Origin: Escherichia coli
GTDB lineage: Bacteria > Pseudomonadota > Gammaproteobacteria > Enterobacterales > Enterobacteriaceae
Direction: 5' to 3' (one strand)
DNA: 64,000 nucleotides
NCBI RefSeq assembly: GCF_046105845.1
Contig: NZ_CP151004.1
Part shown: positions 1 through 64,000 of the stretch, in pieces
Position numbering within the stretch: position 1 is the first letter of the stretch
Layout: the number at the start of each line of letters is the position of its first letter
The notes under the pieces: generated by a model
What the model was told of the DNA's origin: nothing
Databases searched by the model: none
What the model saw: only the letters and a program-made list of their open reading frames with translations
Translations under genes and position numbers: made by a program

Positions 1-30
1 CGACTTCATCTTTGCAAGGACTGGGTTTTC

Positions 31-930
31 ATGTTTTCTGGGCTGTTAATCATTCTGGTTCCCCTGATTGTGGGTTACCTCATTCCGCTTCGCCAAAAAG
101 CTGCATTAAGAGTTATTAATCAGCTCTTAAGCTGGATGGTTTACCTTATTCTCTTTTTTATGGGTATCAGTCTGGCGTTTCTCGATAACCTCGCCAGTAA
201 CCTGTTGGCAATTCTGCATTATTCCGCCGTCAGCATTACCATTATTTTACTCTGCAATATTATTGCGTTGTTGTGGCTGGAGCGCGGTCTGCCGTGGCGC
301 AATCACCACCAGCAAGAAAAACTCCCGTCGCGTATTGCGATGGCGCTGGAGTCGCTAAAACTGTGCGGCGTAGTAGTGATTGGTTTTGCCATTGGCCTGA
401 GTGGACTGGCTTTCTTACAACATGCGACCGAAGCCAGTGAATACACCTTAATTCTGCTACTTTTCCTCGTCGGTATTCAGTTGCGCAATAATGGCATGAC
501 CTTAAAGCAGATTGTCCTTAATCGCCGGGGAATGATTGTCGCCGTGGTGGTGGTTGTCAGTTCATTAATTGGTGGTTTAATTAACGCCTTTATTCTTGAT
601 CTCCCCATCAATACCGCGCTGGCAATGGCCTCTGGTTTCGGCTGGTATTCTCTTTCCGGTATTTTATTGACCGAATCTTTTGGTCCGGTAATCGGGAGCG
701 CGGCGTTTTTTAATGATCTGGCCCGTGAGCTGATTGCAATTATGTTGATCCCTGGGCTGATTCGCCGCAGCCGCTCTACCGCACTGGGCTTATGCGGTGC
801 CACGTCGATGGATTTCACCCTGCCCGTTCTTCAACGTACTGGCGGGCTGGATATGGTCCCGGCGGCGATTGTTCACGGTTTTATTCTTAGTCTGTTAGTG
901 CCGATCCTCATCGCCTTTTTCTCTGCATAA
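31..930 (+). CDS. lysO: Lysine exporter LysO (YbjE), inner-membrane protein
   Basis: 299-aa hydrophobic multi-TM ORF; recognised sequence and position immediately upstream of hcp. Confidence 0.8.
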   Translation: MFSGLLIILVPLIVGYLIPLRQKAALRVINQLLSWMVYLILFFMGISLAFLDNLASNLLAILHYSAVSITIILLCNIIALLWLERGLPWRNHHQQEKLPSRIAMALESLKLCGVVVIGFAIGLSGLAFLQHATEASEYTLILLLFLVGIQLRNNGMTLKQIVLNRRGMIVAVVVVVSSLIGGLINAFILDLPINTALAMASGFGWYSLSGILLTESFGPVIGSAAFFNDLARELIAIMLIPGLIRRSRSTALGLCGATSMDFTLPVLQRTGGLDMVPAAIVHGFILSLLVPILIAFFSA

Positions 931-963
931 TACCTCTCTGGCGGTAGATCCCTGCCGCCAAAA

Positions 964-977
964 TTGCGCTAAATCAA
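964..977 (+). promoter_or_regulatory. FNR-type site TTGCGCTAAATCAA in hcp promoter
   Basis: Matches TTGAT-N4-ATCAA consensus at 4/5 + 5/5 positions, about 95 bp upstream of hcp start; hcp is a known FNR-activated anaerobic gene. Confidence 0.6.
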
Positions 978-1036
978 TCTCCCTTAAAGTTGCATAAAAA
1001 ATCCCTTTTATCCCCGCGTTAAGCGTCTTAACCTTA

Positions 1037-1059
1037 AACATGTATATTAAATATAACTT
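1037..1059 (+). promoter_or_regulatory. Candidate NsrR operator (AT-rich imperfect inverted repeat) overlapping hcp core promoter
   Basis: aacatgtatattaaatataactt lies between the FNR site and the hcp start; hcp-hcr is a known NsrR target; exact boundaries are inference. Confidence 0.45.
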
Positions 1060-1073
1060 TAAAAGGTGTGATC

Positions 1074-2726
1074 ATGTTTTGTGTGCAATGTGAACAAACT
1101 ATCCGTACTCCGGCAGGAAACGGCTGCTCATACGCGCAGGGGATGTGTGGTAAAACGGCGGAAACCTCTGACCTTCAGGATTTACTCATCGCGGCGCTGC
1201 AAGGGCTTTCGGCCTGGGCGGTAAAAGCGCGTGAATACGGCATCATCAACCACGATGTAGACAGCTTTGCGCCACGCGCATTTTTCTCAACCCTGACCAA
1301 CGTTAACTTCGATTCTCCGCGTATTGTCGGCTACGCTCGTGAAGCGATTGCCCTGCGCGAGGCGCTGAAAGCACAATGCCTGGCTGTAGATGCCAACGCG
1401 CACGTCGATAACCCGATGGCTGACCTGCAACTGGTGAGCGACGATCTCGGCGAGCTGCAACGTCAGGCAGCAGAATTTACCCCTAACAAAGATAAAGCGG
1501 CGATTGGCGAAAACATTCTCGGCCTGCGTCTGCTGTGCCTGTATGGCCTGAAAGGTGCGGCGGCCTATATGGAACACGCACACGTTCTCGGTCAATACGA
1601 CAATGATATTTACGCCCAGTACCATAAAATCATGGCGTGGCTGGGGACCTGGCCTGCCGATATGAACGCGCTTCTTGAGTGTTCAATGGAAATCGGCCAG
1701 ATGAACTTCAAAGTGATGAGCATTCTGGATGCAGGCGAAACCAGTAAATACGGTCACCCGACGCCAACCCAGGTCAACGTCAAAGCGACGGCGGGTAAAT
1801 GCATTCTGATTTCCGGTCACGATCTCAAAGATCTCTACAACCTGCTGGAACAGACCGAAGGCACGGGCGTTAATGTCTACACCCACGGTGAAATGCTGCC
1901 TGCGCATGGCTACCCGGAGCTGCGTAAATTCAAGCATCTGGTCGGTAACTACGGCAGCGGCTGGCAGAATCAGCAAGTGGAGTTCGCTCGTTTCCCTGGC
2001 CCCATCGTGATGACCTCGAACTGCATCATCGACCCAACCGTAGGCGCTTATGACGATCGTATCTGGACCCGCAGCATCGTTGGCTGGCCGGGTGTGCGTC
2101 ATCTGGATGGCGAAGATTTCTCTGCGGTCATCGCCCAGGCGCAACAAATGGCGGGCTTCCCGTACAGCGAAATTCCGCACCTGATCACCGTGGGCTTTGG
2201 TCGTCAAACGCTGCTTGGCGCAGCGGATACGCTGATTGATCTGGTAAGCCGTGAAAAACTGCGTCATATCTTCCTGCTTGGCGGCTGTGACGGCGCACGC
2301 GGCGAGCGTCACTACTTCACCGATTTCGCCACCAACGTGCCGGATGACTGTCTGATCCTGACTCTCGCCTGTGGTAAATATCGCTTTAACAAACTCGAGT
2401 TTGGCGATATCGAAGGTCTGCCGCGTCTGGTAGATGCTGGTCAGTGTAACGATGCTTACTCAGCGATTATTCTGGCGGTAACGCTGGCAGAAAAACTGGG
2501 CTGCGGTGTCAACGATCTGCCGCTGTCGCTGGTGCTCTCGTGGTTTGAACAGAAAGCGATTGTCATTCTGCTGACACTGCTTTCTCTGGGTGTGAAAAAT
2601 ATCGTAACCGGCCCGACTGCACCTGGTTTCCTGACACCAGACCTGCTGGCGGTGCTGAACGAGAAATTCGGCCTGCGTTCTATCACCACTGTTGAAGAAG
2701 ACATGAAGCAACTGTTGAGCGCGTAA
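1074..2726 (+). CDS. hcp: Hybrid-cluster protein (hydroxylamine reductase / NO reductase)
   Basis: N-terminal Cys cluster CVQCEQT...C..C; recognised Hcp sequence; start taken at M3 of the ORF-track ORF. Confidence 0.93.
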
Positions 2727-2737
2727 GGAGTTTGTCG

Positions 2738-3706
2738 ATGACGATGCCAACGAATCAATGCCCGTGGCGGATGCAGGTTCATCACATTACGCAAGAAACG
2801 CCGGATGTATGGACGATTTCCCTGATTTGCCACGATTACTACCCATATCGCGCCGGGCAATATGCACTGGTCAGCGTGCGTAACTCAGCGGAAACGCTGC
2901 GTGCTTACACCATTTCCTCCACGCCAGGCGTGAGTGAATACATCACCCTGACTGTGCGGCGGATTGATGACGGAGTCGGCTCCCAGTGGCTGACGCGCGA
3001 TGTAAAACGCGGTGATTATCTCTGGCTTTCGGACGCGATGGGGGAATTTACCTGCGACGATAAAGCAGAAGATAAATTCCTGTTGCTGGCGGCAGGCTGC
3101 GGCGTCACGCCGATTATGTCGATGCGTCGCTGGCTGGCGAAGAACCGTCCGCAGGCCGATGTGCAGGTGATCTACAACGTGCGTTCGCCGCAGGATGTTA
3201 TTTTCGCCGATGAGTGGCGTAACTATCCGGTGACGCTGGTGGCAGAAAATAACGTTACCGAAGGCTTTATCGCTGGTCGTCTCACTCGCGAACTGCTGGC
3301 AGGTGTCCCTGACTTAACTTCACGTACCGTGATGACCTGCGGCCCGGCTCCGTATATGGATTGGGTAGAGCAGGAAGTGAAAGCGCTCGGCGTGACGCGT
3401 TTCTTTAAAGAGAAATTCTTCACCCCAGTAGCGGAAGCGGCGACCAGCGGTCTGAAATTCACCAAACTGCAACCGGCACGAGAATTTTACGCCCCGTTTG
3501 GCACCACGCTACTGGAGGCGCTGGAAAGCAATAACGTTCCGGTTGTCGCCGCCTGCCGTGCAGGTGTTTGCGGCTGCTGTAAGACGAAAGTGGTTTCCGG
3601 TGAATATACGGTGAGCAGCACAATGACGCTGACCGACGCCGAAATCGCTGAAGGTTACGTGCTGGCCTGCTCCTGCCATCCGCAGGGAGATTTGGTTCTC
3701 GCATAA
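2738..3706 (+). CDS. hcr: NADH oxidoreductase for Hcp (FAD/NAD-binding plus C-terminal 2Fe-2S ferredoxin domain)
   Basis: Immediately downstream of hcp; C-terminal CRAGVCGCC...C ferredoxin-type motif. Confidence 0.9.
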   Translation: MTMPTNQCPWRMQVHHITQETPDVWTISLICHDYYPYRAGQYALVSVRNSAETLRAYTISSTPGVSEYITLTVRRIDDGVGSQWLTRDVKRGDYLWLSDAMGEFTCDDKAEDKFLLLAAGCGVTPIMSMRRWLAKNRPQADVQVIYNVRSPQDVIFADEWRNYPVTLVAENNVTEGFIAGRLTRELLAGVPDLTSRTVMTCGPAPYMDWVEQEVKALGVTRFFKEKFFTPVAEAATSGLKFTKLQPAREFYAPFGTTLLEALESNNVPVVAACRAGVCGCCKTKVVSGEYTVSSTMTLTDAEIAEGYVLACSCHPQGDLVLA

Positions 3707-3715
3707 TCGTCTTAT

Positions 3716-3747
3716 GCCCGATGATATTCCTTTCATCGGGCTATTTA
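3716..3747 (+). terminator. Hairpin downstream of hcr (gcccgatga...tcatcgggc) with short T-tract
   Basis: 9-bp inverted repeat followed by tattt directly after the hcr stop. Confidence 0.45.
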
Positions 3748-3838
3748 ACCGTTAGTGCCTCCTTTTTCTCCCATCCCTTCCCCCTCCGTCAGATGAACTA
3801 AACTTGTAACCGTTATCACATTCAGGAGATGGAGAACC

Positions 3839-5557
3839 ATGAAACAAACGGTTGCAGCTTATATCGCCAAAACACTCGAATCGGCAGGCGTGAAACGCAT
3901 CTGGGGAGTCACGGGCGACTCTCTGAACGGTCTTAGCGACAGTCTTAATCGCATGGGCACCATCGAGTGGATGTCCACCCGCCATGAAGAAGTGGCGGCC
4001 TTTGCCGCTGGTGCTGAAGCACAACTTTCAGGAGAACTGGCGGTCTGTGCCGGATCGTGCGGCCCCGGCAACCTGCACTTAATCAACGGCCTGTTCGATT
4101 GCCACCGCAATCACGTTCCGGTACTGGCGATTGCCGCTCATATTCCCTCCAGCGAAATTGGCAGCGGCTATTTCCAGGAAACCCACCCACAAGAGCTATT
4201 CCGCGAATGTAGTCACTATTGCGAGCTGGTTTCCAGCCCAGAGCAGATCCCACAAGTGCTGGCGATTGCCATGCGCAAAGCGGTGCTTAACCGTGGCGTT
4301 TCCGTTGTCGTGTTACCGGGCGACGTGGCGTTAAAACCTGCACCAGAAGGGGCAACCTCGCACTGGTATCATGCGCCACAACCAGTCGTGACGCCGGAAG
4401 AAGAAGAGTTACGCAAACTGGCGCAACTGCTGCGTTATTCCAGCAATATCGCCCTGATGTGTGGCAGCGGCTGCACGGGGGCGCATAAAGAGTTAGTTGA
4501 GTTTGCCGGGAAAATTAAAGCACCTATTGTTCATGCCCTGCGCGGTAAAGAACATGTCGAATACGATAATCCGTATGATGTCGGAATGACGGGATTAATC
4601 GGCTTCTCGTCAGGTTTCCATACCATGATGAATGCCGATACGTTAGTGCTGCTCGGCACGCAATTTCCCTACCGCGCGTTCTACCCGACCGATGCCAAAA
4701 TTATTCAGATTGATATCAACCCAGCCAGCATCGGCGCGCATAGCAAGGTAGATATGGCACTGGTCGGCGATATCAAATCAACCCTGCGGGCATTGCTGCC
4801 ACTGGTGGAAGAAAAAACCGATCGCAAGTTTCTGGATAAAGCGCTGGAAGATTACCGCGACGCCCGCAAAGGGCTGGACGATTTAGCTAAACCGAGCGAG
4901 AAAGCCATTCACCCGCAATATCTGGCGCAGCAAATTAGTCATTTTGCCGCCGATGACGCCATCTTTACCTGTGACGTTGGTACGCCAACGGTGTGGGCGG
5001 CACGTTATCTGAAAATGAACGGCAAGCGTCGTCTGTTAGGTTCGTTTAACCACGGTTCGATGGCTAACGCCATGCCGCAGGCGCTGGGTGCGCAGGCAAC
5101 CGAGCCGGAACGTCAGGTGGTCGCCATGTGCGGCGATGGCGGTTTTAGCATGTTGATGGGCGATTTCCTCTCAGTAGTGCAGATGAAACTGCCGGTGAAA
5201 ATTATCGTCTTTAATAACAGCGTGCTGGGCTTTGTGGCGATGGAGATGAAAGCTGGTGGCTATTTGACTGACGGCACCGAACTACATGACACCAACTTTG
5301 CCCGCATTGCCGAAGCGTGCGGAATTACGGGTATTCGCGTGGAAAAAGCCTCTGAAGTCGATGAAGCCCTGCAACGCGCCTTCTCCATCGACGGTCCGGT
5401 GCTGGTGGATGTGGTGGTCGCCAAAGAAGAATTAGCCATTCCACCGCAGATCAAACTCGAACAGGCCAAAGGTTTCAGCCTGTATATGCTGCGCGCAATC
5501 ATCAGCGGACGCGGCGATGAAGTGATCGAACTGGCGAAAACAAACTGGCTAAGGTAA
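3839..5557 (+). CDS. poxB: Pyruvate oxidase (ubiquinone), thiamine-diphosphate/FAD enzyme
   Basis: 572-aa ORF with TPP-enzyme architecture; recognised PoxB sequence. Confidence 0.93.
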
Positions 5558-5593
5558 AAAGGGTGGCATTTCCCGTCATAATAAGGACATGCC

Positions 5594-6595
5594 ATGATTG
5601 ATTTACGCAGTGATACCGTTACCCGACCGAGCCGCGCCATGCTCGAAGCGATGATGGCCGCCCCGGTTGGGGACGACGTTTACGGAGACGACCCTACCGT
5701 TAATGCTCTGCAGGACTATGCAGCAGAGCTTTCCGGTAAAGAAGCCGCCATTTTTCTGCCTACCGGCACTCAGGCCAACCTGGTCGCTCTGCTCAGTCAC
5801 TGTGAACGCGGCGAAGAGTATATTGTCGGTCAGGCCGCGCATAACTATCTGTTTGAAGCCGGTGGCGCGGCGGTGCTGGGCAGTATTCAACCGCAACCCA
5901 TCGACGCGGCTGCCGACGGCACGCTACCGCTGGATAAAGTGGCGATGAAAATCAAACCCGACGATATCCATTTCGCCCGCACCAAATTACTCAGTCTGGA
6001 AAACACCCACAACGGCAAAGTGCTGCCGCGGGAATACCTGAAAGAAGCATGGGAATTTACTCGCGAGCGCAATCTGGCGCTGCATGTTGACGGTGCGCGC
6101 ATCTTTAATGCCGTGGTGGCTTACGGCTGCGAACTGAAAGAGATCACGCAATATTGTGATTCGTTCACCATTTGCCTGTCGAAAGGACTTGGGACGCCAG
6201 TCGGCTCGTTACTGGTCGGTAATCGTGATTACATTAAACGTGCCATCCGCTGGCGGAAAATGACCGGTGGCGGGATGCGCCAGTCCGGCATTCTGGCTGC
6301 CGCCGGGATGTATGCCCTGAAAAATAACGTCGCACGCTTGCAGGAAGATCATGACAATGCCGCCTGGATGGCGGAGCAGCTGCGTGAAGCAGGCGCGGAT
6401 GTGATGCGTCAGGACACCAATATGCTGTTTGTTCGCGTCGGGGAAGAAAATGCTGCCGCGTTAGGCGAATACATGAAAGCGAGAAACGTGCTGATTAACG
6501 CCTCGCCGATTGTCCGCCTGGTGACGCATCTCGACGTCTCGCGCGAGCAACTGGCTGAAGTCGCCGCCCACTGGCGCGCATTCCTGGCGCGTTAA
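5594..6595 (+). CDS. ltaE: Low-specificity L-threonine aldolase
   Basis: 333-aa PLP-enzyme ORF downstream of poxB; conserved synteny. Confidence 0.9.
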
Positions 6596-6605
6596 GGAGG
6601 GAGAC

Positions 6606-8036
6606 GTGCCGCAACGCATTTTAGTTCTCGGTGCCAGTGGCTACATTGGTCAGCATCTGGTGCGAACTCTCAGCCAGCAAGGGCATCAGATCCTGGCGGC
6701 GGCACGTCATGTCGACAGGCTTGCAAAGCTGCAACTGGCAAACGTCAGTTGCCATAAAGTCGATCTCAGCTGGCCGGATAACCTTCCGGCCCTGTTGCAG
6801 GATATCGATACGGTCTATTTTCTGGTGCACAGCATGGGCGAAGGCGGCGATTTTATCGCTCAGGAGCGCCAGGTGGCTCTCAACGTCCGCGATGCGCTAC
6901 GTGAAGTCCCAGTTAAGCAATTAATCTTCCTCAGTTCGTTGCAGGCCCCGCCACATGAGCAGTCGGATCATCTGCGTGCTCGTCAGGCTACGGCGGACAT
7001 TCTTCGTGAAGCGAATGTACCAGTGACCGAACTGCGGGCCGGAATTATCGTTGGCGCAGGTTCAGCGGCGTTCGAAGTCATGCGCGATATGGTCTACAAC
7101 CTGCCAGTGTTAACGCCGCCACGCTGGGTACGTTCACGCACCACGCCCATCGCGCTGGAAAACTTGCTGCACTATCTGGTGGCGCTGTTAGACCATCCAG
7201 CCAACGAACACCGCATCTTCGAAGCCGCCGGACCAGAGGTGCTCAGTTATCAGCAACAGTTTGAACATTTTATGGCGGTGAGCGGTAAGCGTCGCTGGTT
7301 GATCCCCATCCCCTTTCCGACCCGCTGGATTTCGGTGTGGTTTCTCAATGTGATTACTTCCGTACCGCCCACCACCGCCAAAGCGTTGATTCAGGGGCTG
7401 AAACACGATCTGCTGGCAGATGACACCGCGTTACGTGCACTCATCCCACAACGGCTGATTGCTTTCGATGACGCGGTACGTCGCACCCTGAAAGAGGAAG
7501 AAAAGCTGGTCAACTCCAGCGACTGGGGATACGACGCTCAGGCATTTGCCCGCTGGCGACCGGAGTACGGTTATTTCGCCAAACAGGCGGGGTTTACCGT
7601 TAAAACGTCCGCCAGCCTTGCGGCTTTATGGCAGGTGGTGAATCAAATCGGCGGTAAAGAGCGTTATTTCTTTGGCAATATTTTGTGGCAAACCCGGGCG
7701 TTGATGGACCGCGCGATCGGTCATAAGCTGGCGAAAGGCCGCCCGGAGCGTGAATATTTGCAGACCGGCGATGCGGTGGATAGCTGGAAAGTGATTGTCG
7801 TTGAACCGGAAAAACAACTTACGCTGTTATTTGGCATGAAAGCGCCGGGGCTGGGACGACTGTGTTTTACCCTGGAAGATAAAGGCGACTATCGTACTAT
7901 CGATGTTCGCGCATTCTGGCATCCGCACGGTATGCCGGGGCTGTTTTACTGGTTATTGATGATCCCCGCGCATCTGTTTATTTTTCGCGGAATGGCAAAA
8001 CAAATCGCCAGACTGGCAGAACAAAGCACAGATTAA
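6606..8036 (+). CDS. ybjT: Putative NAD(P)-binding protein YbjT (Rossmann GxxGxxG at N-terminus)
   Basis: 476-aa ORF with [10 protein letters not shown] motif; apparent GTG start at 6606. Confidence 0.85.
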
Positions 8037-8134
8037 TCGACAAAACCTGCGTTATTCTTTCATGTTTCCCATTGCATCATGGGGGAAATCACGGAAGAAT
8101 GCGCACGTCATTTTCTCAACAACAGTGGATTGAT

Positions 8135-9148
8135 ATGAAGGTACTGGTTACCGGCGCCACCAGCGGCTTAGGTCGAAACGCGGTAGAGTTTTTATGCCAG
8201 AAAGGCATCAGCGTGCGAGCGACCGGTCGCAACGAGGCAATGGGTAAATTGCTGGAAAAAATGGGCGCAGAGTTTGTTCCGGCGGATCTGACCGAGCTAG
8301 TCTCATCACAAGCTAAAGTGATGCTCGCGGGCATTGATACGCTGTGGCACTGCTCCAGCTTTACCTCGCCCTGGGGGACACAACAGGCTTTCGATCTGGC
8401 TAACGTTCGCGCCACTCGCCGCCTGGGTGAATGGGCTGTCGCCTGGGGTGTGCGTAACTTTATTCATATCTCTTCCCCCTCCCTGTACTTCGATTATCAC
8501 CATCATCGCGATATTAAAGAAGATTTTCGCCCTCACCGCTTCGCTAACGAGTTTGCCCGTAGCAAAGCAGCCAGCGAAGAAGTGATCAATATGCTTTCGC
8601 AGGCGAATCCACAAACGCGCTTTACTATTCTGCGCCCACAAAGTCTGTTCGGACCGCACGATAAAGTCTTTATCCCCCGTCTGGCGCATATGATGCACCA
8701 CTATGGCAGCATTCTGTTACCGCATGGCGGCAGTGCGCTGGTCGATATGACCTACTATGAAAATGCCGTGCACGCCATGTGGCTGGCAAGCCAGGAAGCC
8801 TGCGATAAGCTACCTTCCGGGCGTGTGTACAACATCACCAACGGCGAGCATCGCACACTGCGCAGCATCGTGCAGAAGCTAATCGACGAGTTGAATATTG
8901 ACTGTCGTATTCGTTCCGTCCCCTACCCGATGCTGGATATGATCGCCCGCAGCATGGAGCGTTTAGGCCGCAAGTCAGCAAAAGAGCCGCCGCTGACCCA
9001 CTACGGCGTCTCCAAGTTGAATTTTGACTTTACGCTGGATATTACGCGTGCGCAGGAAGAGTTAGGTTATCAACCAGTCCTCACCCTGGATGAAGGTATC
9101 GAGAAAACTGCCGCCTGGCTACGCGACCACGGAAAACTGCCGCGCTAA
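8135..9148 (+). CDS. ybjS: Putative NAD-dependent epimerase/dehydratase family protein YbjS
   Basis: TGATSGLGR Rossmann motif; start trimmed to MKVLVTGA (ORF track begins 63 nt upstream). Confidence 0.85.
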
Positions 9149-9975
9149 TCCTGCCCGTATTTCTCCAGCAACGCTTCGGCAATCGCCTGAGTTTCTGCAT
9201 CCGCTTCGCCGTTGTATAACGTCGGGCGGAAATGCATCTGGAACGCCATAATCACGCGCCGCTGCTCGCGCGGTGTCATATCAGGTTTAACGTCATAACC
9301 GTAGCACGCCAAAAGCTCCAGCAATGATGCGGTATCTACCGGTGTGTGCGGCGCGCGCCCGGCAAGGTAAAAGTTCACCCGCTGCGCATCGGGCCAGGCA
9401 CCAATCCCCTGCTGCGCCAGTTGTTGCCAGGGGAATAACGGCCCCGGATCGTCTTTGCGCTGCGGCGCAATATCCGCATGCGCCACTACGTTTTCCGGCT
9501 TGATGTGATAACGGGCAATAATATCTTTCGCCAGCGGAATAAGCGCCTGAATCTGTGCCTGTTCAAACGGGGCAAAATATTTCACTCCGGATGATTTCTG
9601 CCAGCCACGGTTTTCCAGCTCAATGCCAATAGAGGTGTCGTTAAGGCGCGTTGCCCCGCGCCAGGCGCTAATCCCCGCATGCCAGGCCAGCTCCTGTTCC
9701 GGCACCAGTTGCCAGATGCGCGGTTTACCGTTGTATCGCGGTGGCACAGCAGGCACCAGATAATGCGAACTGACCTGCTTATCGGTCAGTGTCGCCAGCG
9801 AGCTATCAAAATCATCTGCGGTGTAGTGGATAACCAGCACTTTAATGCGCGGATACGCCGCCTGCGCCTGGCGTCGGGTATCAAGCTGATATCCCTCTTT
9901 CTCGACAATGCCCTTTTCGCCGGCACACCCTGCCAGTAACAGAGCGGCGGCGACCAGCCAGAAGACTCTTCTCAT
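9145..9975 (-). CDS. amiD: N-acetylmuramoyl-L-alanine amidase AmiD (lipoprotein)
   Basis: 276 aa with lipoprotein signal (LLAGC); amidase_2 family; overlaps ybjQ by 4 nt. Confidence 0.9.
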
Positions 9976-10295
9976 CGACGCGTTTTCACCGCCGTACCGC
10001 TGACGCTAACCATCAGCATACTGCCATTTTGCCCGACCGTTTCGTAGTCGATATCAATACCGACTACGGCATCAGCCCCCAGCGCCCGGGCCTGATCGCC
10101 GAGCTCCTCAAAGGCAATCTCCCGCGCTTTACGCAATTCTTTTTCATAAGCCCCGGAGCGTCCGCCAACGATATCGCGGATACCGGCAAAGAAATCACGG
10201 AAAATATTGGCACCTAAAATCGCTTCGCCGGTCACCACACCGCAATATTCGACGATGGTCTGGCCTTCCAGAGTTGGGGTTGTAGATAATTGCAT
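9972..10295 (-). CDS. ybjQ: UPF0145 family protein YbjQ
   Basis: 107-aa conserved ORF upstream of and co-oriented with amiD. Confidence 0.85.
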
Positions 10296-20078: not shown

Positions 20079-21019
20079 CCGTGTTCTCCCACGCTTTTTT
20101 GCTGATGCTTGTGGAACCACATTATCGGCACAATTAGCAGCAGCAACATGATGATCGCTACCGCCGAGGCCACCGGCCAGTCGCGGTTATTGAAAAACTC
20201 CTGCCACAGCACGCGCCCGATCATGATGCTGTCCGGGCCACCGAGCAGTTCAGGGATCACAAACTCGCCCACCGCCGGGATAAACACCAGCATCGATCCG
20301 GCAATAATCCCGCCTTTGGTCAGCGGCACGATCACAGTAAAGAACGTTTTCAGCGGTCGTGCACCGAGATCCAGTGCAGCTTCCACCAGCGAATAATCAA
20401 TACGAATCAACGCGGTATAAATCGGCAGCACCATAAACGGCACGTAGGCGTAAACAATGCCAATATAAACTGCCAGATTGGTATGAAGAATGGTCAGCGG
20501 TTGATCGATAACCCCCAACCACAGCAGAAAGTTATTCAGCACGCCGTTATTTTTTAATATTCCCATCCAGGCATAAACGCGGATCAGAAACGAGGTCCAC
20601 GACGGCAGGATCACCAGTAGTAATAAGATATTACGGGTCGAGGGCTTACTGTGCGCCACCGCCCACGCCAGCGGATAGCCGATCAGTAAACAGCAAATAG
20701 TCGAAATCGCCGCCACCTGTAGCGACTGGAGATAAGCATCGAAATAGAGCGGATCGTCGGTCAGTTGCAGGAAATTACCGAGATTAAGAGTGATGGAAAG
20801 TTGCCCGTCAGCCCACTCCATCAGTTCGGTATAAGGTGGAATGGCGCGCGCCATCTCCGCCAGGCTTATTTTAAAAACGATCAGAAATGGCAGCAGAAAC
20901 AGCAGGATTAGCCAGATATAGGGCAGCGCAATCACCAGTTTGCGCCCATGCTTCATTTGCAACTGCGACAGCCACAGCTTAAAGGGTTTTGGCTGGGCAG
21001 CAGGTTCAAGTGTACTCAT
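20075..21019 (-). CDS. potH: Putrescine ABC transporter permease
   Basis: 314-aa permease overlapping potI start. Confidence 0.9.
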   Translation of the reverse strand: MSTLEPAAQPKPFKLWLSQLQMKHGRKLVIALPYIWLILLFLLPFLIVFKISLAEMARAIPPYTELMEWADGQLSITLNLGNFLQLTDDPLYFDAYLQSLQVAAISTICCLLIGYPLAWAVAHSKPSTRNILLLLVILPSWTSFLIRVYAWMGILKNNGVLNNFLLWLGVIDQPLTILHTNLAVYIGIVYAYVPFMVLPIYTALIRIDYSLVEAALDLGARPLKTFFTVIVPLTKGGIIAGSMLVFIPAVGEFVIPELLGGPDSIMIGRVLWQEFFNNRDWPVASAVAIIMLLLLIVPIMWFHKHQQKSVGEHG

Positions 21020-21028
21020 CTTTGCTCC

Positions 21029-22162
21029 TTAAACCGTCAGCACCACACAGCTGTCCACTTCCCAGCACAAACGCACTTCGTCGCCCCAGGTCGGTAACCC
21101 TTTACGATGACGATGGGCGTTTTGTAGCTGGGCGCTAATCATCTGCCCACTTTTCAGACGAACGTGATACACCGAAAGATCGCCGAGATAGGCAATGTGT
21201 ATCACCTCCCCCACCGCAAAATTGTAGCCGTCAGCAGGCGGTTGATCGCAAAGCATGATTTTTTCCGGGCGCAGCGCCACATGTACCGGCACGTTATCGA
21301 CCACCGAAGCATCCGCATCGACTTTCAGTGGATGCACCAGCCCCGGCGAATAAAGCACCAGACCATCTTCCTGACGCTCTTTGAGTACACCTTCAAAGAC
21401 ATTAACCGAGCCAATAAATTCGGCGCTGTAGCGGGTGGTCGGATGCTCATAGATCTCTTCCGGTTCGCCAATCTGGACAAATTTCCCACGATTCATAATG
21501 GCGATACGCCCCGCCATGGTCATCGCCTCTTCCTGATCGTGGGTGACCATCACACAAGTCACACCGACACGCTCCAGAATATCCACCACTTCAAGCTGCA
21601 TCCGGTCACGCAGCTTTTTATCCAGCGCGCCCATCGGCTCATCGAGCAGTAATAGTTTCGGGCGCTTGGCAAGGCTTCGGGCCAGTGCCACACGCTGTCG
21701 CTGACCGCCGGAAAGCTGATGCGGTTTGCGTTTGGCGAACTCCTGCATATGCACCAGGCCGAGCATCTCATTGACCCGGCTGGCAATTTCCGCTTTCGGC
21801 AATTTGTCCTGTTTCAGGCCAAAAGCGATATTCTGTTCCACGGTCATATGCGGAAACAGCGCGTAAGACTGAAACATCATATTGATGGGGCGCAGGTAAG
21901 GCGGAACCTGTGACAAATCGACGCCATCAAGCATTATCTGTCCGGCAGAAGGTTGTTCGAAACCTGCCAGCATACGCAGCAGCGTGGACTTGCCACAGCC
22001 GGATGCGCCCAGCAGCGCGAAGATTTCACCTTTGTAGATGGTCAGGCTGACATCATCCACTGCATGTTGACCATCGTAGGATTTGGTGAGGTTGCGGATT
22101 TCTAATAGCGGCGTCAGCGCCTTACGGGTTTTCGCCTGCGGGCGAGGGATAGCGTCATTCAC
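21029..22162 (-). CDS. potG: Putrescine ABC transporter ATP-binding protein
   Basis: Walker A GASGCGKST, LSGGQRQR signature. Confidence 0.93.
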   Translation of the reverse strand: MNDAIPRPQAKTRKALTPLLEIRNLTKSYDGQHAVDDVSLTIYKGEIFALLGASGCGKSTLLRMLAGFEQPSAGQIMLDGVDLSQVPPYLRPINMMFQSYALFPHMTVEQNIAFGLKQDKLPKAEIASRVNEMLGLVHMQEFAKRKPHQLSGGQRQRVALARSLAKRPKLLLLDEPMGALDKKLRDRMQLEVVDILERVGVTCVMVTHDQEEAMTMAGRIAIMNRGKFVQIGEPEEIYEHPTTRYSAEFIGSVNVFEGVLKERQEDGLVLYSPGLVHPLKVDADASVVDNVPVHVALRPEKIMLCDQPPADGYNFAVGEVIHIAYLGDLSVYHVRLKSGQMISAQLQNAHRHRKGLPTWGDEVRLCWEVDSCVVLTV

Positions 22163-22294
22163 GGCTGCTCTCCGGCATTGAATGTGTGCAAGCGCACCAT
22201 AATGGTGCGAATTGCCGGCGGGTGTGGTGCGCCCGTCCGGCAGATTAATTTGTCGCAGAACGTCTATTGCTGGCTATCTGTAGGCTGGAACCAT

Positions 22295-22342
22295 CCCCTC
22301 GCCCCTTTGGGGAGAGGGTTAGGGTGAGGGGAAGCCCCGTCA
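22295..22342. repeat. GC-rich palindromic extragenic repeat in potF-potG intergenic region
   Basis: cccctcgcccctttggggagaggg near-perfect palindrome followed by ttagggtgaggggaagcccc; resembles a repeated intergenic element family of E. coli. Confidence 0.5.
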
Positions 22343-22366
22343 TACCTGTTCAGCAATCTGAACTGA

Positions 22367-23479
22367 TTATTTTCCGCTCTTCACTTTGGTCCACGCGCGG
22401 GTGCGCACACGGTCGATTTTCGGATCCTGTACTTTCAGAGTGAACAGCTTCGCACGAACATCCGCAGGCGGGTAAATACCCGGGTTATCACGGACTTCCG
22501 CACTCACCAGCGGCGTAGCTTCTTTGTTAGCATTGGCATAGAACACATGGTCGGAAATATGCGCCACCACATCCGGGCGCAGCAGGTAATTCAGGAATTG
22601 ATAGGCTTCGTCTTTATTTTTGGCATCCGCAGGCATGGCGAAGACATCAAAGAACGCCATCGCCCCTTCTTTCGGAATCGAGAACGAGACATTAACGCCA
22701 TTCTTCGCTTCCTTCGCGCGGTTTGACGCCTGCCAGACATCGCCCGCCCAGCCAATAGCGACGCAGATATCGCCGTTTGCCAGGTCGTTAATGTATTGCG
22801 ATGAATGGAAATAACGAATGTTCGGGCGCAGCTTTAACAGCAGATCGGTTGCCGGTCCGGTGTAATCATCTGCTTTAGTGCTGTTGGGATCTTTACCGAG
22901 ATAATTCAGCACGGTAGCAAACACTTCTTCCGGTGCATCAAGGAAAGAGACGCCGCAGCTTTTCAGTTTTTCCAGATTTTCAGGTTTGAGGATCAAGTCC
23001 CAGCTATCGACGGGCACGTTTTCGCCCAGCACCGCTTTAACTTTATCGACGTTATAGCCAATCCCGGTTGTCGCCCACATATAGGGCATAGCAAATTTAT
23101 TATCCGGGTCGTGTTTGGCAACCAACTTCAGCAGTTCCGGGTCGAGATTCTTCCACTCCGGCAATTTGCTTTTATCCAGCGGCTGGAAAACTCCCGCAGT
23201 CAACTGGCGTTCAAGAAAGCTTGCTGACGGCACCACCAGGTCAAAGCCGGTGCTACCCGCCATTAATTTGCCTTCCAGTACTTCGTTAGAGTCGAAAACA
23301 TCGTAGACGACTTTAATACCGGTTTCTTTTTCAAAATTGGCCACCGTGTCCGGGGCGATATAATCAGACCAATTATAAATGTGGAGTGTTTTTTGTTCAG
23401 CCGCGAGCGTACCGACAGAGACGGCCATCAGAGCACCCGCAACCAGACCCGATAGCCATTTTTTATTTAAGGCGGTCAT
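22367..23479 (-). CDS. potF: Putrescine-binding periplasmic protein
   Basis: Start trimmed to MTALNKKWLSGLVAGALMAVS signal peptide (ORF track extends 50 codons upstream). Confidence 0.92.
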   Translation of the reverse strand: MTALNKKWLSGLVAGALMAVSVGTLAAEQKTLHIYNWSDYIAPDTVANFEKETGIKVVYDVFDSNEVLEGKLMAGSTGFDLVVPSASFLERQLTAGVFQPLDKSKLPEWKNLDPELLKLVAKHDPDNKFAMPYMWATTGIGYNVDKVKAVLGENVPVDSWDLILKPENLEKLKSCGVSFLDAPEEVFATVLNYLGKDPNSTKADDYTGPATDLLLKLRPNIRYFHSSQYINDLANGDICVAIGWAGDVWQASNRAKEAKNGVNVSFSIPKEGAMAFFDVFAMPADAKNKDEAYQFLNYLLRPDVVAHISDHVFYANANKEATPLVSAEVRDNPGIYPPADVRAKLFTLKVQDPKIDRVRTRAWTKVKSGK

Positions 23480-23829
23480 ATCTCTTTCCTTCTGAAAGTT
23501 CGTTAACAAACGAACAAAAGTTGTCACACTGAAAGATATGCAATAAACGTGCATATTTTTTATCGGCGCGGTGTAAGAAAAGAGAACTCTCTCCCGGCCA
23601 GCACTGCTCGCTATATAAAAGCATCGCAAGAATAACTTTAGCCAGGGTTTGAGACTATAGCTCGGATTAAAAAACGGTATTTAACAAATTTTTATGCGTA
23701 TTTGCTCTATGTGATAAAGCCAAATCGGCACAAGAGAAGTGAAATAATCTTTAAGAAAAGGTTAAAAACAGCAGATAATTTTGCAGCACGCAGTCACTGC
23801 GGCAGCGACTGCGTACTCGAAAGGAGTTA

Positions 23830-24306
23830 TCAGTGGAGGAAATAGTTTTCGGTAACGTTGTTTTGCCCTTCATCGTCAGTCGGTAACAGCAGTTGATGGG
23901 CATTAGCTTCAAGAATGACCATCGAAATCTGCTCTTCGCTCTGACGCACGAACCATGCAAACTGCTCATAGGTTACGCCCTGCATAACGGATAAAGACTG
24001 GCAAACCACCAGCTTTGGCAGATTATCATCCTGCATATCAAGAAATGCTTTCACGGTCAGCGAACTGGCATTGATGGCTGATAAATCCGCCGCCAGCGGC
24101 AATACGGCTGAAGGTCGGACTTCCGCCATGGCAGAAAACAGGATCGTGTTATCGATCAGATCGATTTTGGCATCAAAGACACCGTCGAAATTCTGCATAT
24201 GGGGCAGATGCAGAGCCTGACAGTTATCACATTCAAAAAAACTCATCCCCAGGTCATCGAGCCATTGACGCAACGTATCCAGACCAGGAACGACCAGCGA
24301 TGTCAT
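23830..24306 (-). CDS. ybjN: Putative sensory transduction regulator YbjN
   Basis: Start trimmed to MTSLVVPGLDTL; downstream of rimK. Confidence 0.8.
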   Translation of the reverse strand: MTSLVVPGLDTLRQWLDDLGMSFFECDNCQALHLPHMQNFDGVFDAKIDLIDNTILFSAMAEVRPSAVLPLAADLSAINASSLTVKAFLDMQDDNLPKLVVCQSLSVMQGVTYEQFAWFVRQSEEQISMVILEANAHQLLLPTDDEGQNNVTENYFLH

Positions 24307-24393
24307 AATTTTGTACAACCTCTTTCGATAAAAAGACCGGCACAGCTTACGCAAAAAGCGCAGGCAAAACCATGATCAGTAATGTGATTGCGA

Positions 24394-25296
24394 CTAACCA
24401 CCCGTTTTCAGGCAATATTCGGTCGTAGCGTGGCGTTCGATCCAGCGGATCATTTTACCCGCGATGTCGATACCGGTGGTTTTTTCTATTCCTTCCAGCC
24501 CCGGCGACGCATTCACCTCCATCACCAATGGCCCGCGATTAGCACGCAGAATATCCACACCAGCAACGTCCAGCGCCATCGTTCGCGCGGCTTTTATCGC
24601 GATTTCACGCTCCTGTGGTGTGATACTGGCGACGCTTGCCGCGCCGCCACGATGCAAATTGGAACGAAAATCGCCCTCTTTCGCCCGCCGTTCAATCGCC
24701 GCGACCACTTCATCCCCAACAACCAGGCAGCGGATATCGCACCCTTGCGCCTCTTTGATATATTCCTGCACCAGAATATGCGCGTTCAGACCGCGAAAGG
24801 CGTCAATCACGCTTTCCGCCGCCTGACGCGTCTCCGCCAGCACGACACCAATTCCCTGCGTACCTTCAACCAGCTTAACCACCAGCGGCGCACCACCGAC
24901 CATGTCGATTAAATCGCTGGTATCATCCGGCGAATGCGCAATGCCCGTGACAGGCAGGTCGATGCCCTGACGCGCCAGCAGTTGCATGGAACGCAATTTG
25001 TCACGCGCCCGGGCAATGGCGACCGACTCATTGAGCGGATAGCTCCCCAGCATCTCGAACTGGCGCAGTGCCGCCGTCCCATAAAAGGTAATGGCGGTGC
25101 CAATACGCGGGATCACAGCGTCAAAATGGGGTAACTTGCGGCCTTTGTAGTGAATAGAAGACGCCGCAGGATTTATGTTCATGTAGCAAGAAAGCGGATC
25201 AAGAATTTCAACCAGGTGACCGCGCTGTATAGCGGCTTCACGCAGCCGCTTACACGAATAGAGCGTTCCATCCCGGGACAATATGGCAATTTTCAC
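24394..25296 (-). CDS. rimK: Ribosomal protein S6 glutamate ligase (ATP-grasp)
   Basis: 300-aa ATP-grasp ORF; recognised RimK sequence. Confidence 0.92.
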
Positions 25297-25356
25297 CCTG
25301 CACCTCTCTGTCAGACCTGGTCAAAAGCCCGCGTATCATACATCGGCGTGGCGGTT

Positions 25357-26079
25357 TTAGCGCGTCGCCCAACCCTGTTTGTGCAAATAATCCAGTATAA
25401 ATGGGCGGCTTTCTTTAATGATTGTTCGGCGGATATGATCGCTCCAGGTATCCCGGCGATTATTGCTGCCACGTGTGAGGTAATATTCCGCCAGTTGTTC
25501 GTCATACTGCGCCAGTGCGTCTTTATCCAGCGGTTGATAGTTGTTTTCATGCACCAAAATGGAGGCCGGTAAACGCGGCTTAAGATCCGGATTATCCGCA
25601 GGCCAGCCAAGGCACAGCCCAAACAGCGGCAGAACATGCTGCGGTAATTTCAGCAGTTCCGTCACCGCTTCAATATTATTGCGCAGGCCGCCGATATATA
25701 CCCCGCCCAATCCCAGCGATTCCGCTGCGGTTAACGCATTCTGCGCCATCATTGCTGTATCAACGACACCGAGCAACAGTTGCTCCGCCAGGCCAAGTTG
25801 TGCATCCGGACAGATCTGTAAATGGCGGTTAAAGTCGGCACAGAACACCCAGAACTCCGCCGCTTGCGCTACGTGTTTTTGCCCGCCGGTCAGCGTCACC
25901 AGTTCATCACGTAACGCTTTGTCGGTAATGCGAATAATGCTACTGCACTGCAAAAAACTGGAACTGGACGTCGCACGGGCGCTGTTAATAATCGCCTCAC
26001 GCTGCGCTTCGGAAATGGGTTCATCAGTGAAATGGCGAATGGAGCGATGGCCACAAATAAGTTCAATGGTTGGCGTCAT
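25357..26079 (-). CDS. nfsA: Oxygen-insensitive NADPH nitroreductase
   Basis: 240-aa nitroreductase family ORF. Confidence 0.92.
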   Translation of the reverse strand: MTPTIELICGHRSIRHFTDEPISEAQREAIINSARATSSSSFLQCSSIIRITDKALRDELVTLTGGQKHVAQAAEFWVFCADFNRHLQICPDAQLGLAEQLLLGVVDTAMMAQNALTAAESLGLGGVYIGGLRNNIEAVTELLKLPQHVLPLFGLCLGWPADNPDLKPRLPASILVHENNYQPLDKDALAQYDEQLAEYYLTRGSNNRRDTWSDHIRRTIIKESRPFILDYLHKQGWATR

Positions 26080-26350
26080 TATCTTTTTCTCTTTCTGAAC
26101 GTGAATATTGCGGTGGACGGTTCATCAGCTGTGGGGCAAGACGTTTTGCCACCTGAAGAATAACCACCACCGCAGCGGGAAGCATGAGCAAAACACCGAG
26201 AAAAATCATCAGAATCTGCACTTCTGGCCGAGAAAATGGCTCAGGCAGCGACAGGGAGCCGCTTACCGACAGCAGCGCCACCGCCAGCAACATCATTCCG
26301 ATAAATTCCAGTATCAACACGCTTGTAGGCAATTTACCGATCGCGCGCAT
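26063..26350 (-). CDS. ybjC: Small membrane protein YbjC
   Basis: 95 aa, overlaps nfsA start; first gene of the ybjC-nfsA-rimK-ybjN transcription unit. Confidence 0.8.
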   Translation of the reverse strand: MRAIGKLPTSVLILEFIGMMLLAVALLSVSGSLSLPEPFSRPEVQILMIFLGVLLMLPAAVVVILQVAKRLAPQLMNRPPQYSRSEREKDNDANH

Positions 26351-26509
26351 ACGCTTCCCTCTGCAAAGTGAGCCTTCAGTCTAAAACTTTTCACTGTATT
26401 GTGTTTAACAGTTATAGCTTTTAGCAATTAATGCAACAGGTTAAACCTACTTTCAGCGAATACATTTTAGCGTGATCATTACAGGCATAAATCTATGAGG
26501 AGAGAAATA

Positions 26510-26767
26510 ATGCAAACCGTTATTTTTGGTCGTCCGGGTTGCCCTTACTGTGTGCGTGCAAAAGATCTGGCTGAGAAATTGAGCAATGAACGCGATAATT
26601 TTCAGTATCAGTATGTTGATATTCGTGCGGAAGGGATCACTAAAGAAGATCTACAACAAAAGGCAGGTAAACCCGTAGAAACCGTGCCGCAGATTTTTGT
26701 CGATCAGCAACATATCGGCGGCTATACCGATTTTGCTGCATGGGTGAAAGAGAATCTGGACGCCTGA
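26510..26767 (+). CDS. grxA: Glutaredoxin 1
   Basis: CPYC active site; start trimmed to MQTVIFGRPGCPYC. Confidence 0.93.
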   Translation: MQTVIFGRPGCPYCVRAKDLAEKLSNERDNFQYQYVDIRAEGITKEDLQQKAGKPVETVPQIFVDQQHIGGYTDFAAWVKENLDA

Positions 26768-26777
26768 TCGTCTGACA

Positions 26778-26806
26778 AGCCCTCGCGTTGAGGGCTTTAT
26801 TGATTT
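26778..26806. terminator. Bidirectional terminator between grxA and ybjM
   Basis: gccctcgcgttgagggc hairpin followed by T-rich tract. Confidence 0.75.
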
Positions 26807-27174
26807 TTTCTGTGCTGTGGTTTAAACAAACTACTGATAAATAAGAAACACAGTGCCCCCAGCGCACACCAGAACACCGCACTCAATAACCATGCCAGCT
26901 CTTGCCAGAATGAGCGCGTCGGTGAAAAAAACAGCCGCATAATAAGCATTGAACAGGGTGCCGCCAGCATTGCGCCAAACAGAGGTTTCAGGACTTCTCT
27001 ACGCTGTGAAAAGAAGCTGGCAACTGCTCCAGGAAGAATGAAAAACAGCAAGCCGATTTCAGGATGCCCGGCAGCCCGAAAAGCGCCTTTCATGTGCGTC
27101 GCCAGAAAAAGGCACACCACAATGAAGAGGACAAAACAGCAGATTGCCCCCGCCCAACGTTGTTTATGTTTCAC
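26797..27174 (-). CDS. ybjM: Inner-membrane protein YbjM
   Basis: 125-aa hydrophobic ORF. Confidence 0.8.
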   Translation of the reverse strand: MKHKQRWAGAICCFVLFIVVCLFLATHMKGAFRAAGHPEIGLLFFILPGAVASFFSQRREVLKPLFGAMLAAPCSMLIMRLFFSPTRSFWQELAWLLSAVFWCALGALCFLFISSLFKPQHRKNQ

Positions 27175-27443
27175 TCGTTCCTCCTGACACTGCGTCTATC
27201 GAACACATTTTTCGCCAGTGTGGCGTTCAGTAAGATAAAGCCGCTTCGCATTCCATGCTAATATAGGCCAACGCAATTCATATAGCCGTTGATACCTAAT
27301 GTGATTACACTAGTAAAATATATTGTTACTTTACTATCGTTTAGGTGCGCTGAATGAATCTGCGCCCTGAATTCTGGTAAAAAACATTATCGTAAATTAC
27401 CATTTCTTTCAACAGCTTACTAGTAAACAAGAAGTTAGCCTCC

Positions 27444-29129
27444 GTGAATATAAACGTCGCCGAATTGTTAAATGGGAATTACATTCTGTTATTATTTGTG
27501 GTCCTCGCGCTTGGGCTATGTCTCGGAAAGTTACGACTTGGTTCGATCCAACTGGGTAATTCCATTGGCGTTTTAGTCGTATCGCTGTTATTAGGCCAAC
27601 AACATTTCAGCATTAACACCGACGCGCTTAATCTTGGCTTTATGCTGTTTATTTTCTGCGTCGGGGTCGAAGCCGGACCGAACTTTTTTTCCATTTTTTT
27701 TCGCGATGGGAAAAATTATCTAATGTTAGCACTGGTGATGGTTGGCAGTGCGCTGGTCATCGCCTTAGGGTTAGGTAAGCTGTTTGGCTGGGATATTGGC
27801 CTGACGGCCGGTATGTTAGCAGGATCTATGACGTCAACACCGGTTCTGGTCGGTGCTGGCGATACACTGCGTCATTCCGGCATGGAAAGCAGGCAGCTCT
27901 CACTGGCACTGGATAATCTGAGCCTCGGGTATGCCTTAACCTATTTAATCGGTCTGGTGAGTTTGATTGTTGGTGCGCGTTACTTGCCGAAATTGCAGCA
28001 TCAGGACTTACAGACCAGCGCCCAGCAAATCGCCCGCGAACGTGGCCTGGACACAGATGCCAACCGTAAGGTTTATTTGCCGGTGATCCGCGCCTACCGC
28101 GTCGGCCCGGAGCTGGTAGCCTGGACCGACGGCAAAAATCTGCGTGAACTGGGTATTTATCGACAAACCGGCTGCTACATTGAACGTATTCGACGTAACG
28201 GGATTCTGGCAAATCCAGACGGTGATGCCGTGCTACAAATGGGCGATGAAATAGCGTTGGTAGGCTACCCCGACGCCCACGCCCGACTCGATCCCAGCTT
28301 CCGTAACGGCAAAGAAGTTTTCGATCGTGACCTTCTCGACATGCGTATCGTCACTGAAGAAGTGGTCGTTAAAAACCATAACGCTGTTGGCAAACGCCTG
28401 GCACAACTGAAGTTGACCGATCACGGTTGCTTCCTTAACCGCGTCATTCGTAGCCAGATTGAGATGCCGATAGATGACAACGTCGTGCTTAACAAAGGTG
28501 ACGTTTTACAAGTCAGCGGCGATGCCCGTCGCGTAAAAACCATCGCCGATCGCATCGGCTTTATCTCGATTCACAGCCAGGTCACTGACCTGCTGGCATT
28601 CTGCGCCTTCTTTGTTATTGGGCTGATGATCGGGATGATCACCTTCCAGTTCAGCACATTCAGTTTCGGCATGGGGAACGCTGCCGGGTTGTTATTCGCC
28701 GGAATTATGCTGGGCTTTATGCGCGCTAACCACCCGACCTTCGGTTACATTCCGCAGGGTGCATTAAGCATGGTGAAAGAGTTCGGCTTAATGGTGTTTA
28801 TGGCAGGCGTTGGTCTAAGCGCCGGTAGCGGTATTAATAACGGCCTGGGCGCGATTGGCGGTCAGATGTTGATTGCCGGATTGATTGTCAGTCTTGTGCC
28901 AGTGGTTATCTGTTTCTTGTTCGGTGCTTATGTATTGCGAATGAACCGCGCACTGTTGTTCGGCGCAATGATGGGCGCACGCACCTGCGCGCCGGCAATG
29001 GAGATCATCAGTGATACAGCTCGCAGTAATATCCCGGCGCTGGGCTATGCGGGCACCTACGCAATCGCCAACGTCCTGCTGACGCTGGCAGGGACAATCA
29101 TCGTCATGGTATGGCCAGGATTAGGATAA
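27444..29129 (+). CDS. ybjL: Putative transporter YbjL (AAE family, two TrkA-C domains)
   Basis: 561-aa membrane protein with central soluble region. Confidence 0.88.
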
Positions 29130-29172
29130 AACTGAAGTTGCCCTGAAAATGAAATTTTTTTGCACAACCGCA

Positions 29173-29200
29173 GAACTTTTCCGCAGGGCATCAGTCTTAA
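29173..29200 (+). promoter_or_regulatory. Putative sigma-E promoter of rybB
   Basis: GAACTT (-35-like) about 16 nt upstream of tcttaa (-10-like), ending just before the rybB 5' end; RybB is a known sigma-E regulon member. Confidence 0.55.
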
Positions 29201-29205
29201 TTAGT

Positions 29206-29284
29206 GCCACTGCTTTTCTTTGATGTCCCCATTTTGTGGAGCCCATCAACCCCGCCATTTCGGTTCAAGGTTGGTGGGTTTTTT
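29206..29284 (+). ncRNA. rybB: RybB small regulatory RNA (Hfq-dependent, represses omp mRNAs)
   Basis: Sequence gccactgcttttctttgatgtcccc...ggttggtgggtttttt matches RybB as I recall it, with terminal hairpin plus U-tract; lies in the ybjL-rcdA intergenic region as expected. Confidence 0.85.
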
Positions 29285-29303
29285 GTTATCTAAAACTTAT
29301 CTA

Positions 29304-29840
29304 CTACCCTGCAACCCTCTCAACCATCCTCAAAATCTCCTCGCGCGATAGCGGCTTACGGTCGGTGACAAAATGCAGCGTCATCCCCTCAATAAACGCA
29401 TCAAGCGCGCGGGCGGTTCCGGGTTCAAACCATTGTTCGAGCGTTTGCTGACTGCGCTGCATCCAGTTTTGCATTACCGTTTTTAATAGCGGTTTTCGGC
29501 TAGCCAGCGCGTAGAGCTGGTACATCAGCTCCATGTTATCCGGCGTTGCAACCTGTGAGCTGTATATCATATCGGTGATAGCCTGGCATGCGCCCGTAGC
29601 ATCACTAACATCGCTAAAAAATGCCTGATATTGCCGGGACATGATCTCAGTAAAACTGCTGAACGCCTCAAGCAACAACTCATCAATTCCTGAAAAATAG
29701 TAGGTCATCGACCCCAACGGTACCCCGGCAAGGGTAGCAATTTTGCGGTGCGTAACAGCATGTATTCCATAAAGTTTCACCGCCTCCAGCGTGGCCTGGA
29801 TAATTTTTTCTCGCCGTTGCGGATCGTTAGCGCGACGCAT
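29304..29840 (-). CDS. rcdA: TetR-family transcriptional regulator RcdA (YbjK)
   Basis: N-terminal TetR HTH; start trimmed to [12 protein letters not shown]. Confidence 0.85.
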
Positions 29841-29923
29841 GTCATTTCCTCTCTCTGCAATTGTGTACAAATGTACACAACCTTGCTAATGTTGTCTTCC
29901 CTCTTCTTATTTTGACGTGATCT

Positions 29924-31132
29924 ATGACCGTAAATTCTTCACGTAATGCATTGAAACGCCGAACCTGGGCGCTGTTTATGTTCTTCTTTTTGCCGGGCCT
30001 GTTAATGGCGTCCTGGGCAACCCGTACGCCTGCTATCCGCGATATTCTTTCTGTTTCGATCGCTGAAATGGGCGGTGTTCTCTTTGGTCTGTCGATCGGT
30101 TCGATGAGCGGTATTCTCTGCTCGGCGTGGTTAGTGAAACGCTTTGGGACACGTAATGTCATCCTGGTCACGATGTCCTGCGCATTGATCGGGATGATGA
30201 TATTAAGTCTGGCACTCTGGCTGACATCGCCCCTGCTCTTTGCCGTTGGTCTCGGCGTCTTTGGGGCAAGTTTTGGTTCTGCGGAAGTGGCGATAAACGT
30301 TGAAGGTGCTGCCGTTGAGCGAGAAATGAATAAGACGGTTTTGCCGATGATGCACGGTTTTTATAGCCTGGGCACGCTGGCAGGCGCTGGTGTCGGGATG
30401 GCACTGACGGCCTTTGGCGTTCCGGCAACAGTGCACATTTTATTGGCGGCGCTGGTAGGCATCGCGCCTATTTATATCGCCATTCAGGCAATCCCTGACG
30501 GTACGGGCAAAAATGCTGCCGATGGCACCCAGCATGGTGAAAAAGGCGTACCTTTTTATCGGGATATCCAGTTGCTGCTGATTGGTGTTGTGGTGCTGGC
30601 GATGGCCTTTGCCGAAGGTTCTGCCAACGACTGGTTACCCTTATTAATGGTTGACGGTCACGGTTTTAGCCCTACTTCCGGCTCGCTGATTTATGCCGGT
30701 TTTACCCTGGGGATGACTGTTGGACGCTTTACCGGCGGTTGGTTCATCGACCGTTACAGTCGCGTTGCCGTGGTTCGGGCCAGTGCACTAATGGGAGCGT
30801 TGGGTATTGGGCTGATTATTTTTGTCGATAGCGCCTGGGTCGCTGGGGTGTCTGTTGTACTTTGGGGACTGGGTGCCTCGCTGGGCTTCCCACTGACCAT
30901 TTCTGCCGCCAGCGATACCGGCCCCGATGCACCGACCCGCGTCAGCGTGGTAGCAACGACCGGTTATCTGGCTTTCCTCGTCGGGCCGCCGCTGCTGGGC
31001 TATCTCGGCGAACATTATGGATTACGTAGTGCAATGCTGGTTGTACTGGCGCTGGTTATTCTCGCGGCTATTGTCGCGAAAGCCGTCGCCAAACCCGATA
31101 CCAAAACGCAGACGGCGATGGAGAATAGTTGA
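29924..31132 (+). CDS. ybjJ: MFS transporter YbjJ
   Basis: 402-aa 12-TM type ORF. Confidence 0.85.
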
Positions 31133-31947
31133 TGAGCATTAAATTAATTGCGGTAGACATGGATGGTACTTTCTTAAGCGATCAAAAAACCTATAACCGT
31201 GAGCGGTTTATGGCTCAGTATCAGCAAATGAAAGCACAAGGCATTCGCTTTGTGGTCGCCAGCGGGAATCAATATTATCAGTTGATCTCTTTCTTCCCTG
31301 AAATTGCTAATGAAATTGCCTTTGTGGCTGAAAACGGCGGCTGGGTAGTGAGCGAAGGCAAAGATGTTTTTAATGGCGAGCTGTCGAAGGATGCGTTTGC
31401 TACTGTCGTGGAACATTTGCTGACGCGCCCGGAAGTGGAAATTATTGCCTGCGGAAAAAATAGTGCCTATACACTCAAAAAATATGACGATGCCATGAAA
31501 ACGGTGGCGGAAATGTATTATCACCGTCTGGAATACGTCGATAACTTTGACAACTTAGAAGATATCTTCTTTAAGTTTGGCCTGAATCTTTCCGATGAAC
31601 TGATTCCACAAGTACAAAAAGCATTACATGAGGCCATCGGCGATATTATGGTGCCGGTCCACACCGGCAACGGCAGCATCGATCTGATTATCCCCGGCGT
31701 ACATAAAGCCAATGGCCTTCGCCAACTGCAGAAATTATGGGGAATAGACGACAGCGAAGTGGTGGTCTTTGGCGATGGCGGTAACGATATTGAGATGCTG
31801 CGTCAGGCTGGCTTTAGTTTTGCAATGGAAAATGCCGGCAGCGCGGTCGTCGCAGCGGCAAAATACCGGGCAGGCTCCAATAACCGTGAAGGCGTACTGG
31901 ATGTGATCGATAAAGTTCTTAAACACGAAGCGCCATTTAACCAATAA
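31132..31947 (+). CDS. ybjI: HAD-superfamily (Cof-type) sugar/FMN phosphatase YbjI
   Basis: DMDGTF HAD motif I; strong paralogy to ybiV at 57247. Confidence 0.88.
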   Translation: MSIKLIAVDMDGTFLSDQKTYNRERFMAQYQQMKAQGIRFVVASGNQYYQLISFFPEIANEIAFVAENGGWVVSEGKDVFNGELSKDAFATVVEHLLTRPEVEIIACGKNSAYTLKKYDDAMKTVAEMYYHRLEYVDNFDNLEDIFFKFGLNLSDELIPQVQKALHEAIGDIMVPVHTGNGSIDLIIPGVHKANGLRQLQKLWGIDDSEVVVFGDGGNDIEMLRQAGFSFAMENAGSAVVAAAKYRAGSNNREGVLDVIDKVLKHEAPFNQ

Positions 31948-32032
31948 AAACGGCAGCACGCCCGGCAACACAATGCCTGAATGAAGGCTGCATAATTCGC
32001 GGAAATTAACCCGCTGCATTATTTCAGGCGAA

Positions 32033-32317
32033 ATGATTATGAAAAATTGTCTACTGTTGGGCGCGCTTTTAATGGGCTTTACTGGTGTGGCGATGGCGCA
32101 AAATGTCACCGTCGATGTGCCGAGTGGATACAAAGTGGTTGTGGTTCCTGATTCAGTCAGCGTTCCACAAGCGGTCAGCGTCGCGACTGTGCCGCAAACC
32201 GTCTATGTGGCTCCTGCGCCAGCTCCGGCTTACCGCCCGCATCCTTATGTTCGCCATCTTGCCAGCGTAGGTGAAGGGATGGTTATCGAACACCAGATTG
32301 ACGACCATCACCATTAA
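32033..32317 (+). CDS. ybjH: Secreted small protein YbjH
   Basis: 94 aa with signal peptide. Confidence 0.7.
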   Translation: MIMKNCLLLGALLMGFTGVAMAQNVTVDVPSGYKVVVVPDSVSVPQAVSVATVPQTVYVAPAPAPAYRPHPYVRHLASVGEGMVIEHQIDDHHH

Positions 32318-32325
32318 TTCGAGAA

Positions 32326-32359
32326 AGCCTGATCGCACAAAGCAATCAGGCATTTTTTT
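32326..32359. terminator. Bidirectional terminator between ybjH and mdfA
   Basis: gcctgatcgc...gcaatcaggc hairpin followed by ttttttt. Confidence 0.7.
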
Positions 32360-33590
32360 ACCCTTCGTGCGAATTTCCCATCTGTTTATCTTTTAAAAAG
32401 ATAACCATCAGCAACAGCCACAAAATTCCGTTGACAAGGTTGAAGAGATTAAACAGTCCGTTGCCCCCGTTCAGCCAGGCATGTTTGCTGATTTCAATAC
32501 CGACGGTAAAGATCAGCATTTGCAGCATTCCCATCGCCGCAGAAACCGTACCTTTACTCATATCGCTGGCAAACAGGGTTAATCGCACCAGTCCCGCATT
32601 CGCCAGACCAATGCCGAAAGCATAAATACTTAACCCGGCGGTCATCCATAAATACGCGTGCGATGAGATAACCGTTGCCGCAGCAGCGACCAACAGACCA
32701 ATCATAATCGGCCAGCCGCCCATAATAATCAGCGAACGTACGGTGCGACGCGAGGTCAGACGCGCTAACAGCAAGTTACCCGCAATTAACGCCCCGAAAA
32801 TAGGCACTTGCAGCAAGCCATATTCATAGCTGCTCAACTGCTCACCGGTAATGATGATAATCGGCGACTGGGCGATCCACGCCAGCAATGGCAGGCTAAC
32901 GAATCCCAGCGCCAGCGCCCCCGCCACAAAGCGACCGTTCTTCAGCACCAGCTTATAGTCACGACCGAGTTCTTTCAGCGACAGTTTCTCGCCTATACGC
33001 GTGGCGGTTTCAGGCATGGCTCGTTGCAGACCGAAAAAGGAGATCGCTGCCAATGCGGCAAACAAGACAAACATCCCTTCCCAGGGCAGCACATGGATCC
33101 ACGCCGCGCCCACCAGCGGACCAAGTAGCGGAGCAATCAGCGCCACGTTCGCCATTAGCGCGGTGATCTTGATACAAACCGCCTCTTCGAAGGATTCCTG
33201 AATTGCGGCGTATCCCACAGCGCCAATGAAACAGAGGCTTATGCCCTGCAAGAAGCGCAACAGGGTGAATTGTTCAATGTTTTGCGCCAGTAATATTGCC
33301 AGACAGGTGACGATAAACCACACCACTCCCGCCAGCATCACCGGACGGCGGCCAATACGATCCGACAGCGGCCCCAGGAGCCATTGTAAAAACATCCCGC
33401 CCGCCAGATACGCAGTCATCGAAGTAGGAACCCAATCAATGCCCGCCTGATATTGTTCCACCACGGCCAACATACCGGGTTGAATCATATCGTTGCCGAT
33501 ATAGGTTGAAAATTCGTAAAGCACCAGACAGAGAGGGAAAAGTAACGCCTGACGTCCAAGCCTGGCACCGGAAACTAATTTATTTTGCAT
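32358..33590 (-). CDS. mdfA: Multidrug efflux MFS transporter MdfA (Cmr)
   Basis: Start trimmed to [20 protein letters not shown]; 410 aa. Confidence 0.92.
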
Positions 33591-33874
33591 GCAATTTCTT
33601 CGCCAATAATAATCGCGCAAAGTTTAATAAAAGCGCAGCTAACGAGAAAGCGAATTTTGTAGCTGAAACCACGGTTAAGCACATTCTTACATTATTGCGA
33701 GTATAGCTACGCTTTCTTTAAGTTTTATTTAACCTATGCCCGTTACAATCACCCACCGTAAACAGGCCGCTTGAGGGAAATAAGACGATGCCGCTTTACC
33801 CAGTTTAACCTGCACTTTATTCTCAACGACTTGCCTGTATTGGCTCCCTTTTAATCACTTTGCGTCGGGAAGTT

Positions 33875-34471
33875 ATGCTGGAAAATTTGAATCTCTCTCT
33901 ATTCTCTCTTATTAACGCGACGCCAGACTCGGCTCCGTGGATGATCTCGTTGGCGATTTTTATTGCTAAAGATTTGATTACCGTGGTGCCGTTGCTGGCC
34001 GCGGTACTTTGGCTGTGGGGGCTTACAGCACAACGGCAACTGGTGATAAAAATCGCTATCGCGCTGGCGGTCAGCCTGTTTGTGTCCTGGTCGATGGGGC
34101 ATCTTTTTCCGCACGACCGACCCTTTGTCGAAAATATCGGCTATAACTTCCTGCATCATGCGGCGGATGACTCATTCCCGAGCGATCACGGTACGGTGAT
34201 TTTCACCTTTGCACTGGCATTTTTATGCTGGCATCGCCTGTGGTCCGGCTCACTTTTAATGGTGCTGGCCGTCGTCATTGCCTGGTCGCGCGTTTATCTT
34301 GGCGTCCACTGGCCGCTGGATATGCTCGGTGGATTGCTGGCAGGTATGATTGGCTGCCTTAGCGCCCAGATTATCTGGCAAGCGATGGGGCATAAACTCT
34401 ATCAACGTCTGCAATCGTGGTATCGTTTCTGTTTTGCATTACCGATCCGCAAAGGCTGGGTGCGTGACTGA
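33875..34471 (+). CDS. ybjG: Undecaprenyl-diphosphate phosphatase (PAP2 family)
   Basis: PAP2 motifs (PSDH...SRVYLGVHW); start trimmed to MLENLNL. Confidence 0.88.
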   Translation: MLENLNLSLFSLINATPDSAPWMISLAIFIAKDLITVVPLLAAVLWLWGLTAQRQLVIKIAIALAVSLFVSWSMGHLFPHDRPFVENIGYNFLHHAADDSFPSDHGTVIFTFALAFLCWHRLWSGSLLMVLAVVIAWSRVYLGVHWPLDMLGGLLAGMIGCLSAQIIWQAMGHKLYQRLQSWYRFCFALPIRKGWVRD

Positions 34472-34528
34472 TCTCTGCTAAAAAGTGTAGTATTGAGCGG
34501 CTCGCTTCAATAACTATTCAGAGGGATT

Positions 34529-35287
34529 ATGGAAACACGTCGCGAAGAGCGTATCGGGCAGCTGCTGCAAGAATTAAAACGCAGCGATAAGTTACATCTT
34601 AAAGACGCCGCCGCCCTGCTTGGGGTTTCGGAGATGACGATTCGTCGCGATCTGAACAACCACAGTGCGCCCGTCGTTTTGCTCGGCGGCTATATTGTTC
34701 TGGAACCGCGCAGCGCCAGCCATTACCTGTTAAGCGATCAAAAATCCCGCCTGGTGGAAGAAAAACGCCGGGCGGCAAAACTGGCTGCGACGCTGGTAGA
34801 ACCCGATCAGACCCTCTTTTTTGACTGTGGCACCACCACACCGTGGATTATTGAAGCGATTGATAACGAAATCCCTTTCACCGCCGTTTGTTATTCGCTA
34901 AATACCTTTCTGGCACTGAAAGAGAAACCCCATTGCCGCGCGTTTCTGTGTGGTGGTGAATTTCACGCCAGCAACGCCATTTTCAAACCCATCGATTTTC
35001 AGCAAACGCTGAATAATTTTTGCCCGGATATCGCTTTTTATTCCGCGGCGGGGGTGCATGTCAGTAAAGGCGCTACCTGTTTTAATCTTGAAGAGTTGCC
35101 GGTAAAACACTGGGCCATGTCGATGGCGCAAAAGCATGTGCTGGTTGTCGACCACAGTAAATTTGGCAAGGTGCGTCCGGCACGCATGGGTGACCTGAAA
35201 CGCTTTGATATTGTGGTGAGCGATTGTTGCCCGGAAGATGAGTATGTGAAGTACGCGCAGACGCAGCGTATTAAGTTGATGTATTAA
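34529..35287 (+). CDS. deoR: Deoxyribose operon repressor
   Basis: 252 aa; N-terminal HTH (DeoR family). Confidence 0.9.
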   Translation: METRREERIGQLLQELKRSDKLHLKDAAALLGVSEMTIRRDLNNHSAPVVLLGGYIVLEPRSASHYLLSDQKSRLVEEKRRAAKLAATLVEPDQTLFFDCGTTTPWIIEAIDNEIPFTAVCYSLNTFLALKEKPHCRAFLCGGEFHASNAIFKPIDFQQTLNNFCPDIAFYSAAGVHVSKGATCFNLEELPVKHWAMSMAQKHVLVVDHSKFGKVRPARMGDLKRFDIVVSDCCPEDEYVKYAQTQRIKLMY

Positions 35288-35333
35288 TGACGTATTACCG
35301 GATGACGTTTCGCGCCATCCGGTTATCAGAAGA

Positions 35334-36536
35334 TTAAGAGAACCAGCTGCCGAACCACTGATGGAATTTCATCATAACGAAATCCCACATCCGCCCAAAG
35401 AATCCGCCCTCTTCCACATTTTCCATCACGATCAGCGGACGCTGCTCAATGGATTTACCGTTAAGCTGGAAATCAATGGTCCCGACAACCTGACCTTTTT
35501 TCAGCGGTGCGGTAAGCTGCGGTTCCGTTAACGTGTAGCTCGCTTTCAGGTTTTTCAGCTGCCCACGCGGTATGGTCACTGAGCCCGCTTCGCCTGCCCC
35601 GAGATTCACTTCGCTCTTATCACCAAACCAGACGCGCTGAGTCACAAAGGTGGCATCAGGTTTAATTGGCGTCACGGTTTCAAAGAAGCGGAAACCCCAG
35701 GTCAATAATTTCTCAGACTCATTAAAACGGATACGGTCAGTTTTCGCCCCCAGCACTACGGAGATTAAACGCATATCACCCTGGGTAGCCGAAGCAACCA
35801 GATTATATCCCGCGCCTGCCGTGGTTCCTGTCTTCATGCCATCAACATTCAGATTGCTGCTCCACAGCAGACGGTTACGGTTAGGCTGTCGAATTTTGTT
35901 GAAGGTGAACTCTTTCTCTTTATGAATGGCGTACTCTTCCGGCACATCGTGGATTAATGCTTTACCCAGCAATGCCATATCGCGCGCGGTACTGAACTGC
36001 CCCGGCGCATCCAGACCGTGCACCGTCTGGAAGGTAGTGTTGGTCAGACCCAGTTTTTTGGCATAACCATTCATCAGACCAATAAATGACTCCTGGCTCC
36101 CGGCAACGTAATCGGCCAGCGCAATACAGGCGTCATTACCGGACTGGATAATCACACCTTTGTTCAGGTCTGCCACCGAAACCTGATCGCCCGGTTTAAG
36201 GAACATTACCGATGAACCACGCAGTGCCGGATTTCCCGTCGCCCAGGCATCTTTACCGACCGTCACCATATCGGTGAGTTTAATCTTATCGGCCTTAAGC
36301 GCCTGCCCAACCACATAGCTGGTCATGATTTTAGTCAGGCTCGCGGGGTCCAGTTTTTCATCCGCATTGCCTTCTGCCAGCACTTTACCGCTGGCGTAAT
36401 CCATTAAAATCCATGCACGCGCATCCACGCTCGGCGCTTCAACGGTTTGTTCCGCCGCGAATGCCGTTGGGGCAAAAAGGAATAAAAATGCAGAACCCGC
36501 TGCAAGACCACGAAGGAGAGAGGAGTATTGCGTCAT
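35334..36536 (-). CDS. dacC: D-alanyl-D-alanine carboxypeptidase PBP6
   Basis: SxxK active-site motif (SLTK), SGN motif; start trimmed to [14 protein letters not shown]. Confidence 0.92.
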
Positions 36537-36782
36537 AAATGCCACCCGAGTATCCATTCAAAAAAAATACGTTATATCGCCGTATGATAAGTTCGGTGAT
36601 TAATAACGCACACACAAACTTAAAGAAACCGTAAGTTGGTAAAGTTTTTAAAGTTTATGCAATATCCTGCCGCTTCGCTGCTTCTGGTGTCATTTTTTTG
36701 CCAGCTGTTGCTTAAAAGTTAACTTTACTTCACCATCGGAGTCCTGTTCAGCCTGTGGCTGCCTGTCGGAAAAGGGGTGAGT

Positions 36783-37409
36783 ATGATTACGCTGTGGGGT
36801 CGGAATAATTCAACCAACGTAAAAAAAGTATTGCTGACGCTCGAAGAACTGGAACTACCTTATGAGCAAATTCTCGCGGGCCGTGAGTTTGGGATAAATC
36901 ACGATGCTGATTTTCTGGCGATGAACCCTAACGGGCTGGTGCCGTTGTTGCGTGACGACGAAAGTGATCTCATTCTTTGGGAATCAAACGCCATTGTCCG
37001 CTATCTGGCGGCACAGTACGGGCAAAAACGCCTGTGGATCGACTCACCGGCACGTCGTGCGGAAGCAGAAAAATGGATGGACTGGGCAAACCAGACGCTC
37101 AGTAATGCTCATCGCGGGATCCTGATGGGATTAGTCAGAACACCACCGGAAGAGCGCGATCAGGCCGCCATTGATGCCAGTTGTAAAGAGTGCGACGCCC
37201 TGTTTGCCCTGCTCGATGCGGAACTGGCAAAAGTAAAATGGTTCTCTGGCGACGAGTTTGGTGTGGGCGATATCGCTATCGCTCCGTTCATCTACAATTT
37301 GTTTAACGTTGGCCTGACCTGGACACCGCGTCCAAATCTGCAACGCTGGTATCAGCAACTCACTGAACGCCCCGCAGTGCGCAAAGTGGTGATGATTCCC
37401 GTTAGCTAA
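36783..37409 (+). CDS. gstB: Glutathione S-transferase GstB (YliJ)
   Basis: GST fold; 208 aa. Confidence 0.88.
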
Positions 37410-38521
37410 TTGCGTGGGCTAACTTTAAGTAATTCCCCACTGGACTCGTCGGTGAGAACGTATAAATAACCGTCGGGTCCAGTGCGAACATCACGAATTC
37501 GCTGCCCTCTGTCCGTTAAAATACGGCCATCTTCTGTCACTTCGTCGCCGTTGACGCTCATCACAATGACATCTTTATCTTTCAGCGCGCCAATAAATAA
37601 TTTTTGCTGCCACTGGGGGAATTTATCGCTGTTATAGAAGGCCATACCGCTCACGGCGGGCGAATCTTTCCAGTAAAAAACAGGTTGCTCGGTCCCGGCG
37701 ACGATCTCCCCTTTCGCTTCCGGTATCTTAAAGCCTGAATAGTTGATTCCCCAGGTTGCCAGCGGCCAGCCGTAGTTTTTGCCTTTTTGCGGGATATTAA
37801 TTTCATCGCCACCGCGCGGGCCATGTTCATTCAGCCATAGTGCATTACTCCACGGATTCATCGCCATTCCTTGCGGATTACGAATGCCATAAGACCAGAT
37901 CTCGGCGCGCGCACCGGATTCCTTTATAAAAGGATTATCATCCGGGATTTCGCCCTGGTCGGTCAGACGCACCAGTTTGCCCTGTAATTTATCCAGATCC
38001 TGCGCCGTCGGGCGCTGATTGTTTTCGCCCAGAGCAATAAAAAGATAACCTTTACCGTCGAATACCAGCCGCCCGCCAAAATGGTTGCCGGTAGACAGTT
38101 TTGGCATCTGGCGAAAGACGGTGCGGAAGTCGGTCACTTTTGAGAGATCATCACTTAAGCGGCCATAACCCACAGCAGTTCCGGCTTTGCCATCATCGCC
38201 AACTTCGGAATAACTTAACCAGATGCGGCTCGACTGAGCAAAATCAGGCGCTAAAACCACGTCCAGCAGACCGCCCTGCCCGTGCGCCCAAACGTCCGGC
38301 ACTCCGGAAAGCGGCGCAGATAATCCTTTTCCTGCTTGCCAGTGACGCAACTCGCCGCCGCGCAGAGTGATTAACATACCGTGATTATCGGGTAAAAAGG
38401 CCAGCGCCCAGGGATGGTCGAGTTTGTCTTGCAGTACTTCGACATTTACCGTTGCAGGAGCCGCCCAGAGAGCGGAAGAAAGACAAATAAGGGGCACAGA
38501 GAAAAAGAATTGTCGATGCAT
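37406..38521 (-). CDS. yliI: Soluble aldose sugar dehydrogenase YliI (PQQ-dependent beta-propeller)
   Basis: 371 aa with signal peptide. Confidence 0.88.
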
Positions 38522-38631
38522 AACGCCTCCGGATTGACTCTGGCTTAAAGCGTAGTCAGTGGAGGAGATAACAAATTCATTTTTACAAAAACTTAAACAT
38601 GAAGGGGGAGACGCTTTCTCCCCCTTAGTTT

Positions 38632-39015
38632 TCAGGCCTTCTCAAGCATGGTGTGCTTCTGCAGGCTCTGGATACTCAGCGTTAAGCTCATCAGACAATT
38701 TTCAAGCTTATCGGCGTTGACGGTAATAACAGTCGGGCAATCATGGTGCCCACTCATCAAACATACTGCGGCTGTCGCTAATGCTTCTTCAGCATGATGA
38801 AGAGCACTCCACTCTTCCTGATCCAGATGAAGATTCAACCGCAGCGATTTATCGTGCAGTTCGCGATTCAGTTTAAAAAAGTTATCTCGTAGATGATTGC
38901 TTTCGCTGACGGACATGTATCCTTTTGCCTTCCTCAGTTGCACGTATGCGGCGAGGTCAACGCGTGCGTCGATCAACCGGTTCAGCAGATCGATTCGCTG
39001 TCTGTCAACGAACAT
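38632..39015 (-). CDS. bssR: Biofilm regulator BssR
   Basis: Start trimmed to MFVDRQRIDLLNRL; 127 aa. Confidence 0.85.
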   Translation of the reverse strand: MFVDRQRIDLLNRLIDARVDLAAYVQLRKAKGYMSVSESNHLRDNFFKLNRELHDKSLRLNLHLDQEEWSALHHAEEALATAAVCLMSGHHDCPTVITVNADKLENCLMSLTLSIQSLQKHTMLEKA

Positions 39016-39227
39016 ACTTCGATCCTCCTCTTTCCAGCCTTGTTGCAATTAAATAGTATGGCTATTTTTTGAGCAAAATGCTGTCCAGGATCAATTCTTC
39101 ACGCCGAATTAACAAAATTTACATTTCCTTCGCCTCCGCCAGCGAATGAGATTGCGATACAAATTTTATCCAGAACTCTGTAGAATCCCTGCCCTGACCT
39201 TTCCTGTAACTGAATATTTTTTAAGCT

Positions 39228-40553
39228 ATGAGCAAAGTAACTCCCCAGCCGAAAATCGGCTTTGTTTCCCTTGGCTGCCCGAAAAACCTTGTCGATTCAG
39301 AGCGTATTCTCACCGAACTACGCACTGAAGGTTATGACGTGGTACCGAGCTATGACGATGCGGACATGGTGATCGTCAACACCTGCGGCTTTATTGACAG
39401 CGCGGTACAAGAATCACTGGAAGCCATTGGTGAAGCGTTGAATGAAAACGGCAAGGTAATTGTGACCGGTTGTCTGGGGGCAAAAGAAGATCAGATCCGC
39501 GAAATCCACCCGAAAGTGCTGGAAATCACCGGGCCTCATAGCTATGAGCAGGTTCTGGAGCACGTTCATCACTACGTGCCAAAACCGAAACACAACCCAT
39601 TCCTGAGCCTGGTGCCAGAACAAGGCGTGAAACTGACGCCGCGTCATTATGCCTATCTGAAAATTTCTGAAGGTTGTAATCACCGCTGCACCTTCTGCAT
39701 TATTCCGTCTATGCGCGGCGACCTGGTGAGCCGTCCGATTGGCGAAGTGTTAAGTGAAGCGAAACGTCTGGTTGATGCGGGCGTTAAAGAGATTCTGGTG
39801 ATCTCGCAGGATACTTCCGCCTATGGCGTCGATGTTAAACATCGTACTGGCTTCCACAACGGCGAGCCGGTAAAAACCAGCATGGTCAGCCTGTGCGAAC
39901 AGTTATCGAAACTGGGGATCTGGACACGTCTGCACTACGTTTACCCTTATCCGCATGTGGACGACGTCATCCCACTGATGGCAGAAGGCAAAATCCTGCC
40001 CTATCTGGACATTCCGTTGCAGCACGCCAGCCCGCGCATTCTCAAACTGATGAAGCGTCCGGGTTCTGTAGATCGCCAACTCGCGCGCATCAAACAGTGG
40101 CGCGAAATCTGCCCGGAACTGACCCTACGCTCAACCTTTATTGTCGGCTTCCCTGGCGAGACAGAAGAAGATTTCCAGATGCTACTCGACTTCCTGAAAG
40201 AAGCGCGTCTGGATCGCGTTGGCTGCTTTAAATACAGCCCGGTTGAAGGTGCAGACGCCAATGCCCTGCCTGACCAGGTTCCGGAAGAAGTGAAAGAAGA
40301 ACGCTGGAACCGTTTCATGCAGCTGCAGCAGCAGATTTCCGCCGAGCGCCTGCAAGCGAAAGTGGGCCGTGAAATTCTGGTGATTATCGACGAAGTGGAC
40401 GAAGAAGGCGCGATTGGTCGCAGCATGGCAGATGCACCGGAAATCGACGGTGCGGTTTATCTCAATGGTGAAACCAACGTTAAGCCGGGTGATATCCTGC
40501 GTGTGAAAGTCGAGCACGCCGATGAGTACGATTTGTGGGGTAGCCGGGTTTAA
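39228..40553 (+). CDS. rimO: Ribosomal protein S12 methylthiotransferase (radical SAM)
   Basis: CxxxCxxC radical-SAM motif (CNHRCTFC), TRAM domain; 441 aa. Confidence 0.93.
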
Positions 40554-40599
40554 TTAATTCAGGCCGGGCAAAATCATTTGTCCGGCCTGCGAATAATGA

Positions 40600-41928
40600 T
40601 TACTGCCAGCTAATCTGCGCCCTGCCGTTTTTCTTACTCTTATACAGTCGCTCATCCGCCAGCATTTTCAAGCGTTCGACGGTAGTACATTCATTTGAAT
40701 GCGCTACACCGATACTGGTGCTTAAATTAATGCTTCCCACCTGGAAATGAACAATTTCTTTTAGAATCGATAGCAACTCTTCCAGCGTTCCACCCGTATA
40801 AATCACCGCAAATTCGTCACCGCCGAAGCGGTAGACTTTACCTTTATCTACCGGGATCTGTGATTTAAGGATTTTCACCACTTTCATCAACACTTCATCG
40901 CCCAGCAAATGACCGAAGGTGTCGTTAATGTTTTTGAATTTATCGACGTCAAACAGGCACAAATAACCGCCTTTTTCCGGCAGCGCTTTTAAATCTTCGT
41001 CAAAGGATTTTCTGCCCATTGCTTTGGTCAGGTCATCCAGGAACGCCGAGTTATACAGACTGTAGAGTTTTTTGACATCGGCAGCCGAAAAGAAAAGCCC
41101 GCCATCCAGTACGCGTTCAAAATGGTTATTAATGATGGCTTCTTTCTCCACAATACCACGATTAATCACTCTGCGTACCAGATAGAGGCAACTGACACCC
41201 GAAATCACTGCCACCAATGCGGCAAAGAAAATAATCAATGTACAGACCCGCAAATAAACATCTTTTTTATACGCAAATACGTACAATCCGGTCGGCAAAT
41301 AGGCGAAGTGCTCCATCGCTTCCGAAACGGTGAAGATGGCGTTTTTAGCATTAAATTCATCACCGGTCACCGGTTTACCGTTCTTAAACAGAGAGAACAT
41401 CAGGTTCTCGCTATCCATCGCCAGCGATTTTGACAGTAAAGAAAAACGCTCCAGACCAAGCAAAAATATCAGACTACGATTATGAGTTACCGGATAGAGG
41501 TAATAGACGAAGGTTTTACCGTCAAAAGAGATAAACCCTGTATTTTTGACATGTCGATACTTCACAATCTGCATAATATCTGCACAATAATTTTTCTCGA
41601 ACTCCTTTACCTGAATACATTCGTCACTGGAAATCAGATAAGGACCGACATCGTACAAATAAGAGGGTGAAACCGAGTCGGCGTAAGCTGTGCGTAAGCC
41701 AACCAACAGCTGTTCCTCCGTGGGATTTAGCGTGTTGATAAGATCAATTGCCACGCTACGCCGATATTCAGCAATATTTGCCACCGCAAAAGCAGTATCA
41801 ATAACGGACTGTTTCAGGCCATACACCCGTTCCTTTACCATTTGAGTGTAGATCCCGCAGGCAACTGCTGAAATCATGATAAAAATCAGCAGACTGACTG
41901 TAAGTACGAACTTATTGATTCTGGACAT
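40600..41928 (-). CDS. dgcI: Diguanylate cyclase DgcI (YliF), membrane-anchored GGDEF protein
   Basis: Intact GGDEF motif (RFGGDEFAV); N-terminal TM/periplasmic region; AT-rich. Confidence 0.9.
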
Positions 41929-41935
41929 ACGTAAA

Positions 41936-44284
41936 CTACTCTTTTACTAATTTTCCACTTTTATCCCAGGCGGAGAACGGCATGGGTTTCTGGTACAGAT
42001 ACCCCTGAGCCTGAACACATCCTAATTTGATTAATTCGCGCGCAACGTCTTCGCTCTCTACGCCTTCCGCAATCACCGGGATCCGGTTATAGCGTGCCAG
42101 ATCGAAAATAATGCGCACAATTTTTCCCGCAGTACCGAAAATATCGCCGGTAAATTGTGAGTCCACCTTTATGCTATCTGGATTAATTTCATAAAAACGT
42201 TTCAGGTTTGACAAACCGGTGCCAAAGTCATCAATCGATATCCGTACCCCTTGTTTACGCAGTTGTTCAATATTGAGATAAAAATGTTCATTAATTCGCT
42301 CGATCACGGTTTCAGTGATCTCAACACAGAGGCTGTTCGCCTTCAGGCCATTTTCTTCCATGATGGTGGTAAAACGCTCATGAAAGTGTGGTTCGTTTAA
42401 CTCCCAGGGCGAAACATTAATATGCAGTAAGAAATCATCCTTCAGCGACGCACGCTGACTAAAATGTCTGAATTCACCCATTGCCGTTTTAATAATCTGA
42501 TAACCCAGCTCATTGATAAACCCGATATCTTCAGCAATGGTAATGAACTTTAGCGGTGAAATGATCCCCCGCTCCGCAGACACCCAACGGCACAACGCCT
42601 CCGCGCCCAGAATGGTGCGGGTGTTAATATCAACGATCGGTTGATAGACGAGGAATAGTTCGCCAATTTCCATTGCATGGCGAATATTACGCGCAATCCA
42701 GATATTCTCTTCTATTTCGTTGAGTTTCGCGTCATCACAGAAAATAAACTCGGAGAACATATGGTCACGGATACTGGAAATCGCCAGTTTCAGTTTTTCT
42801 GCGTAACTCCAGGCGTTTTCCCCCTGCAAAGGTTCACAAATGGCAGACTTATGGATGCGCAGATTGCGGTAGCCAAAGCTGCTGTCAAAATCGTTTATCA
42901 TCGCTATTTTACGGGTAAATGTCTGTACATTTTCCCGGCACAGAAGTAAATAGAGATCGGCATTGAATGTCACGATATCGCAGCATTGCGCATATTTCTC
43001 GGCAATTCGCTGACACAATTTCCTGACGATTTTATTGCGTTCATCAACACCAAACACCGCTTCCACGGCTTCCAGACCACACAGTTTGATGATCCCCACA
43101 GCCAGATACTGATTATTGTTAGACTCAATAATCGCCATATTTTTAATAAAACCGCTTTCCTGATCGTAAGAGATCAGTGAGAGCAATTTATTTGACCGTT
43201 CAATTTCGGCATCTTTCATTTCCGCGATCGAATTTTTGATGCTGATAATCTCTTTCGCATCGCCTTCGCGAATTTTCAGAGCCTCGATCTGATCCGTTGA
43301 GTCGGGCAAAAACGCCAGCGTATTAACCAGCTCGGTCATTTCAGAAAATTGCCGACGGAACACACGAGTGGTCATTAAATAAACCACCAGCAATACGATA
43401 ATAATGAAAGCAAACGGCAGATAAAAAAGTTTATCTGATGCGTTCAATAAATTACCACCAGGATAATAAAAATAGATTTCGAATAATGCGTTGTTTGGCA
43501 CCGCTGAAGTTTTTTCGATATATTCAGTATCGACAGAATCAATAATATTATAATTACCTTCGCTATTATAAATAATTAGTTTTTCACGAGCGAGTTGATT
43601 CTTGGCAATGATCTCATGGCCTTGTTTCAAAAATAGAACTTCATCATTAGCGCTGATTTGATCAAGATACTCGTTCAGATATCGCCAGTTTAAATCGACA
43701 TGTATTTTATCCACCGCTAACAAATCGTGATCTTTGCCGTTGATGCGTAGCGTAAAAGAGATACATTTTTTACCCGGACGATCAAAGCAATTGTAGGCCG
43801 GATTCCAGCTGTTGTTAGAGTCATCTGAAGCCACCGACCATGGTCGTTTCGATGGATTAAAATCGGCAAAAATAACCCGCCCTGACTCGTCGACAAGCGG
43901 TCCATTTACTTCTTCCTGATGATAAACAACGATTTTATCATTCGCCCTCCGCGAAAAGAGATAATATTTATTATCATCAAGTACCAGTCCCACCGAGTCT
44001 AAAAATGGCATCATTTCCATTTTAAGGATCACAGCGCGTTGAATCTCCTCTGTATTTTTTAATAAATACAGTGAGTCCTTTAATGTCAGGGCCGAACGTT
44101 CAATATCTTTAAAGAAATAGCCAACGTTTTTCTGAATAAGTTCAAAGCGGCTATCGGCACGTTTTACCGCGCGTTCCAATACCAGTTGATAGTTAATGAT
44201 GAAAAAAAGGCCAATAAATGACAGTGCTGCCAATAAAAATAAAATTATCAGCCTTATCTTTATCTTTTCGTATAAACTCAGCAT
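41936..44284 (-). CDS. pdeI: c-di-GMP phosphodiesterase PdeI (YliE), membrane EAL protein
   Basis: EAL motif (GAEALCRW); start chosen at MLSLYEK to give about 782 aa (ORF track extends to 44362); AT-rich. Confidence 0.85.
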
Positions 44285-44461
44285 GTTAATACATTTAACA
44301 AAATAACTGTCTGAACGCTGTGCCGCTGCAAAAACAGTCCCTTGCTGCGGCTTTTTAACCAAATTACCCGATTCTACAAAATCAGCAGAAAGTTACAACA
44401 CTTGCTTAGGGCAATAATTTCCTGTGAGGTGATTACCCTTTCAAGCAATATTCAAACGTAA

Positions 44462-45373
44462 CTATCCTTTAATTTTCGGATCCAGCGCATCGCGTAAACC
44501 ATCACCCAACAAATTGAACGCCAGTACAGTCAGAAAAATAGCCAGGGCCGGAAAAATAGCGACATGCGGCGCGATAACCATATCCGCTCGTGCCTCATTG
44601 AGCATTGCTCCCCACTCTGGTGTCGGCGGCTGCGCACCGAGGCCGAGAAATGACAGGCTGGCGGCAGAGATAATCGAGGTACCGATGCGCATGGTGAAAA
44701 ACACCACGATAGACGAGACAGTCCCGGGCAAGATATGGCGCAATAAGATGGTCATGTCGCTGGCACCAATACTGCGCGCCGATTCAATAAAAGTTTGCTG
44801 TTTCAACACCAGCGTGTTGCCGCGCACCAGTCGGGCAAACGCGGGGATGGAAAAAATGGCGACTGCAATAATCACGTTAGCAATGCCGCTTCCCAACACC
44901 GCAACAACAGCGATCGCCAGTAAAATACCCGGAAAGGCAAACAGCACATCGCAAATGCGCATGATCAGCCGATCCCACCAGCCTTCATAATATCCAGCCA
45001 GCAAACCCAGCAACGTCCCGATCGCCGCACCGATAAACACGGCAAACACACCCGCCGCCAGTGAGATTTGCGCACCAACCAGGACACGGCTGAAAATGTC
45101 ACGCCCCAGTGAATCAACGCCAAACCAGTGCTGCAAAGAAGGTCCGTTATTCAGATTGTCATAATCAAAATAATTTTCGGCGTCATAGGGAGCGATCCAG
45201 CGTGCAAAAATAGCCACCACAATCAATAAAATAACGAACAATGCGGCGGTCATCGCCATATGCTGACGGCGAAATCGTCGCCAGAATTCATGCCACGGTG
45301 TACGTACCTGGTCAGGTTTGACCAGTGGCATGGCGTTTAACACCGCCTGACGTCGCCAGTTAAATAGTCGCAT
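44462..45373 (-). CDS. gsiD: Glutathione ABC transporter permease
   Basis: 303-aa DppC-like permease. Confidence 0.9.
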
Positions 45374-45375
45374 CC

Positions 45376-46296
45376 TTACTTGTACCTGATAGCCGGGTTA
45401 ATGGCGGCGTAAAGCACATCCACCACTAAGTTGATAAGAATAAATTCCAGCGAGAAAAGCAGAATTTCCGCCTGAATCACCGGGTAATCGCGCATTTCTA
45501 CGGAGTCAACGAGTAAGCGTCCAAGTCCGGGCCAGTTGAAAACTTTCTCCACCACGATGGAACCACCGAGCAAAAAGCCAAACTGTAAGCCCATCATGGT
45601 CACTACCGGGATCATCGCGTTGCGTAGCCCGTGTTTGAGGACAACCCAGGTTTCGCTCACCCCTTTCGCCCTCGCGGTACGCATATAATCTTCGCTTAAA
45701 ACGTCGACAAACGACGCGCGGGTAAAGCGCGCCATCACGGCAGCCACTGCCGCGCCGAGCGTCAGGGAGGGTAAAATGTAGTGCTGCCAACTGTCTGCTC
45801 CCACGGTAGGCAGCCAGCCCAGTTCAACGGAGAATACCTGAATTAAAAGCATCCCCAGCGCAAATGCCGGAAACGAGATCCCCGACACCGCAATGGTCAT
45901 ACTCAATCGATCCGGCCAACGATTACGCCAGACGGCGGCGATAATTCCCGCCGCCATACCAAATATCACCGCCCAGACCATACTGGTTATGGTCAGCCAC
46001 AGCGTTGGCATAAAGCGGCTGGCAATCTCATCGGCAACCGGACGACGCGACACCATCGACAGGCCAAAATCCCCCTGCACAGCATTGCTGATATAGTGCC
46101 AGAACTGGTGATACAGCGGCTGATCCAACCCCAGCTGCTGACGCACCAGTTCTATAACCTGCGCATCAGCTTCGGGCCCGGCAATCAATCGCGCCGGATC
46201 GCCGGGCAACATATGGACAAATAAAAACACCAGCACCGAGACGATAAACAGCGTCGGAATCAACCCCAGTAAGCGTTTGATAACGTAATTAAGCAT
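45376..46296 (-). CDS. gsiC: Glutathione ABC transporter permease
   Basis: 306-aa DppB-like permease. Confidence 0.9.
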
Positions 46297-46313
46297 TCCA
46301 CTCCCTGCGTTGC

Positions 46314-47852
46314 TTATTGCAAATCCGCGTCTTCAAAGCTGAAGCCGGTGTCTGGCATGATCCAAAAACCGGTCAGGTTTTTACTGTGTGCCGACACCAG
46401 TTTTTCTACCACTAGCGGGATCCACGGCGACTCTTGCCAGATGATATCCTGCGCCGCCTTATATAAACGGGTCTTTTCTGCCGGATCATTAGTTTTCAGT
46501 GCCTGAGCCAGGAAGTCATCCACCTGTTTATTGCTGTAAAACGCGGTATTAAACAGCGTCGGTGGCCAGTTCTGCGATGCAAACAGCGGCGATAGAGCCC
46601 AGTCAGCTTCGCCGGTTGAAGCCGACCAGCCAGTGTAGAACATCCGCACGCCGCTCTCTTTTTGCCCTTTACCTTCAACTTCTGCCGCCCGCTGTCCGGC
46701 ATCCATCGCAGTCACCTGGGCTTTAATCCCGACCTGCGCTAACTGCTGCTGGGTAAATTGCAGCACTTTCTGCGCGGTGCTGTGGTTATGTGACGACCAC
46801 AGCGTGGTACTGAAACCGTTGGGATATCCCGCCTCTTTCAGTAATTCGCGCGCTTTCACTGGATCGTAAGGCCACGGTTTATAACTTTGCGCGTAGGCGA
46901 TACTCGGCGGTACCACACCAGTAGCTGGCTTTGCATAGCCCGCGAAGGCTACTTTCACCAGCGCCGGGCGGTTAATGGCGTAATTCAGCGCCTCACGGAC
47001 CTTCGGGTTATCGAACGGCTTTTGCGTCACGTTCATACTGATATAACGCTGCATAATTGACGGACTGGCCATCAACTCGATATTTTTGTTTTTCTCCAGC
47101 AGTGCGGCCTGCTCGTAGGGAATGGGGAAAGCAAACTGCGCTTCACCGGTTTGCAGCATTGCCGCGCGGGTGTTGTTATCCGCCACCGGACGCCAGGTTA
47201 TGCTGTCCAGTTTGGGCAATCCTGGCTGCCAGTAAGCCGCGAATTTTTTCACCTTCACAAAATCGGTCTGATTCCAGGTATCCAGTTCATACGGCCCGGT
47301 TCCCACTGGATGAAAACCAATCTCCTTGCCATATTTTTCCAGCGCTGCCGGCGAAATCATCGCGGTCGCCGGATGGGCAAGAATATTAATAAACGCTGAG
47401 AACGGCTGTTTGAGGGTAATCTTTACCGTTGTTGGATCGATCGCTTCCGTTTTGGCAATATTCTTATACAGGTTGTAGCGTTTAAGATGATTCGCCGGAT
47501 CGCTGGCCCGGTCCAGATTCGCTTTTACCGCCGCTGCGTTGAAGTCGGTGCCATCCTGGAATTTAATTCCTTCCCGCAATTTCACGGTGTAAGTAAGGCC
47601 GTCATCGGAAACGGTATAACTCTCCGCCAGCACGTTTTTCAGTTTCATCTCTTTATCGAGACCGAACAGCCCCTGGTAAAACGATTTCGCTACGGCCTGA
47701 GATAACGTGTCATTCGCGTCATAGGGATCGAGCGTGGTGAAGTTCGATCCTACCGCCACCACCACATCTTTGGCAGCGAATGCACAAGATGCCATCAACG
47801 CTGTCGCAATGCCCAGCGCCACTAACCCACTACGGTGTACAGCTCTTGCCAT
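46314..47852 (-). CDS. gsiB: Glutathione-binding periplasmic protein
   Basis: Start trimmed to [21 protein letters not shown] signal peptide (ORF track adds 89 codons). Confidence 0.9.
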
Positions 47853-47871
47853 TTTATTCTCCGCCTGAATG

Positions 47872-49743
47872 TTATCTACGCATGAATGCGTATTCTGATT
47901 GTGGTTGTGCGACGTAATGCCCCGGCCCGACGCATTGCAACGAGACAGCTGCAACCTCTTCGCCACGCAGATGAATATTGCTGGGAAGATCGTCCGACAG
48001 CAGTACACGCTGCGGTCGTTGTCGGGACGGTTCCGCGACCGGAACCGCCGCCAGTAATTTACGCGTATAAGGATGCTGCGGGTTTTCGAAGACCGCGCGC
48101 CGTGGACCAATTTCAACAATTTGTCCGAGATACATCACCGCCACACGATGACTAATCCGCTCTACCACGGCCATATCGTGGGAGATAAACAGATACGCAA
48201 TGCCGAAATCACGCTGGAGATCGAGCAACAAGTTGATAATCTGCCCGCGAATAGAAACATCCAGCGCCGAGACGGCTTCATCGGCAATGATCACTTTTGG
48301 ATTCAATGCCAACGCGCGAGCAATGCAGATGCGCTGGCGCTGACCGCCGGAAAACTCATGCGGGTAACGCCAGGCATGTTCAGGTAACAGGCCCACGCGC
48401 TCCAGCAACCACGCAACGCGTGCAGCCGCTTCTTTACCTGGCAATAAACCGTGTACGCGCAGCGGTTCGATAATCGAATCACCGATGGTCTGACGTGGGT
48501 CCAGCGAAGCGTAAGGGTCCTGAAAAATAAACTGAATATCGCGGCGCAATGCCTGAAGTTTACCGGGTGACAAGGTATCGATTCGCTGACCGTTAAAGAT
48601 AATTTCGCCGCCCTGCGATTCGACCAGGCGCAGCAACGCCCGCCCGGTAGTGGATTTACCGCTGCCAGACTCGCCCACCAGCGATAGCGTTTCGCCAGGC
48701 CAGAGATCAAAACTGACTTTCTCAACGGCATGCACTTCCCGCGTTACGCGATTCAACAAACCGCTGCGCAAAGGGAAACGGGTGACCAGATTACGCACCC
48801 GTAAAACAGGTTCGCCATCCACCACCGTTTTCTGCTCGATGGGTGGTTCCTGTTTCGCTGGATGTTCAAGCGATATCAATGGGAAACGTCGGGGATAATC
48901 TAACCCTTTCATCGCACCAAGTTGCGGAACAGCAGCTAACAGCGCACGGGTGTAAGGATGTTGCGGTGCATGAAAAATCTGTTCGACGCTACCCGTTTCC
49001 ACCGCCTCGCCCTGATACATCACCAGTACCCGATCGGCAATCTCTGCCACCACGCCCATATCGTGAGTGATAAAGATAACGCCCATCGACATCTCTTTTT
49101 GCAATACTTTGATTAATTGCAGGATCTGCGCCTGAATAGTGACATCCAGCGCGGTGGTTGGCTCATCGGCAATCAGCACCGCCGGGCGGCATGACAGTGC
49201 CATCGCAATCATCACTCGCTGGCGCATCCCGCCAGAGAGTTGATGCGGATAACGTGAAAGAATGGTTTGTGCCTCCGGAATGCGTACCTGATCCAGCATC
49301 CGCTTCGCCTCGACCATTGCTTCTTCACGACTGGCGTTTTGATGCAGACGAATAGATTCAGCAATCTGTTCACCCACAGTAAATACCGGGTTCAGCGATG
49401 TCATCGGCTCCTGAAATATCATCGCCATATCCGCACCGCGCACATGGCGCATTTGTGCAGCGCTCTGCTCGCTAAGTTCAATCACTTCGCGACTGCGCCG
49501 CCGCAACAGCATTTGATCGCACTGCACTAAACCGCCCGCCTGTTCCAACAGGCGCATCAATGCCAGCGCAGTCACTGACTTACCGGAGCCGGATTCGCCA
49601 ACAATTGCCAGCGTCTCACCACGTTGCAGGCTAAAAGAGAGATTGCGGACCGCAGCTATTTTCTGCTGGTCCTGCATAAAGGCAATATTCAGATTTTCAA
49701 CCGCCAGCACATCACCGGCATCAAGTTCATCACTGTGTGGCAA
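47872..49743 (-). CDS. gsiA: Glutathione ABC transporter ATP-binding protein (tandem ABC domains)
   Basis: Two Walker A motifs (GESGSGKS twice) and two LSGG signatures; annotated length about 623 aa implies a non-ATG start near 49743, so the start is approximate. Confidence 0.85.
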
Positions 49744-50695
49744 CGGTGTCCCCTTTTTCACGGTAGATACCGGTGGTTGGCGTATCGCCTGCGTAGCCCC
49801 AGGCGCGATACATTCCTTCGGTGTTAAACGGTAGCGCGATATTACCTTCATGGTCGATAGCGATTAAGCCACCGCTACCGCCAAGCGCAGGGAGTTTTTC
49901 CATTACTACCCGCTCGCAGGCTTCCGCGAGACTTAATCCGCCGTAATCCATTAACGCGGCGATGTCATATGCCGCCAGCGCGCGGATGAAGACTTCGCCC
50001 GTGCCGGTACATGAAACCGCCACACTGGCGTTATTGGCGTAGCATCCGGCCCCCACTAAGGGACTATCGCCAACTCGTCCGGGTAATTTATTGGTCATTC
50101 CGCCTGTGGACGTGGCTGCCGCCAGATTGCCGTCTAAATCCAACGCCACGGCCCCCACGGTGCCCATTTTCTGTTTTTCATCCAGTGGCGCACCGCTATG
50201 GTCGAGGACCATTTCCCCTTCCTCGCGCGCTGCCAGTAGTTGTTCATAACGCAAAGGCGTGGAGAAAATCTCCGGCGAGACGCGCTCCATGCCATGAGCA
50301 AACGCAAAATTTTCTGCCCCTTCGCCAATCATCATCACATGCGGGCTCTGCTCCATCACCAGCCGGGCGGCAAGAACCGGATTACGCAGATGACTAACGC
50401 CCGCCACCGCACCGGCTTTCAGGGTGTTACCATCCATCACACAGGCGTCCAGTTCATGGGTTTCATCACGCGTAAAGACAGCGCCAATTCCGGCGTTAAA
50501 CAGTGGACACTCTTCCAGCAGACGCACCGCTTCCGTCACCACATCCAGCGCACTTTCGCCCGCTTCCAGCATTTTCTGCCCGGTTTCAACAATGGCAGAC
50601 AGCGCCTCGATGTAGCGTAATTCCTGTTGCAGACTCATCTGCGCGCGGCTAATTGCACCTGCGCCGCCATGAATTGCAATGACTGCTTTGCCCAT
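49730..50695 (-). CDS. iaaA: Isoaspartyl dipeptidase / L-asparaginase family (Ntn hydrolase)
   Basis: 321 aa; GTVGAVA autoproteolytic threonine region; first gene of iaaA-gsiABCD. Confidence 0.9.
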
Positions 50696-50898
50696 AGTAT
50701 TCGTCCATTAAGGGTGGCTCGCCACTTTTGCTATAAATATCAGAATTTTTATGAATTACTCATTCAATTTTTGAATATAGAAAGATGGATATGGCATGTA
50801 AAGGCAGGAGCCAGCGCTACGCCCGAGGTGGCATACAGTCTGTGGCGTTTTTCTGACATAATAGGCAAATTCGATTTTGCCTCCGCAGGAGTGTTTTC

Positions 50899-52134
50899 AT
50901 GGAATTTACCACCGGATTGATGTCGCTCGACACCGCGCTTAATGAGATGCTTTCTCGCGTTACCCCACTGACCGCCCAGGAAACGCTGCCACTGGTACAG
51001 TGTTTTGGTCGTATTCTGGCGAGCGATGTCGTTTCGCCACTGGATGTCCCGGGGTTTGATAACTCCGCTATGGACGGCTACGCGGTGCGTTTAGCCGATA
51101 TTGCCTCCGGGCAACCGCTGCCCGTTGCCGGTAAATCCTTTGCCGGTCAGCCGTACCATGGTGAATGGCCTGCGGGTACCTGCATTCGTATTATGACCGG
51201 TGCGCCGGTGCCGGAAGGCTGCGAAGCGGTGGTGATGCAGGAACAGACCGAACAGACTGACGCTGGCGTGCGTTTTACTGCTGAAGTGCGTAGCGGGCAA
51301 AATATTCGCCGTCGCGGTGAAGATATCTCTGCGGGTGCGGTTGTTTTCCCGGCGGGAACTCGCCTGACTACCGCAGAGCTGCCAGTAATTGCTTCACTGG
51401 GGATTGCCGAAGTTCCGGTGATTCGTAAAGTGCGTGTAGCGCTGTTTTCTACCGGTGATGAACTCCAGTTGCCAGGCCAGCCGCTGGGCGACGGCCAAAT
51501 CTACGATACCAACCGTCTCGCCGTACACCTGATGTTAGAACAGCTGGGATGCGAGGTAATCAACTTAGGGATTATCCGCGACGATCCTCATGCCCTGCGC
51601 GCCGCATTTATTGAAGCCGATAGCCAGGCGGATGTGGTGATCAGTTCCGGCGGTGTTTCAGTGGGTGAAGCGGATTACACCAAAACCATTCTTGAAGAGC
51701 TGGGGGAGATCGCCTTCTGGAAGCTGGCGATTAAACCGGGTAAACCGTTCGCGTTCGGTAAACTTTCTAATAGTTGGTTCTGCGGCCTGCCGGGCAACCC
51801 GGTTTCAGCAACGCTGACCTTCTATCAACTGGTACAGCCTTTGCTGGCAAAACTAAGCGGCAATACCGCCAGCGGCCTGCCCGCGCGCCAGCGTGTGCGC
51901 ACGGCATCGCCTCTGAAGAAATCGCCAGGACGCCTTGATTTCCAGCGCGGTGTGCTGCAACGCAACGCCGATGGCGAACTGGAAGTGACGACCACCGGGC
52001 ATCAGGGTTCACATATATTTAGCTCCTTTAGCCTCGGCAACTGCTTTATCGTACTGGAGCGCGAGCGCGGCAATGTGGAAGTGGGCGAATGGGTGGAAGT
52101 AGAACCGTTTAACGCGTTGTTCGGAGGCCTGTAA
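50899..52134 (+). CDS. moeA: Molybdopterin molybdenumtransferase
   Basis: 411 aa; recognised MoeA. Confidence 0.93.
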
Positions 52135-52883
52135 TGGCGGAACTCAGCGATCAGGAGATGCTGCGCTACAACCGGCAAATCATTCTGCGCGGTTTTGATT
52201 TTGACGGTCAGGAGGCGCTAAAAGATTCTCGTGTGCTGATCGTCGGCCTCGGTGGACTCGGCTGTGCAGCTTCGCAGTATCTGGCAAGCGCCGGTGTCGG
52301 CAACCTGACGCTGCTCGACTTCGACACGGTTTCGCTCTCGAATCTGCAACGCCAGACGCTGCACAGTGATGCCACGATCGGGCAACCGAAGGTGGAATCC
52401 GCCCGTGACGCCCTGACGCGGATCAACCCACATATCGCGATTACGCCAGTCAATGCACTGCTGGATGACGCAGAACTTGCAGCATTGATTGCTGAACACG
52501 ATCTGGTGCTCGACTGTACGGATAACGTTGCGGTGCGCAATCAACTGAACGCAGGCTGTTTTGCCGCGAAGGTGCCGCTGGTTTCCGGCGCGGCAATTCG
52601 TATGGAAGGTCAAATCACGGTCTTCACTTATCAGGACGGCGAGCCTTGCTATCGCTGCCTTAGCCGTTTGTTTGGCGAGAACGCGTTAACCTGCGTAGAA
52701 GCAGGCGTGATGGCACCGTTGATCGGCGTAATTGGTTCGTTGCAGGCAATGGAAGCGATCAAACTGCTGGCAGGTTATGGCAAACCGGCCAGCGGGAAAA
52801 TCGTCATGTACGATGCGATGACCTGTCAGTTTCGTGAAATGAAACTGATGCGCAATCCGGGGTGTGAGGTGTGCGGGCAGTAA
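52134..52883 (+). CDS. moeB: Molybdopterin-synthase adenylyltransferase
   Basis: ThiF/MoeB fold GLGGLG; C-terminal CxxC...CxxC; overlaps moeA stop. Confidence 0.93.
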   Translation: MAELSDQEMLRYNRQIILRGFDFDGQEALKDSRVLIVGLGGLGCAASQYLASAGVGNLTLLDFDTVSLSNLQRQTLHSDATIGQPKVESARDALTRINPHIAITPVNALLDDAELAALIAEHDLVLDCTDNVAVRNQLNAGCFAAKVPLVSGAAIRMEGQITVFTYQDGEPCYRCLSRLFGENALTCVEAGVMAPLIGVIGSLQAMEAIKLLAGYGKPASGKIVMYDAMTCQFREMKLMRNPGCEVCGQ

Positions 52884-52970
52884 TTGCCACCTCCAGGCCT
52901 GATAAGACGTGGCAGGCATCGGTGCACTCCGCCACGTCATCAGCAATTTATGAGGATGCAGAACGTCCGG

Positions 52971-53633
52971 TTAAATCGACGTTCTGCCAAACGCTCCCTG
53001 CCAGTCCTGCTCAAACTTCGCCACAGCGGCATCAACCGCCGGATAGCTAATCATCTGTTGTGCCACATCCAGTGGCAGAGTAATTGATTCACATCCTGCC
53101 AGTAAGCAGTCCAGCGCCTGACGCGGGGTTTTGAAACTCGCTGCCAGCACTTTCGCCTGCGGCGCATGCATTTTCAATAACTGGTGTAAGTCGGTCACAG
53201 TCTGAATGCCGCTACCGCCCTGAGCATCAATACGATTAACGTAAGGCGCAACATATTCCGCACCTGCCAGCGCCGACAGCAGCCCTTGTGCTGCGCCATA
53301 TACCGCGGTTCCCAGCGTCGGAATCCCTTCCGCTTTTAACATATTAATCGCTGCCAGCCCCTCGGCGGTCACCGGAACTTTCACCACGATATCCGCAATA
53401 ATAGAACGCAATTTACGTGCGTCATTCACCATCCCTTCGGCTGTGGTAGCCATCACCTGGGCAAACAGACGCCCCTGACCGCCCATCGCCTCGTGAAGTT
53501 CCGGAAGTACAACGTCCAGCGGTTTCTTACCCGCTGCGATAATGCTTGGGTTAGTGGTCACACCCGCCAGCGGAAAAATACGTGACAGCGCCTTCACCGC
53601 AACAACGTCTGAAGTATCCAGATACAGTTCCAT
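52971..53633 (-). CDS. fsaA: Fructose-6-phosphate aldolase 1
   Basis: Start trimmed to [10 protein letters not shown]; transaldolase-like; 220 aa. Confidence 0.9.
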
Positions 53634-53763
53634 AACCATCCTCAAAATGTACTTTTTGTCTGAATGTAGACTATCACGGGAAAACTCTCTGAACAGTTGA
53701 CGCACATCAATCTAACTTTCATTCGAAAGTATTTTAATGTTTGAACGAAACAGAGAGGCAACT

Positions 53764-54663
53764 ATGATTTTCAATATTCAGCGCTACTCGACCCATGATG
53801 GCCCCGGTATCCGCACGGTCGTATTTCTTAAAGGCTGTTCGCTGGGCTGCCGCTGGTGTCAGAACCCGGAAAGCCGCGCCCGCACGCAGGATCTGCTGTA
53901 TGACGCACGTCTGTGTCTGGAAGGCTGCGAGCTGTGCGCTAAGGCCGCGCCGGAAGTGATTGAGCGCGCGCTGAATGGCTTGCTTATTCATCGGGAAAAG
54001 TTAACCCCGGAGCATCTGACAGCGTTAACCGACTGCTGCCCGACACAGGCGTTAACCGTATGTGGTGAAGTGAAAAGCGTTGAGGAGATAATGAAGACCG
54101 TTCTGCGCGATAAACCGTTTTACGATCGCAGCGGCGGCGGCTTAACGCTTTCTGGCGGTGAACCCTTTATGCAGCCGGAAATGGCGATGGCGCTACTGCA
54201 AGCCAGCCACGAGGCAGGCATTCATACTGCGGTAGAAACCTGTCTGCATGTGCCGTGGAAATATATCGCCCCTTCTCTGCCCTATATCGATCTGTTTCTT
54301 GCCGATTTAAAACACGTTGCCGACGCACCGTTTAAACAGTGGACCGACGGTAATGCCGCCAGGGTGCTGGATAACCTGAAAAAACTCGCCGCAGCGGGCA
54401 AAAAAATCATTATCCGCGTGCCGCTGATTCAGGGCTTTAATGCCGACGAAACCTCTGTAAAAGCCATTACCGATTTTGCCGCCGACGAGCTGCACGTTGG
54501 CGAAATTCATTTCCTGCCCTACCACACGCTGGGCATCAACAAATATCACTTACTTAATCTGCCCTATGACGCCCCGGAAAAACCGCTTGATGCGCCAGAA
54601 CTGCTCGACTTTGCCCAGCAGTATGCCTGCCAGAAAGGGTTAACCGCGACCTTACGAGGATAA
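53764..54663 (+). CDS. pflE: Glycyl-radical enzyme activating protein (radical SAM) PflE/YbiY
   Basis: CxxxCxxC motif (CSLGCRWC) plus extra Cys clusters; start could instead be 53737. Confidence 0.85.
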
Positions 54664-54668
54664 CAACC

Positions 54669-57101
54669 ATGACCACACTGAAACTGGATACGCTCAGCGA
54701 CCGCATTAAAGCGCACAAAAATGCGCTGGTGCATATTGTGAAACCGCCGGTCTGTACCGAGCGCGCGCAGCACTATACTGAGATGTATCAACAACATCTC
54801 GATAAGCCGATCCCGGTACGTCGCGCGCTGGCGCTGGCGCATCACCTGGCGAATCGCACCATCTGGATCAAGCACGATGAGTTGATCATTGGCAACCAGG
54901 CAAGCGAAGTTCGCGCCGCGCCGATCTTCCCGGAATATACCGTCTCCTGGATCGAAAAAGAGATTGATGATCTGGCGGATCGTCCGGGTGCTGGTTTTGC
55001 GGTGAGCGAAGAGAACAAACGTGTTCTGCATGAAGTGTGCCCTTGGTGGCGCGGTCAGACGGTACAGGATCGCTGCTACGGCATGTTTACCGATGAGCAA
55101 AAAGGTCTGCTGGCGACCGGAATCATTAAAGCGGAAGGCAATATGACCTCCGGCGATGCGCACCTGGCGGTGAATTTCCCGCTACTGCTGGAAAAAGGTC
55201 TTGATGGTCTGCGCGAGAAAGTAGCGGAACGTCGCTCGCGCATCAACCTGACGGTGCTGGAAGATTTGCACGGCGAGCAGTTCCTGAAAGCGATTGATAT
55301 CGTGCTGGTGGCAGTCAGTGAACACATTGAACGTTTCGCTGCCCTGGCGCGTGAAATGGCAGCCACTGAAACCCGCGAAAGCCGTCGCGATGAACTGCTG
55401 GCGATAGCAGAAAACTGCGATCTTATCGCCCACCAGCCGCCGCAGACTTTCTGGCAGGCGCTGCAACTGTGTTACTTCATCCAGTTGATTTTGCAGATCG
55501 AATCTAACGGTCACTCGGTATCGTTTGGTCGTATGGACCAGTATCTCTACCCGTACTATCGCCGCGACGTTGAACTGAACCAGACACTGGATCGCGAACA
55601 TGCCATCGAGATGCTGCATAGCTGCTGGTTGAAACTGCTGGAAGTGAACAAAATCCGCTCCGGCTCGCACTCGAAAGCCTCTGCGGGAAGTCCGCTGTAT
55701 CAGAACGTCACCATTGGCGGACAAAATCTGGTTGATGGTCAACCAATGGACGCGGTGAATCCACTCTCTTACGCGATCCTCGAATCCTGCGGTCGCCTGC
55801 GTTCCACTCAGCCTAACCTCAGCGTGCGTTACCATGCAGGAATGAGCAACGATTTCCTCGACGCCTGCGTACAGGTGATCCGTTGCGGCTTCGGGATGCC
55901 GGCGTTCAACAACGACGAAATCGTGATCCCGGAATTTATTAAACTCGGTATTGAACCGCAGGACGCTTACGACTATGCAGCGATTGGTTGTATCGAAACC
56001 GCCGTCGGTGGCAAATGGGGCTATCGCTGTACCGGCATGAGCTTTATCAACTTCGCCCGTGTGATGCTGGCGGCGCTGGAAGGCGGTCGTGATGCCACCA
56101 GCGGCAAAGTGTTCCTGCCACAAGAAAAAGCGTTGTCGGCAGGTAACTTCAACAACTTCGATGAAGTGATGGACGCGTGGGATACGCAAATCCGTTACTA
56201 CACGCGTAAATCAATCGAAATCGAATATGTCGTTGACACCATGCTGGAAGAGAACGTGCACGATATTCTCTGCTCGGCGCTGGTGGATGACTGTATTGAG
56301 CGAGCGAAAAGCATCAAGCAAGGCGGCGCGAAATATGACTGGGTTTCTGGCCTGCAGGTTGGCATTGCCAACCTCGGCAACAGCCTGGCGGCAGTGAAGA
56401 AACTGGTATTTGAACAGGGCGCGATTGGTCAGCAACAACTGGCTGCCGCACTGGCGGATGACTTCGATGGCCTGACTCATGAGCAACTGCGTCAGCGGCT
56501 GATTAACGGTGCGCCGAAGTACGGCAACGACGATGATACCGTCGATACGCTGCTGGCTCGCGCTTATCAGACCTATATCGACGAACTGAAACAGTACCAT
56601 AACCCACGCTACGGTCGTGGTCCGGTTGGCGGCAACTATTACGCGGGTACGTCGTCTATCTCCGCTAACGTACCGTTTGGCGCGCAGACTATGGCAACAC
56701 CGGACGGGCGCAAAGCCCACACCCCGCTGGCAGAAGGCGCAAGCCCGGCTTCCGGTACTGATCATCTTGGCCCTACTGCGGTCATTGGCTCAGTGGGTAA
56801 ACTGCCTACGGCCGCGATTCTCGGCGGCGTGCTGCTCAACCAGAAACTGAATCCAGCAACGCTGGAGAACGAATCTGACAAGCAGAAACTGATGATCCTG
56901 CTACGCACCTTCTTTGAAGTGCATAAAGGCTGGCATATTCAGTACAACATCGTTTCCCGCGAAACGCTGCTGGAAGCGAAAAAACATCCGGATCAGTACC
57001 GCGATCTGGTAGTGCGTGTCGCGGGTTATTCCGCCTTCTTCACTGCGCTCTCTCCAGACGCACAGGACGATATCATCGCCCGTACTGAACATATGCTGTA
57101 A
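54669..57101 (+). CDS. pflF: Glycyl-radical enzyme (pyruvate formate-lyase homolog) PflF/YbiW
   Basis: 810 aa; C-terminal glycyl-radical motif ([10 protein letters not shown]). Confidence 0.9.
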
Positions 57102-57246
57102 CTCTTCCGCCCGGCGGCCACCGTCGCCGGGCCAAATCATTCACATCATCAATTTCAGCCTCGCTTTCATTCGAAATATAATTTGTGCTCTGCGTCACAT
57201 TGTTATTACACTGTTACGGTTTCATTTTCGAGCCAGGAGCACACCT

Positions 57247-64000: not shown

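Follow-up and report, generated by a model that had tools for sequence, protein, structure and literature searches.

Does the short stretch of DNA between lysO and hcp in Escherichia coli carry operators for FNR and NsrR, and if so, what kind of promoter do they control? A sequence-only reading of a 64,000-nucleotide window (the whole stretch of DNA analysed here, to which all positions refer) had assigned an FNR site and an AT-rich NsrR-type palindrome to this region, and had called the resulting anaerobic and nitrosative-stress control of hcp-hcr expected biology. We conclude with high confidence that positions 931-1073 are the hcp-hcr regulatory region and join oxygen and nitric-oxide signals. 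The evidence from the present analysis is the identity of the sites with published ones, their matrix scores, their conservation and their fixed spacing; in vivo occupancy and FNR- and NsrR-dependent expression are taken from the literature on the identical K-12 sites and on Salmonella.

The lysO-hcp intergenic region

The intergenic region is 143 bp long (931-1073). It is preceded by the open reading frame of lysO (ybjE; 31-930, + strand, stop codon at 928-930; RefSeq E. coli annotation), which is transcribed in the same direction as hcp. The hcp open reading frame (1074-2726, + strand) encodes the 550-residue hybrid cluster protein, and its ATG at 1074 aligns with the K-12 hcp start. The second gene of the operon, the NADH oxidoreductase gene hcr (2738-3706, + strand), is an open reading frame of the same length as K-12 hcr. 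A Shine-Dalgarno sequence, AAGGTG (1063-1068, + strand), is seen 5 nt upstream of the hcp ATG and is conserved in the alignment. Both the FNR site and the NsrR site fall in the interval from the lysO stop codon to the hcp start.

RefSeq genomes label the flanking genes lysO and hcp, and the intergenic region is found in 5424 of 5426 complete E. coli genomes. Compared with K-12 MG1655, 142 of 143 bases are the same. The sole difference, at 996, falls in a weak second NsrR-like site; the FNR 14-mer, the NsrR 23-mer, the heptamers of a candidate 7-2-7 site and the spacing of all these elements are identical in K-12. The annotation and this single difference bear out the assignment of the region as the hcp promoter. 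A search of Rfam with positions 700-1300 (E ≤ 1) returned no RNA family matches, and a riboswitch or small RNA upstream of hcp was rejected on these grounds. Conservation was assessed in a phylogenetic footprint of 79 orthologous regions from Enterobacteriaceae.

The FNR and NsrR operators

The predicted FNR match, TTGCGCTAAATCAA, is present at exactly 964-977 (centre, 970.5). It agrees with the consensus TTGAT-N4-ATCAA at eight of ten positions: the right half equals ATCAA exactly and the left half is TTGCG, so that TTGCG-CTAA-ATCAA retains the T-T-G and C-A-A core, of which G966 and C975 form part. Sites with up to two mismatches to this consensus occur 50 times in the window, compared with 34.6 expected. 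Because consensus counting is thus uninformative for FNR, we turned to position weight matrices (PWMs) that rest on ChIP-bound sites from the literature. The FNR matrix, derived from 62 ChIP-bound sites with hcp left out, gave TTGCGCTAAATCAA a score of 13.3 bits, rank 3 among about 64,000 positions. Chance matches at this level are expected about 1.2 times per random 64 kb, or about 0.003 times per 143-bp intergenic region. The site also exceeds the PatSer threshold of Myers et al. (2013), whose FNR site for hcp is TTGATTTAGCGCAA, the same 14-mer read as its reverse complement; their Table S6 gives a PatSer score of 13.11 and ln p of -11.6 and marks it as ChIP-seq positive. In Table 1 of the same study, hcp-hcr is a directly FNR-activated operon (Category 1) with its site at -72.5, a position that fits activation. 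In the footprint, each of the 79 orthologous regions contains an FNR match of 12.3 bits or more. We also looked for another factor overlapping the FNR site that would explain the invariant TTGCG and CTAA, and found no supporting motif; the CTAA spacer agrees with the TTAn preference of other FNR sites.

The AT-rich palindrome is likewise present at the predicted position: AACATGTATATTAAATATAACTT, at 1037-1059 (centre, 1048), is the published 11-1-11 NsrR site of hcp. It is an inverted repeat, AACATGTATAT-t-AAATATAACTT, of the AAGATGCATTT-n-AAATGCATCTT type, and is imperfect, with complementarity between the halves at 7 of 11 positions. A matrix derived from 25 other 11-1-11 NsrR sites, hcp being excluded, scored it at 25.8 bits (maximum, 31.9), with 12.5 and 13.1 bits for the half-sites. 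It ranks first in the window, and none of 200 simulated windows reached the score. Thus, neither operator scored below threshold, and with proper matrices applied, the FNR and NsrR sequences at 964-977 and 1037-1059 exceed chance. In the footprint the NsrR site reaches at least 22.1 bits in 79 of 79 orthologues, and the Salmonella operator (L026) is identical.

Table 4 of Mehta et al. (2015) gives the same 23-mer, in reverse complement, as the hcp 11-1-11 site, second genome-wide and ChIP-seq positive, and their NsrR ChIP-seq summit lies 22 bp upstream of the hcp start codon, which corresponds to 1052 in our numbering. Both conserved blocks had been predicted by comparative genomics (Rodionov et al. 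2005). According to the literature, hcp mRNA is up 284-fold in a Salmonella nsrR mutant, hcp is induced 43.7-fold by nitrate in strain CFT073, and the hcp promoter serves as a reporter for NsrR and NO. Together with FNR activation, these reports uphold the anaerobic and nitrosative-stress control that had been attributed to hcp-hcr, and mark it as the already known control of the E. coli locus.

A NarL/NarP-type site and a hairpin downstream of lysO

The sequence-only reading of 930-1074 correctly listed the FNR and NsrR sites, and missed a 7-2-7 site, a hairpin at the 3' end of lysO and the second NsrR-like site. The candidate NarL/NarP 7-2-7 site, TACCTCT-ct-GGCGGTA (931-946; centre, 938.5, or about -104.5), has a left heptamer that matches TACYYMT perfectly and a right heptamer that matches at five of seven positions. 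The GC-rich hairpin, TGGCGGTAG-ATCC-CTGCCGCCA (939-960, + strand), lies just 3' of the lysO stop codon, and its left arm overlaps the right heptamer. It folds with a minimum free energy of -16.5 kcal/mol (z = -4.1; none of 200 shuffled sequences was equally stable). Of 77 distinct orthologous sequences, 71 retain the hairpin; base pairs of its stem are swapped (T-A/T-G/C-G and G-C/A-T/C-G), and the loop varies in sequence and length. The stem-loop is followed by AAAATTGCGC, which contains no U-tract, and a terminator scan gave no hits at 939-960; the hairpin thus does not qualify as a canonical intrinsic (Rho-independent) terminator. The hairpin is probably the lysO 3' end or a terminator-like structure.

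Given this overlap, the conservation of 931-960 could reflect the lysO hairpin only, the NarL/NarP-like heptamers being a by-product of its stem. The stability, conservation and pair swaps of the hairpin would be explained in this way, and in plain counts the 7-2-7 pattern does not exceed chance (six in the window compared with 2.55 expected). We nevertheless consider this explanation unlikely. The 7-2-7 candidate is conserved across the Enterobacteriaceae, and the arrangement TACnnnn-NN-nnnnGTA is kept in place in species that lack the hairpin or have another upstream gene: L062 has TACCCCT-tt-ATGGGTA, and the hairpin-less L064, L065 and L066 retain the pattern as well. In addition, NarL/NarP-dependent induction of hcp by nitrate and nitrite is described in the literature. 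We keep 931-946 as a candidate NarL/NarP site that shares bases with the hairpin.

The core promoter

If the published FNR position of -72.5 is applied to the site centre at 970.5, transcription would start at about 1043 (+ strand), possibly 1-2 nt off. A single TAnnnT hexamer precedes this start closely, TAACCT (1029-1034, + strand), which we take to be the likely -10 element. Across the 79 sequences, T1029, C1033 and T1034 never vary, and A1030 is kept in at least 90%. With this start, the NsrR palindrome is centred at about +6 and spans about -6 to +17. It would thus lie where RNA polymerase sits, as suits a repressor site. The earlier claim that the palindrome overlaps the place of the core promoter needs a small correction on this basis: the operator would cover the start and abut the likely -10 on the downstream side, and would not overlap the -35 or -10 hexamers. 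The positions of both operators are compatible with the mapped transcript start.

A search of 850-1150 with the sigma-70 consensus (-35 TTGACA, -10 TATAAT, 16-18 bp spacing) found no promoter-like site, and TAACCT retains only the T-A...T positions of a sigma-70 -10. This is expected because the promoter is activator-dependent. We take the empty promoter and terminator scans to mean that the promoter is weak and depends on an activator and that the hairpin lacks a U-tract, not that function is absent.

The distance of 8 nt between TAACCT and the inferred start is rather long, and another hexamer, TATATT (1043-1048), which sits within the NsrR operator, looks better. If TATATT were the real -10, transcription would start near 1055, NsrR would repress by covering the -10, as the sequence-only reading had implied, and FNR would be located near -84.5. 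TATATT matches TATAAT at five of six positions and is invariant across orthologues, and TAACCT makes a weak -10 at an unfavourable distance. We consider this arrangement improbable all the same: the published FNR position is -72.5, not -84.5, the centre of the 7-2-7 site falls at -104.5 when the start is at about 1043, and a conserved T1029/A1030/T1034 pattern is present upstream of the NsrR operator. Moreover, TATATT has no conserved, suitably spaced -35, as conservation is lowest in the 1010-1028 spacer. The value of -104.5 for the NarL/NarP site agrees with the position reportedly given by Chismon et al. 2010. We therefore retain TAACCT and a start at about 1043.

The sigma factor deserves separate comment. 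The hexamer GTCTTA at 1025-1030 loosely resembles a sigma-E -10, but it is not conserved, most orthologues having GGCATA. Myers et al. (2013) observed an FNR peak at hcp without a sigma-70 peak in nitrate-free medium, and they cite a report of sigma-E dependence for hcp. These observations could mean that hcp is transcribed mainly by sigma-E rather than sigma-70, in which case the layout of FNR and NsrR sites would need another core promoter. We regard this as very improbable, given that NsrR repression in nitrate-free medium is a simpler cause of the absent sigma-70 peak and that the same study reports FNR-dependent activation. An FNR peak without a sigma-70 peak would fit a repressor that excludes polymerase and does not displace FNR.

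Conservation and spacing

Sequence conservation in the footprint (n = 79) has a mean of 1.95 of 2 bits per column at the FNR site, 1.83 at the NsrR operator and 1.72 at the likely -10; the 1010-1028 spacer has 0.72. In 75 of the 79 regions the centres of the FNR site and the NsrR operator are 77.5 bp apart, and the distance to the ATG is variable. Within E. coli, sequence variants avoid the FNR site, the NsrR operator and the -10. In E. coli O169:H41 2014EL-1345-2, a copy of IS421 lies between the FNR site and the core promoter.

It is barely credible that the sequences at 964-977 and 1037-1059 match the two motifs by chance, or that something other than transcription factor binding, such as promoter or 5' UTR function, has preserved them: loose FNR-like sites are indeed common in the window, the palindrome is AT-rich and self-complementary at only 7 of 11 positions, and 1043-1059 is transcribed and could be under 5' UTR constraint, but identical sequences are bound in published ChIP-seq experiments at both sites, the matrix ranks are 3 (FNR) and 1 (NsrR) in 64 kb, both sites are near-invariant across 79 species next to a spacer that drifts, hcp is derepressed in nsrR mutants, and the region has no Rfam family match.

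The second NsrR-like site

The second NsrR-like site, AAGTTGCATAA-a-AAATCCCTTTT (987-1009; centre, 998, or about -45), is strong in its left half and weak in its right. At 19.9 bits, with 11.6 for the left half, it is the second-best NsrR match in the window. For hcp, Mehta et al. (2015) give a third 11-bp NsrR motif, AAGTTGCATTA. It scores at least 10 bits in 35 of the 79 orthologues and at least 15 bits in 27. E. coli genomes differ within the site, at 996 (A/G/T) and 1004 (C/T). The present sequence has A at 996, K-12 has G, and CFT073 and E2348/69 have T; these alleles give left half-site scores of 11.6, 9.6 and 13.1 bits, respectively. One could speculate about a hitherto unstudied layer of tuning, in which the 996 alleles would vary the shut-off of hcp by NsrR between lineages, and the overlap of the hairpin with the NarL/NarP site would couple lysO read-through to nitrate signalling; we think this doubtful.

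Comparison with other FNR and NsrR promoters

The primary studies of the K-12 hcp-hcr promoter are said to be those of Filenko et al. 2005 and 2007 and Chismon et al. 2010, and the NsrR site at hcp was reportedly described by Partridge et al. 2009. OxyR binding has also been reported at the hcp promoter. The ytfE and hmp promoters, which NO derepresses, carry the same type of 11-1-11 NsrR operator close to their core promoters. Compared with these, the hcp operator is more AT-rich, has GTAT/ATAT cores in place of GCAT, and contains two to three mismatches per half. Unlike ytfE and hmp, hcp pairs its NsrR operator with an upstream FNR activator site. The TTGAT-N4-ATCAA recognition sequence and anaerobic activation are shared with narG, nirB, dmsA and yfiD. 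In 19 of 23 FNR-activated promoters with a known start, the activating site is at -41.5 (class II; Myers et al. 2013), whereas the hcp site at -72.5 is of the class-I type, a difference that is already known. A Bacteroides antisense RNA at an hcp promoter (preprint) was set aside as a parallel, as it concerns an HcpR-regulated hcp in an unrelated lineage.

Discussion

The layout of the region suggests the following model. During anaerobiosis, [4Fe-4S] FNR dimers would bind TTGCGCTAAATCAA and, from their upstream, class-I-type position at -72.5, would aid RNA polymerase at a weak core promoter with its likely -10 at TAACCT and its start at about 1043. As long as NO is absent, [Fe-S] NsrR would occupy the operator from -6 to +17, and its location over the transcript start suggests that it blocks polymerase sterically. 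NO arising from nitrate or nitrite respiration would damage the NsrR cluster and release the repressor. Because FNR activation would thus combine with NO-triggered release of NsrR, full expression of hcp would need both the absence of oxygen and nitrosative stress. The 7-2-7 site (about -104.5) and the weaker NsrR-like site (about -45) would probably act as modulators, and the hairpin at 939-960 probably marks the lysO 3' end.

As a positive control, the locus shows two experimentally supported operators being located to the exact base from raw sequence alone. The FNR site was understated by plain consensus counts and was recovered by proper matrices and phylogenetic footprinting. Both operators and their control of hcp are already known and the discovery value is small: the hcp-hcr promoter is a textbook-level case of combined control by oxygen, through FNR, and by nitric oxide, through NsrR.

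Results

The start of the window holds an open reading frame (31-930), a gap of 143 bp (931-1073) and a 550-codon open reading frame beginning with the ATG at 1074. By BLAST, segment 800-1200 matched 5424 of 5426 complete E. coli genomes, the features under the match being lysO and hcp; the gene order in K-12 MG1655 is lysO-hcp-hcr-poxB. The intergenic region aligns with that of K-12 without gaps and differs at a single base, 996 (A in the window, G in K-12). The BLAST features, the K-12 gene order and the single-base difference therefore identify the region as the E. coli hcp-hcr regulatory region, where the sequence-only reading had placed it; the comparison with K-12 that it had proposed shows this to be the K-12 hcp-hcr promoter itself, rather than a relative of it. 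Identity over the 401 bp of 800-1200 reaches at least 99% in only 31 of the 5424 genomes (95-99% in the remainder), compared with 3360 genomes for the intergenic part; thus, in this strain's lineage, the promoter is better conserved than the flanking coding ends of lysO and hcp.

The FNR consensus site that had been noted, TTGCGCTAAATCAA, is present exactly at 964-977 (centre 970.5) and agrees with TTGAT-N4-ATCAA at 8 of 10 positions. Sites with at most two mismatches number 50 in the window against 34.6 expected by chance, an unconvincing count, and we therefore built position weight matrices (PWMs) from published ChIP-supported sites. In the PWM scan, itself suggested by the sequence-only reading, the FNR matrix (62 sites from Table S6 of Myers et al. 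2013, excluding the hcp site) scored 964-977 at 13.3 bits, the third best among ~64,000 positions; ~1.2 matches of at least this score are expected per random 64 kb, and ~0.003 per 143-bp intergenic region. Myers et al. 2013 give the hcp site as TTGATTTAGCGCAA, which is the window 14-mer read on the opposite strand (PatSer 13.11, ln p -11.6, above the cut-off of -10.75), with an FNR ChIP-seq peak. Their Table 1 lists hcp-hcr as directly activated by FNR from one site at -72.5, and they cite Filenko et al. 2005 as earlier evidence. Given the site centre, the transcript start therefore falls at ~1043, a position that rests on -72.5 as quoted by Myers et al. 2013.

Elsewhere in the window, the best FNR-matrix match is TTGACGCACATCAA (53697-53710, 16.2 bits), whose reverse complement Myers et al. 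2013 list in Table S6 as the ChIP-positive ybiY/fsaA site; others are TTGATATCAATCAT (58536-58549, 13.6 bits) and GTGATTTGTGTCAA (18866-18879, 13.2 bits). The intergenic K-12 aqpZ/ybjD site TTGATTTAGGGCAA (Myers et al. 2013), ~2.3 kb from the hcp site and outside the examined part of the window, differs from TTGATTTAGCGCAA by a single base.

The likely NsrR operator, AACATGTATATTAAATATAACTT, is found exactly at 1037-1059 (NsrR-I) and is indeed an imperfect palindrome, with complementarity at 7 of 11 positions. It scored 25.8 of a possible 31.9 bits with a matrix of 25 11-1-11 sites (Mehta et al. 2015, Table 4, hcp sites excluded), the top match in the window and a score equalled in none of 200 simulated windows. 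The testable sequence features that define an FNR site and an NsrR 11-1-11 operator are all present. NsrR-I is identical to a published ChIP-seq-positive site: among the 11-1-11 NsrR sites of CFT073, Mehta et al. 2015 rank second genome-wide AAGTTATATTTAATATACATGTT, which is the window 23-mer read on the opposite strand. Their ChIP-seq peak has its summit at window 1052, 22 bp upstream of the hcp start codon, and nitrate induced hcp 43.7-fold. In a Salmonella nsrR mutant, hcp mRNA is reported to rise 284-fold, and our alignment shows an identical operator in Salmonella; the hcp promoter also serves as a reporter of NO that depends on NsrR. Rodionov et al. 2005, aligning eight enterobacteria, had predicted both of these conserved blocks, with FNR upstream of the NsrR palindrome. 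The third-best NsrR-matrix match in the window, AAGTTGCCCTGAAAATGAAATTT (29135-29157, 16.8 bits), is a candidate only, in the ybjL/rcdA region.

One Hcp protein scan yielded 80 loci from Escherichia, Citrobacter, Klebsiella, Kluyvera, Salmonella, Enterobacter, Kosakonia, Buttiauxella and others; 78 of these were aligned with the window (79 sequences; 200 bp upstream plus 20 bp coding). Mean information per column (maximum 2 bits) is 1.95 bits in the FNR site, 1.83 in NsrR-I, 1.72 in the hexamer TAACCT (1029-1034) and 1.97 in the first 20 bases of hcp (1074-1093), against 0.72 in the spacer 1010-1028 and 1.18 at the lysO coding end (874-930). In all 79 regions the FNR match reaches at least 12.3 bits and the NsrR match at least 22.1 bits. 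The distance between their centres is 77.5 bp in 75 regions and 76.5 bp in three; in the one remaining region the second NsrR site scores above the first. The operator-to-ATG distance ranges from 24 to 35 bp. The 5' UTR therefore accommodates insertions and deletions, whereas the interval between activator site and core promoter does not, as a helix-face-dependent activator requires. Both sites score highly, are deeply conserved, keep a fixed spacing and are identical to ChIP-positive sites.

The sequence-only inventory of 930-1074 held the FNR site and NsrR-I but missed a NarL/NarP-type site, a hairpin and a second NsrR-like site. The candidate NarL/NarP-type 7-2-7 element, TACCTCT-ct-GGCGGTA (931-946), is centred at 938.5, or ~-104.5. 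By count the pattern is not above chance (6 in the window, 2.55 expected); it is conserved, including in species without the overlapping hairpin (loci L062, L064, L065 and L066 of other genomes; TACCCCT-tt-ATGGGTA in L062). NarL/NarP-dependent induction of hcp is described in the literature. Chismon and colleagues, in 2010, are said to have placed NarL/NarP at -104.5, in agreement with our arithmetic.

The hairpin, TGGCGGTAG-ATCC-CTGCCGCCA (939-960), begins 8 nt after the lysO stop codon and folds with -16.5 kcal/mol (z = -4.1). Of 77 distinct orthologous sequences, 71 retain it, with a loop variable in length and sequence and with pair swaps (T-A/T-G/C-G and G-C/A-T/C-G). No U-tract follows it and a terminator scan gave no hit, which rules out a canonical intrinsic terminator, and an Rfam search returned no RNA family matching the region. 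The most likely role of the hairpin is to mark or protect the 3' end of lysO and to restrict read-through into the hcp promoter.

The NsrR-like site NsrR-II, AAGTTGCATAA-a-AAATCCCTTTT (987-1009, ~-45), precedes NsrR-I by 50 bp. Its 19.9 bits make it the second-best NsrR match in the window. The left half is strong (11.6 bits) and is listed by Mehta et al. 2015 as a third motif for NsrR in the hcp promoter; the right half is weak (8.1 bits). The site scores strongly in Escherichia and in Kluyvera, but only 35 of the 79 species reach 10 bits or more. Differences among the aligned E. coli strains are confined to the hairpin loop (950/951), 996 and 1004, with none in the FNR site, NsrR-I or the candidate -10. 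Both 996 and 1004 fall within NsrR-II: base 996 is A (window), G (K-12, 2014C-3057) or T (E2348/69, E302, CFT073), T being the best fit to the NsrR consensus, and base 1004 is C or T. In E. coli O169:H41 2014EL-1345-2, an IS421 (IS4-like) element is inserted at window-equivalent ~1004-1014 (2560-2620 and 3900-3999 of this strain's locus, L082; target duplication CCTTTTATCCC). This natural promoter disruption puts ~1.35 kb between the FNR site with NsrR-II on one side and the core promoter with NsrR-I on the other.

Discussion

For sequences identical to these, the literature has both proteins bound in vivo, FNR activating and NsrR repressing hcp. Most activating sites at FNR-activated promoters lie at -41.5, whereas the hcp site is at -72.5, from where FNR would act from upstream, in a class-I-type position. 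A promoter scan detected no sigma-70 consensus promoter around the hcp start, and the core promoter is probably weak. The candidate -10 is TAACCT, the sole TAnnnT hexamer just upstream of the inferred start, with conservation at the T, the A and the last T. NsrR-I, at ~-6 to +17, would cover the transcript start within the polymerase footprint and so block initiation, and NO would lift repression by inactivating the NsrR Fe-S cluster. The earlier statement that the palindrome overlaps the core promoter thus holds for the polymerase-occupied region, but not for the -35 and -10 hexamers, unless TATATT (1043-1048) serves as the -10; the palindrome would then lie over the hexamer, a minor alternative to TAACCT.

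Myers et al. 2013 found hcp bound by FNR without a sigma-70 peak in nitrate-free anaerobic medium, for which they refer to a report of sigma-E dependence; our alignment shows no conservation of the sigma-E-like hexamer, and we consider such dependence unlikely on that account. An FNR peak without a sigma-70 peak fits NsrR excluding polymerase while FNR remains bound.

The observation of FNR and NsrR sites at hcp is thus confirmed and its interpretation supported; the finding was already known, and its main part holds nothing new. The minor points that remain are the role of NsrR-II and its lineage variation, the overlap of the hairpin with the NarL/NarP-type site, and the exact -10.

Follow-up and report, generated by a model that had tools for sequence, protein, structure and literature searches.

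The BoxC repeats of Escherichia coli are attributed to Bachellier et al., and the PIT elements to Hoyne and Maher in 2000 and 2002. Both correspond to the motif later called TM_ECO, which was known as BoxC in the 1990s and as the PIT ('potential intrastrand triplex') element in the work of Hoyne and Maher; 23 'TM_ECO' motifs have been listed in K-12 MG1655 (Holder et al. 2015, Table 1, PMC4666352). In the original K-12 record, 33 BoxC units of 51-59 bp each were annotated (PMC5172473). The isolated G-rich single strand of family members was shown by CD and NMR to form a stable intrastrand purine-motif triplex in vitro; the duplex form of TM_ECO remains a duplex, and the triplex was not detected by DMS footprinting in vivo (PMC4666352). 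In addition, loci with a TM_ECO motif were found to be unusually variable between strains (PMC4666352).

Here, we analysed a window of 64,000 nucleotides of E. coli DNA (assembly GCF_046105845.1, contig NZ_CP151004.1) in which a GC-rich palindrome is located between potG and potF. Judged by its sequence, this palindrome is a copy of BoxC, and hence of the PIT element and of TM_ECO. It had been described in a first-pass annotation as an almost perfect palindrome in the potG-potF spacer, and it is real: the letters then quoted are present at 22295-22342 of the plus strand. We also confirmed that potF is upstream and potG downstream, in the same direction, with the palindrome lying between them (the gene names are taken from the RefSeq annotation of an identical spacer). 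The orientation of the quoted text needs a correction, however. Indeed, the genes are co-oriented as stated, but both are on the minus strand and the quoted letters are those of the plus strand; because potF and potG are both on the minus strand, the mRNA has the reverse complement of that text.

Positions 22296-22331 of the window are identical (36/36) to TM_ECO numbers 7, 11 and 15 of K-12 MG1655 (Table 1, PMC4666352), and positions 22296-22330 match exactly the pattern CCCTCNCCC-N3-6-GGGNGAGGG-N3-GGGNGAGGG published for the family (PMC4666352). When read directly, the K-12 fepB-entC copy is identical to the window over 40/40 nucleotides, and a comparison of 13 K-12 copies, flanks included, was used to define the extent of this shared stretch (see table below). 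The type 'A mm' is characterized by a TTA second loop and one mismatched triplet (PMC4666352). Accordingly, the pairing of the C-block with G-block 1 contains a single G-A mismatch, to which the 'mm' in the type name refers. Another inverted repeat, TCCCCTCGCCC / GGGTGAGGGGA (22294-22304 / 22322-22332), is 91% complementary and provides an alternative 11-nt hairpin in which the C-block pairs with G-block 2. With G-block 2 antiparallel to G-block 1, 10/10 triads are of the kinds permitted in the purine motif (G·G, A·A, T·A), and the register of the blocks fits a class II purine-motif intrastrand triplex, composed of a hairpin and an antiparallel third strand. The window contains one match to the 37-mer (3 mismatches or fewer allowed) and one to the published pattern of three blocks; neither was seen in any of 100 dinucleotide-preserving shuffles.

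Table. Coordinates of the genes, spacer parts and repeat components at the potF-potG locus of the window.
Feature	Position	Strand	Remarks
potF, periplasmic putrescine-binding protein, upstream gene	22367..23479	-	RefSeq annotation of matching locus
potG, ABC transporter ATPase, downstream gene	21029..22162	-	RefSeq annotation of matching locus
potG-proximal conserved spacer part	22163..22242	-	hairpin CGCACCATAATGGTGCG (22193-22209), hairpin GCCGGCGGG...CCCGTCCGGC (22214-22241), potG ribosome-binding region
Allele-specific segment, 122 bp	22243..22364	.	replaces 12 bp TCTACGACTGCG of the common 94-bp spacer
Junction direct repeat, potG-side copy GATTAATTT	22243..22251	+	8/9 match with 22365-22373
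Junction direct repeat, potF-side copy GATTATTTT	22365..22373	+	includes potF stop (TTA 22367-22369 on plus strand; TAA on sense strand)
Core flank, potG side	22243..22293	.	no other copy found
Outer inverted-repeat arm ATTGCTG	22266..22272	+	partner CAGCAAT 22351-22357; outer 7-bp stem in long-spacer RNA fold
40-nt stretch TCCCC...GGGGAA	22294..22333	+	letter-for-letter as K-12 copies such as fepB-entC; likeness to other copies stops here
BoxC / PIT / TM_ECO core CCCTCGCCCCTTTGGGGAGAGGGTTAGGGTGAGGGG	22296..22331	+	36 nt, type 'A mm'; identity to catalogued copies and pattern match
C-block CCCTCGCCCC, pyrimidine-rich arm	22296..22305	+	9/10 Watson-Crick pairs with G-block 1
G-block 1 GGGGAGAGGG, purine arm of hairpin	22309..22318	+	comes after loop TTT
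G-block 2 GGGTGAGGGG, candidate third strand	22322..22331	+	after loop TTA (type A-defining loop)
Core flank, potF side	22334..22364	.	hairpin GTTCAGCAATCTGAAC (22348-22363) and motif TCAGCAATCT

Using the 124-nt region as a blastn query, we located related copies in 5,407 of the 5,426 complete genomes of E. coli, at 73,777 places in all and at a median of 15 per genome. Nearly all of these places (73,732/73,777) are chromosomal, and the K-12 copies lie in unrelated intergenic regions; the dispersed, multi-copy, chromosomal and intergenic distribution is that of BoxC/PIT/TM_ECO. The earlier suggestion that similar sequences recur in several E. coli intergenic regions is thus correct, and 'box-C', named among the catalogues to be compared, proved to be the right family, both by the pattern and by identity to catalogued copies. 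The sequence is not single-copy genome-wide, the window itself holding one copy only. A scan of 21000-24000 against Rfam at E<=10 gave no relevant match: the best overlapping one (E = 1.8, 18 bits versus a gathering score of 40) is an unrelated eukaryotic element. In the accessible part of its supplement on 63 loci, PMC4666352 does not name potF or potG. Altogether, the kind of repeat is already known, and the potF-potG locus is a new, rare member.

Matches were also observed far outside Enterobacteriaceae. Azospirillum replicons have 8-28 places each that are 86-92% identical to the core plus 9 nt (22293-22342), and core-like matches are found in Sinorhizobium, Rhizobium and Aeromonas as well. 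Campylobacter phages A18a and A11a each have three places with a 97.5% match to the BoxC core of E. coli; such matches are unexpected for the host and may come from contaminating or mis-assembled DNA.

The copy described here shares with BoxC/PIT/TM_ECO the three-block C/G/G organization, the TTT and TTA loops, an intergenic and multi-copy distribution, and a locus that is variable between strains. It differs in that K-12 and 99.4% of complete genomes have no copy at potF-potG, and in that the core is set in 82 nt of otherwise unmatched sequence, the K-12 outer arms being unrecognisable. Of the outer arms of the K-12 unit (about gtgcac..ggtc on one side and gaacag..gcac on the other), only TC and GAA adjoin the core in the window. 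The flanks of K-12 BoxC copies are alike in 37/156 pairs, and those of the window and of K-12 copies in 3/26.

As for REP/BIME elements, such as those of malE-malF and hisJ-hisQ, a GC-rich palindrome is found right after a binding-protein gene, and by analogy an exonuclease-barrier effect would be possible; unlike them, the window element has three blocks and is not a simple stem-loop. Local alignment to a REP pair (RU-3, PMC2759123) was no better than for shuffles (63 and 279 of 500). RU-3 of Delihas (103 bp, PMC2759123) was considered as a name for the ~110-bp insertion and rejected, since the RU-3 sequence is a REP pair and is unrelated. ERIC/IRU and the MITE-like RU-1 and RU-2 (PMC2759123) are, as here, small, palindromic, intergenic and strain-polymorphic. 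Nonetheless, there is no sequence similarity to ERIC/IRU, and of the 122-bp unit only the 40-nt centre is repeated. Alignment to the ERIC core sequence was no better than for shuffles (133 and 331 of 500).

The potF-potG spacer of the window is 204 nt long versus 94 nt in nearly all E. coli. The allele-specific segment was delimited by aligning the window with the short allele of strain DSM 498 and the long allele of strain 1190, and it ends 2 nt from the potF stop codon. The potG-proximal part of the spacer is untouched by the insertion: it is 96-100% identical among the best matches listed and is found in 5,420/5,426 genomes, the ~55 nt nearest potG being conserved in other genera too. Across 80 other Enterobacterales, the length of the potF-potG spacer is 86-353 nt and hairpins are always present; only the ~55 nt beside potG are conserved, and the potF-proximal part carries unrelated hairpins and repeat-like sequences. 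BoxC is absent from all 80 of these spacers. By eye, we take some of the sequences at this place to be REP-type pairs (Enterobacter and Klebsiella; L020, L026, L027, L035) and others to be ERIC-type elements (Buttiauxella, L064; Pectobacterium, L071; Rahnella, L057 and L058; also L075).

Within the 122-bp segment, the repeat family accounts for the central 40 nt only, and 82 nt are non-core. Among the 5,426 E. coli genomes, the potG-side flank (55-nt query 22240-22294, E<=10) and the potF-side flank (43-nt query 22330-22372) were found at this locus only, each in 33 genomes. The flanks were not found in plasmids and phages, where only the core matched, an exact 22-mer scan of metagenome contigs retrieved 2 contigs, both of this locus, and there was no donor of the segment among the 80 orthologous spacers from other species. 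We also considered, from a by-eye impression, that the flanks are inverted or direct copies of the replaced 12 bp; this was rejected as local alignments were no better than for shuffles (221, 509, 830 and 981 of 1000). The ATTGCTG / CAGCAAT pair is not significant alone as a sequence match (101/1000 shuffles).

The long allele is present in 33/5,426 complete E. coli genomes (~0.6%), and the 5,393 others have no element at potF-potG; PCN033 and strain 1190 are examples of carriers. Carriers and non-carriers are interleaved among the nearest relatives of the window: the closest relative in the 12-kb comparison, MEI003 (99.3% identity), has the short allele. The strain of the window is absent from the set of complete genomes: the best potF identity to the window among them is 98.8%, and the PotF protein variant of the window is rare (8 contigs); GCA_018015415.1 is 100% identical to the window over 4.1 kb. 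The segment itself is identical at 122/122 nt in the window, strain 1190 and the metagenome contigs L094 and L095, despite divergent flanks. Indeed, just outside 21960-22423, the divergence in potG and potF between carriers reaches 5-7 sites per 100 nt, and the L094 haplotype combines a K-12-like potF with a divergent potG. The 122-bp segment is thus found on at least three flanking haplotypes. An invariant segment on several haplotypes would fit movement by homologous recombination, or selection acting on the segment.

Several other observations were made around the locus. A Logan contig (ERR4034258, L105) with the exact PotF of the window stops 63 nt past potF, inside the inserted segment; repeat copies may break assemblies here, and draft genomes may thus give too low a count of the long allele. 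In potG, positions 21218-21245 contain 12 substitutions within 28 nt that are unique to the window when compared with K-12-like sequences, strain 1190, L094 and L095, a cluster that looks like a very short recombination or conversion patch. On the minus strand at about 20983, PotH reads AAQPKPFKLW in the window versus AAQSKPPGGFKLW in K-12-like sequences and strain 1190; the window protein has 3 residues fewer near the N-terminus, an in-frame difference of 9 nt. Finally, the GTDB representative labelled E. coli SCPM-O-B-8794 (L004) shows a divergence from the window of ~6-7% of sites around potFG, also in the spacer patch that is invariant elsewhere, which is much above other E. coli; this region may originate from a divergent lineage, or the genome may be mislabelled.

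Other BoxC loci are also polymorphic, by presence/absence, spacer replacement or block deletions. Between pstA and pstB (K-12 NC_000913.3 3908295-3908730 versus ABU 83972), a 92-bp BoxC insertion shows presence/absence polymorphism and is carried by roughly half of the 5,426 genomes. The empty site contains a single copy of the 8-mer AACCGTGT and the filled site three, and with the insertion the pstA stop becomes TGA instead of TAA, the protein end (NKHG, then stop) being unchanged. This copy lies inside the pst ABC operon and is oriented relative to transcription as at potF-potG. At adk-hemH, the K-12 BoxC spacer is 157 nt and the B2-type one 53 nt; at tauD-hemB, they are 106 nt and 39 nt (L108:3625-3727). 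In both cases, the two alleles are unrelated from the upstream stop codon onward, and the alternative alleles have a simple terminator-like hairpin in place of BoxC. At yjdP-phnP, four length alleles (436, 366, 324 and 317 bp) are seen with deletions between the C and G blocks; a single CCCCTCACCC block is retained in the 'empty' alleles, and in K-12 a partial copy of two blocks is found in addition to the full one, 39 nt away from it. The zntA-tusA copy is nearly fixed, with a direct repeat GATAAGGCA around the K-12 copy, and the fimH-gntP copy is also present in the B2 strain ABU 83972. Two candidates were discarded in this survey. The 9-mer CACCCCAAT at yjdP-phnP is not a target duplication, as its right copy is present in all alleles, and ABU 83972 cannot serve as a general empty-site reference, as it still has the fimH-gntP copy and its tauD-hemB spacer is fully replaced. 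The variability of these loci matches the conclusion of PMC4666352, and a clean target duplication is the exception among the BoxC loci compared.

The distribution of the long allele and the spacer replacements seen at other loci bear on a first alternative, in which the long spacer would have entered as a whole, as an alternative intergenic allele, from a lineage or species beyond the E. coli sampled, through recombination in potF and potG and with BoxC as a passenger. We consider such an import unlikely. It would account for flanks that have no E. coli source, for the presence of the segment on several haplotypes and for the near-invariant patch (21960-22423) that surrounds it in all carriers; adk-hemH and tauD-hemB likewise have unrelated alternative spacers with breakpoints at stop codons. 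However, none of the 80 other Enterobacterales spacers is similar (0/80), and no divergent import tract is visible: beside the segment, about 480 nt can be aligned with K-12 and 3 of them differ, as in ordinary E. coli sequence. Moreover, the core is of the E. coli-typical type A mm. Non-homologous alternative intergenic alleles have reportedly been described as 'IGR switching' by Oren et al. in 2014 and Thorpe et al. in 2018. As in IGR switching, two unrelated sequences occupy one spot, the breakpoints are at the edge of constrained sequence, and the spread is by flanking homologous recombination, but here only the potF-proximal 12 bp were swapped and the regulatory half beside potG was kept.

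A second alternative is that the segment, either the 122 bp or about 113 bp of it, is a MITE-like non-autonomous mobile element with a BoxC core that inserted beside the potF stop and duplicated ~9 bp of target. We regard this as quite unlikely, despite several suggestive features. The first 9 nt of the segment and the 9 nt just after it (8/9 identical) form a direct repeat exactly at both junctions, for which the chance at fixed positions was estimated at about 1e-4, and the segment as a whole forms one long, imperfect palindrome. At pstA-pstB, the K-12 copy is likewise found at the stop codon of the upstream gene, as a clean insertion with a repeated 8-mer. Furthermore, motif TCAGCAATCT is also found in the K-12 adk-hemH and pstA-pstB copies: written as TCAGCAAT(C/A)T(C/G)A, it is common to three copies on the same side of the core. 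It is located 12-27 nt past the core, on the G-block-2 side, in 3/14 copies (potF-potG at 22347-22360, adk-hemH and pstA-pstB); CAGCAAT itself occurs in the window at ~2x the expected frequency (16 per strand), and the enrichment of the motif is suggestive only. On the other hand, the whole unit is single-copy, its flanks being nowhere else in the genomes, plasmids, phages and metagenome contigs searched. In addition, 12 bp of the target are gone and the duplication is therefore not clean, the terminal inverted repeat is just 7 bp and not significant, and of the other BoxC loci two are whole-spacer replacements without duplications and one shows block-level deletions. The combination that marks a MITE, namely terminal inverted repeats, a target-site duplication and several whole-unit copies, was not found. 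To our knowledge, no transposase is associated with BoxC, nor has a link to RAYT-type transposases been made.

It is also quite doubtful that BoxC cores in general travel as part of palindromic units of ~85-120 bp with little sequence conservation, which would land at stop codons or directly behind them, duplicate 8-9 bp of target and share a terminal TCAGCAAT. The candidate target duplications would be GATTA(A/T)TTT at potF and AACCGTGT at K-12 pstA. If the mobile-unit reading were true, the rare invariant potF-potG allele would be a recent event and could expose the mobility mechanism of the family.

It had also been proposed that the palindrome could modulate read-through, and this was not borne out. 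In this alternative, the palindrome would tune transcriptional read-through from potF to potG, as an attenuator or a partial terminator. A GC-rich hairpin does sit between two co-transcribed genes, and triplex-forming family members are able to stop DNA polymerase in vitro (PMC4666352). However, an intrinsic terminator combines a GC-rich stem-loop with a U-run on the transcribed strand; here, the sense strand continues after the hairpin with AUGGUUCCAGCC, which has no U-run, and a scan of the minus strand found no terminator-like site. Published tests are negative as well: neither terminator nor promoter activity was found for PIT elements, RNA polymerase was not affected, and purine-motif triplexes are not formed in RNA (PMC4666352). 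As the element is also missing from 5,393/5,426 genomes, a role in read-through is highly improbable.

A last alternative involves the stability of the message. By comparison with REP elements, the hairpin of the segment, 3' of potF, could block 3'-to-5' exonucleases after endonucleolytic cleavage, so that the potF message would outlive that of potGHI; carriers would then make relatively more binding protein. REP elements are reported to act after the periplasmic binding-protein gene in malEFG and hisJQMP (Newbury et al. in 1987), and the position of the segment, directly after the binding-protein gene of an ABC operon, is that of the REP site in these operons. Folding predictions for the RNA give -76.2 kcal/mol (z = -3.5) for the long spacer and -31.4 (z = -1.0) for the short one; folded alone, the 122-bp segment is predicted at -39.4 kcal/mol and the core at -20.8. 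The insertion would thus add about -39 kcal/mol of structure right after a binding-protein gene. All potF-potG spacers of the 80 other species have hairpins or repeat-like sequences at the same place, and a second BoxC copy is found in the same orientation within the pstSCAB operon. In a passing mention, PMC3738161 cites BIME and boxC as transcribed and involved in attenuation or mRNA stabilisation. Nonetheless, the element is missing at this site from >99% of E. coli and hairpins are already present in the short spacer, low fold z-scores are expected of GC-rich palindromes whatever their function, and the published tests showed no RNA polymerase effect and no terminator activity (PMC4666352). 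Considering both sides, we find REP-like protection rather improbable as the explanation of the element. We are aware of no mRNA-stability experiment on BoxC-containing transcripts.

Altogether, the palindrome is a BoxC copy within a 122-bp segment carried by a minority lineage. It is very probably a lineage-specific insertion of a structure-prone repeat with no dedicated regulatory job in potFGHI, probably selfish or neutral and possibly with a stabilising effect on potF mRNA. In the mechanism that we propose, the hairpin and triplex potential would make the site prone to indels, and the potF-proximal, unconstrained part of the spacer would have been replaced owing to the structure-prone repeat; the long allele would then move between lineages by homologous recombination through the flanking genes. 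The polymorphism of other BoxC loci speaks for this explanation, and its neutral part is consistent with the lack of any regulatory signature (no Rfam match, no sense-strand terminator-like site, no U-run). Since the transcript carries the C-rich strand, the only likely side effect would be a strong extra RNA stem-loop right after potF. We take potFGHI to be co-directional with replication, as on the K-12 map; the G-rich strand would thus be the template for both transcription and leading-strand synthesis and would spend little time as single-stranded DNA.

Some data do not fit this explanation easily. First, no source was found for the 82 non-core nt of the segment, and the insertion of a repeat therefore leaves most of the inserted DNA unexplained. 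The window copy also shares 40 nt only with the 51-59-bp K-12 BoxC units and appears to be devoid of their loosely conserved outer arms. In addition, zero substitutions in 122 bp on divergent backgrounds could reflect selection on the segment instead of recent spread, and the proposal of "no function" rests on absence of evidence.

After about 30 years, we know of no function, mobility mechanism or in vivo structure established for BoxC. For annotation, the palindrome should be labelled as a BoxC/TM_ECO repeat and not as a regulatory site, and it is not to be expected in reference strains. While the practical stakes are modest, a rare, cleanly bounded and invariant locus carried on several haplotypes is a convenient natural experiment on BoxC in an operon and on mRNA fate, and the junctions at potF-potG and pstA-pstB offer a concrete hypothesis for how copies of the family arise.

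What the first reader, a model, noticed from the sequence alone, without database searches (positions are those of the whole stretch)
26351..26509. Divergent ybjC-nfsA / grxA control region
This is a 159-bp spacer between divergent starts. grxA is a known OxyR target and ybjC-nfsA a known SoxS/MarA/Rob target, so overlapping oxidative-stress operators are expected here. I can see AT-rich tracts and an ATAG...CAAT arrangement near 26415-26435 but cannot assign sites confidently.
Basis: established knowledge. Interest (0 to 1): 0.2.

Follow-up and report, generated by a model that had tools for sequence, protein, structure and literature searches.

The report
Known E. coli ybjC–grxA control region
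This 159-bp stretch is the well-studied E. coli switch between the glutaredoxin gene grxA and the ybjC-nfsA nitroreductase operon, where a peroxide-sensor (OxyR) site and a MarA/SoxS/Rob site physically overlap; it is ordinary and already described.

Summary
ybjC starts at 26350 (- strand) and grxA at 26510 (+ strand), leaving a 159-bp spacer. Its GC content is 36%, against 51% for the window. It is 100% identical to E. coli K-12 890754-890912.

Both expected operators are present and can be placed.
- **OxyR site:** the 37-bp OxyR consensus matches once in 64 kb, at 26414-26450, with 3 of 20 specified positions mismatched. The next best match has 6, and shuffles gave none. An OxyR-like site in the same place and orientation occurs in about 28 enterobacterial grxA loci.
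- **Marbox:** a marbox at 26437→26418 (- strand) has a core, GCATTAATTGCTAAA, identical to the published MarA ChIP-seq and gel-shift site for grxA<>ybjC. It is the top hit in the window with a leave-one-out matrix (18 bits). It lies entirely inside the OxyR site.

The literature reports that peroxide raises grxA and lowers ybjC, and that SoxS/MarA activate ybjC-nfsA.

My promoter assignments are inferred from conservation, not measured: grxA -10 GATCAT at 26474-26479, and ybjC -10 TAGACT at 26383→26378.

Verdict: interpretation supported, already known, low interest.

The parts
26063..26350 (-). ybjC coding sequence (95 aa, DUF1418), first gene of ybjC-nfsA-rimK-ybjN
   Evidence: ORF list; RefSeq annotation under 100% matches; K-12 annotation
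26351..26509 (.). 159-bp divergent intergenic control region
   Evidence: identical to K-12 890754-890912; GC 0.358
26510..26767 (+). grxA coding sequence (85 aa plus stop), glutaredoxin 1
26414..26450 (.). OxyR operator: ATAGCTTTTAGCAATTAATGCAACAGGTTAAACCTAC, four ATAG-like elements 11 bp apart
   Evidence: Only match in 64 kb with up to 3 mismatches, 0 in shuffles. Next best has 6 mismatches. Rank 1 tandem pair with an independent P. aeruginosa half-site matrix. Same position and orientation in about 28 orthologous loci.
26418..26437 (-). Marbox M1 (MarA/SoxS/Rob site), 20-mer GTTGCATTAATTGCTAAAAG, core 26434..26420; lies entirely inside the OxyR operator
   Evidence: Core identical to the MarA ChIP-seq site 'gcattaattgctaaa' for grxA<>ybjC, with +++ in-vitro binding. 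Leave-one-out matrix gives 18.15 bits, rank 1 of 127,972 positions.
26402..26421 (-). Second marbox-like element M2, core GCTATAACTGTTAAA (26418..26404), overlapping the predicted ybjC -35; function unproven
   Evidence: 13.6 bits, rank 5 in the window. Listed as a predicted marbox for ybjC in PLoS Genet 2025 Table S2. Conserved in 6 Escherichia species.
26402..26407 (-). Predicted ybjC promoter -35 (TAAACA, 4 of 6)
   Evidence: Sits 18 bp upstream of TAGACT; inferred
26378..26383 (-). Predicted ybjC promoter -10 (TAGACT); predicted start near 26371
   Evidence: Positions T, A, -, A, -, T are invariant in 6 Escherichia species while positions 3 and 5 vary. It aligns in position with TATACT of other genera. 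It fits the 'class I SoxS promoter' statement. Inferred, not measured.
26450..26455 (+). Predicted grxA promoter -35 (CTTTCA), abutting the OxyR operator
   Evidence: C/TTTC conserved directly after the operator in the orthologues; inferred
26474..26479 (+). Predicted grxA promoter -10 (GATCAT); predicted start near 26485-26487
   Evidence: A nATnAT hexamer begins exactly 24 nt after the operator's last base in the enterobacterial orthologues; inferred
26497..26502 (+). grxA Shine-Dalgarno sequence GAGGAG
   Evidence: Read from the sequence; invariant in Escherichia
26356..26361 (-). ybjC Shine-Dalgarno sequence GAGGGA
   Evidence: Read from the sequence; invariant in Escherichia

Best explanation
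This is the known back-to-back divergent control region of E. coli grxA and ybjC-nfsA-rimK-ybjN.

A single 37-bp OxyR operator (26414-26450) sits between the two core promoters. Its right edge abuts the grxA -35. Oxidised OxyR bound there therefore activates grxA transcription: -10 GATCAT at 26474-26479, with a predicted start near 26486, which puts the site centre at about -54.

The ybjC promoter fires leftwards. I place it at -35 TAAACA 26407..26402 and -10 TAGACT 26383..26378, with a predicted start near 26371. It is activated by a MarA/SoxS/Rob monomer bound to a marbox (26437..26418) centred at about -56, upstream of the -35. That is a class I type arrangement.

The marbox lies completely inside the OxyR operator and is built mostly on positions the OxyR consensus leaves free. 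OxyR occupancy and MarA/SoxS/Rob occupancy are therefore expected to be mutually exclusive. This would explain why peroxide raises grxA but lowers ybjC.

Shown here or in the literature:
- the positions and statistics of both sites;
- MarA binding to this sequence;
- the sign of each regulatory effect.

Inferred:
- the exact -10, -35 and start sites;
- competition between the two proteins as the cause of ybjC down-regulation.
For: Locus identity.

OxyR site: unique consensus match. Rank 1 with an independent half-site matrix. The 37-mer is conserved in position and orientation in about 28 loci from Escherichia to Erwinia/Tatumella, with consensus ATAGcctg.a..aATC.a.gcAAcAGGca.aaCCT.C. The four-ATAG description of the E. 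coli motif and grxA as an OxyR target are. grxA is listed as OxyR-activated.

Marbox: exact identity to the MarA ChIP-seq and gel-shift site. Leave-one-out rank 1. ybjC is also a SoxS ChIP-exo target. SoxS is listed as activator of ybjC-nfsA-rimK-ybjN. Paterson et al. mapped the start and the SoxS site and classed the promoter as class I.

Opposite regulation under H2O2: grxA P/P and ybjC N/N in single-cell reporters. OxyR is listed as repressor of ybjC-nfsA-rimK-ybjN.

Promoter elements: a conserved TAnAnT on the ybjC side and a conserved nATnAT at fixed distance on the grxA side. Coordinates verified.
Against: No start site was measured here, and the primary papers (Paterson 2002, Tao 1997, Zheng 2001) could not be read.

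A published start-site list places a start at about 26402 on the - strand, downstream of TATAAC. That is not the start I predict.

Other -10-like hexamers exist: TACAGT 19 bp after M1, and CACAAT.

M1 points towards ybjC (forward), whereas typical class I marboxes are reversed. A weaker reverse reading does exist, GCAATTAATGCAACA at 11 bits.

The simple promoter scan found no sigma-70 match of at least 9 of 12 in the spacer. This is expected for activator-dependent promoters but gives no positive support.

Competition between OxyR and MarA/SoxS has not been demonstrated.
Confidence: 0.85

Rival explanations
1. The functional activator site for ybjC is, or includes, the second element M2 (26421..26402). 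M2 overlaps the -35 in forward orientation, the class II arrangement, 18 bp upstream of TAGACT. M1 would then be auxiliary, or would serve another promoter.
For: M2 scores 13.6 bits, rank 5 in the window. It is 18 bp from TAGACT. Its core is kept at 10-15 bits in all six Escherichia species, whereas M1 is not. It is listed as a predicted ybjC marbox.
Against: The ChIP-seq motif call and the strong in-vitro binding were assigned to M1, not M2. The promoter is reported as class I. Part of M2's conservation is explained by its 5-bp overlap with the OxyR half-site. Most other genera have no equivalent element.
Confidence: 0.25
2. OxyR and MarA/SoxS/Rob act independently at this locus. The fall in ybjC expression under H2O2 is indirect, for example through growth arrest or altered SoxS/MarA/Rob levels, and not through competition for overlapping DNA.
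For: No competition experiment was found. The OxyR operator does not cover the predicted ybjC -35 or -10; there is a 6-bp gap. Growth-rate effects on reporters under H2O2 are large.
Against: The 20-bp marbox is completely inside the 37-bp operator. An OxyR tetramer contacting four successive major grooves should therefore exclude a MarA monomer. ybjC remains down-regulated after growth-rate correction. OxyR is catalogued as a repressor of the operon.
Confidence: 0.2
3. The motif matches are chance similarities in an AT-rich spacer and carry no function.
For: The degenerate marbox consensus with up to 3 mismatches is uninformative: 128 matches against 140 expected. The spacer is AT-rich.
Against: The OxyR match is unique, with 0 expected. 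The marbox is rank 1 with a leave-one-out matrix and identical to an experimentally bound site. The OxyR site is conserved across genera.
Confidence: 0.01

Closest known systems
E. coli K-12 grxA-ybjC intergenic region (b0849/b0850; RegulonDB/EcoCyc entries for OxyR on grxA and SoxS/MarA/Rob on ybjC-nfsA-rimK-ybjN)
   Same: The sequence is 100% identical over all 159 bp. Genes and orientation are the same. The marbox core is the one reported by ChIP-seq.
   Different: Nothing in the spacer differs. The flanking genes of this strain differ from K-12 by 1.3-2.1%.
OxyR operators of the peroxide regulon (katG, ahpC, oxyR-oxyS, dps, trxC); four ATAG elements (Toledano et al. 1994 motif, from my own knowledge; described)
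   Same: Four ATAG-like elements at 11-bp spacing, dyad half-sites, and a site abutting the -35 of the activated promoter.
   Different: 3 of 20 specified positions deviate (CAAT, ACAG, CTAC). The operator also contains a complete marbox and faces a second, divergent promoter that is down-regulated.
Class I marbox promoters of the mar/sox/rob regulon (e.g. marRAB, and the forward-oriented upstream sites of zwf and map; the latter from my own knowledge of Martin et al. 1999)
   Same: A 20-bp asymmetric marbox upstream of the -35. It is bound by MarA and is a SoxS target.
   Different: The best reading of M1 is forward relative to ybjC, unlike typical reversed class I sites. A second marbox-like element sits in class II position.
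oxyR-oxyS divergent region (from my own knowledge)
   Same: One OxyR site between divergent promoters, with opposite effects on the two transcripts.
   Different: There OxyR autorepresses its own gene. Here the down-regulated partner is an operon that depends on a different activator family, whose site is embedded in the operator.

Membership tests
OxyR operator | 37-bp motif ATAGnTnnnAnCTAT-N7-ATAGnTnnnAnCTAT, i.e. four ATAG-like elements on successive helical turns | tested here: met
   17 of 20 specified positions at 26414-26450. It is the only such match in 64 kb, the next best has 6 mismatches, and shuffles gave 0. It is the rank 1 tandem pair with an independent half-site matrix.
OxyR operator | Located just upstream of, and abutting, the -35 of the activated promoter | tested here: inconclusive
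   The operator ends at 26450. The predicted -35 is at 26450-26455 and the predicted -10 at 26474-26479, the latter conserved at fixed distance in the orthologues. The start site was not measured and the primary paper was not readable.
OxyR operator | Conserved at orthologous loci | tested here: met
   The best OxyR-like match is always in + orientation, 59-95 bp from the grxA ATG, in 24 loci with a close divergent neighbour. The column consensus keeps ATAG, ATC, AAcAGG and CCT.C.
OxyR operator | Bound by OxyR protein and needed for H2O2 induction | not testable with these tools
   Literature only. grxA is an OxyR-activated gene. It is among the promoters the authors selected either for OxyR ChIP binding or for RNA-seq response; the text read does not say which criterion applied to grxA. 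It is induced in reporters.
Marbox (MarA/SoxS/Rob site) | Match to the asymmetric marbox motif (GCAC-like element plus a YAAA element about 7 bp further along) | tested here: met
   GCATTAATTGCTAAA scores 18.15 bits with a matrix built from the 32 other ChIP-seq sites, rank 1 of 127,972. The plain consensus search does not discriminate.
Marbox (MarA/SoxS/Rob site) | Bound by MarA/SoxS/Rob | not testable with these tools
   Literature. The identical 15-mer is the MEME site under the MarA ChIP-seq peak at grxA<>ybjC, and the fragment bound 0.3 uM MarA. ybjC is also a SoxS ChIP-exo target.
Marbox (MarA/SoxS/Rob site) | Class-appropriate position and orientation relative to the start site (class I: reversed, -56 to -85; class II: forward, -36 to -55) | tested here: inconclusive
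   With the predicted start near 26371, M1 is centred at about -56.5 but points forward. A weaker reverse reading is centred at about -59.5. M2 is forward at about -40.5. The literature calls the promoter class I. The start site was not verified.
Divergent (back-to-back) promoter pair | Two genes with opposite orientation whose starts flank one shared non-coding region | tested here: met
   The nfsA(ybjC)<>grxA arrangement is kept in about 29 loci of Enterobacterales.

The most novel reading that the evidence does not exclude
The high-affinity marbox M1 may be a recent overlay specific to the E. coli lineage, written onto the unconstrained (N) positions of an ancient OxyR operator. E. albertii, E. 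whittamii and two other Escherichia species keep the OxyR-specified bases. They differ at the free positions, which drops the marbox from 18 bits to 4-10 bits. More distant genera have no marbox at that place. If so, E. coli has evolved a mutually exclusive peroxide versus superoxide/xenobiotic switch on one 37-bp element. The locus would then be a compact natural example of regulatory-site overprinting.
Probability: 0.35. Interest if true: 0.3.

Novelty: already known. Interest (0 to 1): 0.12.

Why it matters
It matters little as a discovery, because the locus is a textbook part of the E. coli oxidative-stress network and is catalogued in RegulonDB/EcoCyc. The practical value is a base-accurate map for this window. 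It gives the OxyR operator, the embedded marbox, a second marbox-like element, and conservation-supported -10 hexamers for both promoters. The map also states explicitly that the marbox is nested inside the OxyR site. That nesting offers a simple structural reason for the opposite responses of grxA and ybjC-nfsA to peroxide. nfsA expression level is relevant to nitrofuran activation and resistance.

Tried and rejected
**Degenerate marbox consensus (up to 3 mismatches):** 128 matches against 140 expected, so it is uninformative. I replaced it with a leave-one-out matrix built from published ChIP-seq sites.

**Simple sigma-70 scan:** no promoter of at least 9 of 12 in the spacer. Promoter elements were therefore assigned from conservation.

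**Primary papers not held in the library:** Paterson 2002, by DOI and by PMC134757; Zheng 2001, PMC95351 and PMC95352; and the SdsN paper, PMC5001591. The experimentally mapped start sites and footprints could therefore not be checked.

**Literature searches that gave nothing site-level:**
- The search for Seo 2015 ChIP-exo found only citing papers.
- The supplement of the MarA ChIP-seq paper held nothing on ybjC.
- The Salmonella MarA/SoxS/Rob/RamA paper does not mention the locus.
- The CpxR paper shows CpxR acting on the marA/soxS promoters, not on this spacer.

**Rfam scan of 25000-28000:** nothing relevant.

**Spacer versus K-12:** 0 differences in 159 bp, against 1.3-2.1% in neighbouring genes. 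This is suggestive but not significant on its own; about 2.7 differences would be expected. Two other intergenic stretches nearby are also identical.

**Other high-scoring motif hits in the window:** the OxyR-like pair at 43115 and the marbox-like pair at 12099-12117 lie inside long ORFs. I did not pursue them.

Full report
**Identity and observation**

The window is E. coli chromosome. The 2-kb stretch around the finding matches 5419 of 5426 complete E. coli genomes. It is 100% identical to strains SCU-102 and PCN033, and RefSeq annotates nfsA, ybjC, grxA and ybjM under the match.

The ybjC start codon is at 26350 on the - strand and the grxA start codon at 26510 on the + strand. The spacer is therefore 26351-26509, 159 bp. 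K-12 has the same gap at 890754-890912. The window spacer is identical to K-12 base for base, while neighbouring genes differ by 1.3-2.1%.

Across complete genomes the spacer is at least 99% identical in 5300 of 5415 records. Its GC content is 0.358, against 0.508 for the window. An in-frame ATG at 26495 gives a 90-aa ORF. However, the annotated 85-aa start at 26510 is the one preceded by GAGGAG (26497-26502).

**OxyR operator**

The classical motif is ATAGnTnnnAnCTAT-N7-ATAGnTnnnAnCTAT. This is my own knowledge of Toledano et al. 1994; the 'four regularly spaced ATAG elements' description is confirmed.

- The motif matches once in the 64-kb window with up to 3 mismatches, at 26414-26450: ATAGCTTTTAGCAATTAATGCAACAGGTTAAACCTAC. 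None was found in 100 shuffles.
- The next-best 37-mers in the window have 6 mismatches. The analytic expectation for up to 3 mismatches is 0.004 per window and 0.27 per genome.
- The four elements ATAG, CAAT, ACAG and CTAC start at 26414, 26425, 26436 and 26447.
- A half-site matrix built from P. aeruginosa ChIP-chip motifs (sequences) ranks the tandem pair at 26414-26450 first in the window. The margin is narrow: 15.6 against 15.1 bits.

**Conservation of the operator**

One scan of species-representative genomes with GrxA returned 68 loci. In about 29 of them nfsA lies divergently upstream of grxA, with or without ybjC.

In the 24 loci with a short spacer, the best OxyR-like match is always in the same orientation, 59-95 bp from the grxA ATG. 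Anchoring on it gives the column consensus ATAGcctg.a..aATC.a.gcAAcAGGca.aaCCT.C. This is followed by TTTC and, beginning exactly 24 nt after the site's last base, a nATnAT hexamer. That hexamer is GATCAT in E. coli and CATGAT, CATCAT or CAATAT elsewhere.

I therefore assign the grxA -10 to 26474-26479 and the -35 to 26450-26455 (CTTTCA, 18-bp spacer). The start is predicted near 26485-26487, which puts the operator centre at about -54. These promoter elements are inferred, not measured.

**Marbox**

The degenerate consensus is uninformative. The MarA ChIP-seq study of Sharma et al. 2017 lists 'gcattaattgctaaa' as the site under the grxA<>ybjC peak. It reports binding at 0.3 uM MarA in vitro, and notes that ybjC is also a SoxS ChIP-exo target. 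That 15-mer is present exactly at 26434..26420 on the - strand.

A matrix built from the other 32 sites scores it 18.15 bits, rank 1 of 127,972 positions in the window. The 20-bp marbox M1 (26437..26418) lies wholly inside the OxyR operator. Its two recognition elements fall largely on the operator's unspecified positions and on the N7 linker.

A second element, M2 (core GCTATAACTGTTAAA, 26418..26404), ranks fifth at 13.6 bits. It is listed as a predicted ybjC marbox in a 2025 screen. A weaker reverse reading of M1 also exists (GCAATTAATGCAACA, 11 bits).

**ybjC promoter**

Several -10-like hexamers exist on the - strand. I favour TAGACT (26383..26378) with -35 TAAACA (26407..26402, 18-bp spacer), for three reasons:

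- In six Escherichia species, hexamer positions 1, 2, 4 and 6 are invariant while positions 3 and 5 vary: TAGACT, TAAACT, TAAAAT.
- It corresponds in position to a conserved TATACT in Kluyvera, Leclercia, Silvania and Pluralibacter.
- It places M1 upstream of the -35, centred at about -56.5. This agrees with a review's statement that Paterson et al. mapped the start and SoxS site and classed the promoter as class I.

Three points remain unresolved:

- M1's best reading is forward, unlike typical class I sites.
- M2 sits in a class II position, 18 bp before TAGACT.
- A published start-site list gives a start at U00096.2 890084. I map this to about 26402, downstream of TATAAC.

**Direction of regulation**

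- grxA is catalogued as OxyR-activated, and ybjC-nfsA-rimK-ybjN as OxyR-repressed and SoxS-activated.
- Single-cell reporters show grxA up and ybjC down under H2O2, both at the early peak and at steady state (context).
- NfsA is described as regulated by MarA, SoxS and OxyR.

The nested geometry makes competition between an OxyR tetramer and a MarA/SoxS/Rob monomer the simplest mechanism for the opposite outputs. This is an inference; no competition experiment was found.

**Comparison and verdict**

The region is the known E. coli K-12 control region, identical in sequence. Both operators behave as members of their families on the sequence tests I could run. Binding itself rests on the literature.

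Novelty: already known. Interest is low.

The only mildly new angle concerns M1. The strong version is present in E. coli and one close Escherichia lineage. It is degraded in E. albertii, E. whittamii and two other Escherichia species through changes at OxyR-free positions, and it is absent at that place in other genera. This suggests a lineage-specific overprint on an ancient OxyR site. It needs Salmonella, Shigella and E. fergusonii data, plus experiments.

Noticed in passing
L002:2326-2500 (Escherichia albertii), equivalent to window 26414-26428: E. albertii carries a 16-bp tandem duplication of the left OxyR half-site (ATAGCTTTAATCAATC | ATAGTTTTAGCCAATC). This makes its spacer 175 bp instead of 159 bp and moves the ybjC promoter 16 bp further from the grxA-proximal operator.
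   Followed up: partly
window 26420-26434 versus L003, L004, L005 and L002: The 18-bit marbox M1 is kept only in the window and in L067 (Escherichia sp. MOD1-EC7003). In four other Escherichia species the same columns score 4-10 bits. Their substitutions fall mostly on positions the OxyR consensus leaves free.
   Followed up: partly
L007, L008, L017, L024, L027-L030, L034 (Pluralibacter, Enterobacter, Leclercia, Erwinia, Silvania): ybjC is absent and nfsA itself starts 165-196 bp from grxA. The OxyR-like 37-mer and a TATACT -10 at a fixed distance are still retained. ybjC is therefore dispensable for the divergent architecture.
   Followed up: partly
L009, L010, L012, L019, L024, L028-L030, L034: the 15 bp immediately left of the OxyR-like site: A conserved palindrome-like block, GTTTGGCCAAAT / ATTGGCCAAT, sits beside the operator on the nfsA side in Kluyvera, Leclercia and Silvania. 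It scores poorly as a canonical marbox, because the spacing is off by one. It might be a variant marbox or a site for another factor.
   Followed up: no
L006-L012, L014, L017, L019, L024, L028-L030, L034: grxA 5' leader, about 30-45 nt after the OxyR-like site: Non-Escherichia genera share a conserved leader motif, CATTCGCCGnCAGGC, just after the predicted -10. It is missing from the shorter Escherichia leader. Its function is unknown.
   Followed up: no
window ~26402 (- strand): A published E. coli start-site list (U00096.2 890084+, quoted in PLoS Genet 2025 Table S2) maps here, 8-9 nt downstream of TATAAC (26416..26411). This start lies between M2 and the predicted ybjC -10, so a second, probably basal, ybjC promoter may exist.
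   Followed up: partly
window 43115-43151 and 12099-12117: There is an OxyR-like tandem pair (15.1 bits with the weak half-site matrix) at 43115. There is a palindromic pair of marbox-like 15-mers (13.8 bits each strand) at 12099-12117. Both lie inside long ORFs (41936-44362 and 10506-12308, - strand) and are probably chance matches.
   Followed up: partly
window 26474-26477: The predicted grxA -10 (GATCAT) contains a GATC Dam methylation site. It is conserved in five of the six Escherichia sequences. No link to regulation was examined.
   Followed up: no

Follow-up and report, generated by a model that had tools for sequence, protein, structure and literature searches.

The stretch 29206-29284 on the plus strand is, with a probability that we put at about 97%, the gene for RybB, a 79-nt small RNA that depends on Hfq and belongs to the sigma-E regulon of envelope stress. 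The DNA analysed, referred to here as the window, is 64,000 nucleotides of Escherichia coli sequence, and all coordinates without further label are positions in it. The locus is RybB itself, neither a relative nor a variant kind, and it occupies the spacer between ybjL and rcdA in which the initial annotation had placed it: ybjL ends 77 nt before the first base of the RNA, and the rcdA stop codon lies about 19-20 nt past its last. The features of the locus are these:

27444-29129 (+), ybjL, the upstream neighbour; open reading frame, annotated in matching genomes
29152-29161 (+), A/T tract AAATTTTTTT at -54 to -45, probably UP-element-like; conservation across 114 loci
29172-29180 (+), sigma-E type -35 element AGAACTTTT, core GAACTT at 29173-29178; 8/9 to the published motif
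29194-29199 (+), sigma-E type -10 element GTCTTA; 4/6 to GTCAAA, conserved
29206-29284 (+), rybB, gene for the 79-nt RybB small RNA; Rfam RF00110 and the boundaries of K-12 b4417
29206-29230 (+), 5' target-recognition (seed) region GCCACUGCUUUUCUUUGAUGUCCCC; 25/25 identical to K-12
29240-29284 (+), Rho-independent terminator and presumed Hfq-binding 3' module; fold, Rfam consensus and covariation
29274 (+), G for A at RybB nt 69, the single difference from K-12; alignment
29274-29300 (+), unoccupied attB for P2-like/Felsduovirus prophages, GTGGGTTTTTTGTTATCTAAAACTTAT; KE47 junction comparison
29304-29840 (-), rcdA (ybjK), the convergent downstream neighbour; annotated under the match

The identity of the gene was established in two ways. 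A covariance-model scan of the entire 64-kb window with Rfam 15 returned a single match at the gathering threshold, to RybB (RF00110), which reaches 104.1 bits where the gathering score is 40 and, with an E-value of 2.5e-20, lies far outside what chance would give. This match spans model positions 1-79 of 79, is not truncated and has maximal posterior probabilities; the Rfam model is simply offset by 3 nt from the gene, covering 29209-29287 (+) as against 29206-29284. The gene boundaries are those of the curated K-12 MG1655 record, which has the ncRNA rybB (b4417) between rcdA and ybjL, on the minus strand at 887979-888057: alignment sets 29206-29284 on b4417 base for base, with 78 of the 79 bases identical. 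Between the ybjL stop codon and RybB nt 68, promoter included, the identity to K-12 is 100%, and the window gene and K-12 RybB share boundaries, neighbours, promoter and seed; the one difference, A at nt 69 in K-12 and G in the window allele, puts a U·G wobble pair into the stem of the terminator. The initial annotation had taken the 79 nt for RybB as it is known, and this stands apart from the one base, at 29274, that departs from K-12. The Rfam scan and the K-12 alignment that it had proposed as checks both bore it out, the former with a match far above threshold, the latter with promoter and seed identical and one terminator-stem base changed; neither of the outcomes that it had named as speaking against RybB, lack of an Rfam match or mismatches within the seed, was observed, and we came upon nothing else that speaks against this identity.

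As a discovery rybB matters little, being an everyday gene in its usual ybjL-rcdA place: 5418 of 5426 complete E. coli genomes have its sequence, and the literature already covers RybB, the sigma-E promoter of the gene, the way in which the seed works and the use that prophages make of the locus for attachment. It is nevertheless overlooked by annotation based on open reading frames, as had been predicted. RefSeq E. coli genomes annotated by PGAP carry no rybB feature beneath the 79-nt match, and only the curated K-12 MG1655 record names the gene; since PGAP leaves E. coli rybB unlabelled, it takes an Rfam pass to find the gene.

Upstream of the gene, 86 bases are identical to K-12 and have the layout of a sigma-E promoter: AGAACTTTT, a 16-nt spacer after GAACTT, GTCTTA, a 6-nt discriminator and a G as +1 at 29206. 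Compared with the sigma-E motifs given by Papenfort et al. 2006 (PMC1804206), -35 GGAACTTTT and -10 GTCAAA, the -35 element has 8 of 9 matches and the -10 element 4 of 6. The GAACTT box had been pointed out in the initial annotation exactly where we find it; the accompanying -10 box, given as tcttaa, is present at 29195-29200, the best register being one base further left, as GTCTTA at 29194-29199. A bare motif of this kind is weak evidence because 0.26 sites of the form GAACTT-N14-16-GTCNNA are expected by chance in the window, where one is found; at least one such site arose in 24 of 100 shuffles of the window. The weight of the argument for a sigma-E promoter rests on the fixed distance of the motif to +1 and on its conservation, not on the motif alone.

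Conservation was read from a cross-species set of 120 loci, drawn from one-genome-per-species contigs with the exact 23-nt pattern CACTGCTTTTCTTTGATGTCCCC and spanning Citrobacter, Enterobacter, Salmonella, Klebsiella relatives, Serratia, Yersinia, Xenorhabdus, Proteus and Providencia. For the promoter, 114 distinct sequences, from Escherichia to Yersinia, Serratia and Proteus, were lined up on +1. Positions G-33 to T-27 are 98-100% conserved while their flanks vary; G-12, T-11, C-10, A-7, T-1 and G+1 are invariant; and the spacer from -25 to -14 varies freely, carrying nearly no information. Further upstream T occupies -48 to -45 in 85-94% of the loci and A occupies -54 to -52 in 68-76%; the A/T tract AAATTTTTTT is likely an UP-element-like part of the promoter. 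A promoter scanner reported no sigma-70 promoter at the locus, as expected for a sigma-E promoter.

Published work points the same way. The upstream regions of rybB and micA match the sigma-E motifs almost perfectly (Papenfort et al. 2006, PMC1804206); in Salmonella a mutation of rpoE leaves both with no more than background activity, rybB being strictly rpoE-dependent (PMC1804206); the 5' end of E. coli rybB has been mapped to the +1 G, as cited in PMC1804206, and its rpoE dependence is cited in PMC6694218; and a study of UP elements in sigma-E promoters counts rybB among the active ones (PMC3326320). Motif, conservation and this work on an identical sequence agree with the earlier description of the promoter as sigma-E-like, and it is on these that we would expect the window promoter to depend on sigma-E.

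At its other end the RNA finishes in the structure that had been noticed earlier as a hairpin followed by a U-run. A 12-bp stem joins 29240-29251 to 29269-29280, with a 3-bp inner mini-stem, and the hairpin (29240-29280) runs into a U6 tail at 29279-29284; the single-sequence fold has a predicted energy of -24.6 kcal/mol and a z-score of -2.19. The Rfam consensus structure contains the same 12 stem pairs as the predicted fold, and in an alignment of 27 diverse rybB variants six of the stem pairs show compensatory changes, for example G-C to A-U and U-A to C-G. The terminator hairpin is thus backed by real covariation. A terminator scanner flagged no hairpin here because the RybB loop exceeds its 8-nt limit. 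Two further hairpins suggested near the 5' end, CCAC/GUGG in the single-sequence fold and UCC.C/G.GGA in the alignment fold, were set aside: their pairs are all invariant and show no covariation.

The 5' seed was also found intact, as the initial annotation had it: GCCACTGCTTTTCTTTGATGTCCCC starts at 29206 and all 25 bases of the region are those of K-12. The invariance of RybB nt 3-25 across species is a product of the way the loci were retrieved, by exact seed, and is uninformative on seed conservation. Complementarity to known targets was assessed by RNAduplex against ompC and ompW of K-12 rather than of the window strain itself. RybB nt 1-8, GCCACUGC, pair perfectly with GCAGUGGC at ompC -48 to -41, and nt 1-7, GCCACUG, pair perfectly with CAGUGGC at ompW +14 to +20; the duplex energies are -24.4 kcal/mol (ompC) and -22.3 kcal/mol (ompW), and shuffled seeds did equally well or better in 1 of 500 trials for ompC and 12 of 500 for ompW.

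The way in which such a gene would act is established for RybB of E. coli K-12 and Salmonella (PMC1804206; PMC6694218, citing Johansen 2006, Thompson 2007, Papenfort 2010, Balbontin 2010 and Gogol 2011), and for the window strain can be extrapolated from its sequence. Build-up of unfolded outer-membrane proteins would free sigma-E from RseA, and sigma-E RNA polymerase would then initiate at the G at 29206 from AGAACTTTT-N16-(G)TCTTA, transcription stopping at the hairpin and U6 tail of 29240-29284. Hfq would bind the hairpin, the U tail and the A/U-rich stretch that precedes them, leaving the single-stranded 5' end (GCCACUGCUUUUCUUU...) to pair with many omp mRNAs, those of ompC, ompA and ompW among others; this pairing would block translation and speed mRNA decay. 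The resulting drop in porin synthesis, and a lighter load of unfolded porin, would feed back on sigma-E activity. Expression of the window gene, Hfq binding and repression of targets are all to be expected in this strain from the literature on the identical sequence.

RybB is one of several RNAs of this type. MicA and MicL are likewise sigma-E-dependent, Hfq-binding small RNAs that repress abundant envelope proteins (PMC1804206, PMC4102768, PMC6694218), but their sequences and loci, the luxS/gshA interval for MicA and the interior of cutC for MicL, are unrelated to those of RybB, and their target sets differ from its own or only partly overlap it. The RybB seed holds CRCUGCUUUU, a motif common to MicV and VrrA of Vibrio cholerae, which resemble RybB also in their repression of OMP mRNAs and in sigma-E control (PMC6694218); these two belong to other RNA families and another host, and RybB is absent from V. 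cholerae (PMC6694218).

Could the RNA be a by-product of its neighbour, the hairpin and U-run being merely the ybjL terminator and the RNA a piece of ybjL 3'-UTR with no gene of its own? The scanner, which handles loops of up to 8 nt, saw no terminator-like site between the ybjL stop (29129) and rybB, and ybjL and rybB remain linked in most of the 120 loci, in Enterobacteriaceae, Yersinia and Serratia. This reading nonetheless appears very improbable to us: in 114 loci the putative sigma-E promoter stays unchanged and keeps its distance to +1, whereas the spacer is otherwise free to drift, the E. coli 5' end has been placed at the +1 G (cited in PMC1804206), and in Xenorhabdus, Proteus and Providencia, loci of Morganellaceae type, rybB is present without an adjoining ybjL. 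The two roles are in any case compatible, and ybjL read-through probably does end at the RybB hairpin because no other terminator-like site was seen. That the region encodes a small protein has practically no likelihood at all. An open reading frame of 29 aa with a GTG start at 29204-29293 (+), together with overlapping short frames, appears in a mechanical list of open reading frames, and nothing more speaks for it; RybB nt 26-30 and the hairpin loop differ between species by indels of 1-3 nt, in numbers not divisible by three, and these break the frame of 29204-29293 and rule it out as coding, while changes in the stem are compensatory at the RNA level and the Rfam covariance model fits from end to end.

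A bona fide rybB gene might still be a decaying or functionally altered copy, and the A-to-G change in the terminator at 29274 would be the place to look for it. Nucleotide 69, on the 3' side of the terminator stem and outside the seed, pairs with U41, so that the change converts U41-A69 to U41·G69. G at nt 69 is absent from the other species sampled, and the variant therefore derived within E. coli; it weakens the stem, by a predicted 0.6 kcal/mol (-24.6 as against -25.2 kcal/mol for A69). Yet a U·G pair is a standard one and leaves the predicted fold as it was, G·U pairs occur in the same stem of other species, promoter and seed are intact, and the exact window allele is present in 738 complete E. 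coli genome records, a minority beside the 4681 records that match it at 98.7%, one base off, as K-12 does. Decay is accordingly a most unlikely reading, and rybB as an ordinary intact gene the one we keep; G69 is, on the predicted fold, a wobble variant that keeps the structure.

The 3' end of rybB doubles as a prophage attachment site, empty in the window. Among 5422 complete E. coli genomes, ~1129 match 28900-29600 with a break at 29287-29300, and in two of these, KE47 and PRO_A-1401, what interrupts the match is a prophage of the P2 family with its ogr end abutting rybB. The KE47 prophage, 35.8 kb long, lies between rybB and rcdA with its integrase adjoining rcdA, and its junctions read GTGGGTTTTTTGTTGCCTGAAATTTAT on the rybB side and GTGGGTTTTTTGTTGCCTATAATTTAT on the integrase side (positions 270-305 and 36140-36175 of the KE47 locus, L126). 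Comparison of the KE47 and empty-site junction sequences leads us to conclude that the att core overlaps the last terminator-stem bases and the U-run: the attB core comprises the terminator 3' arm, the U-run and ~13 downstream nt, and integration restores the 3' end of the RNA. No prophage lies between rybB and rcdA in the window, which has 100% coverage against empty-site genomes and is contiguous with K-12. Other genes of sRNA or tRNA type, ssrA/tmRNA for example, likewise offer their 3' ends as prophage attachment sites, and the CyaR 3' end is an attachment site for P2. Occupation of the rybB site has been described before, as hotspot #29 for Felsduovirus prophages 'within the small RNA rybB' of E. 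coli (PMC10121019) and as the Klebsiella island Kpn38RybB at rybB (PMC4048246).

The KE47 prophage carries genes annotated as a GmrSD restriction endonuclease domain protein, a RES family NAD+ phosphorylase and a P-loop NTPase, the cargo genes lying at L126 13895-15670, 24543-25697 and 26060-27952; this cargo fits a published report of defence systems in rybB prophages. Other material is also found at this spot: some E. coli genomes have a ~760-bp non-phage insertion between rybB and rcdA, which in E. coli DSM 103246 carries a gene annotated as serine acetyltransferase (L005 1061-1612).

What follows rybB differs greatly from species to species: rcdA is found anywhere from +100 nt to +10 kb, and several genera have homologues of ogr, gpD or integrase there. 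Of the 114 distinct loci, 49 have the motif (G/A)TTGCCTGAAAT directly after the terminator and 68 have NTTGCCT; motifs of the TTGCCTGAAAT type extend from Escherichia to Yersinia and include empty sites with rcdA directly adjacent. The window (29285-29298) and K-12 have a diverged form, GTTATCTAAAACTT, after the U-run, and E. coli attB variants read either GTTATCTAAAACTT or GTTGCCTGAAATTT. The motif may reflect phage-driven homogenisation or a host function, and might have a role for the host beyond that of a phage attachment core.

The position of nt 69 within this core bears on whether the window allele is neutral. G69 makes the rybB 3' end one base more identical to GTGGGTTTTTTGTT, the integrase-proximal junction of the KE47 prophage, and it is conceivable, though we think it improbable, that the base is not neutral and may change how RybB terminates, how stable the RNA is, or how efficiently Felsduovirus integrates here. 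Queries with 31-nt junctions found 168 genomes with G followed by GCCTGAAATTTA and 2157 with A followed by GCCTGAAATTTA, counts confounded by clonal structure. Because 2157 exceeds the ~1129 interrupted genomes, GCCTGAAATTTA must occur at empty sites too and is no prophage marker, and the counts are uninformative on a link between G69 and prophage occupancy, the question to which they were addressed.

Beyond the rybB locus the window is collinear with K-12 from 914,887 to 853,195, in reverse orientation, at ~96.4-97.9% identity. At 17497-17514, between rlmC and artJ, it lacks ~150 nt of K-12, and at 59556-59562, between ybiT and ybiU, ~67 nt. Between blocks aligning to the potF-potG region, ~120 nt at 22243-22364 are absent from K-12; they contain a G/C-rich imperfect palindrome, CCCCTCGCCCCTTTGGGGAGAGGGTTAGGGTGAGGGG, and look like a small intergenic repeat element. 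A 2.56-kb AT-rich island at 10357-12912, between ybjQ and ybjP, has 31-34% GC compared with ~55% in its flanks; absent from K-12, it is found in ~1122 of 5424 complete E. coli genomes (best identity 96.7%) and contains a single open reading frame of 600 aa, 10506-12308 (-), which other annotations give as a pentapeptide repeat-containing protein.

Follow-up and report, generated by a model that had tools for sequence, protein, structure and literature searches.

The region at positions 40600-44284 of the window (the 64,000-nucleotide stretch of Escherichia coli DNA that was analysed, from contig NZ_CP151004.1) is the chromosomal pdeI (yliE)-dgcI (yliF) pair, both genes being encoded on the minus strand. 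It is read here, with a probability of about 0.85, as the pdeI-dgcI pair of the Escherichia core genome, most likely a two-gene operon, in which a c-di-GMP phosphodiesterase and a diguanylate cyclase would work against each other and which would have entered the genus by an old insertion. Gene identity, domain content, motif status, composition, the synteny gap and the paralogue contexts are matters of observation. Almost all of the findings on this pair are already published and little is new; the locus is real and ordinary. Indeed, the missing I-site of DgcI was already tabulated by Spurbeck et al. 2012 (PMC3484386, Table 1), and plasmid homologues of the pair were described in a 2025 preprint (bioRxiv 10.1101/2025.05.09.653004). 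The two coding sequences are the following:

40600..41928, minus strand: dgcI (yliF) CDS, 442 aa, membrane-bound sensor diguanylate cyclase (ORF; RefSeq annotation; Pfam GAPES2 and GGDEF)
41936..44284, minus strand: pdeI (yliE) CDS, 782 aa, membrane-bound sensor c-di-GMP phosphodiesterase, upstream gene of the pair (ORF; RefSeq annotation of 99.5%-identical DNA; Pfam CHASE9 and EAL)

The ends of the region are exact, position 40600 being the final base of the dgcI stop codon and position 44284 the A of the pdeI ATG. Matching DNA carries the RefSeq names pdeI and dgcI. The region is present in 5425 of 5426 complete E. coli genomes, with at least 80% coverage in 5380 of them, and the nearest complete genome is that of an O158:H23 strain (99.5% identity).

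The layout of the pair suggests that pdeI and dgcI form one operon. The elements concerned are:

41929..41935, minus strand: pdeI-dgcI spacer of 7 nt, TTTACGT on the coding strand (sequence)
44371..44398, minus strand: sigma-70-like promoter candidate TTGTAA-N16-TAGAAT in the 177-bp gsiD-pdeI spacer (consensus scan, 9/12 positions)
40560..40589, no strand assigned: GC-rich hairpin between the convergent rimO and dgcI (inverted repeat I19, 13-nt arms, 92% complementary)

The identical 7-nt gap was found in the species-representative genomes of E. coli, E. albertii and E. whittamii, and a weak Shine-Dalgarno-like AAGAG lies within the last pdeI codons, ahead of dgcI. The description of the two genes as an adjacent, co-oriented, paired module is borne out by this spacing on a single strand and by the pdeI-like to dgcI-like order, which is kept in three separate genomic contexts. 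The sequence-only reading had not remarked on the upstream position of pdeI in the putative operon. The promoter candidate is kept in the otherwise diverged gsiD-pdeI spacer of an E. fergusonii-like contig; promoter-like sites in the pair region are no more numerous than expected by chance in the consensus scan, and the candidate is without statistical support. The hairpin has an RNA fold of -20.3 kcal/mol (z = -4.1) and shows no clear U-tract; it is likely a bidirectional terminator. Transcription of the pair would probably start at a promoter between gsiD and pdeI and stop at the hairpin before rimO.

According to the literature, expression of pdeI and dgcI is low. Both genes are up at 37 °C relative to 23 °C (PMC12890032), and BolA likewise increases the expression of the two (PMC5605933). 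In a gSELEX paper an RpoN site is assigned to the interval between yliE and yliF. A sigma-54 promoter upstream of dgcI was considered and rejected: matches to TGGCAC-N5-TTGCW are fewer in the window than in shuffles, and the only nearby near-match (42209-42224) is the coding sequence of DFGTGLS. A literature search on H-NS silencing as the cause of the low expression or of the AT-richness returned no paper directly linking H-NS to yliE.

DgcI encodes a complete cyclase domain behind a periplasmic sensor, with the following features:

41242..41853, minus strand: DgcI GAPES2 periplasmic sensor domain, residues 26-229 (Pfam PF17156, E = 4e-142), with a conserved Cys pair C104/C115
40618..41046, minus strand: DgcI GGDEF catalytic domain, residues 295-437 (Pfam PF00990, E = 3e-25)
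40810..40830, minus strand: DgcI A-site R367-F-G-G-D-E-F373 (translation; alignment)
40840..40851, minus strand: position of the absent DgcI I-site, V360-D-K-G363 (alignments with PleD R359-A-I-D362 and WspR R242-S-S-D245)

The GAPES2 match (471 bits against a cut-off of 27) spans profile positions 1-204 of 204, and the GGDEF domain matched 47 solved GGDEF chains at E<=1e-5. PleD and WspR, whose sequences were checked against the PDB, served as reference cyclases, with a further alignment to DosC and 5LLW, and the equivalents of PleD D327, N335, D344, K442 and R446 as the metal- and GTP-binding reference residues. In the alignment with PleD and WspR the DgcI active site is complete (D327, D329, K332, N335, D336, H340, D344, R367, GGDEF, K432 and R436, all invariant), and the intact RFGGDEF motif reported from the letters alone is indeed present at residues 367-373 with every metal- and GTP-binding residue. 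An I-site was defined as an RxxD ending five residues ahead of GG[D/E]EF. At this position DgcI has VDKG, as the alignment confirmed, and the three primary I-site residues of PleD (R359, D362 and R390) are all replaced, by V360, G363 and E391. The residues G363 and E391 agree with the I-site entry 'GE' (consensus 'DR') given for yliF, with an intact A-site, in Table 1 of PMC3484386. The absence is true family-wide: none of the GAPES2-GGDEF family members examined, orthologues and paralogues alike, has RxxD at the I-site, which reads VDKG, LDKG or AEKG in DgcI orthologues and RREG or GFNF in paralogues.

Product inhibition may thus be absent from DgcI, as judged from its sequence. It is quite improbable that the enzyme is still inhibited by its product through a non-canonical site, formed by R272-V-L-D275 in the linker or by residues of a partner subunit. 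An RxxD does exist at residues 272-275, the sole one in DgcI, and it is kept as RVMD in the E. fergusonii-like orthologue; PleD, moreover, is known to have secondary I-sites contributed by other domains. However, chance alone would give about 0.93 RxxD motifs in a protein with such a composition, the motif is missing from the 39-44%-identical paralogues, and its place is the juxtamembrane linker, ahead of the Pfam GGDEF domain, which begins at residue 295. R272xxD275, the only candidate found in the search for a conserved I-site elsewhere in the protein, was therefore judged a chance occurrence. Further points against such inhibition are the non-basic or non-acidic residues (V, G, E) at the three primary positions, and the finding that over-expressed Shigella DgcI gave the highest c-di-GMP level among four diguanylate cyclases tested, a rise abolished by GG->AA (PMC11327459). 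On the strength of that report DgcI makes c-di-GMP; K-12 DgcI was undetectable, or toxic when over-expressed (PMC5635695). If DgcI is not throttled at the classical I-site, its output would be limited by other means, which may be its very low, condition-dependent expression, its sensor domain and the co-expressed PdeI.

The second protein, PdeI, combines a periplasmic sensor, an active-type EAL domain and a GGDEF-fold without catalytic residues:

43835..44176, minus strand: PdeI CHASE9 periplasmic sensor domain, residues 37-150 (Pfam PF17153, E = 7e-62)
41984..42691, minus strand: PdeI EAL phosphodiesterase domain, residues 532-767 (Pfam PF00563, E = 1e-68; alignments to solved active EAL domains)
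42593-42601, minus strand: PdeI EAL motif E562-A-L564 (translation; alignment)
42695..43135, minus strand: PdeI degenerate GGDEF-fold domain, residues ~384-530, with F440-N-A-D-L444 at the GGDEF position (AlphaFold2 model and structure alignment)

Pfam annotation thus gave GAPES2 and GGDEF for DgcI, and CHASE9 and EAL for PdeI. The CHASE9 match scores 207 bits against a cut-off of 27 and is closely followed, still within the periplasmic region, by an invariant Cys pair (C166/C174). The EAL motif, described earlier as intact, comes with every catalytic EAL residue: E562-A-L, R566, N623, E655/E658, D685-D686, K706, E740/E743 and Q760 are invariant in the family and align with TBD1265 and other solved EAL domains, in agreement with Table 1 of PMC3484386. 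Loop 6 (DFG-T/A-GYSS-like) is conserved as D685-D-F-G-T-G-L-S-N-L, with L in place of Y. The degenerate GGDEF domain had been missed in the earlier reading. Sequence methods hardly detect it, since no Pfam match was obtained at E<=0.1, hhalign was not significant (probability 0.15%) and phmmer gave only 12-15 bits. The AlphaFold2 model (pLDDT 90.1), for which the input alignment included GGDEF-EAL proteins, aligns over 416-453 columns with the GGDEF-EAL tandems DosP, PA0575, MorA, RbdA and LapD, and this modelled structure supports a GGDEF fold directly N-terminal of the EAL domain.

A conflicting report bears on this domain. In a 2024 eLife article (PMC11651652), c-di-GMP rose about 11-fold on over-expression of PdeI, an effect lost with G412S in the GGDEF-like domain; the rise conflicts with a simple phosphodiesterase role. 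It was claimed there that PdeI is functionally a c-di-GMP synthase; the pair would then consist of two producers. We regard this as highly improbable in view of the following: (i) the GGDEF-like motif is degenerate (FNADL in E. coli PdeI) and the metal- and GTP-binding residues are missing in 6/6 members of the PdeI family, (ii) the Pfam GGDEF model misses the domain, (iii) the EAL domain has its full catalytic residue set, (iv) PdeI over-expression gives resistance to phage N4, as over-expression of other phosphodiesterases does (PMC8669469), and (v) pdeI suppressor mutations bring back motility in a pdeH mutant, as relayed in PMC12890032. By these published phenotypes PdeI behaves as a phosphodiesterase. 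Furthermore, DgcI has 0 occurrences in PMC11651652, so that an effect exerted through DgcI or a different cyclase had apparently been left out of consideration there. The sequence speaks against PdeI itself being the catalyst and makes the neighbouring DgcI a possible confounder.

Both genes were said to be more AT-rich than their neighbours, and GC and codon-position statistics bear this out. The pair region has 42.2% GC against 51.3% in the remainder of the window, and only 4% of sliding windows of equal length are equally low, all of them in one other AT-rich island at ~10-13 kb. Among the 56 intact genes of the window (mean GC 52.1%, SD 3.4), pdeI is the lowest (41.5%, z = -3.2) and dgcI the second lowest (43.4%, z = -2.6). 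The deficit is visible at all three codon positions, with GC1 and GC2 the most deviant, and the GC3 of dgcI is only 1.5 SD under the mean; part of the AT excess is accounted for by amino-acid composition. Base composition forms a gradient from the bcs-linked pairs described below (GC 0.33, GC3 0.28) through the E. fergusonii-like pair (GC 0.39-0.40, GC3 0.37-0.40) and the E. coli pair (GC 0.42-0.43, GC3 0.45-0.50) to the host genes (GC 0.52, GC3 0.57).

The distribution of the pair points in turn to an insertion. In Salmonella enterica, Citrobacter amalonaticus and Klebsiella pneumoniae, as read from GsiD-anchored look-ups, the moeA-iaaA-gsiABCD / rimO-bssR-yliI-gstB neighbourhood is wholly syntenic and the pair is absent, the convergent rimO coming directly after gsiD at a distance of 90, 87 and 537 bp, respectively. 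Among the matches listed, dgcI occurs together with an upstream pdeI ORF in E. albertii, E. whittamii and the E. fergusonii-like contig; they also include a PdeI recorded under the name of E. fergusonii and, for E. marmotae, no more than part of a PdeI. The contig scan behind these matches used the DgcI pattern DKFKNIND, drew mostly generic GGDEF matches and is not a species census. The order gsiD-pdeI-dgcI-rimO itself was read in E. coli and in the E. fergusonii-like contig (L083) only. The claim that the two genes are part of a conserved gene order consequently stands within Escherichia and fails beyond it. Furthermore, among 1.84 billion cluster representatives hardly any full-length relatives occur besides those of Escherichia and two divergent proteins. 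Clean outgroup junctions together with Escherichia carriers make a single gain in the Escherichia ancestor the parsimonious explanation.

Relatives of the pair also occur on mobile elements. About 100 plasmid records hold DgcI-like proteins of <60% identity (~40% among the matches listed). In the one plasmid context examined, pLH13-b-B, IS1 and bcs genes adjoin the DgcI-like gene, and the order EAL, GGDEF, bcsABC is found both on this plasmid and in the E. ruysiae chromosome. These paralogous pdeI-like to dgcI-like pairs, of ~33% GC, lie immediately upstream of accessory bcsABC cellulose operons. Being only ~30-40% identical, the paralogues show relatedness and not the actual donor.

It could be argued that AT-richness is no trace of transfer, the pair being ancestral to the Enterobacteriaceae and lost separately from Salmonella, Citrobacter and Klebsiella; its low GC would then stem from the AT-coded amino acids of membrane sensors rich in Lys, Asn, Ile, Phe and Tyr and from weak codon selection in barely expressed genes. 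This agrees with the deviation of GC1 and GC2, which equals or exceeds that of GC3, with the mild GC3 deviation of dgcI, with very poor expression in K-12 (PMC5635695) and with the lack of mobility scars, since a search of the borders for flanking repeats, integrase, tRNA and IS found none, only repeat matches of chance size, and the flanks are gsiD and rimO. Nevertheless, the proposal is unlikely, because it needs three precise losses in genera whose synteny is otherwise perfect, and the near-lack of full-length relatives outside Escherichia, the still lower GC of the plasmid homologues and the other membrane or poorly expressed genes of the window, which stay above these GC values, all stand against it. 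In the genomes covered, the pair is largely confined to Escherichia and mobile elements, and the outgroup junctions are largely free of pdeI or dgcI remnants. An old, Escherichia-specific insertion is thus supported, and the older horizontal origin proposed from composition holds on the absence from the syntenic site in three genera, the plasmid homologues and the atypical GC. A unit of ~3.9 kb would have been inserted between gsiD and rimO in the ancestor of the genus, from an AT-rich source probably related to the bcsABC-upstream pairs of plasmids and E. ruysiae (the direction of transfer being deduced), and would since have been partly ameliorated in base composition, most at third codon positions.

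In the inner membrane, PdeI is arranged as a transmembrane segment, a periplasmic domain with CHASE9, a second transmembrane segment, a signalling helix, the catalytically dead GGDEF-fold and the active-type EAL domain, and DgcI as a transmembrane segment, periplasmic GAPES2, a second transmembrane segment and GGDEF. The two would form an antagonistic sink/source pair in which a separate periplasmic signal controls each enzyme. For the bcs-linked paralogues, the PilZ domain of BcsA is suggested as a local target. A bolder proposal, which we consider improbable, is that the core pair is an orphaned copy of a mobile, local c-di-GMP module dedicated to cellulose synthase, in which PdeI would be more than a sink and the dead GGDEF-fold of PdeI (the site of G412S, within the VFGVD motif) contacts and gates the I-site-less DgcI. 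If true, this gating would explain the paradoxical c-di-GMP rise on PdeI over-expression, and PdeI would be a trigger-type regulator of an otherwise unrestrained cyclase. Escherichia coli has 12 diguanylate cyclases, and the practical value of describing one of them that lacks the classical feedback site is small. The pair also comes out as a unit particular to the genus and gained horizontally, with relatives that accompany accessory cellulose operons, which is useful context for what DgcI and PdeI control and for reading the synthase claim.

Compared with known systems, the pair is first of all that of E. coli K-12 (DgcI, YliF, b0834; PdeI, YliE, b0833), with 98.5% DNA identity and the same flanking genes, gsiD and rimO. 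DgcI differs at 6 residues, none of them in catalytic or I-site motifs, and PdeI at 7, none in catalytic motifs; these differences are strain-level polymorphism only. With PleD of C. crescentus and WspR of P. aeruginosa, DgcI shares the GGDEF fold and all catalytic residues, but it has a periplasmic GAPES2 sensor where they use receiver domains, and V, G and E where the I-site-regulated PleD has R359, D362 and R390. The cytoplasmic part of PdeI superposes on DosP (PdeO), PA0575, MorA and RbdA (helix, GGDEF-fold, EAL), tandem phosphodiesterases with a GGDEF domain that is degenerate or active, and the GGDEF domain of DosP is likewise non-catalytic; however, the input of PdeI is a periplasmic CHASE9-containing module instead of haem-PAS, PAS or REC, and its GGDEF-like domain, unlike theirs, has diverged beyond recognition by sequence profiles. 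The bcs-linked pairs share with the core pair the architecture (CHASE9...EAL of ~780 aa, then GAPES2-GGDEF of ~446 aa), the order, orientation and tight spacing, the lack of RxxD and the degenerate GGDEF of the phosphodiesterase, but they are only 28-44% identical to it, have a much lower GC (0.33) and are directly followed by bcsA-bcsB-bcsC, whereas the core pair has no adjacent effector gene. By analogy, finally, DgcI and PdeI may resemble the local source-sink modules DgcC-PdeK and DgcM-PdeR of E. coli, in which a dedicated cyclase is matched with a dedicated phosphodiesterase.

The window is a stretch of Escherichia coli chromosome, which here runs in the reverse-complement orientation to K-12, with the gene order lysO-hcp-poxB ... 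art ... pot ... mdfA-dacC-gstB-yliI-bssR-rimO, then dgcI-pdeI, then gsiDCBA-iaaA-moeAB ... mntR. The pair of interest encodes a c-di-GMP cyclase and a phosphodiesterase with the following features:

40600-41928, minus strand: dgcI (yliF), 442 aa
DgcI residues 26-229: GAPES2 periplasmic domain (full-length Pfam match, E = 4e-142)
DgcI residues 295-437: GGDEF domain (Pfam, E = 3e-25)
41936-44284, minus strand: pdeI (yliE), 782 aa counted from the annotated ATG
PdeI residues 37-150: CHASE9 domain (Pfam)
PdeI residues 532-767: EAL domain (Pfam, E = 1e-68)

The coordinates of the sequence-only reading are exact, and the two genes are adjacent and co-oriented as it described, pdeI lying upstream and being followed after 7 nt by dgcI. 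Of 5426 complete E. coli genomes, 5425 contain the 3,685-bp stretch (5380 of them at coverage of at least 80%); it shares 98.5% identity with K-12 and at best 99.5% (an O158:H23 strain). Compared with K-12, seven residues differ in PdeI and six in DgcI, leaving the functional motifs untouched. Between dgcI and the convergent rimO lies a stable hairpin (-20.3 kcal/mol, z = -4.1), and the gsiD-pdeI spacer contains a sigma-70-like candidate, TTGTAA-N16-TAGAAT, which the E. fergusonii-like sequence shares.

DgcI and six members of its family were aligned to PleD and WspR over the GGDEF domain; the sequences of these two references had first been checked residue for residue against PDB 1W25 and 3BRE. 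The GGDEF motif reported earlier is indeed intact, with all catalytic residues invariant (D327, D329, K332, N335, D336, H340, D344, R367, G369-G370, E372-F373, K432, R436). The RxxD motif is absent from the usual I-site position, as had been claimed: V360-D-K-G363 stands in place of R359-A-I-D362 (PleD) and R242-S-S-D245 (WspR), the same replacement is visible against DosC (RSSD) and 5LLW (RDTD), and the third primary I-site residue, R390 in PleD, is E391 in DgcI. Since orthologues (VDKG, LDKG or AEKG) and 39-44% identical paralogues (RREG, GFNF or a gap) all lack RxxD, the I-site appears to be missing throughout the GAPES2-GGDEF family and not to have been lost recently. The sole RxxD in DgcI, R272-V-L-D275 in the linker N-terminal to the GGDEF domain, was rejected as an I-site, being at chance level (0.93 expected) and unconserved in paralogues. 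Spurbeck et al. (2012, Table 1; PMC3484386) list a yliF I-site of 'GE' where the consensus is 'DR', and an A-site conserved in full. Over-expressed Shigella DgcI gave the highest c-di-GMP among four cyclases and its GG-to-AA mutant none (PMC11327459), which fits, without proving, an active and poorly restrained enzyme. In K-12, DgcI protein was undetectable, and the gene was toxic on a higher-copy vector (PMC5635695).

The catalytic set of the PdeI EAL domain is complete (E562-A-L, R566, N623, E655/E658, D685-D686 within the loop 6 motif DDFGTGLS, K706, E740/E743, Q760), so that the EAL motif is intact as first read. These residues are invariant in six family members, the domain can be aligned well with active EAL domains of known structure, and all EAL residues of yliE were scored as conserved previously (PMC3484386). 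Residues ~384-530, which follow the second transmembrane segment and precede the EAL domain, have been termed a divergent GGDEF domain; sequence searches did not recover this identity (no Pfam match at E<=0.1, hhalign probability 0.15%, only 12-15 bits with phmmer). Residues 330-782 were modelled with AlphaFold2 (48-sequence alignment that included GGDEF-EAL proteins, mean pLDDT 90.1), and the model aligned over 416-453 columns to the GGDEF-EAL tandems DosP, PA0575, MorA, RbdA and LapD, from which a GGDEF-like fold is predicted for the middle domain. This domain is probably incapable of catalysis, because FNADL (residues 440-444) occupies the GGDEF position, the metal and GTP ligands are missing and the motif is degenerate across family members. 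The published mutation site G412 is the glycine of VFGVD, counterpart of the FGH motif in true GGDEF domains. One study, which nowhere mentions DgcI, proposed c-di-GMP synthase activity for PdeI itself (eLife 2024, PMC11651652); the lack of catalytic residues in the GGDEF-like domain argues against this. Elsewhere PdeI is regarded as a phosphodiesterase: over-expressing it confers phage N4 resistance, as with other phosphodiesterases (PMC8669469), and a pdeH mutant regains motility through suppressor mutations in pdeI (PMC12890032).

The region has a GC content of 42.2% versus 51.3% in the remainder of the window. As had been noticed, the pair is AT-rich relative to its neighbours: pdeI (0.415, z = -3.2) and dgcI (0.434, z = -2.6) have the lowest GC of the window's mapped intact genes (n = 56; mean 0.521, SD 0.034). 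The shortfall is seen at every codon position (GC1/GC2/GC3 of 0.489/0.307/0.450 in pdeI and 0.485/0.321/0.497 in dgcI, versus window means of 0.592/0.400/0.572), GC3 deviating least in dgcI, and the AT-richness stems partly from amino-acid composition. A GC content this low is reached by only 4% of sliding windows of the same size, all from a separate AT-rich island at 10-13 kb:

10296-12930: very AT-rich 2.6-kb insert between ybjQ and ybjP (GC ~0.33, GC3 ~0.30)
10506-12308, minus strand: intact ORF of 600 aa; its Pfam matches to pentapeptide repeats are weak and below threshold

This insert occurs in just 1921 of 5426 complete E. coli genomes, the best matches listed share at most ~96% identity with the window copy, and the closest genome annotates the gene of the 600-aa ORF as a truncated pseudogene. 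The insert resembles a variable accessory islet.

An older horizontal origin of dgcI-pdeI, suggested by the sequence-only reading, is supported as follows. (i) Using GsiD homologues as anchors, the same neighbourhood was located in Salmonella enterica, Citrobacter amalonaticus and Klebsiella pneumoniae, where gsiD directly adjoins the convergent rimO (spacers of 90, 87 and 537 bp, respectively) and no GGDEF or EAL gene is found at the junction. (ii) GC and GC3 rise stepwise from a bcs-linked paralogous pair in E. ruysiae (0.33 and 0.28) through the E. fergusonii-like pair (0.39-0.40 and 0.37-0.40) and the E. coli pair (0.42-0.43 and 0.45-0.50) to the host genes in the window (0.52 and 0.57), a pattern expected if an AT-rich acquisition had been partly ameliorated. 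(iii) DgcI-like genes of below 60% identity occur on ~100 plasmid records (~40% among the matches listed). No repeats or other mobility scars were found at the insert borders. Among the matches listed, both genes with the 7-nt gap are present in E. albertii (DgcI 93%, PdeI 88%) and E. whittamii (DgcI 95%), E. marmotae yielded only a partial PdeI (92%) and E. fergusonii a PdeI at 69%. An E. fergusonii-like contig has the order gsiC-gsiD-pdeI-dgcI-rimO, and only two further full-length PdeI relatives (37% and 32% identity) were found in 1.84 billion cluster representatives. Most parsimoniously, the pair was gained once, in the Escherichia ancestor. The pair diverges faster than its neighbours (PdeI 69% and DgcI 77%, versus GsiC 91.5% and GsiD 87.5%, between that contig and the window), most of all in the periplasmic sensor domains (PdeI periplasmic 63%, GAPES2 70%, DgcI GGDEF 87%).

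Two loci showed further particularities. In K. pneumoniae (locus L087, 7234-10570) the gsiD-rimO spacer is GC-rich and repeat-like, rimO and bssR are separated by an additional LacY-type MFS transporter gene, and the gsiD annotation extends over 107 more codons; the junction is thus variable between genera. On the E. albertii type-strain contig, a crude ORF walk gave just 694 aa for pdeI versus 782 aa in the E. albertii protein P0122, and the gene may be disrupted N-terminally.

The 7-nt gap is the same in species-representative genomes of E. coli, E. albertii and E. whittamii, and a pdeI-like gene followed by a dgcI-like one is found in three independent settings: the core site, the E. ruysiae chromosome, where the pair directly precedes bcsA-bcsB-bcsC, and IncHI1B plasmid pLH13-b-B, where it lies upstream of IS1 and bcsA-bcsB-bcsC. 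This recurrence supports the proposed synthesis/degradation module; the genes would form an operon acting as a local source and sink. Both are higher at 37 °C than at 23 °C (PMC12890032) and raised with BolA (PMC5605933). In the E. ruysiae locus (L084, 17208-17341), a GAPES3-GGDEF-EAL gene follows the accessory bcsABC cluster, so that one cellulose synthase is surrounded by three proteins of c-di-GMP turnover; the GC of bcsC (58%) versus bcsA (38%) suggests a mosaic origin of the cluster. Near the RpoN gSELEX site reported for yliE/yliF, the best sigma-54-like match (42209-42224, minus strand, TGGCACCGGTTTGTCA) is the coding sequence of the conserved EAL loop-6 motif GTGLS, a coincidence that might explain the reported in-vitro binding between the two genes.

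In summary, what the sequence-only reading observed was confirmed in full and its interpretation supported. That PdeI might act on the neighbouring DgcI, which lacks an I-site, or exert its effect through it, is speculative. Conserved cysteine pairs are present in both periplasmic sensors, C104/C115 of DgcI (41584-41619; 7/7 family sequences) and C166/C174 of PdeI (43763-43789; 6/6), and could conceivably form a disulfide or redox switch, by analogy with the E. coli CSS-domain phosphodiesterases. The genes are long catalogued, and published work already reports that the I-site is missing, that the EAL is intact, that the PdeI GGDEF domain is degenerate and that plasmids carry homologues (2025 preprint, bioRxiv 10.1101/2025.05.09.653004). 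To these, the present analysis makes modest additions: an explicit comparison with the empty site in three sister genera, the absence of RxxD across the family, the compositional gradient and a structural check in which the PdeI middle domain is modelled as a GGDEF fold devoid of catalytic residues.

Follow-up and report, generated by a model that had tools for sequence, protein, structure and literature searches.

Translation of gsiA in this Escherichia coli genome starts at a TTG codon (49743..49741 on the (-) strand), giving a GsiA protein of 623 residues. We are highly confident in the joint reading in which this start has a Shine-Dalgarno sequence of its own and in which its short overlap with iaaA is a derived feature, produced when a TAA stop codon became AAA. 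The TTG start is already known, being present in RefSeq and UniProt and backed by ribosome profiling; to the profiling study of Nakahigashi et al. (2016; PMC4909307), the present analysis adds comparative evidence and the nonconservation of an upstream in-frame ATG.

The iaaA-gsiA junction

The window, which is the whole stretch of 64,000 nt that was analyzed, carries the E. coli iaaA-gsiABCD operon on the (-) strand and is nearest to strain XJ6.1 (99.9% over 701 nt). RefSeq gene context in two E. coli genomes (L001 and L002) is fsa, moeB, moeA / iaaA, gsiA, gsiB, in agreement with membership of the pair in this operon, and gsiC and gsiD start at their K-12 offsets in the window. The protein is 98.7% identical to that of K-12 gsiA (yliA, b0829), the ATP-binding subunit of the glutathione ABC importer, and differs from it by few substitutions, such as Asp11 in the window for Asn11 in K-12; the K-12 gene has the same TTG start, 623-residue length, and 14-nt overlap with iaaA. 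Glutathione import activity is reported for K-12 from the genetic work of Suzuki et al. (2005). The features at the junction are as follows.

47872..49743, (-) strand: gsiA coding sequence, 623 aa plus stop, TTG start (RefSeq, NCBIfam NF007613, and TetRP, PMC4909307)
49741..49743, (-) strand: gsiA TTG initiation codon, with homologous start codons in about 20 Enterobacteriaceae and a TetRP peak
49730..50695, (-) strand: iaaA coding sequence, beta-aspartyl peptidase, 321 aa plus stop (ORF, NF007589, and PDB EcAIII chains)
49730..49743, (-) strand: iaaA/gsiA overlap, 14 nt, read from the sequence and in agreement with RefSeq CDS coordinates
49750..49755, (-) strand: gsiA Shine-Dalgarno sequence AAGGGG, 6 nt before the TTG and within iaaA codons 314-316, by 16S pairing
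49744..49851, (-) strand: upstream extension of the gsiA frame, 108 nt, noncoding in that frame and coding for IaaA residues 282-317 only

The first-pass annotation had treated the gsiA start as ambiguous, setting a 659-aa ORF from an ATG at 49849-49851 beside a GsiA of about 623 aa from a non-ATG codon, suggested to be TTG, near 49743. Its coordinates were correct to the base: the longest gsiA-frame ORF runs from 49851 to 47872 on the (-) strand with its ATG at 49851..49849, and the in-frame TTG is codon 37 of that ORF, leaving exactly 623 residues (659 minus 36). It also rightly observed that either start overlaps the 3' end of iaaA, whose TGA stop was read at 49732..49730; the overlap is 14 nt from the TTG and 122 nt from the ATG. 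The ambiguity itself is not real, as RefSeq has the TTG and TetRP maps it (PMC4909307), and the three approaches that the annotation had proposed for settling the start, namely, ortholog alignment, ribosome binding site (RBS) scoring, and ribosome-profiling start data, all favored the TTG.

RefSeq CDS features start gsiA at this TTG, with the 14-nt overlap, in strains XJ6.1, J53, MG1655, and others, and 5,425 of 5,426 complete E. coli genomes share the 91-nt junction sequence at 95% identity or more. The NCBIfam equivalog model for GsiA (NF007613) scores 1378.5 bits against a cutoff of 1077 and aligns over its full length (1-623/623) to ORF residues 37-659, although neither this model nor the RefSeq calls are independent of the K-12 annotation. 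The upstream partner is equally well defined: IaaA scores 714 bits against NF007589 (cutoff, 567; aligned 1-321/321) and matches crystallized E. coli EcAIII, for which PDB entries 2zak, 1k2x, 1jn9, and 7qq8 span residues 2-321, with the beta subunit at 179-321.

Evidence for initiation at TTG

Tetracycline ribosome profiling (TetRP) in K-12 places the yliA/gsiA start at TTG 866743 in U00096.2, or 867520 in U00096.3 (PMC4909307, Table S2, row 8, and Table S3), with a TetRP depth of 46/140/71 at this codon versus 0/0/3 at the GTG annotated in 2006. This shifted the start upstream by 33 nt from its 2006 position and matches GenBank record U00096.3 of 2014 (Nakahigashi et al. 2016, PMC4909307). 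In the cell-free INRI-seq experiment, no peak was seen at the start in isolated gsiA initiation regions (-30..+120) in any of five replicates, and Ribo-RET in vivo likewise had no gsiA start peak (PMC9825163, Table S2). Of the annotated starts, about 30% are missed by INRI-seq and no more than about 18% are picked up by Ribo-RET (PMC9825163), and the zero INRI-seq signal is uninformative as to which gsiA codon is used. Among the rows listed, gsiA is absent from the other INRI-seq tables (PMC9825163). No GsiA N-terminal peptide was found, the N'-peptide column of the TetRP paper being blank for gsiA (PMC4909307); TRAINSPOTTER (PMC13245402) makes no mention of gsiA, and a literature search on gsiA/yliA and iaaA/ybiK returned nothing bearing on the start site.

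Pairing with the 3' end of 16S rRNA also singles out the TTG, a site that exceeds chance expectation. Its duplex energy of -7.8 kcal/mol ranks 4th among 174 NTG triplets in iaaA plus gsiA, compared with -1.5 kcal/mol and rank 122 for the ATG at 49851 (ATG-36); the other candidates, GTG-6, GTG+11, and ATG+22, reach -3.0, -2.3, and +0.4 kcal/mol. The TTG is the sole candidate start with a good Shine-Dalgarno sequence, and AAGGGG or AAGGAG is kept at the same place in all aligned genera. Initiation would be directed by a gsiA-specific AAGGGG (49755..49750) embedded in the last codons of iaaA, and this sequence is probably its main driver.

The comparison across genera covered 80 species among the matches listed, with no Salmonella or Klebsiella loci in the sample. 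About 20 enterobacterial species among those matches have TTG, GTG, or ATG at the position homologous to the gsiA TTG, and the gsiA frame meets a stop 3-12 codons upstream of the start in eleven loci (L009, L012, L013, L019-L023, and L025-L027). Synonymous changes, among them a switch of the serine codon from AGT to TCT, leave GsiA residues 2-8 (PHSDELD) intact. Conservation of these residues at the protein level argues for a start at this position rather than at the GTG 11 codons downstream.

Origin of the 14-nt overlap

The overlap depends on a single iaaA codon.

49754..49756, (-) strand: iaaA codon 314, AAA, which is TAA in seven other genera (alignment and junction table)

Codon 314 is a TAA stop in Leclercia, Lelliottia, Enterobacter, Phytobacter, Superficieibacter, Pseudocitrobacter, and Siccibacter and is AAA in Escherichia and Citrobacter, where IaaA is longer by eight residues (KGDTVATQ). 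In most related genera, iaaA ends at a TAA and the gsiA start follows 10-11 nt later. Stop-codon loss in an upstream gene is a general route to short gene overlaps, and this pair fits it, with read-through ending at the next in-frame stop, within gsiA, and a polarity given by parsimony only. The ancestral TAA would have adjoined the Shine-Dalgarno sequence at a distance of 10-11 nt from the gsiA start. Its change to AAA would have let translation of IaaA continue across the RBS and four codons into gsiA before reaching the next TGA in frame. By parsimony, the 14-nt overlap is probably the derived state of Escherichia and Citrobacter, a polarity drawn from a sample that lacks Salmonella and Klebsiella, the closest outgroups. 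Salmonella IaaA is presumably 313 aa long (321 minus 8). Within E. coli, a change that is silent in the gsiA frame has shortened the IaaA tail of variant 23CRST011 by one codon again.

Coupling of gsiA to iaaA translation

A possible, though unlikely, alternative keeps the TTG start but makes gsiA mainly dependent on iaaA translation, either by reinitiation 11 nt upstream of the TGA or by unmasking of the RBS. The arrangement has features that would suit such dependence. Stop and start lie 14 nt apart on a presumed single transcript, and a simple consensus scan of the (-) strand at the junction turned up neither promoter- nor terminator-like sites. TTG, moreover, is weak as a start codon, and 29 of 31 Enterobacterales-like loci have the iaaA stop no more than 20 nt from the gsiA start. 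A possible promoter for the operon, a pattern match only, lies upstream of iaaA.

50774..50802, (-) strand: sigma-70-like promoter candidate (TTTACA, 17 nt, TATATT), 10 of 12 consensus positions

Against obligatory dependence, the strong Shine-Dalgarno sequence and the start codon are conserved whether the iaaA stop stands at +9..+13, -1, -4, or -14 relative to the start. The first-pass annotation had taken the overlap to imply coupling, an inference that is not supported when the RBS and start are kept whatever the stop position. The spacing is also unfavorable: coupling drops beyond about 4-8 nt of overlap (PMC12548453, PMC10666635), weakens as the overlap grows until none is left at -25 nt (PMC12548453), and is efficient between -8 and +10 nt, a range treated as predictive for reinitiation (PMC10666635), with an optimum at -4..+3 (PMC12548453). 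At -14 nt, the iaaA-gsiA spacing falls outside the efficient range for reinitiation.

Like the overlapping pairs studied by Huber et al. (2019, 2023; PMC6728339, PMC10666635) and reviewed by Brown and Wade (2025; PMC12548453), iaaA and gsiA are co-directional, and the gsiA start and Shine-Dalgarno sequence lie inside the upstream gene. The common coupled classes in those papers are -4, -1, and -8 nt, in contrast to -14 nt here, and the arrangement in the relatives corresponds to the class at +10/11 nt with the Shine-Dalgarno sequence in the spacer, for which the authors deem independent initiation likely (PMC10666635).

A 10-bp stem, CACCGGUAUC/GAUGCCGGUG, can enclose both the Shine-Dalgarno sequence and the TTG and could in principle make access to the RBS conditional on upstream ribosomes. 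The stem is marginal, however (z = -1.9), and its pairing is disrupted in E. albertii, Citrobacter, and some E. coli. Opening the gsiA initiation region costs 9.2 kcal/mol, an ordinary value (neighbor genes, 5-15; pseudo-sites, 14.7 +/- 4.1) that does not change when the upstream RNA is held open. A model in which the stem masks the RBS was rejected on the basis of this ordinary, unchanged opening energy and of the lack of conservation of the stem. The silence of the isolated region in INRI-seq (PMC9825163) compared with the TetRP peak on native mRNA (PMC4909307) would also fit dependence on iaaA, but the negative is unspecific given the share of annotated starts that fail in that assay.

We keep initiation driven mainly by the gsiA Shine-Dalgarno sequence as the preferred reading, to which ribosomes ending iaaA 11 nt downstream of the start may contribute a measure of termination-reinitiation or local coupling; coupling in this sense is plausible. 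It is distinctly unlikely, in our estimate, that the single TAA-to-AAA change put iaaA-terminating ribosomes on the gsiA start and left GsiA synthesis dependent on, or throttled by, IaaA translation. If true, such dependence could explain why the gsiA region is silent in vitro yet initiates on native mRNA in vivo.

Other candidate start codons

Two in-frame codons downstream of the TTG have a claim as well, one of them from an earlier annotation.

49708..49710, (-) strand: GTG (Val12), the gsiA/yliA start of the 2006 K-12 annotation (612 aa), since abandoned

We consider it very improbable that this GTG at 49710, or the ATG at 49677 (Met23), is the true start. GTG+11 is found in most species among the matches listed, Burkholderiales included, and similarity of GsiA to its distant homologues sets in around residue 12, both of which would be expected of a start near this position. 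Conservation of the codon needs no start function, because it encodes a conserved valine of the first beta-strand. The near absence of TetRP signal at the GTG, the weak Shine-Dalgarno energies of both codons, and the protein-level conservation of residues 2-8 all stand against a downstream start, and ATG+22 is confined to Escherichia among the matches listed and, judging from the alignment, would remove the first strand of the ABC domain.

Initiation at ATG 49851, producing a 659-aa GsiA or an extra long isoform with 122 nt of dual-coding overlap with iaaA, is extremely improbable and was already largely refuted. The frame is open from 49863 on the (-) strand, and the ATG with an open frame of 40 codons is also present in K-12, one divergent Escherichia, and three Citrobacter species. 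The codon lies beyond the reach of the profiling data sets, as TetRP was searched within 60 nt of the old start (PMC4909307) and the INRI-seq construct has just 30 nt upstream of the gsiA start. The ATG has no Shine-Dalgarno sequence, E. albertii has ACC in its place, and the upstream frame is interrupted by stops in at least 10 genera. Stop-free runs of at least 40 codons account for 41% of codons when iaaA and gsiA are read in their alternative sense frames, and because such runs are common, the open stretch upstream of the TTG is not above chance.

Substitution patterns lead to the same conclusion. Of 35 variable sites in the 108-nt extension, 28 fall at third codon positions of iaaA, which are second positions of the extension frame, and amino acid identity over the region is 93.6% in the iaaA frame versus 61% in the extension frame. 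There is no coding constraint on the extension in the gsiA frame, and the alignment did not show the conservation over the whole 659-aa frame that the first-pass annotation had named as refuting its reading. Its 36 residues are likewise without counterpart in the family profile or in solved homologues. GsiA has a pair of tandem ABC ATPase domains of the Opp/Dpp type, with two stretches matching fused OppD/DppD-type chains (Rv1281c, M. tuberculosis DppD), as well as separate DppD/DppF and OppD/OppF chains; in Rv1281c and DppD, the ABC domain corresponds to ORF residues 44-49 onward and begins only 4-5 residues into their own chains. A search of the PDB for a solved GsiA from which the N terminus could be read returned homologues only. 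The 659-aa ORF most likely reflects a chance absence of stops in the gsiA frame over the 3' end of iaaA and would not be translated as part of GsiA. A 122-nt overlap from this ATG would not give any termination-reinitiation coupling at all.

Implications

The finding is ordinary and matters little beyond annotation hygiene. Longest-ORF tracks overextend genes whose 5' ends sit within an upstream gene, and in this window they append 36 spurious residues to gsiA and 89 to gsiB. The junction is mildly instructive in that one RBS and start codon serve gsiA with the iaaA stop placed before the start, at it, or 14 nt past it, and the series of stop positions across genera is a natural set for testing how spacing affects coupling.

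Results

Translation of gsiA, the gene for the ATP-binding subunit of the glutathione importer, begins at a TTG from which the gene overlaps the 3' end of iaaA by 14 nt, as read from both the sequence and RefSeq, and this overlapping start is a feature already known. The first-pass annotation considered the start ambiguous between a 659-aa ORF and a protein of about 623 aa. That ambiguity is an artefact produced by listing longest ORFs, the annotation having been settled since 2014. Every coordinate proposed for the iaaA stop, the ATG, and the Leu codon near 49743 was exact when the minus strand was read again, and the favoured interpretation of that annotation (TTG start, 623 aa, overlap with iaaA) proved correct.

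Reading frames at the iaaA-gsiA junction
50695 to 49730, minus strand: iaaA, beta-aspartyl peptidase, 321 aa by ORF reading, stop at 49732..49730
49863 to 47872, minus strand: stop-free frame of gsiA, opening at 49863, with ATG at 49851..49849 and the gsiA stop at 47872; mechanical ORF of 659 aa
49743..49741, minus strand: TTG, codon 37 of the 659-aa ORF; initiation here gives exactly 623 aa

A start at the TTG shares 14 nt with iaaA and one at the ATG shares 122 nt, a difference of 108 nt (36 codons) that makes up the extension. Stop-free runs of 40 codons hold 41% of codons in the alternative sense frames of iaaA and gsiA, so a 659-aa ORF is what chance would produce. The mechanical ORF of gsiB is over-extended likewise (window 46314-48119, minus strand; 601 aa from TTG 48119 versus 512 aa from the RefSeq ATG at 47852). 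The iaaA stop also sits in a TGATG motif, whose third-frame ATG (49730..49728) opens a 13-codon ORF (window 49689-49730, minus strand) that lacks a suitably spaced Shine-Dalgarno sequence and so could be reached only through reinitiation; it is probably a chance feature.

At the level of sequence, NCBIfam equivalog models confirm both genes. NF007589 (IaaA) aligned over 1-321 of 321, while NF007613 (GsiA, 1378 bits) aligned from 1 to 623 with ORF residues 37-659, placing the 36-residue extension outside the family profile. Of 5426 complete E. coli genomes, 5425 matched a 701-nt query around the junction (best, strain XJ6.1, 99.9%), and in every one of these the 91-nt junction was at least 95% identical. 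RefSeq starts gsiA at the equivalent of 49743, with the 14-nt overlap, in XJ6.1, J53, MG1655, and two more strains. In the same genome collection the junction was absent from one complete genome, and five plasmid-labelled records carry it. In one 'ExPEC' strain from mussels (locus L003, 3358-5452) gsiA is broken up, leaving a 510-aa CDS plus a pseudogene fragment, so the glutathione importer ATPase is probably inactivated there. Elsewhere in the window, the small RNA RybB was the only Rfam family matched (29209-29287, plus strand; full length, 104 bits; gathering score, 40), and a sigma-70-like candidate promoter (50774-50802, minus strand; TTTACA, 17 nt, TATATT; 10 of 12 consensus positions) precedes the iaaA start by about 80 nt, within the divergent iaaA-moeA intergenic region.

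Ribosome-binding signals were scored as the pairing energy between the 3' end of 16S rRNA and the 17 nt preceding each candidate in frame, and the TTG scored best.

Shine-Dalgarno pairing of in-frame gsiA start candidates
49743, minus strand: TTG, -7.8 kcal/mol
49851, minus strand: ATG, -1.5 kcal/mol
49761, minus strand: GTG, -3.0 kcal/mol
49710, minus strand: GTG, -2.3 kcal/mol
49677, minus strand: ATG, +0.4 kcal/mol

Pairing at the TTG is via AAGGGG with a 6-nt spacer and ranks 4th among the 174 NTG triplets of iaaA and gsiA. Published profiling agrees: mapping of initiating K-12 ribosomes with tetracycline (TetRP; Nakahigashi et al. 2016, PMC4909307) gave for yliA (gsiA) a new initiation site, TTG at 866743 of U00096.2 (Table S2, row 8). 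This site lies 33 nt before the start annotated in 2006, and its depths in three samples were 46/140/71, versus 0/0/3 at that earlier start. Table S3 equates the TTG site with the 2014 re-annotation (867520 in U00096.3). The earlier annotation thus began gsiA at the GTG of Val12 (612 aa, window 49710), and experiment supports the TTG as its correction.

A GsiA scan of one genome per species yielded at least 80 loci (Enterobacterales, Burkholderiales, and a few Alphaproteobacteria). Among the matches listed, about 20 Enterobacteriaceae have a start codon at the position of the E. coli TTG: TTG in Escherichia, Citrobacter, Superficieibacter, and Pseudocitrobacter; GTG in Lelliottia, Enterobacter, Phytobacter, Kosakonia, Siccibacter, and Pluralibacter gergoviae; and ATG in Leclercia, Pluralibacter sp., and Cedecea. 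This start codon always follows AAGGGG, AAGGAG, or a motif resembling them (-5.5 to -11.3 kcal/mol). The following PHSDELD is preserved through synonymous changes, including a Ser AGT to TCT switch in Pseudocitrobacter, so GsiA residues 2-8 are translated and the conserved GTG at Val12 is not the start.

Many of these Enterobacteriaceae close the frame 3-12 codons upstream of the start (loci L009, L012, L013, L019-L023, and L025-L027), and E. albertii has ACC in place of the upstream ATG. The first-pass annotation had named conservation across the extension as the deciding comparison; in Escherichia and Citrobacter, to which it was limited and where the frame is open throughout, mean amino-acid identity was 61% in the extension frame versus 93.6% in the iaaA frame, and 28 of 35 variable sites were third positions of iaaA codons and hence second positions in the extension frame, an outcome that counts against a 659-aa protein. 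In the solved homologues Rv1281c, DppD, and OppD, the first ABC domain starts at the equivalent of ORF residues 44-49, just 4-5 residues after each chain begins. It is comparative evidence, then, and not direct profiling that excludes ATG 49851, the TetRP search having extended no further than 60 nt from the old start.

Discussion

The first-pass annotation took the overlap to imply translational coupling. Such coupling is unproven; a weak TTG start codon close to the iaaA stop, on what a consensus scan suggests is one transcript, would suit it. The isolated initiation region was also silent in vitro, whereas native mRNA initiates in vivo by TetRP: Table S2 of PMC9825163 gives the gsiA start no INRI-seq peak in five replicates and none by Ribo-RET. 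The cell-free constructs included only 30 nt upstream, and the failure rate for annotated starts is about 30% in INRI-seq and about 82% in Ribo-RET. Against strong or obligatory coupling, the strong gsiA ribosome-binding site is conserved wherever iaaA stops, and its opening energy (9.2 kcal/mol) is ordinary beside neighbouring genes (5-15) and pseudo-sites (14.7 +/- 4.1) and unchanged with upstream RNA held open. A predicted stem enclosing the site is marginal and not conserved, being weakened in K-12 and broken in E. albertii and Citrobacter (junction alignment A1).

49705-49775, minus strand: predicted 10-bp stem CACCGGUAUC/GAUGCCGGUG, bracketing the gsiA Shine-Dalgarno and TTG, z = -1.9

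In a published series coupling was best at -4 to +3 nt and absent at -25 nt, and growing overlap weakened it faster than growing spacing (PMC12548453); the predictive range for reinitiation is taken to be -8 to +10 nt (PMC10666635). Because of the strong conserved site, ordinary opening energy, unconserved stem, and these spacing ranges, we regard gsiA initiation as driven mainly by its own Shine-Dalgarno, with partial coupling possible.

Of the 80 species listed, about 65 have iaaA directly before gsiA, and the linkage recurs in Burkholderiales (Achromobacter, Bordetella, Paraburkholderia, Variovorax) and Methylobacterium, so the pairing of isoaspartyl peptidase with peptide/glutathione importer is much older than the Enterobacteriaceae. 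Stop-start spacing is +30 to +110 nt in Burkholderiales and -1 (TGATG or TAATG type), -4, -8, or -11 nt in other Enterobacterales. In alignment A1, iaaA ends in TAA (...IYRE-TAA) in Leclercia, Lelliottia, Enterobacter MGH24, Phytobacter, Superficieibacter, Pseudocitrobacter, and Siccibacter, where the stop directly adjoins the Shine-Dalgarno (TAAGGAG or TAAGGGGG) and precedes the start of gsiA by 9-11 nt. The homologous codon in Escherichia and Citrobacter is AAA (window 49756..49754), and iaaA continues across the Shine-Dalgarno, the spacer, and codons 1-4 of gsiA before reaching a TGA. By parsimony, the 14-nt overlap would be the derived state, in which loss of the iaaA stop (TAA to AAA) would have added KGDTVATQ to IaaA.

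E. coli 23CRST011 (locus L084, 248-258, equivalent to window 49733-49743) carries CAC to CAT, creating a TAG in the iaaA frame that leaves IaaA at 320 aa and the overlap at 11 nt rather than 14. This change is synonymous in gsiA (His3). Selection on the shared bases evidently follows gsiA more than the IaaA tail.

Follow-up and report, generated by a model that had tools for sequence, protein, structure and literature searches.

The genes pflF and ybiV lie in tandem on the + strand of the 64,000-nucleotide (nt) stretch of Escherichia coli DNA analysed here (the window). The upstream gene, pflF (named ybiW in RefSeq), encodes a glycyl-radical enzyme and occupies positions 54669 to 57101, as given by the listing of open reading frames (ORFs) and RefSeq. 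The downstream gene, ybiV (supH), encodes a 271-residue Cof-type HAD-IIB sugar phosphatase (positions 57247 to 58062; RefSeq, Protein Data Bank (PDB) and Pfam), and a 145-nt spacer separates the two. The ORF listing of the window also contains a longer, mechanically called ORF of 348 residues, which starts at GTG 57016 on the + strand and whose stop codon ends at 58062. This ORF carries the ybiV frame 231 nt (77 codons, positions 57016 to 57246) ahead of ATG 57247. The nearest in-frame stop codon 5′ of this extension is TAG 57010, and GTG 57016 is the sole canonical start codon within it. The extension overlaps pflF by 86 nt, including the pflF stop codon, such that the last 86 nt of pflF underlie its first 29 codons, which are read in the +1 frame with respect to pflF. 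Counted from the first base of the GTG, the pflF stop codon ends 85 nt downstream, and the ORF coordinates thereby confirm the original prediction that the 348-residue ORF begins 85 nt inside pflF in another frame. That prediction also held that the extension is almost certainly not translated, a judgement supported by the start-site, Shine–Dalgarno (SD), codon-usage and ortholog evidence presented here.

RefSeq annotates ybiV as an 816-nt gene encoding 271 residues, and its first base corresponds to window position 57247 both in a K-12-type genome and in strain K_EC180. The K_EC180 sequence is identical to the window over the entire extension, yet ybiV is annotated there from the equivalent of 57247. 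The PDB chains of E. coli K-12 YbiV (1rlm, 1rlo, 1rlt and 2hf2) align to ORF residues 78 to 348, beginning at residue 78, and these residues align end to end with the solved 271-residue YbiV chain (E = 1.7e-178). The Pfam Hydrolase_3 profile (PF08282) spans ORF residues 83 to 336 over its full length (profile positions 1–255 of 255, E = 1.6e-53), and thus begins 5 residues after ATG 57247. The 271-residue YbiV scores 182.5 bits against this profile, for which the curated cut-off is 20.9, and belongs to the family, whereas the 77-residue extension alone gave no Pfam match at E ≤ 1. These matches agree with the expectation that no HAD-like sequence precedes MSVKV, the N terminus encoded from 57247. 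HAD motif I (DxDGT, here DMDGT) occupies residues 9 to 13 of the 271-residue protein, with the nucleophile Asp at residue 9; the start therefore cannot lie downstream of ATG 57247, and the next methionine, residue 10, is ruled out. On the other side, the frame of K-12-like E. coli comprises 37 open codons upstream of the ATG and meets a TAA 38 codons upstream, with no in-frame start codon before that TAA, and the characterised enzyme therefore cannot be longer. ATG 57247 is thus the only sensible start on both sides. Consistent with this, the exact 271-residue YbiV is found in at least 1000 contigs in a collection of about 15 billion predicted proteins, from which the exact 348-residue sequence is absent.

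A comparison with known proteins places the window's YbiV close to the K-12 enzyme (SupH; 1RLM/1RLO/1RLT and 2HF2), with which it shares the start codon, the SD sequence and the flanking genes ybiW and ybiU (RefSeq, K-12-type). The two proteins differ by few substitutions, and the C terminus reads ...DNIAPFNS here and ...DNTYPFNS in K-12 YbiV; 1rlm has Ala at position 2. At the DNA level, K-12 has TAA at the equivalent of 57133 and hence no long mechanical ORF, whereas the window has CAA. The paralog ybjI (positions 31132 to 31947, + strand; located by tblastn and the ORF listing) shares with YbiV an N terminus of the form MS[VI]K[VL]I..DMDGTF. The YbjI and YbiV sequences align from their first residues onwards (tblastn, residues 1–270 aligned, 52.6% identity), in keeping with the earlier statement that ybjI starts at the equivalent methionine. 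The mechanical ORF of ybjI is only one codon longer than the gene (TTG 31129, then ATG 31132), and the ybjI start overlaps the ybjJ stop codon (TGATG), unlike that of ybiV.

The bases directly ahead of ATG 57247 read gagccAGGAGcacacctATG and contain the SD sequence AGGAG at 57235 to 57239 (+ strand), 7 nt before the ATG. The 20 nt preceding this ATG pair with the 3′ end of 16S rRNA at −6.6 kcal/mol, which ranks in the top 3.1% of the 2,800 ATG, GTG and TTG triplets on the + strand of the window. A ribosome-binding site had been anticipated ahead of 57247, and it is present; the GGAGCA cited for it, however, lies at 57236 to 57241 and not at 57233 to 57238. The 20 nt before GTG 57016 yield −3.0 kcal/mol, at the 38th percentile of the same set, an ordinary value that does not mark a ribosome-binding site.

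Codon usage likewise separates the extension from the genes on either side. Using codon log-odds scores (log2) trained on 38 long ORFs of the window, in-frame versus off-frame, we obtained −0.30 per codon for the extension (−0.47 for the part overlapping pflF and −0.20 for the intergenic part), as compared with +0.52 for ybiV and +0.64 for the pflF 3′ end. Eighty-eight 77-codon windows of real genes scored +0.47 on average (s.d. 0.14, minimum +0.11), and the codon usage of the extension lies more than 5 s.d. below them. A tblastn match of extension residues 5 to 35 to window positions 3153 to 3245 on the − strand (E = 0.002) was rejected as a chance low-complexity match: it is Ser/Arg/Pro-rich and antisense to a 324-residue reductase gene (2732 to 3706).

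We then compared the locus with its orthologs, for which one genome per species was scanned, yielding 43 full-length orthologous loci from other species (Escherichia, Citrobacter, Salmonella, Klebsiella, Raoultella, Enterobacter, Lelliottia, Trabulsiella, Pluralibacter and others). An ATG stands at the aligned start in 43 of 43 loci, where the protein begins M[ST][VI][KN]V[IV]VTDM, and a GGAG-containing SD sequence, mostly CCAGGAGC, precedes it by 4–8 nt in every one. Upstream of the ATG, the frame is open for only 5–48 codons in 42 of the 43 loci (10–48 in other Escherichia and 5–32 in other genera), usually without a start codon. The exception, Citrobacter koseri, has 80 open codons; pflF was not detected in its upstream flank, and its additional open codons gave no tblastn match to the extension in the window. 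The original prediction had named ortholog alignment as its check, and the alignment reveals that the N-terminal extension is not conserved among orthologs.

Within the 86-nt overlap, the pflF frame (its last 28 residues) retains 93–100% amino acid identity across genera, whereas the extension frame retains 36–86%, gains stop codons and loses the GTG, with GCG, GAG or GGG in its place in many orthologs. Substitutions in the overlap thus respect the pflF frame only. Furthermore, tblastn matches of the extension to the orthologous loci jump between frames, which is conservation at the DNA level without a reading frame.

The distance between the two genes is also variable. The pflF–ybiV spacer ranges from 115 to 870 nt across the loci (for example, 115, 118, 121, 133, 144, 145 and 167 nt), and in other Escherichia it differs by 1-nt and 12-nt indels, some not divisible by three; there is therefore no fixed frame relation between pflF and ybiV. 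This variation bears on the idea that programmed +1 frameshifting near the 3′ end of pflF produces a PflF–YbiV fusion, for which only the geometry speaks, in that the open stretch of the ybiV frame reaches back into pflF, to 85 nt before its end. Against it, spacers of 115, 121, 133, 144, 145 and 167 nt do not keep the frame relation, K-12 has a stop codon in the frame, and the pflF C terminus is conserved up to its own stop codon. Reading the overlap by eye, we noted no slippery motif, and an Rfam search of positions 56900–57400 gave no match at E ≤ 1. We regard frameshifting as vanishingly improbable, and the earlier warning that the longer ORF should not be mistaken for a fusion holds.

The frame is open in the window because CAA at 57133 to 57135 (+ strand, by alignment) replaces the usual TAA of K-12-type E. 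coli, Escherichia albertii and other Escherichia, and because the frame contains no other in-frame stop codon. Of 5,426 complete E. coli genomes, 48 (about 1%) carry the exact 121-mer spanning positions 57080–57200, and 5,219 records fall in the 90–95% identity band over this 121-mer; over 57080–57200 the K-12-type sequence with TAA is similarly divergent from the window. Among the 60 records listed, which include the 48 identical ones, ybiW is the sole annotation under 57080–57200, and the NCBI annotation pipeline (PGAP) never extends ybiV in them.

It could be argued that, in the lineage carrying the CAA allele, ribosomes start at GTG 57016 on a read-through pflF–ybiV mRNA and synthesize a 348-residue YbiV with a new 77-residue N terminus. 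No stop codon interrupts the frame, its first codon is a permitted start, the CAA allele is unchanged in the 48 complete genomes, and the cluster has been named an operon (PMC8464067), a read-through transcript of which would contain GTG 57016. However, this codon lacks an SD sequence and lies inside pflF, which is translated in a different frame; a −22 kcal/mol hairpin falls within the supposed coding stretch, the codon usage of which is non-coding; the GTG and the open frame are lost in close relatives; and the 77 residues would precede a HAD fold with its nucleophile Asp at residue 9. The long form is also never called by PGAP in the 60 records listed and has no exact counterpart among the 15 billion proteins. 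We therefore consider a long YbiV made in this way very unlikely. Rare initiation at GTG 57016, which has the open frame and nothing further in its favour, is likewise very improbable, and it is extremely doubtful that occasional initiation there has given rise to a lineage-specific de novo 77-residue extension, that is, a young coding sequence derived from a promoter region.

Ordinary over-extension by longest-ORF calling has parallels nearby. The probability of 78 open codons is 0.028 by base composition and 0.010–0.017 in the off-frames of the window's real genes, placing this frame in the upper tail for non-coding frames (P = 0.01–0.03). In a sample of 45 intact annotated coding sequences (CDSs) with RefSeq starts, taken from 50 kb of the near-identical K_EC180, mechanical extension reached at least 77 codons in two cases (ybiV, 77; gsiB, 89) and at least 50 codons in three. 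The length of the extension is within chance, and one such case per window is expected. The ybiV extension resembles ordinary over-extension in its open upstream start, the lack of a ribosome-binding site, the lack of conservation and the non-coding codon usage, and gsiB (89 codons) and a phage integrase gene (52 codons) in the neighbouring 50 kb are over-extended in a similar manner. It differs in running back into the preceding gene and in being confined to about 1% of complete E. coli genomes. As another gauge of over-extension, we tried the best-SD start within 130 codons of each long ORF, and discarded it because it often picks internal codons (19 of 52 ORFs appeared 'extended' by at least 50 codons).

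The 145-nt spacer contains, in order, a hairpin, a palindrome, a CRP site, a conserved −10-like block and the SD sequence. The GC-rich hairpin (positions 57109 to 57132, + strand) begins 8 nt after the pflF stop codon and folds as RNA into a 10-bp stem with a 4-nt loop (−22.1 kcal/mol). Among Escherichia, sequence differences fall in the loop and leave the stem intact; a hairpin of some kind occupies the equivalent place in most orthologs, and a few of these have U-rich tails. In the window, the tail CAAAUCAUUC contains 3 U in 10 and no U-tract, and the hairpin is not a canonical intrinsic terminator. A terminator scan of 56900–57400 returned no sites, because the hairpin lacks a T-run. The hairpin may be terminator-like or a stabiliser of the 3′ end.

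The CRP site TGTGCTCTGCGTCACA (positions 57184 to 57199, + strand) matches the consensus TGTGA-N6-TCACA at 9 of 10 half-site bases. It reads TGTGC-TCTGCG-TCACA; comparison across genera shows conservation of both half-sites and variation at the centre. Published evidence for CRP binding in vitro includes a Footprint-seq preprint (PMC12871828), which lists the reverse complement, aaTGTGAcgcagaGCACAaat, for ybiV and estimates its Kd at 3.6 nM; the 16-bp site at 57184–57199 is identical to the K-12 site given there. ybiV is also among the CRP targets identified by genomic SELEX (PMC3105977). Immediately downstream, the block TTGTTATTACACTGT (positions 57200 to 57214, + strand) is conserved across genera, with the pattern TTGTTATTA(C/G)A(C/A)TGT across loci.

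The palindrome CTTTC-ATTC-GAAAT occupies positions 57164 to 57177 (+ strand). In 37 of 42 orthologous loci its 12-nt core is located 79–84 nt upstream of the ybiV start codon, where 0.0007 occurrences per locus would be expected. Two further copies, each with one mismatch, are present in the window: one at 53716–53729, immediately ahead of ybiY in the stretch that ybiY shares with the divergently oriented fsa gene, and one at 58187–58200, 14 nt before the ybiU ATG. Allowing one mismatch, CTTTC-(ATTC/GAAT)-GAAA[G/T] occurs three times, each time in a promoter-proximal position. A previous study of the DeoR-type regulator YciT reported ChIP-exo peaks upstream of ybiV, ybiY and fsaA together with a palindromic motif, found that yciT deletion alters expression, and referred to the cluster as 'operon ybiUVWY' (Gao et al. 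2021, PMC8464067). Two of the copies found here sit in the ybiV and ybiY/fsaA regions, as do the published peaks, and the third precedes ybiU. The palindrome CTTTC-N4-GAAA[G/T] is probably the YciT operator, an equation with the published motif that we infer.

The regulatory elements of the spacer keep a fixed distance to the ybiV ATG, whereas their distance to pflF floats, marking ATG 57247 as the anchor of the gene. These features also bear on the notion of a separate small protein encoded here, whether by the ybiV frame or by one of two ORFs on the − strand (56901 to 57140, 79 residues; 57073 to 57198, 41 residues). Such ORFs do exist mechanically in the ORF listing. However, the ybiV frame has no canonical start codon between 57102 and 57246 and gave no Pfam match, spacers within Escherichia differ by indels of 1 and 12 nt and, between genera, range from 115 to 870 nt in length, and the conserved blocks of the spacer are palindromic protein-binding sites that are not codon-patterned. 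We regard a small protein encoded here as extremely improbable.

Collectively, these observations lead us to regard it as almost certain that the 348-residue ORF is an ORF-calling artefact and that YbiV is translated from ATG 57247 by way of AGGAG at 57235–57239. The 231 nt ahead of this ATG consist of the out-of-frame 3′-terminal 86 nt of pflF/ybiW and the 145-nt spacer, which is regulatory DNA with its hairpin, palindrome, CRP site, −10-like block and SD sequence. What the extension reflects is the loss, in one lineage, of a stop codon within non-coding DNA; it is not a fusion, an isoform or an overlapping gene. The gene start, the CRP site and the regulation by YciT are already known, and nothing here is novel. 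The result is one of annotation hygiene only and advances no open question: the ybiV gene start belongs at 57247, and neither a long YbiV isoform nor a pflF–ybiV fusion should be reported on the basis of the 348-residue ORF. The DNA beneath the extension is more aptly regarded as pflF/ybiW 3′-end sequence followed by a compact, conserved and partly documented control region.

A scan of positions 56900–57400 for consensus promoters returned no sites, the ybiV promoter being unlike the consensus. Within the conserved block downstream of the CRP site, the hexamer TACACT (57207–57212; TAGAAT in other genera) could be a candidate −10 element. As an observation on spacing, taking TACACT or TAGAAT as the −10 element would centre the CRP site near −28, and setting CRP at −41.5 would pair it with a poor −10 element.

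The palindrome CTTTC-(ATTC/GAAT)-GAAA[G/T] occurs three times in the window with at most one mismatch, at 53716-53729 (+), 57164-57177 (+; the ybiV copy) and 58187-58200 (-), and each copy lies immediately 5′ of one of the ybiY-ybiW-ybiV-ybiU cluster genes. Its distance from the ybiV ATG is constant (79-84 nt) in 37 of 42 enterobacterial loci, and 25 loci carry a second copy at most 290 nt downstream of the ybiV stop codon. The 4-nt centre is found in either orientation, differing by genus. The palindrome is probably the operator of the DeoR-type regulator YciT, for which ChIP-exo peaks have been reported (PMC8464067).

A near-consensus CRP site (57184-57199) lies 55 nt upstream of the ybiV ATG and is identical in sequence to a published K-12 CRP site with a Kd of 3.6 nM (PMC12871828). 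Measured from the conserved TACACT/TAGAAT block, a candidate −10 hexamer of ybiV, the centre of this site would be at about −28, which would not be a classical activating position.

Upstream of these elements, a 10-bp GC hairpin (57109-57132; −22.1 kcal/mol) begins 8 nt 3′ of the pflF stop codon and lacks a U-tract. Its stem is conserved within Escherichia and its loop is variable, and many other genera have different GC-rich hairpins at this position. U-rich tails follow the hairpins downstream of pflF in a few loci. Some Citrobacter hairpins at the same position contain a CCGGATAAG-type sequence, which we take to be REP-like.

Two antisense ORFs, of 79 residues (56901-57140, -) and 41 residues (57073-57198, -), span the pflF 3′ end and the pflF–ybiV spacer region, and the spacer beneath them carries indels among Escherichia. 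A tblastn search with the 77-residue extension, the ORF stretch preceding the ybiV ATG, returned a 45% match over 31 residues (E 0.002) at 3153-3245 (-), antisense to a 324-residue reductase gene (2732-3706). This match is Ser/Arg/Pro-rich and was judged to be a chance low-complexity match.

Other mechanically called ORFs in the window are also too long. The pflE/ybiY ORF starts at ATG 53737 (308 residues), just 3′ of the palindrome copy at 53716-53729, whereas the RefSeq ybiY start lies nine codons downstream, at window position 53764 (299 residues, MIFNIQRY...); the stretch 53737-53763 is another small over-extension. The gsiB ORF (46317-48122, -) encodes 601 residues, compared with 512 for the annotated gene in the near-identical E. 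coli genome K_EC180, an over-extension of 89 codons that exceeds that of ybiV in length and is equally trivial in kind. The ybjI ORF has 272 rather than 271 residues owing to a TTG one codon upstream of the start, and the ybjJ stop codon and the ybjI start codon overlap in TGATG (31129-31134).

The window derives from an E. coli of an uncommon lineage, as seen at 56700-58100 and 27444-29873. Among 5,426 complete genomes, the best match to 56700-58100 was K_EC180 (98.6% over 1.4 kb), and for most genomes the alignment breaks off at query position 1341 of 1401, about 20 nt short of the ybiV stop codon. Between ybjL and rcdA, K_EC180 carries phage genes (tail, baseplate, integrase and ogr/Delta-like) that are absent from the window. 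The ybjI gene is intact in the window but has a frameshift in the K_EC180 annotation.
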